Source: Minisyncoccia bacterium
GTDB taxonomy: Bacteria > Patescibacteriota > Minisyncoccia > UBA6257 > 2-01-FULL-56-20
DNA: 24,840 nt
Direction of reading: 5' to 3'
Assembly (NCBI GenBank): GCA_049968295.1
Contig: JBMFRD010000002.1
Span: 1-24,840 of the forward strand
Part shown: positions 1 to 24,840 of the stretch, in pieces
Layout: the number at the start of each line of letters is the position of its first letter
How positions within the stretch are numbered: the first letter of the stretch is position 1
Notes under the pieces: generated by a model
The model's input: only the letters and a program-made list of their open reading frames with translations
Told to the model about the DNA's origin: nothing
The model's database searches: none
Program-made: the position numbers and the translations under genes

Positions 1-27
1 GAATGTTAGAATGTTTTTAATACCAAG

Positions 28-529
28 GTAAGATTGCCGCGCCCTGCTTTGCGGTAGGGCTCGCAATGACAAAGGACTTAACACTAAGGTAAGATTGCCA
101 CGGTCAGACTTCGTCTGACCTCGCAATGACTATCCTTTTTGTCATCGCGAGCCCCAACGAAGTTGGGGCGTGGCGATGTTACAATAGTGTTATTTTATAA
201 AAAATTGTCTTACTATCTTATCTCGACGGCCGTCGAGATAAGATAGTAAACTATTAATAATATTTTTAGATTATAATAAAATGTTTTTTTATAAAATAAT
301 TAACACTAATGTAAGATTACTTTGCCCCGATGTCTCGGGGCCCGCAATGACAGGTGGGATTGTAAGATTGCTTCGTCGTTCGCCCCGATACTTCGGGGCT
401 CACTCCTCGCAATGACGGATGTGGTTGCAAGATTGCCACGCCGCGAAGTTAACCCAAAACCCAACTTGATTGTGGTTTTGGGCTCGCAATGACGGATAAA
501 TATTGTAAGATTGCTTTGCTCCGATACTT
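28..529. repeat. REP/BIME-like mosaic of 7 palindromic units (consensus G(T/C)AAGATTGC-variable hairpin-TCGCAATGAC)
   Basis: Units at 28-70, 89-130, 311-351, 362-416, 427-493 (+), 141-182 (inverted) and a 5' partial at 505-529. Internal stems: GGTCAGAC-ttc-GTCTGACC (102-120), GCCCCAAC-gaa-GTTGGGGC (151-169), GCCCCGA-N4-TCGGGGC (324-341, 382-399). The opposite strand of several units reads CGTCATTGCGAG, resembling CGTC-tagged REPs. Confidence 0.9.
210..249. repeat. Perfect 40-bp palindrome with no loop
   Basis: TTACTATCTTATCTCGACGG|CCGTCGAGATAAGATAGTAA; all 20 pairs checked by hand, centre between 229 and 230. Confidence 0.95.
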
Positions 530-617
530 GAGAGTTTGTAATAATAGATGAGTGATTGTATATTACTTAGACGAGATTACAATGATTTGAGGCTGGAAAT
601 TTAATTAATTTTTTGCT

Positions 618-1199
618 ATGATTAAATTTATGATTATTAATTATTTTGGACAAAATTGTTTTCGCTTGCAATCTGGAGAAAAAAGCATTTTAGTTGATCC
701 AATAAATAATCGCTTAAAAGCTGATATTATTTTGCGGACTATTATACCTTCCAATTTAAGCTTGCCGCTTCCCCCAAATGAAATAGTTTTTGCTGGCGAA
801 TATGATATTTCAGGTATTGAAATTTATGGCTTTCAAGTTGATCAAGAATCAACTGAAAAATTTATTAAGACTATTTTTGAAATTATTTGGGAAGAGATAA
901 AACTTGTTTTTTTAGGCCCAATATCTAATTTGCCAGAAGGAGATTTTTTAGATGATATTTCTGAGCCAGACATTTTATTTATTCCATCCAGCGGCAAACC
1001 ATTAATTAAGCCTGAAGAAGCTGTAAAATTAATTAAAACTTTGGAGCCAAAAATAATTATTCCAACATTTGCTGATTCTGAACCAAAAGAATTTTTTAAA
1101 ATTTTAGGTCAAAAACCCGAGCTCCAAGAAAAATTTGTTTTTAAGAAAAAAGATATTTTAAATAAAACCAAGGAGATTGTGTTTTTAAAAACTTTATAA
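618..1199 (+). CDS. Metallo-beta-lactamase-fold protein (Lactamase_B_3-like), predicted metal-free; start may be ATG 630
   Basis: N-terminal YFGQNCFRLQ...ILVDP, GEYDISGIEI and DILFIP...EAVKLIKTLEPKIIIP segments match the family, but the HxHxDH motif is absent. Confidence 0.7.
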   Translation: MIKFMIINYFGQNCFRLQSGEKSILVDPINNRLKADIILRTIIPSNLSLPLPPNEIVFAGEYDISGIEIYGFQVDQESTEKFIKTIFEIIWEEIKLVFLGPISNLPEGDFLDDISEPDILFIPSSGKPLIKPEEAVKLIKTLEPKIIIPTFADSEPKEFFKILGQKPELQEKFVFKKKDILNKTKEIVFLKTL

Positions 1200-1213
1200 A
1201 TTAAATTAAAAAG

Positions 1214-1519
1214 ATGAATAAAAATAAAACTTTATTAGAGAAAATTCAATCATTAGACCGCAAAACCAAAACCAAAATGCTCGTGGCTTTAAGTTTAATA
1301 GCCATATTTTTTGTGGTTTATATTTGGTTAACTTATTTTAATTTTATGATGTTTGAATTTGCGGCAAATAATAATGTAAATTATGACAAAGAAGAAGGGG
1401 TTTTAGGTTTTGGCGATAAACTGAAAAGCAGTGGAGCTTTTGTTTGGCAAAGTTTAGTCTTTGGAGTAAAAAGTATTGGTAGTATTTTTGGTTCAGGTAA
1501 AGAATATATTGTTAAATAA
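1214..1519 (+). CDS. Hypothetical single-pass membrane protein
   Basis: 101 aa ORF filling the gap between neighbours; basic N-terminus followed by one hydrophobic stretch (MLVALSLIAIFFVVYIWLTYF). Confidence 0.7.
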   Translation: MNKNKTLLEKIQSLDRKTKTKMLVALSLIAIFFVVYIWLTYFNFMMFEFAANNNVNYDKEEGVLGFGDKLKSSGAFVWQSLVFGVKSIGSIFGSGKEYIVK

Positions 1520-1529
1520 TAAATAAAAA

Positions 1530-3947
1530 ATGGCAGAAATTAAAAAAACCGAAATTAAACAAGAATTAGAACAATCATATTTAGACTATGCAATGTCAGT
1601 TATTGTTTCGCGCGCCTTGCCAGATGTGCGTGATGGCTTAAAGCCAGTGCACCGCCGAATTTTATGGGATATGTGGGATTCAGGTTTAACTCATCAGGCT
1701 AAATTTAGAAAATCAGCTAATGTTATTGGTCAGGTTTTAGCTCGTTATCATCCGCATGGCGATGCCGCTGTTTATGAAGCTTTAGTTCGAATGGCTCAAG
1801 ATTTTTCTTTGCGTTATCCTTTAATTGAAGGCCAAGGAAATTTTGGTTCAATTGATGGCGATTCAGCAGCAGCTTACAGGTATACTGAATCGCGGCTTTC
1901 AAAAATTGCTGAAGAAATGATGGTGGATATTGAAAAAGAAACAGTAGATTGGATGCCAAATTATGATGGCACTAGATTTGAACCAAAAGTTTTACCAGCT
2001 AAGCTTCCAAATTTACTTTTAAATGGCGCAATGGGCATTGCAGTTGGCATGGCAACTTCTATTCCGCCACATAATTTAAAAGAAGTAGTTGAGGCTATAA
2101 TTTATTTAATTGAAAATCCAGATGCTGAAATTAGTGATTTAACCAAATTTATTTTAGGACCAGACTTTCCAACTGGTGGAATTATTTTTGATAAAAAAGC
2201 AATTTTAGAAGCTTATAAAACCGGTAAAGGAGCAATTTTGTGTCGGGCAAAAACTGAAATTGAAGAAAGAAAAAATAATCAATTTAATATTGTAGTAACT
2301 GAAATTCCTTATCAAGTTAACAAAGCTGAATTAATTAAAAATATTGCCGAATTAGTTCAAGATAAAAAAATTGAAGGTATTAAAGATTTGCGCGATGAAT
2401 CAGATCGCGATGGCTTGCGTATTGTGATTGAATTAAAATCCGATGCTGTTCCGCAAAAAATTTTAAATCAATTATACAAACACACTGATTTACAAAAGAA
2501 TTTTAATTTAAATATGATTGCTTTGGATGCCGGAATTGAGCCTCAACTTTTTTCTTTAAAAGATGTTTTGTTAGCTTATATTAATCATCGCAAAGAAGTA
2601 GTGCGGCGCCGCACTGAATTTGATTTAAAAAAAGCAAAAGAAAGAGTTCATATTTTAGAAGGATTGCATAAGGCTTTAGCTGTAATTGATAAAATTATTG
2701 CTACGATTAAAAAATCCCGCGATCGGGCTGATGCCCACCAAAATTTAGTTAAAAACTTTAAACTTACTGCTATTCAAGCTGATGCTATTTTAGAAATGAA
2801 GCTTCAAACTTTGGCCGCTTTAGAAAGACAAAAAATTGAAGATGAATTAAAAGAAAAAAGAGAGTTAATTAAAGAATTAGAATTAATTTTAAAAAATCCT
2901 AAAAAAATTTTGGAAATTATTAAAAAAGAATTAATTGAGCTTAAAGAAAAATATGGCGACGAAAGAAAAACGCAAGTTGTTGCTCATCCGGTTGGCGAAT
3001 TTAATGAGGAAGATTTAATTCCAGATGAACAAACTGTTATTGCTTTATCTTATGGCGGTTATATTAAAAGAATTTTGCCAACTATATTCCGCGGTCAAAA
3101 AAGAGGAGGCAAAGGAGTTATGGCTTCAGATGTTTCCGATGAAGACTTTTTAACTCATTTTATTACTGCTAATACCCATAACAATATTTTATTTTTTACT
3201 GATAAAGGAAGAGTTTTTCAAACTAAAGTTTATGAAATTCCAGAAGCCAGCCGCATATCTAAAGGAAAAGCTATTCAAAACTTTTTGGAATTAGGCCAAA
3301 ACGAAAAAGTTTCAGCTTTGGTTACTTATGGAAAAGATTTAGATTTAAACTCTTCTTATTTAATTATGGTCACCAAGCAAGGTTTAATTAAAAAAACAGC
3401 GCTTTCTAATTTTTCTAATATCCGACGCACTGGCATTGCGGCTATTTCTTTAAAAAACGGCGATGAATTAAAATGGGTTGGTTTATCGAGCGGCAAAGAC
3501 GAATTAATTTTAGTAACTGAACAGGGCCAGTCAATTAGATTTCGCGAAACTCAAATTCGGCCAATGTCTCGGCAAGCCAGCGGCATTAAAGCTATTAATT
3601 TACGTAAAAATGATTTTGTGGTTGGTTTTGATATTATTAAAGAAAAGGACGCTAAACTTTTAGTGGTTTTAAGCAATGGTTTTGCCAAGCAAACTCCATT
3701 AAAAGAATACAAACTTCAAAATCGCGGTGGTTCTGGAATTAAAACCGCAAAAATAACTTCAAAAACCGGAAACTTAGTTGCGGCTCATATTATTACTAAT
3801 CAAGAAGAAATTTTAGCCATTTCTCAAAAAGGGCAAATTATAAAAACTAGTCTTAAAGATGTTAGATTAGCTCAAAGGCAAACTCAAGGAGTGCGCATTA
3901 TGCGCCTTAAACCCGGCGACAAATTAGCCGGAATTGTGGTAATATAA
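1530..3947 (+). CDS. gyrA: DNA gyrase subunit A
   Basis: [34 protein letters not shown], catalytic AAAYRYTE, GyrA-box QKRGGKG and C-terminal beta-pinwheel repeats. Confidence 0.98.
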
Positions 3948-3953
3948 TTACAT

Positions 3954-5231
3954 ATGAATTTTTCAAAAAGACAAATTATTATTTTTGGCGGAATAGCATT
4001 TTTAATTATTATAGTGGTTTTAATATTTGTTTTTGGCCAAAGACCAGCTCCGCCTCCAGAAGTAAAATTAACTATTTGGGGTATTGAACCTAAAACTAAT
4101 TTCGATCCTTTAATTTCAGCTTATAAAGCTTTAAGGCCAAATGTAAAAATTGAATATCAACAACTTGAAGAAAATAATTATCGCCAAAAAGTTTTAGATG
4201 CTTTAGCCAGCGGTTCTGGACCAGATATATTTATGATTCAAAATAAAACCTTATTAAAAGATATTTATAAAATTTATCCAGCTCTTTCAACTCAATTTAA
4301 TTTAGCCCAATTGCGTCAATTTTTCCCACAAGTAGTTGAAGATGATTTTGTTTATAATAACAATATTTATGCTTTGCCGCTTTATATTGATTCTTTGGCT
4401 TTGTTTTATAATAATGATTATTTTAACAAGGCTGGTTTGGTTTATCCACCAGCAACTTGGGATGATTTTGCGCTTTATGCTCAAAAATTAAAAGTTTTAA
4501 ATTTAAATAATGAAATTGTTCAAGCTGGAGCAGCAATGGGTTCAAGTGAAAAAAATATTTTTTATGCCACTGATATTTTAAAGCTTTTATTAAAACAATC
4601 TGGGTATTTTCTTTTTGATGTTGTAAAAGGAGTTGATTTTGGATCAAAATCAAATGGCGAAAAAGTTTTAAATTTTTATTCCAGTTTTGCAAATCCCCAA
4701 ACTTCAAATTATACTTGGCCGCGTAATTTTGAAGATTCAATTAGCGCTTTTTCAAGTAGCAAAGTAGCAATGATTTTTGCTTATCAAAAAGATATTAGTC
4801 AAATTTTAAACAAAAATCCTTATTTAAATTTTAGCATTGCGCCAGTTCCGCAAATTAAAGATTCTAACATTAGCTATGCTTATGCTAATTATTGGGCCTT
4901 AACTGTTTCAGCTCAAAGCAAAAATCCAACTTGGGCTTGGGATTTTATAATTTACAGCGCAACAAATAATAATTCTGTTTCAGCCTATCTTACAGCTTCT
5001 GGGAAACCGCCGGCTTTACGTTCGGAAATATCAAAATATTTATCTGATCCCAATCTTAAAACATTTGCCAGCCAAGCTTTAATTAGTCGTTCTTGGCAAG
5101 AACCAGATATGGATAAAATTCGGGAAATATTTAATAATGTAATTGATGGAGTTTTAAATAATAAATTTAGCGCTTTTGAGGGTATTAAATTAGCTGAAGA
5201 ACAAGCTGGTCAAATTATGAGAAATTATTAA
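3954..5231 (+). CDS. Extracellular solute-binding protein, sugar-binding (MalE/SBP_bac_1-like) type, N-terminally membrane anchored
   Basis: N-terminal TM helix; LASGSGPDIF, YALPLYIDSLALFYN, PPATWDD, FSSSKVAMIF and YWALTVS motifs typical of cluster D/B carbohydrate SBPs. Confidence 0.85.
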   Translation: MNFSKRQIIIFGGIAFLIIIVVLIFVFGQRPAPPPEVKLTIWGIEPKTNFDPLISAYKALRPNVKIEYQQLEENNYRQKVLDALASGSGPDIFMIQNKTLLKDIYKIYPALSTQFNLAQLRQFFPQVVEDDFVYNNNIYALPLYIDSLALFYNNDYFNKAGLVYPPATWDDFALYAQKLKVLNLNNEIVQAGAAMGSSEKNIFYATDILKLLLKQSGYFLFDVVKGVDFGSKSNGEKVLNFYSSFANPQTSNYTWPRNFEDSISAFSSSKVAMIFAYQKDISQILNKNPYLNFSIAPVPQIKDSNISYAYANYWALTVSAQSKNPTWAWDFIIYSATNNNSVSAYLTASGKPPALRSEISKYLSDPNLKTFASQALISRSWQEPDMDKIREIFNNVIDGVLNNKFSAFEGIKLAEEQAGQIMRNY

Positions 5232-5232
5232 A

Positions 5233-5748
5233 ATGAAAAAAATATTATTTATATTTTTAATTTTACAGATATTTAATTTTTTAATGGTTAAATTTGCTTT
5301 AGCTGAAGCAAAATTTCCTTATTGGGGCCCAATAATGAGTTGCAATACTTCATCTACTGATACTTCAGTTGGAGTGACAGATCCTTCAAAAAAAGCTAAT
5401 TTAGGAAGATATGCTGATCCCTGTAGTAGTTTATGCGATTTAATTGCTACTGGCCAAAATGCAATTTATCTTGGTATAACTTTAGCTTTATTTGTTTTAG
5501 CGCCAATTTTTTTTGTAGTTGGTGGGTTTTTGATGATTATTTCGCGCGGCAATCCTCAAAATCTTCAAAAAGGAAAAGATATTTTTAAAAATACAGTTTG
5601 GGGAGTTGTGATTGTGCTTATGGCTTTTGTTATTATAAACACTTTTTTTGTTATTTTAGCGCCAAAACTTGGGAGTAAATCATATAGTTGGTCAAACATT
5701 CAATGCCCGGCTAATTTGCCCGGAAAAGTGGAGTGGGGGAATTTTTAA
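5233..5748 (+). CDS. CPR pilin (TrbC/VirB2-like, T4SS_pilin type)
   Basis: Signal peptide ending ALA-EA; CSSLCDL, then two hydrophobic helices separated by SRGNPQNLQKGKD; Cys near the C-terminus. Confidence 0.8.
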   Translation: MKKILFIFLILQIFNFLMVKFALAEAKFPYWGPIMSCNTSSTDTSVGVTDPSKKANLGRYADPCSSLCDLIATGQNAIYLGITLALFVLAPIFFVVGGFLMIISRGNPQNLQKGKDIFKNTVWGVVIVLMAFVIINTFFVILAPKLGSKSYSWSNIQCPANLPGKVEWGNF

Positions 5749-5809
5749 AATTAATAAACATAAAAAATTTTTTATTATTTTTCTAATATTTTAAAATTAA
5801 AATAAATTA

Positions 5810-7339
5810 ATGAATAAAAAAACCGTAGTTTTAGTAATTTTAGACGGATTAGGCATTGGTCTAGAAAGAGAAACTAATCCTTTTTATGCTGCTCGGCCTC
5901 AAAATTTAATTGAATTAGGGAAAAATTATCCTTTAACTAGTTTGTCTGCTTCTGGAATTGCGGTAGGATTGCCTTGGGGCGAAGAGGGAAATTGCGAAAC
6001 CGGACATTTAATTTTAGGCGCTGGAAAAATTTTTTATCAAAATTATCCTTTAATTACTATGGCAATTAAAGATGGTTCTTTTTTTAAAAATGAAAAATTA
6101 AATCAGGCCTTTGATTTTGTAAAACAAAATAATTCTAAAATAAATTTTGTTGGGCTTTTAAGCAGCGGCATTTCAGAATCAGCTTTAGAGCATATCGAGG
6201 CTTTAGTAAAATTAGCTGAAGAAAAAAATGTTAATTATGTATTTCATTTTTTTGCTGATGGCGAAGATAGTCCGCCGCGGTCTTTTTTAAATCTTTTAAA
6301 AAATTTTTCTAAAGATAAATTAGGTTCAGTTATTGGCCGTTATTATGCTTTAGACCATAAAAATAATTTAAATTTAGTTAAAAGAGCTTATGATTGTTTG
6401 GTTGGGCAGATTCAAGAAAATCCTAATTTTGAAGCAGTAATTGAAAATGCTTATAGCAGGGGGACAAATGATAATTTGCTTCCTCCAATTTTAATTGATA
6501 AAAATAAAGCTATTAATGACAATGATGCAGTTTTGTTTTTTAATTTTCGGGAAGATAATATGCGAGCTTTAGTTGAAGTCTTTGCTGATCCAAATTATCA
6601 AAAATTTGAATCTAAAAGAATTAATAATCTTTTTGTAATTACAATGGTTCAATATTCTAATCGATTTAACTTGCCAGTTGTTTTTGAGCCGCAAGTAATA
6701 AATAAGCCTCTTTCTTTGGTTTTATCAGAAAATAATAAAATGCAATTTAAAATTTCAGAAAGTTCAAAATATCCTTTAATTACCTTGTTTTTTAATGGTT
6801 TTCATGAAGCGCCTTATGAAAATGAATTTCGAGTTTCTATTCCTTCAAATTTTGAAATTAGTCCAGTTGATCATCCGGAGCTTATGGCTGGGCAAATCAC
6901 AGACAGAGCCATTGAAGCAATTAATGATCAATCTTTTGATTTTATTTTAATTAATTATGCTAATTTAGATATTGTGGGTCATACTGGTAATTTCGACGCC
7001 GCCATAAAAGCAGTTCAGTTTATAGATAACGAAATTGGAAGATTGGTTCGAGTTGGTTTAAATAATGACGTTATTTTTTTAATAACTTCTGATCATGGCA
7101 AAATTGAACAACTGATAAATTTAGAAACTGGCGAGCCGGATGTAGAACATACTAAAAATCCAGTGCCGCTTTATTTAATTGGAAAAAAATTTATTAGGCA
7201 TAAATTTCCAAATTGGAATAATATTGCTAATGAAACCTTAGGTCTTTTAGCTGATGTGAGTCCCACGATTTTAGATTTGTTAGATATTGAAAAACCTGAA
7301 GAAATGACTGGTCGAAGCTTGCTTAATGATTTATTTTAA
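5810..7339 (+). CDS. gpmI: 2,3-bisphosphoglycerate-independent phosphoglycerate mutase homolog with a deviant active site (Ser62->Cys)
   Basis: VVLVILDG, GLPWGEEGNCETGH, GRYYALD, FNFREDN, NYANLDIVGHTG, TSDHG, HTKNPVP. The fold is clear; mutase activity is uncertain. Confidence 0.85.
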   Translation: MNKKTVVLVILDGLGIGLERETNPFYAARPQNLIELGKNYPLTSLSASGIAVGLPWGEEGNCETGHLILGAGKIFYQNYPLITMAIKDGSFFKNEKLNQAFDFVKQNNSKINFVGLLSSGISESALEHIEALVKLAEEKNVNYVFHFFADGEDSPPRSFLNLLKNFSKDKLGSVIGRYYALDHKNNLNLVKRAYDCLVGQIQENPNFEAVIENAYSRGTNDNLLPPILIDKNKAINDNDAVLFFNFREDNMRALVEVFADPNYQKFESKRINNLFVITMVQYSNRFNLPVVFEPQVINKPLSLVLSENNKMQFKISESSKYPLITLFFNGFHEAPYENEFRVSIPSNFEISPVDHPELMAGQITDRAIEAINDQSFDFILINYANLDIVGHTGNFDAAIKAVQFIDNEIGRLVRVGLNNDVIFLITSDHGKIEQLINLETGEPDVEHTKNPVPLYLIGKKFIRHKFPNWNNIANETLGLLADVSPTILDLLDIEKPEEMTGRSLLNDLF

Positions 7340-7355
7340 TTTATAAAATAAATTT

Positions 7356-7715
7356 ATGTGGTTTTTAAAATTTATTTTAGCAATAATTATTAATTTTTTT
7401 GGATTAATTTTTGCTAATCAATATATTTCTGGATTTGTGATTAGTAATAAATTTGAAGACATTTTATTTTTAAGTTTAGTTTTAACTATATTAAATTTTT
7501 TAATCAGACCGATTTTAAAATTAATTTTATCGCCAATAATTTTTTTAACTTTTGGATTAGGAATTTTAGTTGTCAATGGCTTAATTCTTTATTGGCTTGA
7601 CATTTTTTCCAAAAGTCTTAACATACAAAATATCAGCGCTTTAATTTATGGTACTTTAATTTTTAGCATTTTAAATTTTATATATCATCGCGTTACCAAA
7701 AAAAATGACAATTAG
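7356..7715 (+). CDS. Phage holin family 4-like (YvlD-type) membrane protein
   Basis: Four TM helices; LNFLIRPILKLILSPIIFLTFGLGILVVNGLIL signature. Confidence 0.8.
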   Translation: MWFLKFILAIIINFFGLIFANQYISGFVISNKFEDILFLSLVLTILNFLIRPILKLILSPIIFLTFGLGILVVNGLILYWLDIFSKSLNIQNISALIYGTLIFSILNFIYHRVTKKNDN

Positions 7716-7920
7716 AATTATACAATCAATTATTGGGGTTTTAATTATTATTTTAATTTTATTACAAGAACGTTCTACTGGACTTTCGGCTATTTTTGGC
7801 GGAGAAGGTGGTTTTTATCAAACCAGACGCGGAATTGAAAAAATTATTTTTATAGGAACAATTGTTTTATTAATTGTTTTTGTGAGCTTGGGATTATATT
7901 CTATTTTTGCTTTAAAATAA
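7705..7920 (+). CDS. secG: Preprotein translocase subunit SecG
   Basis: Two TMs flanking LILLQERSTGLSAIFGG...TRRGIEK. Confidence 0.9.
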   Translation: MTIRIIQSIIGVLIIILILLQERSTGLSAIFGGEGGFYQTRRGIEKIIFIGTIVLLIVFVSLGLYSIFALK

Positions 7921-7926
7921 TTTTGA

Positions 7927-9564
7927 ATGCTTTCTTTTTTTAAAAAAATATATTTAAATTTAACTTCAGTCGAAAAAAAATTATTATTAATTTTTAGTTT
8001 AAGTTTACTTATTTCTGTTTTTTTATTAGTTTTTAATTTTTTAAAAAATTCTACAATTGAAGTTCCAAAATCTGGAGGCGAAATTAAAATAGGCGTAGTT
8101 GGTCAACCCGAAAATCTTAATCCAATTTTAGCTAAAAGTAATGCGGATAAAAATTTAGTTAAATTATTGTTTGCTCCGCTTTCTAAATTAGCGGATAAAA
8201 TTGAGCCAATTTCAGATTCAAATCTTTGGCGGTTGCGGCTTAAGGAAAATATTTTTTGGTCTGATGGCAAAAAAATTACAAGCGATGATATTATTTTTAC
8301 AATTTTAAAAATAAAAGAAGCTCAAAACGAATCAGATTTTTATTCTTTTTGGCGAGGAATTGAAGCAAATAGAATAAGCGAATTAGAAGTACAATTTAAT
8401 TTAGGAGAAAAATATAGTTTTTTTAAAGAGGTTTTAGATAATTTTTATATTGCGCCTAAACATATTTTTGCTGATTTGCCAATTTTAAATTGGCATCTTT
8501 CAGAATATAATTTTAAACCAATATCTAATGGCTTCTATAAATTAGATTCAATAAATATTGAAAAAAATGGATTCATTTCTAATGCGCTTTTAAAACCAAA
8601 TGAATTTTATTTAGAACAAAAACCCTATACTCAGTTAAACATTAAATTTTATCCAGATAAAGAAAATTTATTAAAAGCTTTTAATACCGGGGCAATTGAT
8701 GTTTTGGCTTTAGATGATTTTGAAAATTTAAATAAAATTAAACGACCTTATAATTTAAATCTTTTTCCGGTTTCAAATTATTATGCGGTTTTTATAAATC
8801 AATCCCAAAATTTAGCTTTAAAAGAAATTGAAGTTAGAAAAGCAATGAGTTTGAGTATTAATCGAGATAAATTAGTTTCTGATGTTTCTAATAATTATTT
8901 TGCTCCGGTTTTTGGGCCGCTGCAATGGTTTAGTCAAGCTAAAAATTTAAAAGATGAATTTAAGCCAGATGAAGCTTCAAAAATTTTAGAAGATGCTGGT
9001 TGGAAATTAAATGATCAAGGCGTTAGAGAAAAAAACATAAAAAACAATATTATTCAATTAAATTTTAAATTAATTGTTCCGGATATTGATTTTCTTTTAA
9101 AAACTGCTGATTTTTTAGCTGAAAATTGGTCAAAAATTGGAATTAAAATTAATATTTTAAAAATTAATCCTAAGGATTTGCTTTCAAATAATATTTTAAA
9201 CAGAGATTATGAATTAATTCTTTTTGGCAACGCAATTTATCCTAAATTTAATCTTTATCCTTTTTGGCATTCGGCTTTTATTTTTTATCCGGGCCTAAAT
9301 CTTTCTTTATATAAAAATGATTTGGTTGATAAATCATTAGTTGATCTTTATCAAAAAACAAATATTAATCAAGAAGAAACTATTTTAAATATTTTACAAA
9401 ATATTAAAAACGATTATCCAGCTATATTTCTATACCAACCTAAAATTTTATTAATTTCATCTAAAAATATTTATGGTATTAATGAATTTTTAATTTATAA
9501 TTTTGAAGATATTTTTTCCAATGCTAAAGATTGGTATTTAAAAACCAAAAGAATTTTTAAATGA
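7927..9564 (+). CDS. Peptide/nickel ABC-type substrate-binding protein (family 5, OppA/DppA-like), membrane anchored
   Basis: LRLKENIFWSDGKKITSDDIIFT family-5 signature, GVVGQPENLNPI, VRKAMSLSINR, ILEDAGW; N-terminal TM helix. Confidence 0.88.
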   Translation: MLSFFKKIYLNLTSVEKKLLLIFSLSLLISVFLLVFNFLKNSTIEVPKSGGEIKIGVVGQPENLNPILAKSNADKNLVKLLFAPLSKLADKIEPISDSNLWRLRLKENIFWSDGKKITSDDIIFTILKIKEAQNESDFYSFWRGIEANRISELEVQFNLGEKYSFFKEVLDNFYIAPKHIFADLPILNWHLSEYNFKPISNGFYKLDSINIEKNGFISNALLKPNEFYLEQKPYTQLNIKFYPDKENLLKAFNTGAIDVLALDDFENLNKIKRPYNLNLFPVSNYYAVFINQSQNLALKEIEVRKAMSLSINRDKLVSDVSNNYFAPVFGPLQWFSQAKNLKDEFKPDEASKILEDAGWKLNDQGVREKNIKNNIIQLNFKLIVPDIDFLLKTADFLAENWSKIGIKINILKINPKDLLSNNILNRDYELILFGNAIYPKFNLYPFWHSAFIFYPGLNLSLYKNDLVDKSLVDLYQKTNINQEETILNILQNIKNDYPAIFLYQPKILLISSKNIYGINEFLIYNFEDIFSNAKDWYLKTKRIFK

Positions 9565-9664
9565 TTTTTTAAATTATTTAAAACATTTAATTTTTAAAAT
9601 TGCTTTATTTGGAAGAAAGATTTGTATTTTGATATAAAATTTAATTTGTATTAAAATAAAAATA

Positions 9665-10195
9665 ATGAAGCTTTTAAAAACAAACAAGGGATTTACATTA
9701 ATTGAGCTTTTAGTGGCAATTGCTTCTTTTATTGTTATTATTAGCATTGCTATTGGTGGATTTTCCGGAGCATTACGTTCGCAAAGGCAAGCTATTGCTT
9801 TAATGAATGTAAATAATAATATTAGTATAGTTTTAGAACAAATGGCTCGCGAAATTAGAACTGGTTCTGATTTTAATGTTTGTATTAATGGCAATGTTAT
9901 TAATCCTTGTTCGTCTAATACTTTATCGTTTACTAATGCTTATGGTCAAAATGTAACTTATCGATTAAATAACAATGCGATTGAAAAAAATATTGATAAT
10001 AATGGATTTAGACGCATTACAGCTTCTAATGTTGTAGTTAAATATTTAAATTTTTATTATAGTGGCACAAACCCAGGAGATAATAAACAGTCAAGAATTA
10101 CAATTTCATTAGGAATTTCAAGCACGGATAATAGCGCTTCCGGAATAACAGTTAATTTGCAAACGACAATTAGTCCAAGAATTTTAGATAGTTAA
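9665..10195 (+). CDS. Type IV minor pilin/pseudopilin (PilW/PulJ-like)
   Basis: Class III signal KG|FTLIELLVAI with Glu5; QMAREIR segment typical of PilW/PulJ. Confidence 0.85.
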   Translation: MKLLKTNKGFTLIELLVAIASFIVIISIAIGGFSGALRSQRQAIALMNVNNNISIVLEQMAREIRTGSDFNVCINGNVINPCSSNTLSFTNAYGQNVTYRLNNNAIEKNIDNNGFRRITASNVVVKYLNFYYSGTNPGDNKQSRITISLGISSTDNSASGITVNLQTTISPRILDS

Positions 10196-10213
10196 AAATA
10201 AAATTTTTGAAAA

Positions 10214-10588
10214 ATGAAAAATATTAAAACAAAAAACAATCAAAAAGGTCAGGTGATGATTGTGGTTACTTTGGCTTTAGGCGGAATAATGCTTGGCGCA
10301 ACATTAGTTGGCGGAATATTAATTTTAAGTCAATTAAGACAAGCCAAACTTATTTCTGATTCAGCTAAAGCTATTTACGCAGCTGATGCAGCTTTAGAGT
10401 GGGGATATTATGAGTTTATGGGAAAAAGCGATGCTTCTTCGCCTTCTTTAACAAATGGCGCAAATTCAATAACTCAATGTTTAGATCAAAACAATCAATT
10501 AGTTGGTTGTAATTCTGGATCTGTAAAATATATCATTGGTAAAGGCCAAACTCCGAGAGTTAGCCGAGCGCTTCAAATGTCATTTTAA
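10214..10588 (+). CDS. PilX/GspK-like minor pilin
   Basis: QKG|QVMIV cleavage site without Glu5, hydrophobic helix, AIYAADAALEW segment typical of PilX N-termini. Confidence 0.7.
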   Translation: MKNIKTKNNQKGQVMIVVTLALGGIMLGATLVGGILILSQLRQAKLISDSAKAIYAADAALEWGYYEFMGKSDASSPSLTNGANSITQCLDQNNQLVGCNSGSVKYIIGKGQTPRVSRALQMSF

Positions 10589-10596
10589 AAATTTAA

Positions 10597-10624
10597 TTGA
10601 TTTTTTGTTTGATTTTGCTAAACT
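10597..10624 (+). promoter_or_regulatory. Putative sigma70 promoter for tRNA-Asp
   Basis: TTGATT (10597-10602), 16-bp spacer, extended -10 TGcTAAACT (TAAACT 10619-10624), 14 nt before the tRNA. Confidence 0.5.
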
Positions 10625-10638
10625 TAAAAAGTAATTAT

Positions 10639-10713
10639 GCGGCGGTAGTTCAGCCTGGTTAGAACGCCCGCCTGTCACGCGGGAGGTCGCCGGTTCAAAT
10701 CCGGTCCGCCGCG
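10639..10713 (+). tRNA. tRNA-Asp(GTC)
   Basis: Acceptor GCGGCGG/CCGCCGC, anticodon arm CCCGC-ctGTCac-GCGGG, T loop TTCAAAT; CCA not encoded. Confidence 0.96.
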
Positions 10714-10747
10714 CAAATTAAAACCGCTTAATTACAAATTTTTATAA

Positions 10748-11527
10748 TTACAAAATAGCATCTAAAAGCGCTTCATCGTAATCTAATTTTCCAGATTTAA
10801 TTGCCCGATCATAAATTGCAAAATTTTCTATTTTTTCATTCCAGCTATAAGCTAAAATATTAAAAATTTTTCCAAGCGGTTCTTTAAAATTTAAAATTTT
10901 TTCAAAAGCTTGCATTCTGGTTTTTAAATTCGGAGTTTTTAATTGATTTAACAAAAACCAAAAATCTGGTTGGATTTCTATGTTTAATTCATTTAAATCT
11001 TTTAAATCAATTTTGGATTTATTAAGCAAAGATAATTTTTCAAGCTCAGTAATTATTTTAAAACTATCATTACCTAAAGCTTGGATAAAAAAATTAAGCG
11101 CAGTTGGAGTAAAATTAACATTTCTTTTTTTTGATTCTTTTAAAACAAAATTAATTAAATCTTTTCCAGTTAAAGCTTCAAATTTTTCAAATAAAGCTGG
11201 CGGTTTTAAAAGAAAGCTAAATTGTTTCGGCGGAATGTTTTTTTCATAAATAATTAAGTGAGTATTTTTACTATTAAGAACTGATTTAATTTGATTTATT
11301 AATTCTTTTTCTTTTGTTGAAAATAAATTATAAATAATTCCTAGCCTTACTTTTTCAAAAAGCGATTGATTTTTTAAAAAATTTAATAAATTTTCAAGCG
11401 AAAAATCATCCTCTAAATTAAAATTATTTATTTCAAAATTTTGATGTTTTTGTTGAAATTTTTGAATTACTTCATTTTTTCTTTGCAAAGCTCGCCAATC
11501 GTCTTGATTGTAAATAAAAATAATCAT
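10748..11527 (-). CDS. holA: DNA polymerase III delta subunit (short form)
   Basis: MIIFIY N-terminus, LKNQSLFEKVRLGII, ALGNDSFKIITELEKLSLL and AIYDRAIKSG segments; 259 aa. Confidence 0.75.
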   Translation of the reverse strand: MIIFIYNQDDWRALQRKNEVIQKFQQKHQNFEINNFNLEDDFSLENLLNFLKNQSLFEKVRLGIIYNLFSTKEKELINQIKSVLNSKNTHLIIYEKNIPPKQFSFLLKPPALFEKFEALTGKDLINFVLKESKKRNVNFTPTALNFFIQALGNDSFKIITELEKLSLLNKSKIDLKDLNELNIEIQPDFWFLLNQLKTPNLKTRMQAFEKILNFKEPLGKIFNILAYSWNEKIENFAIYDRAIKSGKLDYDEALLDAIL

Positions 11528-11529
11528 TT

Positions 11530-12858
11530 TTATTCGTAATCAAAAAGTGGGATTTCTTTTTTGGGGATTAATTCTGGTCGAATTGGCAGCCAAAAAGTTA
11601 TTTTTGTTCCGTGCCCAACTTCTGATTCTGCCCAAATTTTGCCGCCATGAGATTGAATAATATTTTTAACCACATAAAGTCCAAGCCCCGAACCTTCAGT
11701 ATCAAATTTTTGAGCAGTTGATGATCGGAAAAATTTTGTAAATAAATTTTTTAAATCTTCAGGCGGTATACCCACTCCAGTATCTTCTACGCTGGTTTCA
11801 ATAAATTCTCCGTTTTCTGCTTTTTTAATGCTAACAACTATTCTGCCATTTGGAACATTGTATTTAACAGCGTTGTCTAATAAATTTGAAATAACCATAT
11901 ATATTTTTTGAGGATCAATATAAATTTTAGGCAAAATTTCTTTTGGCGGATTTAAATATAGCTCAAGATTAAATTTTTTAATTTGAGGCAAAAGTTCAGC
12001 CAAAATTCCTTTAATAAAGGCTAAATAATCTGTTTCTTCAAAATTGTATCCAAATTTTCCCTCTTCAATTTTTGAAATATTAAGCAAATTTTCAATTAAA
12101 TTTTCAAGCCGTTTTACGGATTTTAATGTTTGGCTCAACAATTCTTTTAAATTTGAATCTAAATTTGGATCAGAAATAATAGATTCTAAAGCCCAACGAA
12201 TTTCATTAACTGGAGTGCGAAATTGATGCGAAGCAATAGTTACAAACTCGCTTTTTGATTTTAAAAGATTAATTTCGGTGGTACGGTCGTGAATTATTTT
12301 TATAAATCCAATTATGTTTTCATTTTCATCTTTTAATTTTCCAGTTAAAACTCTTAAAAATAAGCTTGGGTCTGTAAAAGAAATATCTAAAACATTGGGC
12401 TCTTCATTTTCTTTGGAGCGTAAAACCACCAGTGGTGCAAGCGAAGGAAAAATGACCTGAACTAATCTTCGAAGTCTTTCATTTTGAGCGTCTTGAATTT
12501 TAATTTGTTTTCCTAAAATATTTTCTTTTTTTATTTCAAAAATTTTTTCAGCTTCTGGGTTGAAATAATTAATTTTAAAATTAGAATCATAAATAATAAT
12601 ACCAGCGTCAATGGTTTCAATAATGCTTTGAAAATCATTTTGAGTAATTTTATAGTTAGCCTGATTAAAATTTGCGTTTAAATTTAAACCAAACAAAATT
12701 GTAAAAATAAAAATTAAAATGATTAAAAAGAATATAATTATTAAAATTAATCCAGATAAATAAATAAAACTTAAAATTAAAAGAATAATAAGTAAAACAA
12801 AATTTAACCACAAAGGCCAAGCAAATTTATTTTTAATTAAATTCCAAAAATTTTTCAT
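11530..12858 (-). CDS. PAS-domain sensor histidine kinase (WalK/PhoR-like)
   Basis: Two N-terminal TMs, PAS region, H-box ASHQFRTP, N-box NLLDNAVKY, G1 DTGVGI, G2 GSGLGL. Confidence 0.92.
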   Translation of the reverse strand: MKNFWNLIKNKFAWPLWLNFVLLIILLILSFIYLSGLILIIIFFLIILIFIFTILFGLNLNANFNQANYKITQNDFQSIIETIDAGIIIYDSNFKINYFNPEAEKIFEIKKENILGKQIKIQDAQNERLRRLVQVIFPSLAPLVVLRSKENEEPNVLDISFTDPSLFLRVLTGKLKDENENIIGFIKIIHDRTTEINLLKSKSEFVTIASHQFRTPVNEIRWALESIISDPNLDSNLKELLSQTLKSVKRLENLIENLLNISKIEEGKFGYNFEETDYLAFIKGILAELLPQIKKFNLELYLNPPKEILPKIYIDPQKIYMVISNLLDNAVKYNVPNGRIVVSIKKAENGEFIETSVEDTGVGIPPEDLKNLFTKFFRSSTAQKFDTEGSGLGLYVVKNIIQSHGGKIWAESEVGHGTKITFWLPIRPELIPKKEIPLFDYE

Positions 12859-12897
12859 TATTTTTATTATATCTTAAAAATTAAAATTTAAAATATG

Positions 12898-13800
12898 TTA
12901 AAATATAGTAGCTTGTTTAGACTTTGCGCTTTGTTCTTTGTTATTAAAATTATTTACCCTATTAATTAAACTTTTAAAACCAAATTTTTCAAAATAATTT
13001 ATAAGTTTTTCTTTAGAAGGATTAAATTTTAATTCTTCAAGCTGAACATTAATTTTTAAATCTTGATTTAAAATTGTTAATTTTTTATACAGCAAAACAT
13101 TTTCTTTTTCTTTTAATAATTTTTCTTTTAAATTTGGAATTTGGTTTAAGTTTTGAAATAAATTTTCAACAGTTTTAAATCTTTGAATAAGATCCGAAGC
13201 TGTTTTTGGCCCAATACCATTTACGCCCGGAATATTATCTGAAGGATCTCCAACTAAAGCCTTAAAATCAACTAATTCTTTGGGTAAAAGTTTAAATTTA
13301 GAAAAAATTAAATTTTCATCATAATCTTCGGTTTCGCTAATTCCTTTTTTTAAAATTCGAACTATAATTTTTTGGTCATAAACAAGTTGAAAAGTATCTC
13401 GATCGCCAGTTAAAATAATAATTTGTAAATCTGGTTCATTTTTAAATTTATTAGCTAAAGAAGCAATTAAATCATCAGCTTCAAAACCCGGCATTTCAAA
13501 ATATTTTATACCAAAAGCTTCAAATAAATTATGCGCTTCAATAATTTGGCTAATTAATTCGTCTGGCGCTTTTGGTCTTTGAGCTTTATATTCGGTAAAT
13601 TCTTTTTTTCTAAAAGTTGGTTCTGGTCGATCAAATAAAGCCGCGCAAAATTCAGGATTTTCGCGGAGTAAAGCTAAAAGAATGCTTGCTAATCCATACA
13701 AAGCATTAGTGGGCTCATTATTTTTAGAGATTAAGGGAGGCAAAGCATGAAAGGTTCGATGAATTAAAGAATTAGCATCAATTAAAAAAAGTTTTTTCAT
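12898..13800 (-). CDS. Stand-alone 5'-3' exonuclease (Pol I N-terminal domain/FEN-like)
   Basis: LIDANSLIHRTFHALP, EYKAQR, GFEADD, TGDRD, LVGDPSDNIPGVNGIGPKTA; ends at 300 aa with no polymerase domain. Confidence 0.92.
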   Translation of the reverse strand: MKKLFLIDANSLIHRTFHALPPLISKNNEPTNALYGLASILLALLRENPEFCAALFDRPEPTFRKKEFTEYKAQRPKAPDELISQIIEAHNLFEAFGIKYFEMPGFEADDLIASLANKFKNEPDLQIIILTGDRDTFQLVYDQKIIVRILKKGISETEDYDENLIFSKFKLLPKELVDFKALVGDPSDNIPGVNGIGPKTASDLIQRFKTVENLFQNLNQIPNLKEKLLKEKENVLLYKKLTILNQDLKINVQLEELKFNPSKEKLINYFEKFGFKSLINRVNNFNNKEQSAKSKQATIF

Positions 13801-13812
13801 AAAATAATTTTA

Positions 13813-14268
13813 CTATAAACTAATATTTTTTAAAACAATTTTGCGCTCGTTTTCTAAACGGCCATGATAAAAATAAATTTTTATTGTATTTTTTGGCAAA
13901 AAGCGCAAAATTTTATTTGCCCATTCAATTAATAAAATATTTTGAGGATTTAAAATTAAATCTTTTATTTTTAAATTAATTAATTCTTTTGGATTTTTAA
14001 GGCGATAAGCATCAATATGATATAAATTTTTAAAATAAGGATGTTTAATTTTTTTTCGACGTATTAAAATAAAAGTTGGACTCGGCGAAAGACTTTTAAT
14101 TTTTAAACCATTTAAAAAGCCGGAAACAAATGTTGTTTTTCCAGCTCCTAATTCGCCAATTAAAGCAATAACCAAGGCTTGCTTGCTTTGTTTTTTGGTT
14201 AATTTTTTGGCTAATTGAGCAGCGATTTTTTTGGTTTCATTTAAAGAAAAGCTCTTTAAGGTTTTCAT
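13813..14268 (-). CDS. tsaE: t6A biosynthesis ATPase TsaE
   Basis: GELGAGKTTF Walker A, SPTF, HIDAYRL, IEWA. Confidence 0.95.
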   Translation of the reverse strand: MKTLKSFSLNETKKIAAQLAKKLTKKQSKQALVIALIGELGAGKTTFVSGFLNGLKIKSLSPSPTFILIRRKKIKHPYFKNLYHIDAYRLKNPKELINLKIKDLILNPQNILLIEWANKILRFLPKNTIKIYFYHGRLENERKIVLKNISL

Positions 14269-14770
14269 TGTTTTTTATAATATACCAGGTAATTAATGAT
14301 AATAAAATTCCAATTAAAATTGCAATTATAAAAAATTCTTTTTGATTATAAATTTTATTTAGCGGCAGATTTAAGGGATAATTTTTTATAATCTCTACAG
14401 TTTGAGCATAAAAATTTTCTTTTCCGGGCGTAGGCTCTGAAAAAATAAAATTATTTTCAAAACGACTAAAACTTTTTCCTTCTGGAGCTTGGCCAAAAAA
14501 TTTTGCCTGATCAATTAAATTGTTTTGAGCGTCATAAAGCTTTAACTGGCCATTTTCATTTAAAAGATTAAAGCGCATTTCTTTTTGGTTTAACAATAAA
14601 AAGCTTTTAGGATTAATTGATTTATCTTTAATTTTATAAGTTTTATTTCCAGAAACAATAACCCAGTTATTTAAATTAATGGTTTGATTAGCATCATTAT
14701 ATAATTCAATCCATTCGTTTTGATTATCTTTGCCAATTGGATTGGGCAGCCACTCATTAATTTTAACCAT
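14237..14770 (-). CDS. Lamin tail domain (LTD) protein with C-terminal TM anchor
   Basis: KINEWLPNPIGKD..EWIELYN, LNNWVI, LLNENGQLKLYD..LID and PTPGKEN motifs; C-terminal hydrophobic helix. Confidence 0.8.
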   Translation of the reverse strand: MVKINEWLPNPIGKDNQNEWIELYNDANQTINLNNWVIVSGNKTYKIKDKSINPKSFLLLNQKEMRFNLLNENGQLKLYDAQNNLIDQAKFFGQAPEGKSFSRFENNFIFSEPTPGKENFYAQTVEIIKNYPLNLPLNKIYNQKEFFIIAILIGILLSLITWYIIKNNENLKELFFK

Positions 14771-14811
14771 AAATTTATTTTAAAATTTAAAATGCAAAAT
14801 GTAAATTTTTC

Positions 14812-14839
14812 TTGCCTTTATTTTTGGTTTTGTTATAAT
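14812..14839 (+). promoter_or_regulatory. Putative sigma70 promoter of the atp operon
   Basis: TTGCCT (14812-14817), 16-bp spacer, extended -10 TGtTATAAT (TATAAT 14834-14839), 19 nt before atpB. Confidence 0.65.
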
Positions 14840-14858
14840 ATTTTGTTATTTTAAAGCA

Positions 14859-15596
14859 ATGGAAAATAAAATTCATATTTCATTATCCGCTGAAAAATTG
14901 TTTCAAGTTAATGGTTTTACTATAACTAATACTTTATTAGTTAGTTTAATGGTTTTTTTAATTTTATCAGTTAGCGCTTATTTTTTTAGAAAAAAATTAA
15001 GTTTAATTCCGGGATTTTTTCAGAATTTAGTTGAATATCTTATTAGCGGCGCCTTAAATTTAATGAAAAATGTTTTAGGCTCAGAAAAAAAAGCTGAAAA
15101 ATATTTGCCTTTAATTTTTACTATTTTTATTTTTATTTTAGTTTCTAATTGGTTAGGATTATTGCCCGGAGTGGGTTCAATTGTTTTAAAAGAACATAAT
15201 GAAACCATTCCAATTTTTCGTTCGCCATCCAGCGATTTAAATTTTACTTTAGCTTTGGCTGTTATTTCTGTGATGACTATTAATTTATTAGGAATTACGG
15301 TTTTAGGATTTTTTAAATATGTTAAAAAATTTATTAATTTTTCAAATCCAGTTCAATTTTTTATTGGCATACTTGAATTAATTTCAGAAATTGCTAAAAT
15401 GATATCGTTTTCGTTTCGGTTGTTTGGAAATGTTTTTGCCGGCGAGGTGCTTTTAACTATTGTTGGTTTTTTAGCGCCTTATTTTATACCTTTGCCTTTT
15501 TTGTTTTTGGAAATTTTTGTCGGGTTTATTCAGGCTTTTGTATTTGCAATGTTAAGTTTAGTTTTTGTTTCAATTGCAACCAGCGAAAATCATTAA
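14859..15596 (+). CDS. atpB: F0F1 ATP synthase subunit a
   Basis: SNWLGLLPG, FRSPSSDLNFTLALA, SFSFRLFGN with the essential Arg, EIFVGFIQAFVF. Confidence 0.96.
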   Translation: MENKIHISLSAEKLFQVNGFTITNTLLVSLMVFLILSVSAYFFRKKLSLIPGFFQNLVEYLISGALNLMKNVLGSEKKAEKYLPLIFTIFIFILVSNWLGLLPGVGSIVLKEHNETIPIFRSPSSDLNFTLALAVISVMTINLLGITVLGFFKYVKKFINFSNPVQFFIGILELISEIAKMISFSFRLFGNVFAGEVLLTIVGFLAPYFIPLPFLFLEIFVGFIQAFVFAMLSLVFVSIATSENH

Positions 15597-15657
15597 ATAA
15601 AATAATTTAAAAATGGTCGACGCCGATTTATCGGCAAAAAATAAAATAAATAAAAAA

Positions 15658-15888
15658 ATGGAATTAGAAACAGTAAAAATTTTTGCTACAATGGGCACGA
15701 TTATTGTTGGAACAATTGCGCCAGCAATTGCTATTGGTTGGATTGGATCTAAGGCTTCAGATGCAATTGGCCGCAATCCAGAAGCAGCGCCAAAAATTCA
15801 AACTGCAATGATTTTGGCAATTGCTTTTGCTGAAGCCATTGCAATTTATGCCTTAGTAGTAGCTTTAATTATTAAATTTGTTGGTTAA
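15658..15888 (+). CDS. atpE: F0F1 ATP synthase subunit c (76 aa; second ATG preferred over 15613)
   Basis: GRNPEA loop, FAEAIAIY ion-binding Glu; ATG 15658 follows an A-rich leader like other starts here and gives a normal c-subunit length. Confidence 0.95.
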
Positions 15889-15898
15889 TTAATAAATT

Positions 15899-16399
15899 AT
15901 GCAGGAATTAATTCATCAACTTGGCATTGATTGGAAACTGCTTTTGTCGCAGGCAGTTAATTTTGGCTTGGTTTTAATAATTTTAAAAATTTTTGTTTAT
16001 CAGCCGCTTTTAAACCTTTTAAATGAAAGGCGGAAAAAAATTGAAGAAGGAATTTTAAAAGCCGAAGAAGCAGATAAACGTTTAAGCCAGGTTGAAAATC
16101 TTAAATTAGAAAAAATAAAAGAAGCTGAAAAAGAAGTTTTAACTTTAATTCAAGAAGGAAAAGAAAAAGCAATTCAAATTGAGGCTGAAATTTTGGAAAA
16201 AGCTAAACAAAAACAAGAAGAAATTTTAAAACAAGCTGAGTTAATGGCTCGGGACCAAGCTAAAAAAGCTGAAGCTGAGGTTTATAAAAAAGCAAAAGAA
16301 TTAGTAAAAACAACTATTCAAAAAACAGTTGAACTTGATCCAAGATTAATTGACGAATCATTAATTAATCAAGCCTTAGAAAGTTTAAATAATAAATAA
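15899..16399 (+). CDS. atpF: F0F1 ATP synthase subunit b
   Basis: LGIDWKLLLSQAVNF N-terminal TM followed by a charged coiled coil; operon position. Confidence 0.93.
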   Translation: MQELIHQLGIDWKLLLSQAVNFGLVLIILKIFVYQPLLNLLNERRKKIEEGILKAEEADKRLSQVENLKLEKIKEAEKEVLTLIQEGKEKAIQIEAEILEKAKQKQEEILKQAELMARDQAKKAEAEVYKKAKELVKTTIQKTVELDPRLIDESLINQALESLNNK

Positions 16400-16414
16400 A
16401 ATAATAAATAAATT

Positions 16415-16780
16415 ATGAAATACGATTATAAAACATATGCCAAAGCTTTAGTATTAGCTTTAAACCAAAAAGTTCCAAAAGAAAAAATTATTTTAAATTT
16501 TTTAAATTTGCTTAAAAAAAATAACGACTGGCATCAATTGGAAAAAATTATTGATTTAGCTGAAAAATTAATTTATGAAAAAGAAAACAAGAAAAAAATT
16601 ATAATTGAAACTGCCAGACCTCAACAAAATTTAGTTAATCAGTTAAAAAAATTTTTTCCGCAAGATGAATTAGTGGAAAAAATTAATCCAAATTTAATTG
16701 CTGGTTTAAAAATTTTAATTAATAATGAATTGCAATTAGATTTTTCATTAAAAAATAGGTTAGAAAAAATATTAAAATAA
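16415..16780 (+). CDS. atpH: F1 ATP synthase delta subunit (short, 121 aa)
   Basis: YAKAL N-terminus, [11 protein letters not shown]...LDFS C-terminus; operon position. Confidence 0.88.
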
Positions 16781-16784
16781 TAAA

Positions 16785-18323
16785 ATGTCATTTGATATTA
16801 TTGAAAAATTAAAAAACGAAATTGCTGGGTTTCGGGATGATTCAAAATGGGAAGAGGTTGGTGAAGTAATTGAAGTTGGTGACGGAATTTGTAAAATTTT
16901 AGGATTAAAAAATGCGGCTAGTCAGGAAATTTTGGAAATTGAAACCAGCCAAGGCAAAAGGCGGGCCCTATCTTTAAATTTAGAGGAAGATTCTATTGGC
17001 GCTTTAGTTATTGATGATTATCATAGTGTAAAAGTGGGAGATAAGGTAAAAACTACTGGTGAAATTATTTCAATTCAGGTTGGCGAAGAATTGCTTGGTC
17101 GGGTAATTGATCCGCTTGGAAACCCTTTAGATGGATTGGGAGATATTTTTTCAAAAAATTCAAAGCCCGAAAAATATTTTTTAGAAAATAAAGCGCCGTC
17201 AGTTTTAGAAAGAGAATCAGTAAATACGCCACTACATACTGGAATTAAAGCTATTGATGCGATGATTCCAATTGGTCGCGGTCAAAGAGAATTAATTATT
17301 GGTGATCGTCAAACCGGGAAAACAGCAATTGCTTTAGATGCAATTATTAATCAACAATTTGATGCTTCCACCCGAAAACCAGTTAAATGTATTTATGTGG
17401 CTATTGGTCAAAAAGAATCAAAAATAGCTAAAATCATTCAAACCCTAAAAGAGCACAATGCTTTAAGCTATACTATTGTTGTTTCAGCTTCATCTTCATC
17501 ACCTGCGGCTTTAATTTATTTGGCTCCATTTAGCGGCTGCGCTATTGGCGAATATTTCAGAGATAAAGGCGAAGATGTTTTAATTGTTTACGATGATTTA
17601 TCAAAGCATGCTGTGGCTTATCGTGAAATTTCTTTGCTATTGCGTCGTCCGCCGGGTAGAGAAGCTTATCCCGGAGATGTTTTTTATTTACATTCTCGTT
17701 TGTTAGAAAGAGCGGCAAAGTTATCTAAAGAAAAAGGTGGTGGGTCTTTAACTGCTTTGCCAATTATTGAAACGCAATTAGGAGATGTTACGGCTTATAT
17801 TCCAACTAATGTTATTTCAATTACTGATGGCCAAATTTATTTAGAATCAGATTTATTTTATCAAGGCATTCGGCCAGCAGTTAATGTTGGTCTTTCAGTT
17901 TCGCGGGTGGGCGGAGCAGCCCAAACCAAGGCTATTAAAAAAATTGTTGGCGGATTAAGATATAACCTTGCCCAATTTAGAGAGCTACAAGCTTTTGTGC
18001 AGTTTGCTTCAGATGTTGATGAGGTTACTCGCCAAAAAATAGAACGTGGACAAAAAATAGTTGAAATTTTAAAACAAGATGATTTATCTCCAATTTCATT
18101 TGAAAAACAAGCAATAGTATTTTATGCGGCCTTAAATAATTTTTTTGAAAAAATTCCAACAAACAAAATTAAAGAAACCGAGTTAAAACTTTTAGATTAT
18201 ATAATTAATTTTCATTCAGATATTTTAGAAGAAATTAAAAAATTAAATGAATTAAGTCCGGAAAATGAAGAAAAATTAAAATCCGCGCTAAATCATTTTT
18301 TTGCCGAAAATAATTTTAAATAA
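16785..18323 (+). CDS. atpA: F1 ATP synthase alpha subunit
   Basis: [43 protein letters not shown]. Confidence 0.98.
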
Positions 18324-18325
18324 TT

Positions 18326-19255
18326 ATGGAATCAATTCAAATTATAAAACAAAGAATTAAAACCGTTAAAAACATTGGCCAAATTACAAAAGCCATGGAG
18401 CTGGTGGCTGCAACTAAAATGCGCAAAGCTCAAGAAATAGCTTTAGCTTCAAGGCCTTATGGATTTTTAGCTTTAGATTTACTAGCTAGTCTTTCTGAAA
18501 TTAAAGATATTAAATTACCGCCATTATTTTTAAAAAGAAAAGTTAAAAATACAGCCGTAGTAGTGGTAACTTCGGACAAAGGATTAGCTGGCGCGTTTAA
18601 TAATTTGGTTTTAAAAAAATTTGATCAATTTATTAATAAATTTGGAAAAGAAAATAAAACTTTTATTGCCGTTGGTCAAAAAGCAGCAAATTATCTTTTA
18701 AAATTTAATTTAAAACAAAAATTTATTTGTTTTGGAGATTATGTTTTGGTTTCGCAAATTAAACCTTTGGCTGACTTTTTAGTTAATGGCTTTTTAAATT
18801 CTGAATGGGACGAGGTTATTGTTTTTTCAACCCATTTTAAAAGCGCTTTAAAACAAGAAGTTTTATCCAGAAAAATTTTGCCTATTGAATTTGAAGCTAT
18901 AAAAAAATCTTTAGAAGAAATTATTCCAGAACAAGGAAAATTTTCTGAATTTAGAAATAAAAAACCAGTTTCAATTTTTAATCAACGTAAAGTTTCAGAA
19001 TATTTAATTGAACCCTCAGCTAATATTCTTTTAGATAAACTTTCGCGACATTTATTTTTAATGGAAGTTTATCAGTTAATTTTAGAAGCTAATGCTTCGG
19101 AGCATTCAGCGCGAAGATTTGCAATGAAAAATGCTTCAGATAATGCTCAGAATCTTTCCAATAATTTATTGCTTTTATATAATAAAGCCCGCCAAGCAGT
19201 TATTACTAAAGAAATTGTTGAAATTACTTCCGGAGCGGAAAGTATTAAAAATTAA
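18326..19255 (+). CDS. atpG: F1 ATP synthase gamma subunit
   Basis: ITKAMELVAATK, SDKGLAGAFN, SEHSARRFAM, RQAVITKEIVEI. Confidence 0.97.
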   Translation: MESIQIIKQRIKTVKNIGQITKAMELVAATKMRKAQEIALASRPYGFLALDLLASLSEIKDIKLPPLFLKRKVKNTAVVVVTSDKGLAGAFNNLVLKKFDQFINKFGKENKTFIAVGQKAANYLLKFNLKQKFICFGDYVLVSQIKPLADFLVNGFLNSEWDEVIVFSTHFKSALKQEVLSRKILPIEFEAIKKSLEEIIPEQGKFSEFRNKKPVSIFNQRKVSEYLIEPSANILLDKLSRHLFLMEVYQLILEANASEHSARRFAMKNASDNAQNLSNNLLLLYNKARQAVITKEIVEITSGAESIKN

Positions 19256-20661
<1,406 letters not shown>

Positions 20662-20662
<1 letters not shown>

Positions 20663-20910
20663 TGCAAGTTTCAATTTATTCTTTAAAAAAAATTTTATAT
20701 GATGATGAAGCTAAGTTAATTAATTTGAAAACTTCTTTAGGCGAAATTACTATTTTAGATAATCATCGGCCTTTAATTTCTGATATTTTGCCATGTGTTT
20801 TAAAGATCGTAGATAAAAATAATCAAGAGCATTTTTTTGAAATTGGTCATGGTTTTTTAGAAGTTAATTCTTTAAATCAAGTAAAAATTTTAATTGAAGA
20901 AAAAAACTAA
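20662..20910 (+). CDS. atpC: F1 ATP synthase epsilon subunit, N-terminal beta domain only
   Basis: GEITILDNHRPLIS and GFLEV motifs; 82 aa; ATG overlaps the atpD stop. Confidence 0.88.
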
Positions 20911-20951
20911 AATATTGATTTTAAATATAAAAATTTATAATATTTAAATAC

Positions 20952-21023
20952 GTCCCCATAGTTCAATGGATAGAACGACTCCCTTCTAAGGAGTAAATCC
21001 GGGTTCGATTCCTGGTGGGGACG
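20952..21023 (+). tRNA. tRNA-Arg(TCT)
   Basis: Acceptor GTCCCCA/TGGGGAC, anticodon arm ACTCC-ctTCTaa-GGAGT, T loop TTCGATT; no CCA. Confidence 0.96.
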
Positions 21024-21031
21024 CAAAATTT

Positions 21032-22012
21032 TTAAATTAATCCAATTTTAGTTTTAATTTTTTTAAAATTTATATTAGCAATTTTGCCGGCTTTTTTTGC
21101 TCCGCTTTCTAAAATTTTTAAAACTTCTTTTTTATTTTTTAGTAATTTTATTCTTTTTTCCTGAATGGGTTTTAGTTTTGAAATTATTAATTCAGCCAAT
21201 GAATTTTTAAATTCAAAATAACCTTTATTTTTAAATTGCTTTACTATTTTTTCTGGAGAAGCTAAAGCAAATTCAGAATAAATTAAAATTAAATTAGAAA
21301 TACCCGGACGATTTTCTGGATCATAACCAATAGTTGATTCCGAATCAGTTACTGCAGATTTTATTTTTTGTTTAATAATTTCTGGAGAATCCGAAAGATA
21401 AAGACAGCCTTGCGGCAGGGTTTTAGACATTTTTTTATGAGGATTATTTAAACTCATTACCCGCGGAATTTTAGTTAAAATAGCTTTGGGCTCTTTAAAG
21501 GTTTTTCCAAAGCGGGAATTAAAAATTCTGGCAATATCTCTTGATAATTCCAAGTGTTGAAGTTGATCTTCACCAACCGGAACAAAATCAGCATTATAAA
21601 GCAAAATATCTGCCGCCATTAAAACTGGATAATCTAAAAGCCCGACGTTTGGAATTTGGCCTTCTTGAATTTTTTCTTTATACTCAATCATTCCGGAAAG
21701 GCGATTAACTGAAATTAAATTATTAAAAATCCAAGCTAAAGCCGGATGCTCATTTAAATGAGATTGTATAAAAAAAATTGATTTTTGGGGATTAATTCCA
21801 GAAGCTAATAAATCTACAGCCATATTAAAAATTTCTTCTTTTTTTTCTTGAGGATTAAATTTTACAGTTAAAGAATGATAATCAGCAACAAAATAAAAGC
21901 AATTATATTTATTTGAATTTTGAAGTTCAATGGCTTTTTGAATTGCGCCTAAATAATTGCCAATATGCAAAGTTCCACTTGGTTTTAAGCCACTAACAAT
22001 ATTTTTTTTCAT
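21032..22012 (-). CDS. trpS: Tryptophanyl-tRNA synthetase
   Basis: SGLKPSGTLHIGNYLGA, YPVLMAADIL, VPVGEDQLQHLE, KMSKT. Confidence 0.97.
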   Translation of the reverse strand: MKKNIVSGLKPSGTLHIGNYLGAIQKAIELQNSNKYNCFYFVADYHSLTVKFNPQEKKEEIFNMAVDLLASGINPQKSIFFIQSHLNEHPALAWIFNNLISVNRLSGMIEYKEKIQEGQIPNVGLLDYPVLMAADILLYNADFVPVGEDQLQHLELSRDIARIFNSRFGKTFKEPKAILTKIPRVMSLNNPHKKMSKTLPQGCLYLSDSPEIIKQKIKSAVTDSESTIGYDPENRPGISNLILIYSEFALASPEKIVKQFKNKGYFEFKNSLAELIISKLKPIQEKRIKLLKNKKEVLKILESGAKKAGKIANINFKKIKTKIGLI

Positions 22013-22017
22013 AATTT

Positions 22018-23808
22018 TTATACTTCAATAACAACTGGCAAAACTATTGGCCGACGTCTGGTTTTATTATACAAAAATTGGCTAATTTGTTCACGCATTA
22101 AAGTTTTTAAATAATCAGCGCCATAATCTTGGCCAGATAAACGAGCAACTATTCCTCTTATTTTTTTTCTAATTTCTTCTAATAATTCCTGATTTTCTTT
22201 TAAATAAATAAATCCGCGAGAAATAATATCCGGGCTTTTTAGCAAATTGCCAGTTCTCTTATCAATAGTTGCAATTAAAACCAGCATTCCTTCTTTGGCT
22301 AAATTTAAGCGATCGCGCAAAACCACTTCTTCAACATCGCCAATTCCTAATCCATCAACCATTACATAAAAAGCTGGAACAGTTTGATTAGTGATTATAA
22401 ATTTATCTTTATAAAGTTCAGCTACTTGTCCATTATCCATTAAAAATATATTTTCTTTTGGTATACCGGTTTCATAAGCGTTTAAAGCGTTTGCGGCACG
22501 CATAAAATAATAACCATGAATTGGCACAACAAATTTAGGTTTAATTAAACTCATTATTATTTTTTGATCTTCTTTAGGCGCATGACCCGAAGAATGAATA
22601 TCTACTAAATCTGAATGATAAACAATTGCTCCTTGTCGGGCCAAATTATCTTTTACATATTGAACGCTTCTTTCGTTTCCAGGAATAATTGAAGACGACA
22701 AAACTACTGTATCTCCGGGTTTAATTTTAAGCAAGCGATGCTCGCCATTAATAATTTTCATTAAACTAGCGTTTGATTCGCCTTGAGCTCCGGTTGAAAG
22801 GATTAAAATTTTATTGTCTTTATATTTGTTAATTTCTTCTAAAGGAATAATTGTTCCAGAGCGAGTTTTAATATAGCCTAAATTTTGAGCAATACTTACA
22901 TTGGCTTTCATTGAGTATCCGGAAAAAGCAACTTTTCGGCCAAGACGCTCAGCAATATTTATAATTTGAGCAATACGATCTAAAAGCGAAGAAAAAGTAG
23001 CAACAATAATTCTGCCATCTGCTTTTTTAAATAACTCTTCTAAATTTTTAGCAACAATTTTTTCAGAAAGAGTATAACCTTCTTTTTCAGCGTTAGTGGA
23101 ATCAACCATTAAAGTATGTATCCCCATTTGGCCAACTTTTTTAAATTCATCTAATCCTTGAGGTTGTCCTTTTTCATCATAATCAATTCTAAAGTCTGAA
23201 AAATGAACAATATTGCCAATAGGTGTATGAAGCACAATGCCGGTTGATTCCGGAACAGTGTGTGGAACTCCAAAAAAAGTAGCTTCAAAATATTCAGAAA
23301 TTCTAATATGTTGGCCGTTTTTAATTTCAACAATATTTAATTTAGGACTATTTGGAAAATCTTCCTGCCTTTTTAAAACAATGGCTTTGGTTAGAGGAGT
23401 GGCATAAATTGGTGGATTGCCTAAATCTTCAATAATATAAGGGATAGCGCCAATATGATCATAATGGGCGTGTGTTAAAATTAAAGCAACTATATTTTCT
23501 CTTTTTTCTCTTAAATAAGTAATGTTAGGAATAATATAATCTATGCCCGGAGTTTCTTCTTCTGGAAATTGAATTCCGGCATCAATTACAACAATTTCAT
23601 TTTTGTATTCAAAAAAAGAACAATTTCTTCCAATTTCTTCTAATCCGCCCAAGGGAACAAATTTTACCGGCAATTCATTTTTTTCTAATATTTTTTTGGT
23701 TTTTTTTATTTGCAATAGCGCGGATTGATTTATTGTATTTGTAAGACGGCTTTTAAAAACCTGTTTTTTTAACGGTTTATTTAAAGTACTTGTTTTTTGT
23801 AAAGACAT
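22018..23808 (-). CDS. rnj: Ribonuclease J
   Basis: PLGGLEEIGRN, THAHYDHIGA, STGAQGE, HSSGHA, PIHG, RRPIVLPVVIEV; basic N-terminal extension makes the start uncertain. Confidence 0.96.
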   Translation of the reverse strand: MSLQKTSTLNKPLKKQVFKSRLTNTINQSALLQIKKTKKILEKNELPVKFVPLGGLEEIGRNCSFFEYKNEIVVIDAGIQFPEEETPGIDYIIPNITYLREKRENIVALILTHAHYDHIGAIPYIIEDLGNPPIYATPLTKAIVLKRQEDFPNSPKLNIVEIKNGQHIRISEYFEATFFGVPHTVPESTGIVLHTPIGNIVHFSDFRIDYDEKGQPQGLDEFKKVGQMGIHTLMVDSTNAEKEGYTLSEKIVAKNLEELFKKADGRIIVATFSSLLDRIAQIINIAERLGRKVAFSGYSMKANVSIAQNLGYIKTRSGTIIPLEEINKYKDNKILILSTGAQGESNASLMKIINGEHRLLKIKPGDTVVLSSSIIPGNERSVQYVKDNLARQGAIVYHSDLVDIHSSGHAPKEDQKIIMSLIKPKFVVPIHGYYFMRAANALNAYETGIPKENIFLMDNGQVAELYKDKFIITNQTVPAFYVMVDGLGIGDVEEVVLRDRLNLAKEGMLVLIATIDKRTGNLLKSPDIISRGFIYLKENQELLEEIRKKIRGIVARLSGQDYGADYLKTLMREQISQFLYNKTRRRPIVLPVVIEV

Positions 23809-23857
23809 ATTTATATGTAAAAATTTAAAAGATCGATTTTATTTTTTTTATTTTCAC

Positions 23858-24079
23858 TTTCTTGTTTTGTGCCCAGGGGGAGATTTGAACGTCGGCTTTC
23901 AGCCTCTTAAGAAACCTCTCGGTTTCTTACGTCGCTCATTTCATTCGCTCCTATTTTCCTCTATGGGGGAACTACCGTTTCCCCGACCCCTTTCCCAGTT
24001 CAATTTGCTTTTTTTAATGTTTGATCTTAAATTTTTCCCATTTTATTTTCTTGTTTTGTGCCCGGGGGGAGATTTGAAC
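23858..24079 (-). mobile_element. 33-bp direct repeat of the tRNA-Leu 3' end plus trailer, flanking a 156-bp structured insert (att-like scar or MITE-like element)
   Basis: TTTCTTGTTTTGTGCCC(A/G)GGGGGAGATTTGAAC at 23858-23890 and 24047-24079, 32/33 identical; insert 23891-24046 contains several hairpins. Confidence 0.7.
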
Positions 24080-24142
24080 TCCCATAGCCTTGCGGCTACA
24101 ACGTCCTGAACGTTGCGCGTCTGCCAATTCCGCCACCCGGGC
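24059..24142 (-). tRNA. tRNA-Leu(CAG)
   Basis: Acceptor GCCCGGG/CCCGGGC, anticodon arm CAACG-ttCAGga-CGTTG, long variable arm TAGCC-GCAA-GGCTA, T arm GGGAG-TTCAAAT-CTCCC; no CCA. Confidence 0.96.
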
Positions 24143-24220
24143 ACAAATTTACTTTTAAAAATCAAAAAATTAATGTCAAAAAATAAAACTAACCATCAAG
24201 ATTTTTTAAATTTAAATTAA

Positions 24221-24249
24221 ATACTATCACAATTTTATTTAAAAAGCAA
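24221..24249 (-). promoter_or_regulatory. Putative sigma70 promoter for tRNA-Leu
   Basis: Minus strand TTGCTT, 17-bp spacer, extended -10 TGaTAGTAT. Confidence 0.5.
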
Positions 24250-24282
24250 ATAAATTTTTTTGTAAATAATTTTTATATTTTG

Positions 24283-24355
24283 TCCGCCCACCAGGAATCG
24301 AACCTGGAACCTCCTGCTTAAAAGGCAGTTGCTCTACCAATTGAGCTATGGGCGG
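24283..24355 (-). tRNA. tRNA-Lys(TTT)
   Basis: Acceptor CCGCCCA/TGGGCGG, D arm GCTC/GAGC, anticodon loop ctTTTaa (A27-G43 mismatch), T arm CCAGG-TTCGATT-CCTGG; no CCA. Confidence 0.93.
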
Positions 24356-24364
24356 AATACTATT

Positions 24365-24392
24365 ATATTATTGAATTTTAAAAATTTATCAA
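24365..24392 (-). promoter_or_regulatory. Putative sigma70 promoter for tRNA-Lys
   Basis: Minus strand TTGATA, 16-bp spacer, TAATAT, with an overlapping TATAAT; AT-rich context weakens the call. Confidence 0.4.
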
Positions 24393-24438
24393 GCCCAAGA
24401 TAATTATATTTAAAATGCAAAAAGAAAAACAATAAAAC

Positions 24439-24473
24439 AGAATCTAGAAAATAGAATCTAGAATTTAGAATTT
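24439..24473. repeat. Tandem heptamer array (AGAATCT-type x5)
   Basis: AGAATCT AGAAAAT AGAATCT AGAATTT AGAATTT. Confidence 0.8.
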
Positions 24474-24528
24474 TACGATATCTTTATTTTTTATTTAATA
24501 AAGTTATTTAAAATTTTCATCATTATCT

Positions 24529-24563
24529 TTTGCCTTTTGCACTTTGCGTTTTTCGTTTTTAAT
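24529..24563. repeat. Tandem heptamer array (TTTGCNT-type x5)
   Basis: TTTGCCT TTTGCAC TTTGCGT TTTTCGT TTTTAAT. Confidence 0.7.
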
Positions 24564-24572
24564 ACGCCATTA

Positions 24573-24739
24573 TCAAATCGCCACAGTTTATCTCGACTCT
24601 TCGGGGACCAGCTAACTTTGGTCTCGCAATGACGGAAAAAGAATTGTCATTGCGACCCCGAAACATCGGGCAAAGCAATCTTGCTACCTCATCCGTCATT
24701 GCGAGAAGTGAGTGTAAACGAACGGCGAAGCAATTTTAC
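24573..24739. repeat. Second cluster of the same REP-like family: one direct unit (about 24573-24633) and two inverted units (24646-24684, 24695-24739)
   Basis: TCGCAATGAC at 24624-24633; GTCATTGCGA at 24646-24655 and 24695-24704; inverted units end in GCAATCTTGC and GCAATTTTAC. Confidence 0.9.
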
Positions 24740-24753
24740 ATTCGCTTTGTTCA

Positions 24754-24797
24754 AATTCAAAATGTAAAAAATGCAAAACTAAAAATGCAAAATGCAA
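24754..24797. repeat. Tandem heptamer array (AATGCAA-type, about 6 units)
   Basis: AATTCAA AATGTAA aa AATGCAA AACTAAA AATGCAA AATGCAA. Confidence 0.75.
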
Positions 24798-24840
24798 AAG
24801 AAATATTTTGAATTTTTAATTTAAATATAGATTCTAGATT

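Follow-up and report, generated by a model that had tools for sequence, protein, structure and literature searches.

The repeats at positions 28-529 of the DNA analysed here (24,840 nt, hereafter the window) belong to a pan-bacterial class whose general design is a pair of fixed ends around a variable hairpin, and whose occurrence within families is patchy. This class includes the Neisseria NTS/dRS3 repeats and the "Ssn-related motifs" (SRMs), and the units of the present genome (G000) are a lineage-specific member of it, not a new kind. We consider it likely that they represent a lineage-specific branch of the CGTC-tagged REPs with a single-stranded working form, which would be nicked by an Ssn-like nuclease, spread, and grow into mosaics. 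Both the element class and its partner enzyme had been described before, and the G000 data leave the kind unchanged; they extend the CGTC-REP/Ssn class to ultra-small CPR genomes.

Unit anatomy and genomic setting

The G000 assembly is a draft of 598,758 bp in 92 contigs (28% GC, 620 genes, estimated 95% complete), and with 0.6 Mb, 28% GC and a Minisyncoccota-like character it is the CPR host that a previous reading of the DNA, made from the sequence alone, had supposed. The window spans contig C2 from end to end, and thus both of its unit clusters lie at contig ends. Units fall into two types according to their ends, A (ATTGC...GCAAT) and B (ATCGC...GCGAT). Direct reading of positions 1-1200 identified six complete units and one truncated unit between 28 and 529. 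The repeat features of the window are:

28..70, + strand: unit 1, A type; GTAAGATTGC, a GCCCTGC/GTAGGGC stem with one G.T pair, and TCGCAATGAC; variant leader at 17-29
89..130, + strand: unit 2, A type; 8-bp stem GGTCAGAC/GTCTGACC; leader TTAACACTAAGGT at 78-90; z -4.0 and -4.2
131..140, no strand: 10-nt spacer of the A/B dimer 89-184, between head-to-head units (CGTC ends facing)
141..184, - strand: unit 3, B type, inverted; + strand reading GTCATCGCGAG..GGCGATGTTAC; stem GCCCCAAC/GTTGGGGC; z -5.6
210..249, no strand: perfect 40-bp palindrome; AT-rich spacer; terminator-like on the - strand; part of the mosaic, not a CGTC unit
311..351, + strand: unit 4, A type, with the degenerate head AAGATTAC; CCCCGA-N4-TCGGGG hairpin; leader at 300-312
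362..416, + strand: unit 5, A type; CCCCGA hairpin nested in GA-rich arms (CGTC strand: GAGGAGTGAG..GAACGACGAA)
427..493, + strand: unit 6, A type; "CCCAAAACC..GGTTTTGGG" module, found at about 12 loci genome-wide
505..533, + strand: truncated unit 7; head GTAAGATTGCTTTGCTCCGAT, without tail
24574..24633, + strand: second cluster, degenerate 60-nt B-like unit ending in TCGCAATGAC
24646..24684, - strand: second cluster, A-type unit, head-to-head with the 24574-24633 unit across a 12-nt spacer
24695..24739, - strand: second cluster, A-type unit; interior of GA type, lacking a Watson-Crick hairpin

The sequence-only reading had counted seven units with both ends in common. Five are indeed typical: these + strand A units take the form GTAAGATTGC, a variable hairpin, and then (T/C)CGCAATGAC. 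The remaining two depart from that description, one being the inverted B variant at 141-184, whose ends are ATCGC/GCGAT and not ATTGC/GCAAT, and the other the truncated unit that has no tail. All five stems named in that reading are present and fold when DNA folding is applied; likewise present are the junction between units 2 and 3 (121-150), which it described as tail to tail, and the leaders that units have in common (78-90 and 300-312, with the variant at 17-29). DNA-fold z-scores of the window units range from -1.3 to -5.6, and the arms of the dimer at 89-184 (52 nt) are 75% complementary. The strict pattern AAGATTGC-N10-40-CGCAATGAC matched four times in the window versus 0 times in 100 shuffles. 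The second cluster (24574-24739) repeats the arrangement of the 28-529 cluster, and the 40-bp palindrome at 210-249 is a separate repeat family with copies on contigs C17, C47 and C53. Searching both strands against Rfam at permissive settings returned chance matches only, far under family thresholds. A CRISPR-like reading, in which tail, linker and head would form the repeat and the hairpins the spacers, was discarded: the "spacers" are always palindromic and the linkers vary.

When one mismatch was allowed at each end, a scan of the whole genome yielded 74 candidate units. The interiors of 64 of them are GC-rich (55% GC on average), and these 64 make up about 41 clusters. The family thus comprises at least 64 units and not just the copies in the window. 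Unit length ranges from 27 to 88 nt. The window-type pattern matched 57 times in G000 and a control pattern 0 times. Units crowd contig ends, with 38 of 64 lying within 300 nt of one, and high-depth repeats were found at 39 of the 184 contig ends; contigs thus evidently break at the repeats, and the genome probably has more than 64 copies. This crowding is also what favours an assembly artefact or chimeric contig ends as the source of the units, an explanation to which we give virtually no credence: many clusters are contig-internal with unique genes on both sides, independent assemblies that include single-contig genomes hold the same units, and breakage of short-read assemblies by repeats is the expected direction of cause. 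A contig-end overlap graph contained too few overlaps to link the start of the window with a neighbouring contig.

The units are embedded in larger mosaics, in which blocks of 100-290 nt are common to several loci and which also hold AT-rich heptamer arrays and the 40-bp perfect palindrome; clusters show tandem duplication of blocks. Chance matches aside, all units are intergenic, mostly between co-directional genes. Setting, shared blocks and tandem duplication all favour a reading in which the units are GC-rich hairpins in an AT-rich genome that serve the host (as mRNA 3' stabilisers, terminators or protein-binding sites), have no dedicated enzyme, and spread by recombination and duplication only. 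So does the result that none of six transposase families searched (Y1_Tnp, TnpB, reverse transcriptase, rve, DDE_Tnp_1 and IS110) was found in the G000 assembly. This reading is compatible with our main explanation, but as a full account we judge it unlikely. Single units have no bias in orientation relative to transcription (16 sense, 13 antisense; 13 versus 10 for viral loci, among the matches listed), no T-runs follow the units, and the unrelated 40-bp palindrome is the sole terminator-like site in positions 1-700. Near-identical ends across phyla and a nuclease gene flanked by units (see below) instead favour a specific factor acting in trans, and the Neisseria nuclease SsnA does not bind RNA (PMC11893778). 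The multi-copy coding repeats of G000 are surface-protein paralogues, not transposases.

Covariation, dimers and strand asymmetry of folding

The two ends of a unit are matched to each other. Among the G000 units, ATTGC was paired with GCAAT in 34 and ATCGC with GCGAT in 20, with three mixed (Fisher p 4e-12); since each class may stem from one founder, this covariation amounts to roughly one compensatory event rather than 54. The same A/B pairing was found in unrelated genomes and in metagenome contigs, and the pairing is therefore old.

Head-to-head A/B pairs, with CGTC ends inward and spacers of 10-12 nt, occur at least 11 times in G000 (89-184 included). The BIME-like alternation of two unit types that had been suggested from the window thus holds across the genome, in the form of A/B pairs with short fixed spacers. 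Each dimer is a near-palindrome of 100-130 bp with inverted outer ends of roughly 25 nt, as would suit MITEs derived from a DDE-type insertion sequence, in which leader and head together would be the terminal inverted repeats. We regard this as extremely unlikely, because no target-site duplications were found around 19 single copies in the single-contig genome G285, the G000 assembly has no rve, DDE_Tnp_1, IS110 or TnpB gene, single units are elsewhere as common as dimers, and the conserved part is the inner hairpin foot, not the outer end.

Covariation extends into the interiors. The sequence-only reading had called these unrelated in sequence; variable they are, but they are built from a few modules that recur elsewhere in the genome, namely CCCCGA-N4-TCGGGG, CCCAAAACC..GGTTTTGGG, GCC-TTC-GGC and GA-rich arms. 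Compensatory changes occur inside modules, for example GCCCCAAC/GTTGGGGC versus GCCTTAAC/GTTAAGGC. In 17 distinct units of Watson-Crick type, selected because 6 or more of the 7 basal positions of their interior stem pair, arms paired with their own partner at 96.6% of positions versus 73.3 +/- 3.0% with arms swapped, a value reached by 0 of 2000 permutations. Inner arms thus co-vary, as the earlier proposal of conserved structure and varying sequence had implied. G.T and A.C mismatches in the units, compared for asymmetry, were too few to be informative.

In roughly one unit out of three, the interior is not a Watson-Crick palindrome. On the CGTC strand, such interiors consist of runs of the type GA-G-GA-GT-GA-GC, a GAA loop, and GC-GA-AC-GA-C-GA. 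As modelled, such arms are G-C or A-T steps alternating with tandem 5'-GA/3'-AG (sheared G.A) pairs and closed by a GNA triloop. Many GA-type arms contain a GCGAAGC core, which is known as a stable DNA mini-hairpin. With DNA parameters, the CGTC strand was predicted to be the more stable in 45 units versus 3 for the other strand (p 9e-9), and with RNA parameters in 49 versus 10. The pyrimidine-rich complement is unable to form G.A pairs, and this accounts for the higher predicted stability of the CGTC strand. The predicted asymmetry points to a strand-specific, single-stranded working form, for which tandem G.A pairs and GNA triloops would be the structural reason.

Distribution and relation to known repeat classes

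Among 40 relatives searched for window-type ends, the 57 matches of G000 stand beside 3 good ones in one genome of the same order, and none was found in the same-genus genome G001 (78% complete) or in 23 genomes of the same family. The G001 spacer orthologous to the window start (upstream of the homologue of ORF 618-1199) is about 100 nt long, AT-rich and without a unit, versus more than 590 nt in G000, and homology between the two resumes at window position 593. This comparison of filled and empty sites covered the right junction of the window only, where it gave an empty orthologous site; the C22 and C17 loci were not comparable, the flanks of C22 lying on different G001 contigs and only the distal segment of C17 being matched. 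The copy numbers and the short G001 spacer support an expansion of the family in this lineage, which we infer to have followed the split from G001; the active amplification that the first reading proposed would go beyond this.

Beyond these relatives the class is widespread. The pattern GTCATTGCGAG-N8-38-GAAGCAATC gave at least 120 matches in species-representative genomes. Those listed come from Alpha-, Gamma- and Deltaproteobacteria, Chloroflexi, Cyanobacteria, Bacteroidota, Patescibacteria and Planctomycetota, and also from Zixibacteria, Ignavibacteriota, Armatimonadota, Omnitrophota, Spirochaetes, Helicobacter and others. In the cross-phylum matches listed, the base before GTC was C in 75 and T in 66, and it is the inner hairpin foot that is conserved, not the outer end. 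The same pattern also matched IMG/VR viral contigs, and window-type ends occur in metagenome contigs, some with an identical CTTAC tail and leader (both among the matches listed). In a sample of the phylum (400 genomes plus G000), matches were present in 112 of 401 with reversed-pattern controls near zero, and about 40 of the 401 (about 10%) carry 10 to 79 copies. The units were also found in independent assemblies, including single-contig genomes. A restriction of such elements mainly to Alphaproteobacteria, as had been stated in the first reading, is thus contradicted by many phyla, viral contigs, metagenomes and this phylum itself.

The resemblance to CGTC-tagged REPs that was noticed from the window is confirmed by the (C/T)GTC tag, the AT-first stem, the 3' C and the head-to-head dimers. 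Published CGTC REPs (PMC3733652) carry an unpaired CGTC tag (variants TGTC and CCTC), a stem that starts with two A-T pairs and a short unpaired tail; they form mostly head-to-head dimers, have no dedicated transposase, and were listed in 2013 from five host phyla. Here, ..GCAATGAC of the + strand is followed by g or a, which gives CGTC or TGTC on the other strand; the feet ATTGC/GCAAT or ATCGC/GCGAT also begin with two A-T pairs and are followed by the tail C-TTAC; and the units are likewise intergenic and high in copy (at least 64 in 0.6 Mb), form head-to-head dimers, and have heterogeneous stems and loops. There are differences as well. Families CGTC-1 to CGTC-4 have a stem of 8-9 bp and a loop of 4-5 nt (PMC3733652), whereas the units here have a 5-bp foot, an internal loop or G.A steps, and a variable inner hairpin. 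The tail in the described families is CCA, in contrast to CTTAC plus a 13-nt leader here; the interiors here are longer (in units of 27-88 nt) and modular or nested; and the CPR host phylum is absent from the five of 2013.

With enterobacterial REP/BIME elements and Pseudomonas REPIN-RAYT systems, the units share two alternating types with short fixed linkers, mosaic clusters and hairpin-forming ssDNA, and the A/B pairs resemble the Y/Z alternation of BIMEs. Those systems differ in their GTAG tag and in their Y1 HUH partner; in the present case neither tag nor partner was found.

A further close parallel is Neisseria NTS, an extension of dRS3 that is bound and cut by SsnA, a 94-aa single-domain GIY-YIG protein (PMC11893778). 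SsnA cuts ssDNA only, on the CGTC strand only, a few bases upstream of the hairpin; cleavage depends on the three bases before the palindrome (GTC), and binding on the C that follows it (PMC11893778). NTS and SRMs consist of CGTC, a palindrome starting with AT and then C, an architecture shared by the units here; the critical GTC and C are the bases conserved here, and the strand cut by SsnA corresponds to the strand that folds better here. The published degenerate string for SRMs (HGTCWY-N0-2-YYVSBRH-N0-5-WNVSBRG-N0-2-RNCYNB) matched 0 of the 64 units and 0 sites genome-wide, although Neisseria NTS was matched; the string misses the ATTGCGAG/ATCGCGAG branch. Since the ATTGCGAG branch is very widespread, published motif counts are probably underestimates.

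The Ssn-like gene, candidate mobilisers and unit orientation

The units had been thought to have no known dedicated partner, but the Ssn GIY-YIG ssDNA nuclease, described in 2025 (PMC11893778), is such a candidate. Small CPR GIY-YIG ORFs split into subfamilies, one of which is Ssn-like: its members are single-domain proteins of 86-103 aa, agreeing in size and build with cd10448 Ssn nucleases, and in an alignment they share a common signature and 50-67% identity across CPR families. Scores of the Ssn-like profile search are bimodal (at least 93 bits versus at most 75). Pfam gives the generic GIY-YIG domain only, the sole PDB match is the UvrC N-terminal domain (E 0.004), and NCBIfam holds no model specific to the CPR subfamily. 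The CPR gene is a putative Ssn.

The gene goes with the repeats. It is present in 27 of 32 repeat-rich CPR genomes (at least 8 units) versus 6 of 22 repeat-free ones (p 4e-5; the genomes are partly related, and p-values therefore overstate independence), and contrasts within families gave 9 positive and 0 negative. The exceptions other than G000 are six repeat-free genomes that have the gene and five repeat-rich ones that lack it. The proportion with the gene among repeat-rich genomes (84%) resembles the 81% published for genomes with more than 200 motifs, and the gene-less ones are in line with the 19% published (PMC11893778). Across 30 Ssn-like loci (one per genome), a unit lay within 200 nt of the gene on both sides in 12 and on one side in 3; both-side flanking is thus 40% in CPR relatives versus the 42% of homologues published for ssnA (PMC11893778). 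The usual layout is a pair of inverted units around the gene, and in the same-family genome G011 the order is unit-unit-gene-unit-unit-unit. On the metagenome contigs L370 and L445, the gene lies between units of the window's tail type, those of L370, where the Ssn-like ORF occupies 236-523 on the minus strand, having leader, head and tail exactly as in the window. Across phyla, units on both sides of the gene were also found in L051 (a Planctomycetota MAG) and L125. An association of GIY-YIG genes with the units, which the sequence-only reading had thought worth checking, thus holds for the relatives; no such gene adjoins units in the G000 assembly.

In this respect G000 differs from the Neisseria Ssn system, as the ssn-like gene is absent from its assembly. 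The best match of the Ssn-like profile there scored 50 bits (members score at least 93) and belongs to another GIY-YIG subfamily. G000 has two small GIY-YIG ORFs, one within a tRNA gene insert that shows a 104-nt duplication and the other within a 16S rRNA insertion; being of another subfamily and not adjoining units, they were dismissed as partners. There are two possibilities: the assembly may have missed an Ssn-like gene in a gap bounded by repeats, or the G000 repeats may be orphans. The gene is about 280 bp long and normally bracketed by assembly-breaking repeats, and no contig here is shorter than 500 bp, which makes it plausible that the gene was lost during assembly. G000 may also be a true orphan that has kept or expanded at least 60 units without any Ssn gene. 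With this number of units and no detectable nuclease or transposase (six families searched), it is a compact test of whether Ssn is needed for persistence or spread.

An alternative is mobilisation in trans by an IS200-like Y1 HUH transposase, as is thought for GTAG REPs; the first reading had named RAYT/IS200-type genes among those to look for next to the units. The hairpin with a 5' tetranucleotide tag, the inverted pairs and the lack of target duplications resemble REP/REPIN, and among CPR genomes Y1_Tnp occurs somewhat more often in repeat-rich ones (19 of 32) than in repeat-free ones (7 of 22; p 0.06). Nevertheless, we consider a REPIN/RAYT-type partner very unlikely. G000 has no Y1_Tnp, its sole weak match being a Jag/R3H protein; 13 other repeat-rich genomes, one with 79 copies, have none either; contrasts within families split 5 to 4; and 0 of the 10 best Y1 loci had a unit within 1.5 kb. 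Di Nocera 2013 (PMC3733652) likewise reported no dedicated transposase. Subtracting the genes of G181 (0 units) from those of its congener G090 (17 units) and intersecting the rest with G000 and G285 left 21 genes, four of them large serine recombinases; these were rejected, as they are ubiquitous in CPR and repeat-free genomes carry them just as often (18 of 22, versus 23 of 32 repeat-rich ones). G000 has one Xer-like tyrosine recombinase.

The mechanism that we favour is built on an Ssn-like nuclease. Read on the CGTC strand, the unit has (C/T)GTC and a foot of 5 bp (ATTGC or ATCGC), then the variable inner hairpin and the returning foot (GCAAT or GCGAT), and lastly C plus a lineage-specific tail, which here is TTAC followed by a leader. 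Single-stranded DNA would be the working form, with the CGTC strand folding better through its G.A-rich arms and GNA triloops. By analogy with Neisseria, an Ssn-like GIY-YIG nuclease of roughly 95 aa may bind the folded foot and nick a few bases upstream of GTC, on that strand only and in single-stranded DNA only; the Ssn-like protein would in this way cut the units described here. In relatives, the nuclease gene lies between inverted units in the manner of a tiny insertion sequence. The units would then reach intergenic sites without duplicating the target, and local and segmental duplications would enlarge clusters into BIME-like mosaics. Chenal 2025 shows an effect of SsnA on transformation only, not on mobilisation (PMC11893778), and it is as a conjecture that we propose that the Ssn-like protein, or anything else, moves the units.

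The orientation of the units relative to strand composition was followed as a separate observation. No bias with respect to local GC skew was seen in the cross-phylum genome and metagenome sets, among the matches listed. One could speculate that units are placed such that the CGTC strand, the one that would fold and be cut, escapes exposure as ssDNA at replication forks, possibly to avoid self-cleavage or hairpin-induced deletion, but we hold this to be doubtful. Where strand asymmetry is extreme, as in the single-contig CPR genome G285, the CGTC strand lies on the C-rich strand in 19 cases to 0, and the cumulative GC skew of this genome falls monotonically; a monotonic cumulative skew has been described in some Microgenomates (Kadnikov 2020, PMC7143001). 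The strongly skewed part of G090 has the CGTC strand on the C-rich strand 8 to 2. Among the matches listed, IMG/VR loci had a bias to the C-rich strand of 72 versus 13, and of 33 versus 1 where |skew| was at least 0.15.

Unit orientation and GC skew

In a single-contig CPR genome of 1.09 Mb (G285:C1, loci L162-L216), GC skew is negative from end to end. Cumulative skew falls monotonically to -14.7, gene orientation is mixed, and the C-rich strand holds 19/19 of the CGTC units. The monotonic skew agrees with the description of some Microgenomates by Kadnikov 2020 (PMC7143001). The congeneric CPR genomes G090 and G181 each show an absolute GC skew of 0.2-0.26 over about half of the chromosome, the remainder being near zero. 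The skewed regions (loci L474-L540) are:

G090:C1, 200-520 kb
G181:C1, 20-300 kb

There are 17 units and four Ssn-like genes (small single-domain GIY-YIG ORFs) in G090, and 0 units and one Ssn-like gene in G181. Many unit-bearing, viral-labelled IMG/VR contigs (loci L217-L336; 47-65% GC) are extremely skewed, with GC skew values reaching 0.45. Among the matches listed, the CGTC strand of the units in these contigs lies on the C-rich strand with almost no exceptions, and none of the IMG/VR loci encodes an Ssn-like gene.

The published SRM search string

The degenerate search string for the Ssn-related motif (SRM), taken from the Methods of Chenal 2025 (PMC11893778) and run on the whole source genome (G000), matched 0/64 units. 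The cross-phylum ATTGCGAG consensus was likewise unmatched; the Neisseria member NTS was matched. Therefore, the published motif counts leave out the ATTGCGAG branch and are probably underestimates.

Unit clusters and neighbouring sequence

On a metagenome contig (L376; Ga0272448_1001960), six units in the order A A A A B A form a block that is present in two copies ~720 bp apart:

L376:5563-5872, first copy
L376:6284-6617, second copy

This repetition indicates segmental duplication as a route by which clusters grow. A three-unit cluster (G000 C22:1652-2167) has flanks that match two separate contigs of a congener, G001 C33 and C22, and on the C33 side the congener sequence runs on beyond the join point. 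Synteny may thus be broken at this cluster. At L542:1402-1779 (same-family genome G011) and at L549, the Ssn-like gene has an open frame that extends upstream across a unit, and the first in-frame start is an ATG within the unit's GCAATGAC tail. Judged from these frames, a unit can provide a gene with its start codon and a short extension of the N-terminus.

Other repeats and small GIY-YIG ORFs

A 40-bp palindrome within the unit mosaics is a small repeat family of its own, with 3-4 diverged copies elsewhere in G000. Its - strand has a terminator-like score.

Window 210-249, perfect palindrome (TTACTATCTTATCTCGACGG plus its complement) in an AT-rich spacer
G000 C17:2500-2555, C47:230-289 and C53:2064-2107, among the diverged copies

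Many unit clusters are adjoined by arrays of AT-rich heptamers of the types AATTCNT and TTTGCRT. The self-BLAST depth of these arrays, 20-33, exceeds that of the GC-rich units:

Window 24439-24563 and 24754-24840
G000 C8:17310-17385, C22:1960-2030 and C41:5280-5350

The source genome also carries two small GIY-YIG ORFs:

G000 C6:15579-16036, 86 aa, non-Ssn subfamily, within a 104-nt exact duplication
G000 C19:1900-2220, interrupted by a stop codon, inside a 16S rRNA gene insertion

Half of a tRNA gene, the 5' part, falls within the duplication, and the arrangement suggests that the first ORF was inserted into this tRNA. Insertions in rRNA genes like that holding the second ORF are a typical CPR feature.

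Follow-up and report, generated by a model that had tools for sequence, protein, structure and literature searches.

In a window of 24,840 nucleotides from a Minisyncoccia bacterium (the whole stretch of DNA analysed here), an iPGM was found in which cysteine replaces the catalytic phosphoserine. This substitution is kept by selection, and is neither private nor decaying. We consider that the Cys-type iPGM is still the 3PG/2PG mutase, acting via a metal-bound thiolate, with a probability of roughly 45%; both its chemistry and its substrate are what we infer here. The fuller proposal, put forward with slightly less confidence, is that the protein would be an alkaline-phosphatase superfamily member whose natural nucleophile is a thiol; it would form an S-phosphocysteinyl intermediate and serve as the sole PGM, with co-adapted Glu123, His183 and Leu323 and a metal preference probably shifted off Mn2+. 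The iPGM phosphoserine mechanism is a textbook case. To our knowledge, the catalytic serine is present in all studied iPGM versions, and Geobacillus Ser62 is the nucleophile that forms the phosphoserine intermediate.

The open reading frame at 5810-7339 on the plus strand encodes 509 amino acids with no internal stop and an intact frame. Profile searches assign the protein to iPGM with 455.7 bits for TIGR01307 (cut-off 330.65), while the stricter NF003897 model scored 368 bits, below its threshold of 862. The Pfam Metalloenzyme domain (PF01676) spans residues 4-494 and is split by iPGM_N (PF06415) at residues 82-283, the full-length two-domain architecture. The DeoB model TIGR01696 reached 15.9 bits and covered the C-terminal core only, rather than the full length. 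An AF2 model of the protein (pLDDT 95.7, pTM 0.91) gave a TM score of 0.91 to the open iPGM 2IFY, and of 0.86-0.89 to S. aureus and most C. elegans iPGM chains; the 509-residue protein is thus predicted to adopt the iPGM fold. The gene and the residues of its metal centre, placed by alignment to Geobacillus iPGM, are as follows.

5810..7339, plus strand: Cys-type iPGM ortholog, 509 aa; phosphatase domain at residues ~1-76 and 311-509, transferase domain at ~77-310
5843..5845, plus strand: Asp12, metal ligand
5993..5995, plus strand: Cys62 (TGC) at the phosphoserine nucleophile position (Geobacillus Ser62); Cys in 15/15 clade members, Ser in 50/50 family and order relatives
6968..6982, plus strand: Asp387 and His391 (Geobacillus Asp403 and His407), metal ligands, in NLDIVGH
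7091..7096, plus strand: Asp428-His429 (Geobacillus Asp444-His445), metal ligands, in TSDHG
7148..7150, plus strand: His447 (Geobacillus His462), metal ligand

The motif at the nucleophile position reads GNCETGH, and takes the form C-E-(T/A/V)-G-H across the clade, where the serine expected of iPGM/GpmI is cysteine in every one of the 15 members counted. The original prediction had placed the cysteine at this codon and held that all metal ligands were kept; translation and alignment bear out both, with D12, D387, H391, D428, H429 and H447 present and invariant in 15/15 clade members. Equally invariant, at clade identities down to 56%, are Cys62 itself, His66 and Arg185 (Geobacillus numbering). 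Cysteine is encoded in eight independent assemblies from different samples, by TGC in four and TGT in four; 14 Ser-type relatives carry AGC or AGT at codon 62, and AGC to TGC is a single-base change.

Phylogenetic analysis places 16 sequences in a single clade (SH-aLRT 100, stem branch 0.46), of tiny-genome Patescibacteria, drawn from two genera of one family and from metagenome contigs. The clade is monophyletic, nested in the family and sister to all Ser-type orthologs, and Cys62, Glu123 and Leu at His339 are common to all 16 sequences. The tree proposed with the original prediction therefore does show Cys62 and the pocket changes defining a conserved clade. Residue counts given here refer to 15 clade members and to 50 Ser-type relatives from family and order, 30 of them from the family. 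Close pairs within the Cys clade have an omega of 0.11-0.15, indicating purifying selection; this argument is limited to close pairs, dN/dS for deep pairs (dS of at least ~0.8-1) being unreliable. Comparing the source genome (G000) with G276 gives an omega of 0.24 for iPGM and 0.21 for enolase; the neighbouring binding proteins lie at 0.32-0.40. The ratio of transferase to phosphatase domain divergence is 1.04 in the Cys clade against 1.26 in Ser-type orthologs; the transferase domain, which binds the substrate, is therefore no less constrained than the phosphatase domain. A pseudoenzyme or decaying gene, which had been offered as one option, is not supported, in view of this constraint, the low omega and the invariance of metal ligands and Cys62.

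Tree and synteny identify the Cys-type gene as the lineage's own iPGM, a positional ortholog of the Ser-type iPGM. The gene order iPGM, Phage_holin_4_2 gene, secG and SBP_bac_5 is common to the Cys-type locus and to the Ser-type orthologs of sister genera. Downstream of the iPGM, the block contains:

7356..7715, plus strand: 119-aa membrane protein of the Phage_holin_4_2 family, 3' of iPGM in Cys-type and Ser-type genomes alike
7705..7920, plus strand: 71-aa ORF, putative secG (PF03840), assigned by place, as the syntenic contigs of relatives have a called SecG there
7927..9564, plus strand: SBP_bac_5 solute-binding protein, last gene of the conserved block

The envelope-gene setting had been taken as an argument against an ordinary mutase. 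This does not hold up: since Ser-type orthologs occupy the same locus, the neighbourhood is uninformative on function.

The source genome is 95% complete and encodes TPI, GAPDH, PGK, enolase and pyruvate kinase, a lower glycolysis complete except for the PGM step. The enolase genes of G000 and G276 are intact, with all catalytic motifs and with constraint similar to that of iPGM. Each of these two genomes contains one Metalloenzyme-family gene only. A second gpmI or gpmA, which the original prediction had proposed to look for, was not found: searches of G000 with TIGR01307, PF01676 and PF00300 yielded no other PGM except a histidine-phosphatase domain inside IleRS, and no free-standing histidine-phosphatase dPGM. 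The PGMs of some Parcubacteria have been suspected by Jaffe et al. to be "too divergent to be recovered" (PMC7304191). That no other PGM stands beside the rest of lower glycolysis pushes towards the protein still being the mutase, over a new specificity. Within the family, iPGM occurs in 123/125 genomes and enolase in 86/125, and the family's iPGM is thus not strictly tied to enolase.

The phosphoglycerate site of the Geobacillus structures reported by Jedrzejas et al. in 2000 is said to comprise His123, Arg153, Asp154, Arg185, Arg191, Arg261, Arg264 and Lys336. The corresponding positions in the Cys-type iPGM are listed below.

6176..6178, plus strand: Glu123 (GAA), replacing His123; Glu in 15/15 clade members, His in 50/50 Ser-type relatives
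6263..6268, plus strand: Glu152-Asp153 (Geobacillus Arg153-Asp154); within the clade E/K/I at the first and D/N/E at the second
6338..6340, plus strand: Arg177 (Geobacillus Arg185), kept; Arg in 15/15 clade members
6356..6358, plus strand: His183, replacing Arg191; His in 11 and Asn in 4 clade members
6548..6559, plus strand: Arg247 to Asn250, R-E-D-N (Geobacillus Arg261 to Arg264); Arg261 kept, position 264 Asn here and Ser in Ser-type family members
6767..6778, plus strand: Lys320 (Geobacillus Lys336; K/R in clade) and Leu323 replacing His339, by alignment

In Geobacillus numbering, Asp154, Arg185, Arg261 and Lys336 are thus kept in the source genome's protein, and His123, Arg153, Arg191 and Arg264 have become Glu, Glu, His and Asn. 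With the nucleophile and several near-invariant pocket residues replaced, this is indeed not an ordinary iPGM, as had been claimed. The four replacements originally listed (E123, E152, H183 and N250) stand as written, with a qualification on two of them: Arg153 is already Lys in 27/30 Ser-type family orthologs and Arg264 already Ser in 29/30, so these changes largely predate the Cys clade. A further fixed change had been missed, Leu at His339, where His is found in 30/30 family and 20/20 order Ser-type relatives. His123, Arg191 and His339 are all kept in 50/50 Ser-type family and order relatives, and in 83-88% of 140 broader representatives.

These pocket changes also speak for a changed function, the main rival and a somewhat less probable reading, in which metal core and cap still work and phosphoglycerate is no longer handled. 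The protein would then be a phosphatase or phosphomutase whose phospho-substrate is less anionic, neutral or cationic, and Cys62 would serve either as nucleophile or purely as a metal ligand. The long stem branch followed by conservation is consistent with such a change, as is the fate of the four cationic positions His123, Arg153, Arg191 and Arg264, now Glu, Glu/Ile/Lys, His/Asn and Asn, and the appearance of hydrophobic residues on the pocket side (W14L, H103F, N121I, H323L). Several positions that are invariant in Ser-type orthologs have become variable in the Cys clade (Asp154, D/N/E; Arg153, E/K/I; Arg191, H/N; Lys336, K/R; and the Tyr that precedes Lys336), and others at 191-197 are newly invariant; such a pattern is what a changed function usually leaves behind, and as such argues against the thiol mutase. 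The replacement of all three of His123, Arg191 and His339 likewise counts against it, and their combined loss recurs in other Patescibacteria iPGM homologs with intact metal sites. His339Leu is accompanied by loss of His123, Arg191 or both in the Ser62 lineages P0147, P0180 and P0189, and two of the three other Cys62 representatives (P0145 and P0163) have lost both His123 and Arg191. A search of 400 other Patescibacteria genomes for DNA encoding G-[N/S]-C-E-x-G-H, a pattern that misses Cys variants with other motifs, gave two matches, in frames of 59 and 26 amino acids, both attributable to chance.

Further points against the thiol mutase are the retention of iPGM in family genomes without enolase, and an omega above the 0.03-0.10 of Ser-type pairs, in which dS is saturated. 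A review of the alkaline-phosphatase superfamily names Ser, Thr and formylglycine as its nucleophiles, with no natural thiol, and iPGM can act as a phosphatase (PMC3693508). Were the function changed, however, this genome would encode TPI, GAPDH, PGK, enolase and pyruvate kinase but no known PGM, with an intact enolase under constraint like that of iPGM. The new function would also have arisen with no new genomic context or partner gene, the synteny being ancestral, and no candidate substrate emerged. Take-over of a phosphohexomutase (GlmM/PGM) role offers no contrast: the three Cys-type genomes lack PGM_PMM_I, but so do 73/125 genomes of the family, with no more than 52/125 encoding it. A phosphopentomutase take-over was likewise rejected, as deoB is absent from Cys-type and Ser-type genomes alike.

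Under the thiol-mutase reading, the Ser to Cys change at the nucleophile and the remodelling of the glycerate pocket (His123Glu, Arg191His/Asn, His339Leu) would both have taken place on a single ancestral branch, with the 3-phosphoglycerate to 2-phosphoglycerate step of fermentative lower glycolysis retained. The Cys62 thiolate would be held by the second metal in the two-metal centre, which is intact, and would attack the substrate phosphate to give an S-phosphocysteinyl enzyme. The glycerate may be held by the kept Arg177 (Arg185), Arg247 (Arg261), Lys320 (Lys336) and Asp153 (Asp154) together with the new Glu123, His183 and Asn250, and would turn and regain the phosphoryl group on its other hydroxyl. 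The soft thiolate ligand probably moves the metal preference from Mn2+ towards Zn2+, Fe2+ or Co2+. Binding of a Cys thiolate to the iPGM active-site Zn has been described, at a distance of 2.28 Å (PMC8113725).

Two further alternatives are improbable. In the first, another protein performs the PGM step and the iPGM is freed for a new role, a reading that can be combined with a changed or a non-catalytic function. The only candidate is the histidine-phosphatase domain embedded in isoleucyl-tRNA synthetase (residues 501-660 of a partial ORF in L004), the sole His_Phos_1 domain of G000. This insert shows the RHG, R, E and H core motifs and its best NCBIfam match is an archaeal-type dPGM model, but at 95.5 bits this lies far under the cut-off of 225, with the RNase H/acid phosphatase (89.8 bits) and cobC phosphatase (73.9 bits) models next in rank, both also below their cut-offs. 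The insert is moreover present in the Ser-type genomes G146 and G281, and thus leaves the Cys-clade-specific change unexplained. Marginally less probable again is a non-catalytic or regulatory protein, in which Cys62 would be a permanent metal ligand of a binding, scaffold or metal-sensing protein. Degeneration of metal-site or pocket residues is indeed seen in many Patescibacteria iPGM homologs (P0123, P0126, P0139 and P0158 among them), and the cysteine of alkaline phosphatase S102C ligates a zinc that the serine did not (PMC8938923). Against this, none of the 15 clade members departs from the six metal ligands, His66, Arg185 or Cys62, and both domains are constrained, with omega about that of enolase; an active site would be expected to look like this, and a scaffold would not. 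Finally, an error in sequencing or assembly, or an allele private to this genome and in decay, is refuted by the eight assemblies with both synonymous codons, the 16-sequence clade, the intact frame and an omega well under 1.

Either a textbook enzyme here works through a thiol, or the Cys-type iPGM has taken on a new task. A conserved, selected cysteine in the sole PGM candidate of an organism apparently living from lower glycolysis lets the choice of nucleophile in two-metal phosphoryl transfer be studied as a natural experiment. If active, the enzyme would add phosphocysteine chemistry to the alkaline-phosphatase superfamily, and could show co-adaptation of pocket and metal preference. If it is not a mutase, a gap without explanation is left at a central step in the Cys-type genomes, and the automatic 'gpmI' annotation of proteins of this kind is wrong.

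Compared with Geobacillus stearothermophilus GpmI (PDB 1EJJ, 1O98, 1O99) and the solved iPGMs 2IFY, 4MY4, 5VPU and 5KGN (E 7e-96 to 5e-89, ~34% identity), the protein shares length, two-domain fold, the six metal ligands, His66, Asp154, Arg185, Arg261 and Lys336. It differs from Geobacillus GpmI by Ser62 to Cys, His123 to Glu, Arg153 to Glu, Arg191 to His, Arg264 to Asn and His339 to Leu. The Ser-type family orthologs, labelled as Ca. Liptonbacteria, Paceibacterota or Patescibacteria group (P0016, P0022 and P0024 among them), occupy the same locus in one copy per genome at 44-52% identity; they keep Ser62, His123, Arg191 and His339 in 30/30 cases, and already show the shifts of Arg153 to Lys and Arg264 to Ser. 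In Cys-type sulfatases and phosphonate monoester hydrolases, of the same superfamily, Cys is also encoded at the nucleophile position; it lies in a C-x-P/A-x-R motif (C/S-x-P/A-x-R in its wider form), and FGE or a radical-SAM/SPASM maturase oxidises it to formylglycine. Conversion of Cys62 is not expected from the sequence: C-E-T-G-H here, and C-E-(T/A/V)-G-H in the clade, is unlike that motif, and no maturase (FGE, PF03781; SPASM, PF13186) was found in G000 or G276, with a single SPASM match in G219 at 19.5 bits, below cut-off. E. coli alkaline phosphatase S102C, of the same superfamily, likewise has Cys at the metal-bound nucleophile position and catalyses transphosphorylation with retention of configuration (PMC8938923); this enzyme was engineered from a hydrolase in the laboratory and its mechanism is itself uncertain, whereas the iPGM described here is a natural, selected variant of a mutase family. 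DeoB and the Thr62 iPGM variants (P0164, P0178, P0254, which keep the whole canonical pocket) are Metalloenzyme-family mutases with a non-Ser nucleophile. Theirs is Thr, an oxygen nucleophile, and they show that the nucleophile position can change with mutase chemistry kept.

The product of the following open frame is an iPGM by its domain architecture, fold, metal site, model score and orthology.

5810-7339, plus strand: open frame of 509 aa, the Cys-type iPGM
5993-5995, plus strand: TGC codon of Cys62, within the nucleophile box GNCETGH

Pfam assigns residues 4-494 to the Metalloenzyme core (PF01676), which is split by iPGM_N (PF06415) at 82-283. The NCBIfam equivalog model TIGR01307 scored 455.7 bits, above its cut-off of 330.65, and the stricter NF003897 model 368 bits, below its cut-off of 862. 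The protein (encoded in a window of 29% G+C) aligns end to end with the solved iPGMs 5VPU, 7TL8, 4MY4, 1O99, 1EJJ and 2IFY (E 7e-96 to 7e-88), and its AF2 model has a pLDDT of 95.7 and a pTM of 0.91. The original prediction of an iPGM homolog with Cys at residue 62, a complete metal site and four pocket replacements was borne out: all six metal ligands (D12, D387, H391, D428, H429 and H447) are kept, and the four replacements are among the pocket equivalences below.

E123: Geobacillus His123
E152: Geobacillus Arg153
D153: Geobacillus Asp154
R177: Geobacillus Arg185
H183: Geobacillus Arg191
R247: Geobacillus Arg261
N250: Geobacillus Arg264
K320: Geobacillus Lys336
L323: Geobacillus His339

Two features that define iPGMs are missing: the nucleophile is not Ser, and of the phosphoglycerate-site residues half are replaced. 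The protein is therefore named a Cys-type variant of iPGM and not a verified GpmI.

A search of 5.8 billion proteins returned 14 clusters at 57-100% identity, after which identity fell to 51%. All 14 clusters above this drop carry Cys62 and Glu123, and all below it Ser62 and His123. A maximum-likelihood tree built from 91 sequences groups the 16 Cys rows in a single clade (SH-aLRT 100), as expected if Cys62 and the pocket changes define a conserved lineage. Its sister group comprises all Ser-type iPGMs of the family (joint support 99), and the stem leading to the clade, at 0.46 changes per site, is long by the standard of the tree's other inner branches. Sequencing artefact was excluded, as the Cys codon occurs in eight independent assemblies (GTDB genomes; ENA, JGI and Logan contigs), four with TGC and four with TGT. 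The Ser codon of 14 Ser-type relatives is AGC or AGT, and the founding change was therefore a single A-to-T transversion. While an iPGM was found in 123 of the 125 species genomes of the family, the Cys form occurs in three: G000 (the window's own genome), G276 of the same genus (72% identity) and G219 of another genus (57%). A sample of 200 genomes across the order yielded no Cys form, and the exact motif G-[N/S]-C-E-x-G-H turned up in none of 400 other Patescibacteria genomes, so the clade is small and rare. Cys62 also arises in at least three further places in the tree (P0145, P0163 and P0175).

We compared individual positions across 15 Cys sequences, 30 Ser-type orthologs of the family, 20 orthologs from the order's other families and 140 broad representatives. 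The Cys clade is uniform for Ser62Cys, His123Glu and His339Leu, in place of residues that all 50 Ser-type relatives keep and that 86-93% of the broad set have as well. Position 191 is Arg in 50/50 relatives but His (11) or Asn (4) in the clade. The remaining two of the four originally predicted changes are largely older than the clade, with Arg153 already Lys in 27/30 and Arg264 already Ser in 29/30 Ser-type family members. Variability has appeared in the Cys clade at 19 positions that do not vary in the Ser-type family set, among them Asp154 (D10/N4/E1), Lys336 (K10/R5), the Tyr preceding it, Arg191, and two in the nucleophile helix, Val64 and Thr68; other positions, e.g. 191-197, are invariant solely in the Cys clade. 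Fixed replacements together with shifted constraint are the trace expected of a changed mechanism or substrate, and not of simple decay. Decay also fails on selection: dN/dS is 0.11-0.15 in the three most similar Cys pairs (dS about 0.5), and 166 of 509 positions are invariant within the clade. Between G000 and G276, omega is 0.24 for the iPGM, 0.21 for enolase, 0.10 for gyrA and 0.32-0.40 for the neighbouring binding and pilin-like proteins. The ratio of transferase (substrate) to phosphatase domain divergence is 1.04 in the Cys clade against 1.26 in Ser-type orthologs, so constraint on the substrate-binding half has not been relaxed.

The original prediction had placed the gene among envelope genes. 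These do adjoin it: an SBP_bac_1/8 protein, a T4SS-pilin-like protein, a Phage_holin_4_2 membrane protein, a 71-aa ORF and an SBP_bac_5 protein.

5233-5748, plus strand: T4SS-pilin-like protein, directly upstream of the iPGM
7705-7920, plus strand: 71-aa ORF, sharing 11 bases with the end of the holin-like gene, in the place of the called SecG (PF03840) of syntenic contigs

The block of iPGM, holin-like gene, (secG) and SBP5 recurs in other Cys-clade contigs and is likewise seen at the canonical Ser-type iPGM of sister genera (G278, G232, G218 and G242). The Cys gene is therefore a positional ortholog, and its neighbourhood carries no functional message. Other bacteria have a glycolytic operon with secG, of which the order iPGM, x, secG may be a vestige. 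The locus of some Cys-clade members adjoins a module of type IV secretion or conjugation-like genes; in another Cys-clade contig (L083:1744-4673), PrgI-like and TraC-like genes and one for a VirB4/TraG-type ATPase lie upstream of the iPGM.

G000 (599 kb, 95% complete) encodes the following enzymes of lower glycolysis, which is therefore complete but for the PGM step.

G000 C48: TPI
G000 C11: GAPDH and enolase, with a 2-hydroxyacid dehydrogenase between
G000 C18: PGK
G000 C1: pyruvate kinase

The G000 and G276 enolases retain all catalytic motifs when aligned with canonical enolases. The Cys-type iPGM is the one Metalloenzyme-family gene of G000; the control of this search gave matches in archaeal genomes, and a PGM of archaeal type would thus have been caught. 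No second PGM of known family was found in G000, apart from its sole histidine-phosphatase domain, which sits inside isoleucyl-tRNA synthetase (IleRS). The Cys-type iPGM is thus the only known-family candidate for the PGM step. G276 (78% complete) and G219 (88%) have one iPGM each, and a free dPGM was found in neither. Across the family, iPGM (123/125) is commoner than enolase (86/125; 60/87 high-quality genomes) and is therefore not strictly coupled to it. One genus has canonical Ser-type iPGM in 5/5 genomes and enolase in 0/5. Jaffe et al. described the same lower-pathway patchiness in CPR, and they suspected that some Parcubacteria have PGMs "too divergent to be recovered" (PMC7304191). In some genomes of one genus of the family (G252:C22, G247:C25, G251:C26 and G250:C11; loci L069, L070, L072 and L074) a canonical enolase (about 600 bits) directly adjoins a distant iPGM of 34-37% identity to the query, which three of these four genomes have as their sole iPGM match. 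The enolase native to the family scores 230-370 bits and is short and divergent, and the eno-gpmI pair looks acquired.

In iPGMs the substrate phosphate passes to the active-site Ser of the phosphatase domain, the glycerate re-orients and the phosphate moves to the other hydroxyl, with participation of two Mn2+ ions (PMC12077085, PMC5382265); the nucleophilic Ser of C. elegans iPGM is a Zn2+ ligand (PMC5382265). Our preferred reading, at a probability of roughly 45%, is that the Cys clade performs the same mutase reaction. A metal-bound Cys62 thiolate would take the phosphate to give an S-phosphocysteinyl intermediate, and the longer C-S and S-P bonds would bring the phosphate closer to the cap domain during transfer, which could account for the change of the facing residues His123, Arg191 and His339 on the same branch. 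Three observations support the chemistry. In the S102C variant of alkaline phosphatase, transphosphorylation persists with retention of configuration and the Cys ligates zinc, although according to its authors the mechanism could be a different one (PMC8938923). A Cys thiolate binds zinc in an iPGM active site at 2.28 Å (PMC8113725), and Thr62 variants with an otherwise canonical pocket (P0164, P0178 and P0254) show that the nucleophile position is not immutable. Conversion of Cys62 to formylglycine is unlikely, as the G000 motif is C-E-T-G-H and not C-x-P/A-x-R; no FGE or SPASM maturase was found in G000 or G276.

The main rival, a new substrate or plain phosphatase activity, is possible if less probable. 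Several cationic contacts are gone, the charge at 123 is reversed, and Asp154, Arg153 and Arg191 vary within the clade. The Patescibacteria homologs P0147, P0163, P0180 and P0189, with intact metal sites, repeat the loss of His123 and/or Arg191 together with His339Leu, and the canonical pocket is also gone from P0145 and P0163, of three further representatives with Cys62. However, a change of substrate would open a pathway gap at the PGM step, and no new partner or genomic context was seen; for replacement of a phosphohexomutase or phosphopentomutase, gene presence gave no contrast. Patescibacteria-type iPGM homologs (P0123-P0271) are unusually labile at "invariant" sites, with Gly or Pro at position 62 in P0125, P0160 and P0241, and loss of metal ligands in P0123, P0126, P0130, P0139, P0144 and P0158.

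Supply of PGM activity by the IleRS-embedded domain, which overlaps with the new-substrate and non-catalytic explanations, is improbable: the domain is family-wide, Ser-type genomes included, and scores far below the dPGM cut-off.

G000:C8:13393-16872 (L004:1-3480), minus strand: isoleucyl-tRNA synthetase (TIGR00392, 861 bits in two stretches) with embedded histidine-phosphatase domain

The insert (PF00300, about 160 aa, residues 501-660) has intact RHG, R, E and H core motifs, and among NCBIfam models it comes closest to an archaeal-type dPGM (95.5 bits, below the cut-off of 225). It recurs in G276, G219, G146 and G281, the last two with a second ORF of about 950-1030 aa and a stronger His_Phos_1 match. 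A non-catalytic role is likewise improbable, and fits poorly with the invariant metal site.

The observation is confirmed and its interpretation partly supported: with nucleophile and pocket residues replaced throughout the clade, this is not an ordinary iPGM, as had been proposed, but the gene is not in decay and its surroundings are uninformative. The finding is directly testable and would surprise an enzymologist. Our search of open-access full texts found no description of a natural Cys-iPGM, and the nucleophiles of the alkaline-phosphatase superfamily are given as Ser, Thr and formylglycine (PMC3693508). Among iPGMs, the AF2 model of the Cys-type protein superposes on the open B. anthracis enzyme (2IFY) with a TM of 0.91.

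Follow-up and report, generated by a model that had tools for sequence, protein, structure and literature searches.

The insert beside the tRNA-Leu(CAG) gene described here is a copy of a widespread family of gene-less, folded elements, and is neither a local oddity nor the scar of an integrase. The members of this family share one layout, sit in a fixed orientation at defined targets, and are flanked by copies of the target that were made in place, with a fuzzy junction on the left and a sharp one on the right. The corresponding site is empty in a relative, and near-identical copies occupy different targets within one genome. On balance, the element is probably a non-autonomous module of hairpins, 80-150 nt in length, that template switching copies into conserved sites where the DNA is broken.

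A structured insert between two copies of a tRNA-Leu 3' end

The window, i.e. the whole stretch of 24,840 nt that was analyzed, belongs to a 92-contig metagenome assembly of 0.6 Mb. The features in and around the insert are as follows.

23824-23890: direct repeat copy A, a dead tRNA 3' fragment with trailer (strict repeat 23859-23890)
23891-23997, plus strand: element core, 107 nt, 50.5% GC, three hairpins
23894-23904: hairpin 1, GGCT-TTC-AGCC
23908-23929: hairpin 2, TAAGAAACC-TCTC-GGTTTCTTA, of the pattern xxxAACC-loop-GGTTxxx
23930-23964: linker, CGTCGCT..TCGCTCC-TATTTTCC
23965-23984: hairpin 3, GGGGGAAC-TACC-GTTTCCCC, with one G.T wobble on the plus strand
23985-23996: core tail, GACCCC-TTTCCC
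23998-24008, plus strand: inverted copy of the target end, GTTCAATTTGC compared with the reverse complement of 23880-23890, GTTCAAATCTC; short and imperfect
24012-24079: direct repeat copy B (strict repeat of 32 nt at 24048-24079, gapped extension to 24012)
24058-24142, minus strand: intact tRNA-Leu(CAG) (ARAGORN; Rfam RF00005, 52.7 bits)
24282-24355, minus strand: tRNA-Lys(UUU) (ARAGORN), upstream of tRNA-Leu and on the same strand

A sequence-only reading of this DNA had reported a duplication of the 3' end of tRNA-Leu(CAG) at a distance of 189 nt. The duplication is real: copies A and B are identical at 31 of 32 positions over 32 nt, with a start-to-start spacing of 189, and none of 100 shuffles of the window gave 2 such matches. 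With gaps and at lower identity, the repeat extends over 23824-23890 and 24012-24079. At the left junction, copy A ends ...GATTTGAAC, inside the T loop, which bears out the start proposed for the fragment and places it at G53/T54. Copy B comprises the trailer, the 3' strand of the acceptor, the 3' strand of the T stem and the T loop, and belongs to the intact tRNA-Leu gene. Its portion at 24058-24079 is the 3' part of tRNA-Leu(CAG); it represents the second direct copy of the target and runs on into the remaining gene.

Between the repeats, the core has a GC content of 50.5%, compared with 29% in the window as a whole and 28% in the genome, so the insert is indeed GC-rich for its host. Its modules are arranged as a CGTC tag that spans the junction together with hairpin 1, followed by hairpin 2, the linker, hairpin 3 and the tail, and the three hairpins lie exactly where they had first been read. 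The inverted repeat that was said to close the element is present, but imperfect: the reverse complement of ATTTGAAC (23883-23890) is GTTCAAAT, and 23998-24005 reads GTTCAATT, a match at 7 of 8 positions that would be near chance level if it stood alone.

The sole ORF at the insert (23867-24109, TTG start, 80 aa) crosses the tRNA and is spurious. Neither an integrase nor a remnant of one was found between the repeats, and no ORF lies within the 157-nt insert, which agrees with the earlier statement that no integrase is encoded there. A promoter-like site is located at 24392-24365, near tRNA-Lys(UUU). No terminator-like site was seen between the tRNA-Lys/tRNA-Leu genes and the element, so that read-through into the element is possible.

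A family without genes

The core recurs in the genome of the window on contigs C20, C40 and C24, and BLASTN detected homologs in 26 of 61 relatives. For a survey of the order, we used a 15-nt motif from the right end of the core and allowed at most 1 mismatch. The motif was found in 150 of 401 sampled genomes, at 1-15 copies each, compared with about 50 hits, single ones, for a reversed-pattern control. The distribution over bacterial families is patchy, with the element present in 31/41, 29/42 and 23/42 genomes of some families and in 0/25, 0/12 and 0/11 of others. Outside the order, 4 of 150 Patescibacteria genomes contain the exact motif, in the same layout. The subfamilies of the element that we named are the TCAC-type, the GTCG-type and the CGGTTCCCC-type.

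A search of both strands of 23700-24840 against Rfam, at the gathering score and at E<=10, returned tRNAs and no other meaningful match. Blastn with the core gave no match in a phage collection, and a literature search found no description of the element. The sequence-only reading had guessed at an undescribed non-autonomous family, to be sought by homology in this and other genomes and in Rfam, and to be given up if there were neither homologs nor covariation. Both exist, and the guess was right in outline: the elements are ORF-less and structured, and they are absent from Rfam and from the papers searched.

Layout and targets

About 85 instances were compared, each turned so that its core reads as on the plus strand of the window. 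They follow the layout L - core - rc(L) - short spacer or none - L - R, where L is a fragment of the target, rc(L) its inverted copy, and R the remaining intact gene. Among 61 distinct instances, the direct repeat exceeds the 99th percentile of shuffles in 54; its length is 14-121 nt (median 24) and its median identity 0.94. In 38 of 49 instances, a word of 7 nt or more from the junction region recurs, inverted and without mismatch, no further than 30 nt behind the core, compared with 1 of 49 in a reversed-sequence control. It is only because the family shows an inverted word at this place that the closing inverted repeat of the window gains meaning.

All 41 instances with a tRNA gene at most 300 nt from the core have this gene on the opposite strand, to the right of the core at a distance of 28-190 nt. 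These tRNAs represent more than 20 different anticodons, which answers the question of the sequence-only reading whether homologs sit beside 3' fragments of different tRNAs. The relation of strand and side is identical for 22 further instances from the genomes G389 and G353, tmRNA among them. Most targets are T loops, of these tRNAs and of tmRNA, and they are hit in a single orientation. The notion that targeting is specific for tRNAs, which the sequence-only reading had put forward, is contradicted by fusA in the genome of the window itself, and by protein-coding genes elsewhere. The targets other than tRNAs are the following.

fusA, AHID box: contig C20 of the genome of the window, and L082 and L078, in the genomes G190 and G142
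lepA, AHID box: L014, L076 and L090, in the genomes G005, G142 and G144
rplK, gene start: L105
rpsI, 3' end: L081
uvrB, 3' end: L033
tmRNA: L021 and L085

A further target, an RNA-like 3' end, is used in three genomes. In tRNA genes, the target motif is the antisense T loop, ..GGATTCGAAC/ (the slash marks the junction). In GTPase genes, it is the AHID (G1) box, ..CACATTGAYSC/, a look-alike of the T loop that shares ATYGA..C with it. On contig C20, a core with 81% identity sits in the duplicated 5' end of fusA. There, the fusA fragment ends ...GCGCATATTGATGC/ in the AHIDA codons, the element ends with GCATCAATCTGCGC, which is an inverted copy of the fusA flank, and a direct copy of 78-82 nt then runs into intact fusA.

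Orientation follows the asymmetric target motif rather than the direction of the gene. L is the 3' end of the gene in tRNAs and the 5' end in fusA and lepA, and the side of the core on which the intact gene lies never changes. A circularly permuted tandem form, with the core at the other turn of the zig-zag, is found at L011, L027 and L032 and also in the genome of the window, where it follows tRNA-Met and takes up the end of contig C40 and the start of contig C24.

The target copies are made in place

Direct and inverted copies alike take in species-specific trailer or upstream DNA. The inverted copies of L016 (38 nt) and L024 (36 nt) both reach into the trailer, those at rplK (L105), at lepA (L076) and in L060 overshoot by 4-6 nt into R, and the one at uvrB (L033) starts 20 nt from the end of the fragment. 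Because of these overshoots and offsets, we conclude that inverted copies are templated from the intact target and are not borne by the element. The sequence-only reading had credited the element with an inverted T-loop copy of its own. This copy is not fixed; it mirrors the local target, and in fusA it reads GCATCAAT.... Similarly, two near-identical cores in G142 each carry the inverted copy of the target at which they sit. The position of the left junction varies inside the T-loop homology (GGAATC/tcacgtcg, GGGA/atctcacgtcg, ..GAAC/gtcg), and the core has a sharp, constant right end (GACCCC-YTTYCC). The local flank DNA, the spread of 14-121 nt and the fuzzy junctions together indicate that the target copies were made in place and were not carried in by an attP.

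In L016, L024 and L117, the inverted copy has kept its T loop and trailer, and its acceptor part is scrambled. Perhaps an insertion survives only if it leaves the 3' end of the tRNA free. The fragment copy carries a position-specific scar, either GAAC->TCAC or T->G/A at -6/-7, with positions -8 to -10 unchanged. In every closing stem, there is a mismatch close to the core. Conservation of the right-end module is strong, with 91% identity between the bacterial families f16 and f1.

Movement and age

In a genome of the same genus (G001), the orthologous ORF start, about 15 nt and the intact tRNA-Leu follow one another, without the element or the duplicate. This is an empty site of the kind that the sequence-only reading had proposed to look for in relatives, although loss of the element by recombination between the repeats would look identical. 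Near-identical cores at different targets are found in several genomes: at tRNA-Asp and lepA in G142 (92 of 94 positions identical), at rplK and tRNA-Glu in G263 (89% identity), and at different tRNAs in G389 and G353 (up to 92-95%). Even cores from different bacterial families can be up to 91% identical. Nested or tandem re-insertion at a single target is seen in L014, in L127 and on contig C40 of the genome of the window. Five insertion sites are common to G389 and G353, two species of one genus, and some copies are therefore old and inherited; the rate of movement may be low.

A proposed model of copy-in by template switching

The copy-in that we favor would start from a DNA 3' end that arises within the conserved site when the DNA is nicked or broken or a nascent strand stalls. 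This 3' end would anneal to a single-stranded copy of the element through T-loop-like microhomology, which would account for the fuzzy left junction, and would be extended up to a sharp template end (GACCCC-TTTCCC), which would account for the sharp right end. The extended strand would then fold back on its own L and copy L backwards to give rc(L). Fold-back copying of this sort would account for an inverted copy that is local, variable in length and prone to overshoot or offset. Finally, the strand would re-prime on the original template upstream of L and copy L-R again, which would explain why the direct repeat varies and the gene is intact. The polymerases would be those of the host. We found no enzyme that is encoded by the element or that tracks it. 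We infer this whole mechanism by reading it back from its products. A precedent for breaks that are directed to the T loop and lead to duplication through microhomology is SegB of phage T4 (PMC2330249, PMC13096335); like the Ssn nucleases discussed below, it bears on target and outcome and does not make the element a member of a known system.

Because L-R would be regenerated, essential genes could be hit without harm and could be hit again, which would lead to tandem and nested arrays. Some of the data point beyond host repair alone. About 85 identical outcomes of three ordered template switches would be unusual for unaided repair, which argues for a dedicated factor, and the strong conservation of the right module across families suggests that a specific protein recognizes it. 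Neither the scar in the fragment copy nor the conservation of the right module is accounted for by the copy-in model, and both hint at a specific factor.

Search for an enzyme

Such a factor might be a dedicated but so far unrecognized enzyme acting on single-stranded DNA, i.e. an Ssn-like or other GIY-YIG nuclease, an HUH nickase or a novel recombinase. Its recognition sites would be the left hairpin with its CGTC tag and, on the right, the module GGGGAAAC/GTTTCCCC-GACCCC; its cuts would fall in targets that resemble the T loop, and the triplicated target would be the footprint of nick repair. As an explanation of the whole family, we consider a dedicated enzyme unlikely, but it has a number of points in its favor. 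The 94-aa Ssn nucleases cut single-stranded DNA a few nt upstream of CGTC-tagged hairpins, as in the CGTC-tagged REPs (PMC3733652, PMC11893778), and the left module of the element, C/GTC-GGCT-TTC-AGCC, also combines a CGTC tag with a small hairpin; the GG after GTC, however, misfits the 'WY' of the published SRM consensus. The right module is sharp and highly conserved, the element keeps one orientation with respect to an asymmetric target motif, and the closing stem with its mismatch near the core is reminiscent of the imperfect hairpins that such enzymes read. Against this, the variable duplications and wandering junctions are unlike the products of precise enzymes.

The GIY-YIG enzymes have two further points in their favor: the GIY-YIG enzyme SegB of phage T4 recognizes the T-loop motif GGTTCRANTCC (PMC2330249), and tiny GIY-YIG ORFs (80-120 aa) are frequent here, being present in 45 of 61 relatives and directly abutting tRNA genes. 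These genes are real, but we rejected them as the source of the mobilizing enzyme, because their presence fails to track the element. They occur in 23 of 26 element-positive and in 22 of 35 element-negative genomes, they were not found in the element-bearing genomes G389 and G353 (the richest), G029 and G033, and the family f25 has many of them and no element. The 86-aa GIY-YIG protein in the genome of the window has the UPF0213 protein 1ZG2 as its nearest solved relative (E 3e-5), and no match to an NCBIfam family. A larger GIY-YIG protein, of about 404 aa, is encoded in these genomes, too.

Altogether, none of the enzyme classes that we tested (integrase, Y1 transposase, reverse transcriptase, tiny GIY-YIG) tracks the element. 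Domain searches of the genome of the window detected no Y1_Tnp and no RVT_1, and a single Xer-like recombinase, the sole Phage_integrase match, on contig C1. Y1 is also absent from 9 of 10 other genomes searched, the two richest (G389 and G353) included, and reverse transcriptase is absent from these two as well, which again speaks against a dedicated enzyme of these kinds. A comparison of five element-rich with five element-free genomes revealed no pattern for Y1 or reverse transcriptase. Inside the approximately 85 family members, there is no integrase and no ORF.

Structure and a possible RNA

The structure of the element is under selection. In hairpin 2, which stays paired with many different stem sequences, 5.72 of 6 variable positions are paired, compared with 3.93 (maximum 4.45) in 2000 permutations, and hairpin 3 shows compensatory changes between GC and AU in 15 sequences and between AU and CG in 5. 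RNAalifold, applied to the 3' half, gave only hairpin 3, because hairpin 2 was misaligned; hairpin 2 was tested by permutation.

Covariation in two hairpins would also be expected if the core were mainly a functional structured RNA, produced by read-through from the tRNA, involved in processing or stability or serving as a decoy, and kept by selection. The copies of the tRNA end would then be part of the folded architecture of this RNA. The lack of a terminator between the tRNA-Lys/tRNA-Leu genes and the element and the conservation of some insertions across species are consistent with this idea, as are two properties of the tRNA-sense strand: its terminal hairpin has a GNRA loop in 37 of 55 instances, and in 47 of 51 instances it is the more stable strand when the whole element is folded with RNAfold, with 77 G.U pairs compared with 21. 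However, the tRNA-sense strand is G-rich (37 G, 17 C), which confounds the asymmetry in stability, and DNA hairpins favor GNRA-type loops, too. Hairpin 2 shows no asymmetry in wobbles (2 compared with 1), and the wobble in hairpin 3 of the window pairs only on the strand opposite to the tRNA-sense strand. Moreover, the copies in fusA, lepA and rplK place the strand antisense to the gene and away from any tRNA promoter, neither strand has a match in Rfam, and the patchy distribution, the 1-15 copies per genome and the nested re-insertions also speak against a functional RNA. We therefore regard an RNA function as the main role of the core as quite improbable. There is only a lean towards a single-stranded role of the tRNA-sense strand, be it as RNA or as DNA. 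None of the public sequencing runs contains the window; the share of its words is at most 0.05 and is due to conserved parts of tRNAs only.

Improbable readings: an integrase remnant or an artefact

The sequence-only reading had placed the locus in the framework of tyrosine integrases that cross over in the T loop. In one version of this idea, the insert would be the remnant of an island, with a displaced attB half left behind and the rest deleted, and a direct repeat of a tRNA 3' end that starts in the T loop is indeed the classic att signature. We nevertheless consider a remnant of this type highly improbable, as the same core is flanked alike in fusA, lepA, rplK, rpsI and uvrB, where it is not tRNA genes that are targeted. 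In addition, the target occurs in a further, inverted copy, the repeats contain trailer DNA from the locus itself, were made in place and vary between 14 and 121 nt, the junctions are fuzzy, and the approximately 85 instances come without an integrase, the lone Xer-like recombinase being encoded on another contig. In a 92-contig metagenome assembly with family copies at contig ends (C40 and C24), one might suspect a chimera from assembly or amplification, or a single local duplication in decay, but this is hardly credible in view of the diverged copies of identical layout that are seen in about 150 independent assemblies, the covariation, and the orthologous copies in two species.

Biological meaning

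The genomes of Patescibacteria measure 0.5-1 Mb and contain hardly any non-coding DNA, and the mobile DNA of these bacteria is poorly known. The elements described here insert recurrently and according to rules into the most conserved sequences of essential genes, and do so without inactivating them. If copy-in by template switching is the correct explanation, the T loop and the G1 box of GTPases would be safe harbours in genomes that are too small to offer other space. We tentatively suggest that a folded module without a transposase could move by means of host replication and repair, using fold-back template switching and rebuilding its target in the process, and that this might represent a new mode of selfish DNA. 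Without an enzyme of its own, the process would be a natural, programmable and homology-guided copy-in by host polymerases. If, on the other hand, a dedicated enzyme exists, it would be a site- and structure-specific nuclease or recombinase of new specificity. The elements are also a hazard for annotation, since they give rise to dead tRNA fragments, to false gene starts (at the 5' ends of fusA and lepA) and to breaks in metagenome contigs.

Comparison with known systems

The footprint of the element, a triplication of the target with the middle copy inverted, matches no described bacterial pathway of transposition or integration. Several candidate identities were rejected: an integron attC site lacks support from the R'/R'' consensus, a retron ncRNA is at odds with the absence of a reverse transcriptase, and both an IS110 bridge-RNA element and the EBS/IBS pairing of a group II intron are incompatible with the lack of an ORF and with the long duplications.

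With attL/attR duplications, the element shares a direct repeat of the tRNA 3' end that begins in the T loop, and the regeneration of the tRNA. Williams, in 2002, reportedly defined a T-loop sublocation class of integrase att sites in tRNA genes. The element differs from attL/attR pairs in that there is no integrase, that the repeat consists of local DNA and varies in length, that an inverted copy is present, and that protein genes are targeted as well.

The likeness to homing endonucleases lies in the target motif, which matches that of SegB. In both cases, tRNA genes are reached through the conserved T-loop motif, and hence many different tRNAs, and the SegB gene itself lies among tRNA genes; the tiny GIY-YIG ORFs abut tRNA genes in a similar way, but do not track the element. 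SegB of phages T4 and T6 is a free-standing homing endonuclease of about 220 aa with a DNA-binding domain, whereas the element has no ORF. The breaks made by SegB drive tandem segmental amplification via microhomology (PMC13096335). Its products are plain tandem repeats; the element, by comparison, has a conserved folded core with direct-inverted-direct copies of the target around it.

CGTC-tagged REP/NTS sequences resemble the element in being small, GC-rich hairpins with a CGTC tag and a modular or mosaic build (PMC3733652, PMC11893778). They likewise occur in small genomes and sometimes in genes, and Ssn recognizes only one strand. However, REPs are 20-40 nt long, present in high copy number and mostly extragenic, and they do not duplicate a target. 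The element measures 80-150 nt (3-5 times as long), has 1-15 copies, occupies defined positions in conserved genes and triplicates its target. Its bases after GTC miss the SRM consensus, no tiny GIY-YIG protein tracks it, and Y1/RAYT is absent from the genome of the window and from 9 of the 10 others searched.

Like MITEs and PATEs, the element is a short, structured sequence without coding capacity or autonomy, of which a genome contains several diverged copies, and like PATEs it has hairpins near both ends. In MITEs, the terminal inverted repeats are fixed, as are the short duplications, whereas the inverted ends of the element change with the target and its duplications measure 14-121 nt. 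PATEs (IS200/IS605) cause no duplication and need Y1, whereas the element is always accompanied by target copies and Y1 is absent from the genome of the window, G389 and G353.

The products themselves resemble those of DUP-TRP/INV-DUP rearrangements, inverted triplications that arise by replicative template switching (FoSTeS/MMBIR), and of the Rep-nick-primed integration of AAV. Both also yield direct-inverted-direct copies with microhomology junctions, for which two template switches of a 3' end are the explanation. Those events are sporadic or depend on the viral Rep, whereas the element recurs at defined sites and carries a conserved non-coding core at one turn.

Changes at the end of the dead target fragment

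At L015, L133, L135, L136, L138, L146 and L153, as well as in copies of the "TCAC" kind (such as L028, L074 and L094), the differences between the dead target fragment beside the element core and the intact copy are confined to the final 7 nt before the core, and positions farther away are identical. The changes are of two types: either GAAC has become TCAC, or a T has become G or A at position -6 or -7, counted back from the core (the antisense of T-loop A58/A59). The window's element carries the corresponding change in the inverted copy rather than in the dead fragment.

Further sites and forms of the element

In three genomes (L019 in G022, L029 in G033 and L115 in G386), the element is found at the end of the sequence ..GTTGCGGGGGCAAGAATCGGAC|, which resembles the 3' terminus of a structured RNA and has a T-loop-like motif; ARAGORN makes no call for this sequence. 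Near 118 kb on contig C1 of G358 (L088), a copy of the element is located just 5' of an ORF that begins MRIIAHIDLDAF, a DinB/Y-family-polymerase-like N terminus. This ORF start is a further AHID-coding sequence beside the element, and a clear duplication was not found at this copy.

The element modules also occur in a circularly permuted tandem form in the window's own genome:

Contig C40, 5595-5735, and contig C24, 1-100, same sense as tRNA-Met: permuted tandem form of the element modules

It lies immediately 3' of tRNA-Met with a unit of 94 nt, and its GGGG..CCCC hairpin contains the tRNA end. Since both contigs terminate in the permuted repeat, the repeat broke the assembly. Similar forms are present at L011, L027 and L032.

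A separate group of hairpins lies in the window itself:

Window, 24573-24739: distinct cluster of GC-rich hairpin repeats of the CGTC type

This cluster includes perfect 15-nt arms (24622-24636 and 24692-24706).

GIY-YIG sequences in the same genome

Contig C6, 15736-15996, within the locus 15579-16074 (L039/L042): stand-alone GIY-YIG ORF of 86 aa
Contig C19, 1900-2230 (L040): GIY-YIG pseudogene with one TAA

An intact tRNA-Glu(UUC) follows 2 nt past the end of the ORF on C6. This tRNA is also present upstream as a dead 5' fragment, in which two GC hairpins interrupt the anticodon loop. A 66-nt direct repeat (15579-15644 = 15935-16000) takes in the 3' end of the ORF itself. In relatives, an ORF of the same kind adjoins tRNA-Ser (L121) and tRNA-Val (L123). 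On C19, the 16S rRNA gene carries an insertion in its 5' region; the pseudogene is located within this insertion, whose edges form a 21-nt inverted repeat (CCCAGCATCACTTTTTGGGTC / GGTCCAAAAAGTGATGCTGGG).

Core likeness across bacterial families

Across about 100 nt, the cores of L071 (G203, family f16) and L085 (G374, family f1) share 91% identity, and their targets differ, being tRNA-Ile and tmRNA, respectively. As this identity far exceeds what neutral DNA would retain at that distance, the likeness of the two sequences means either horizontal spread or strong constraint.
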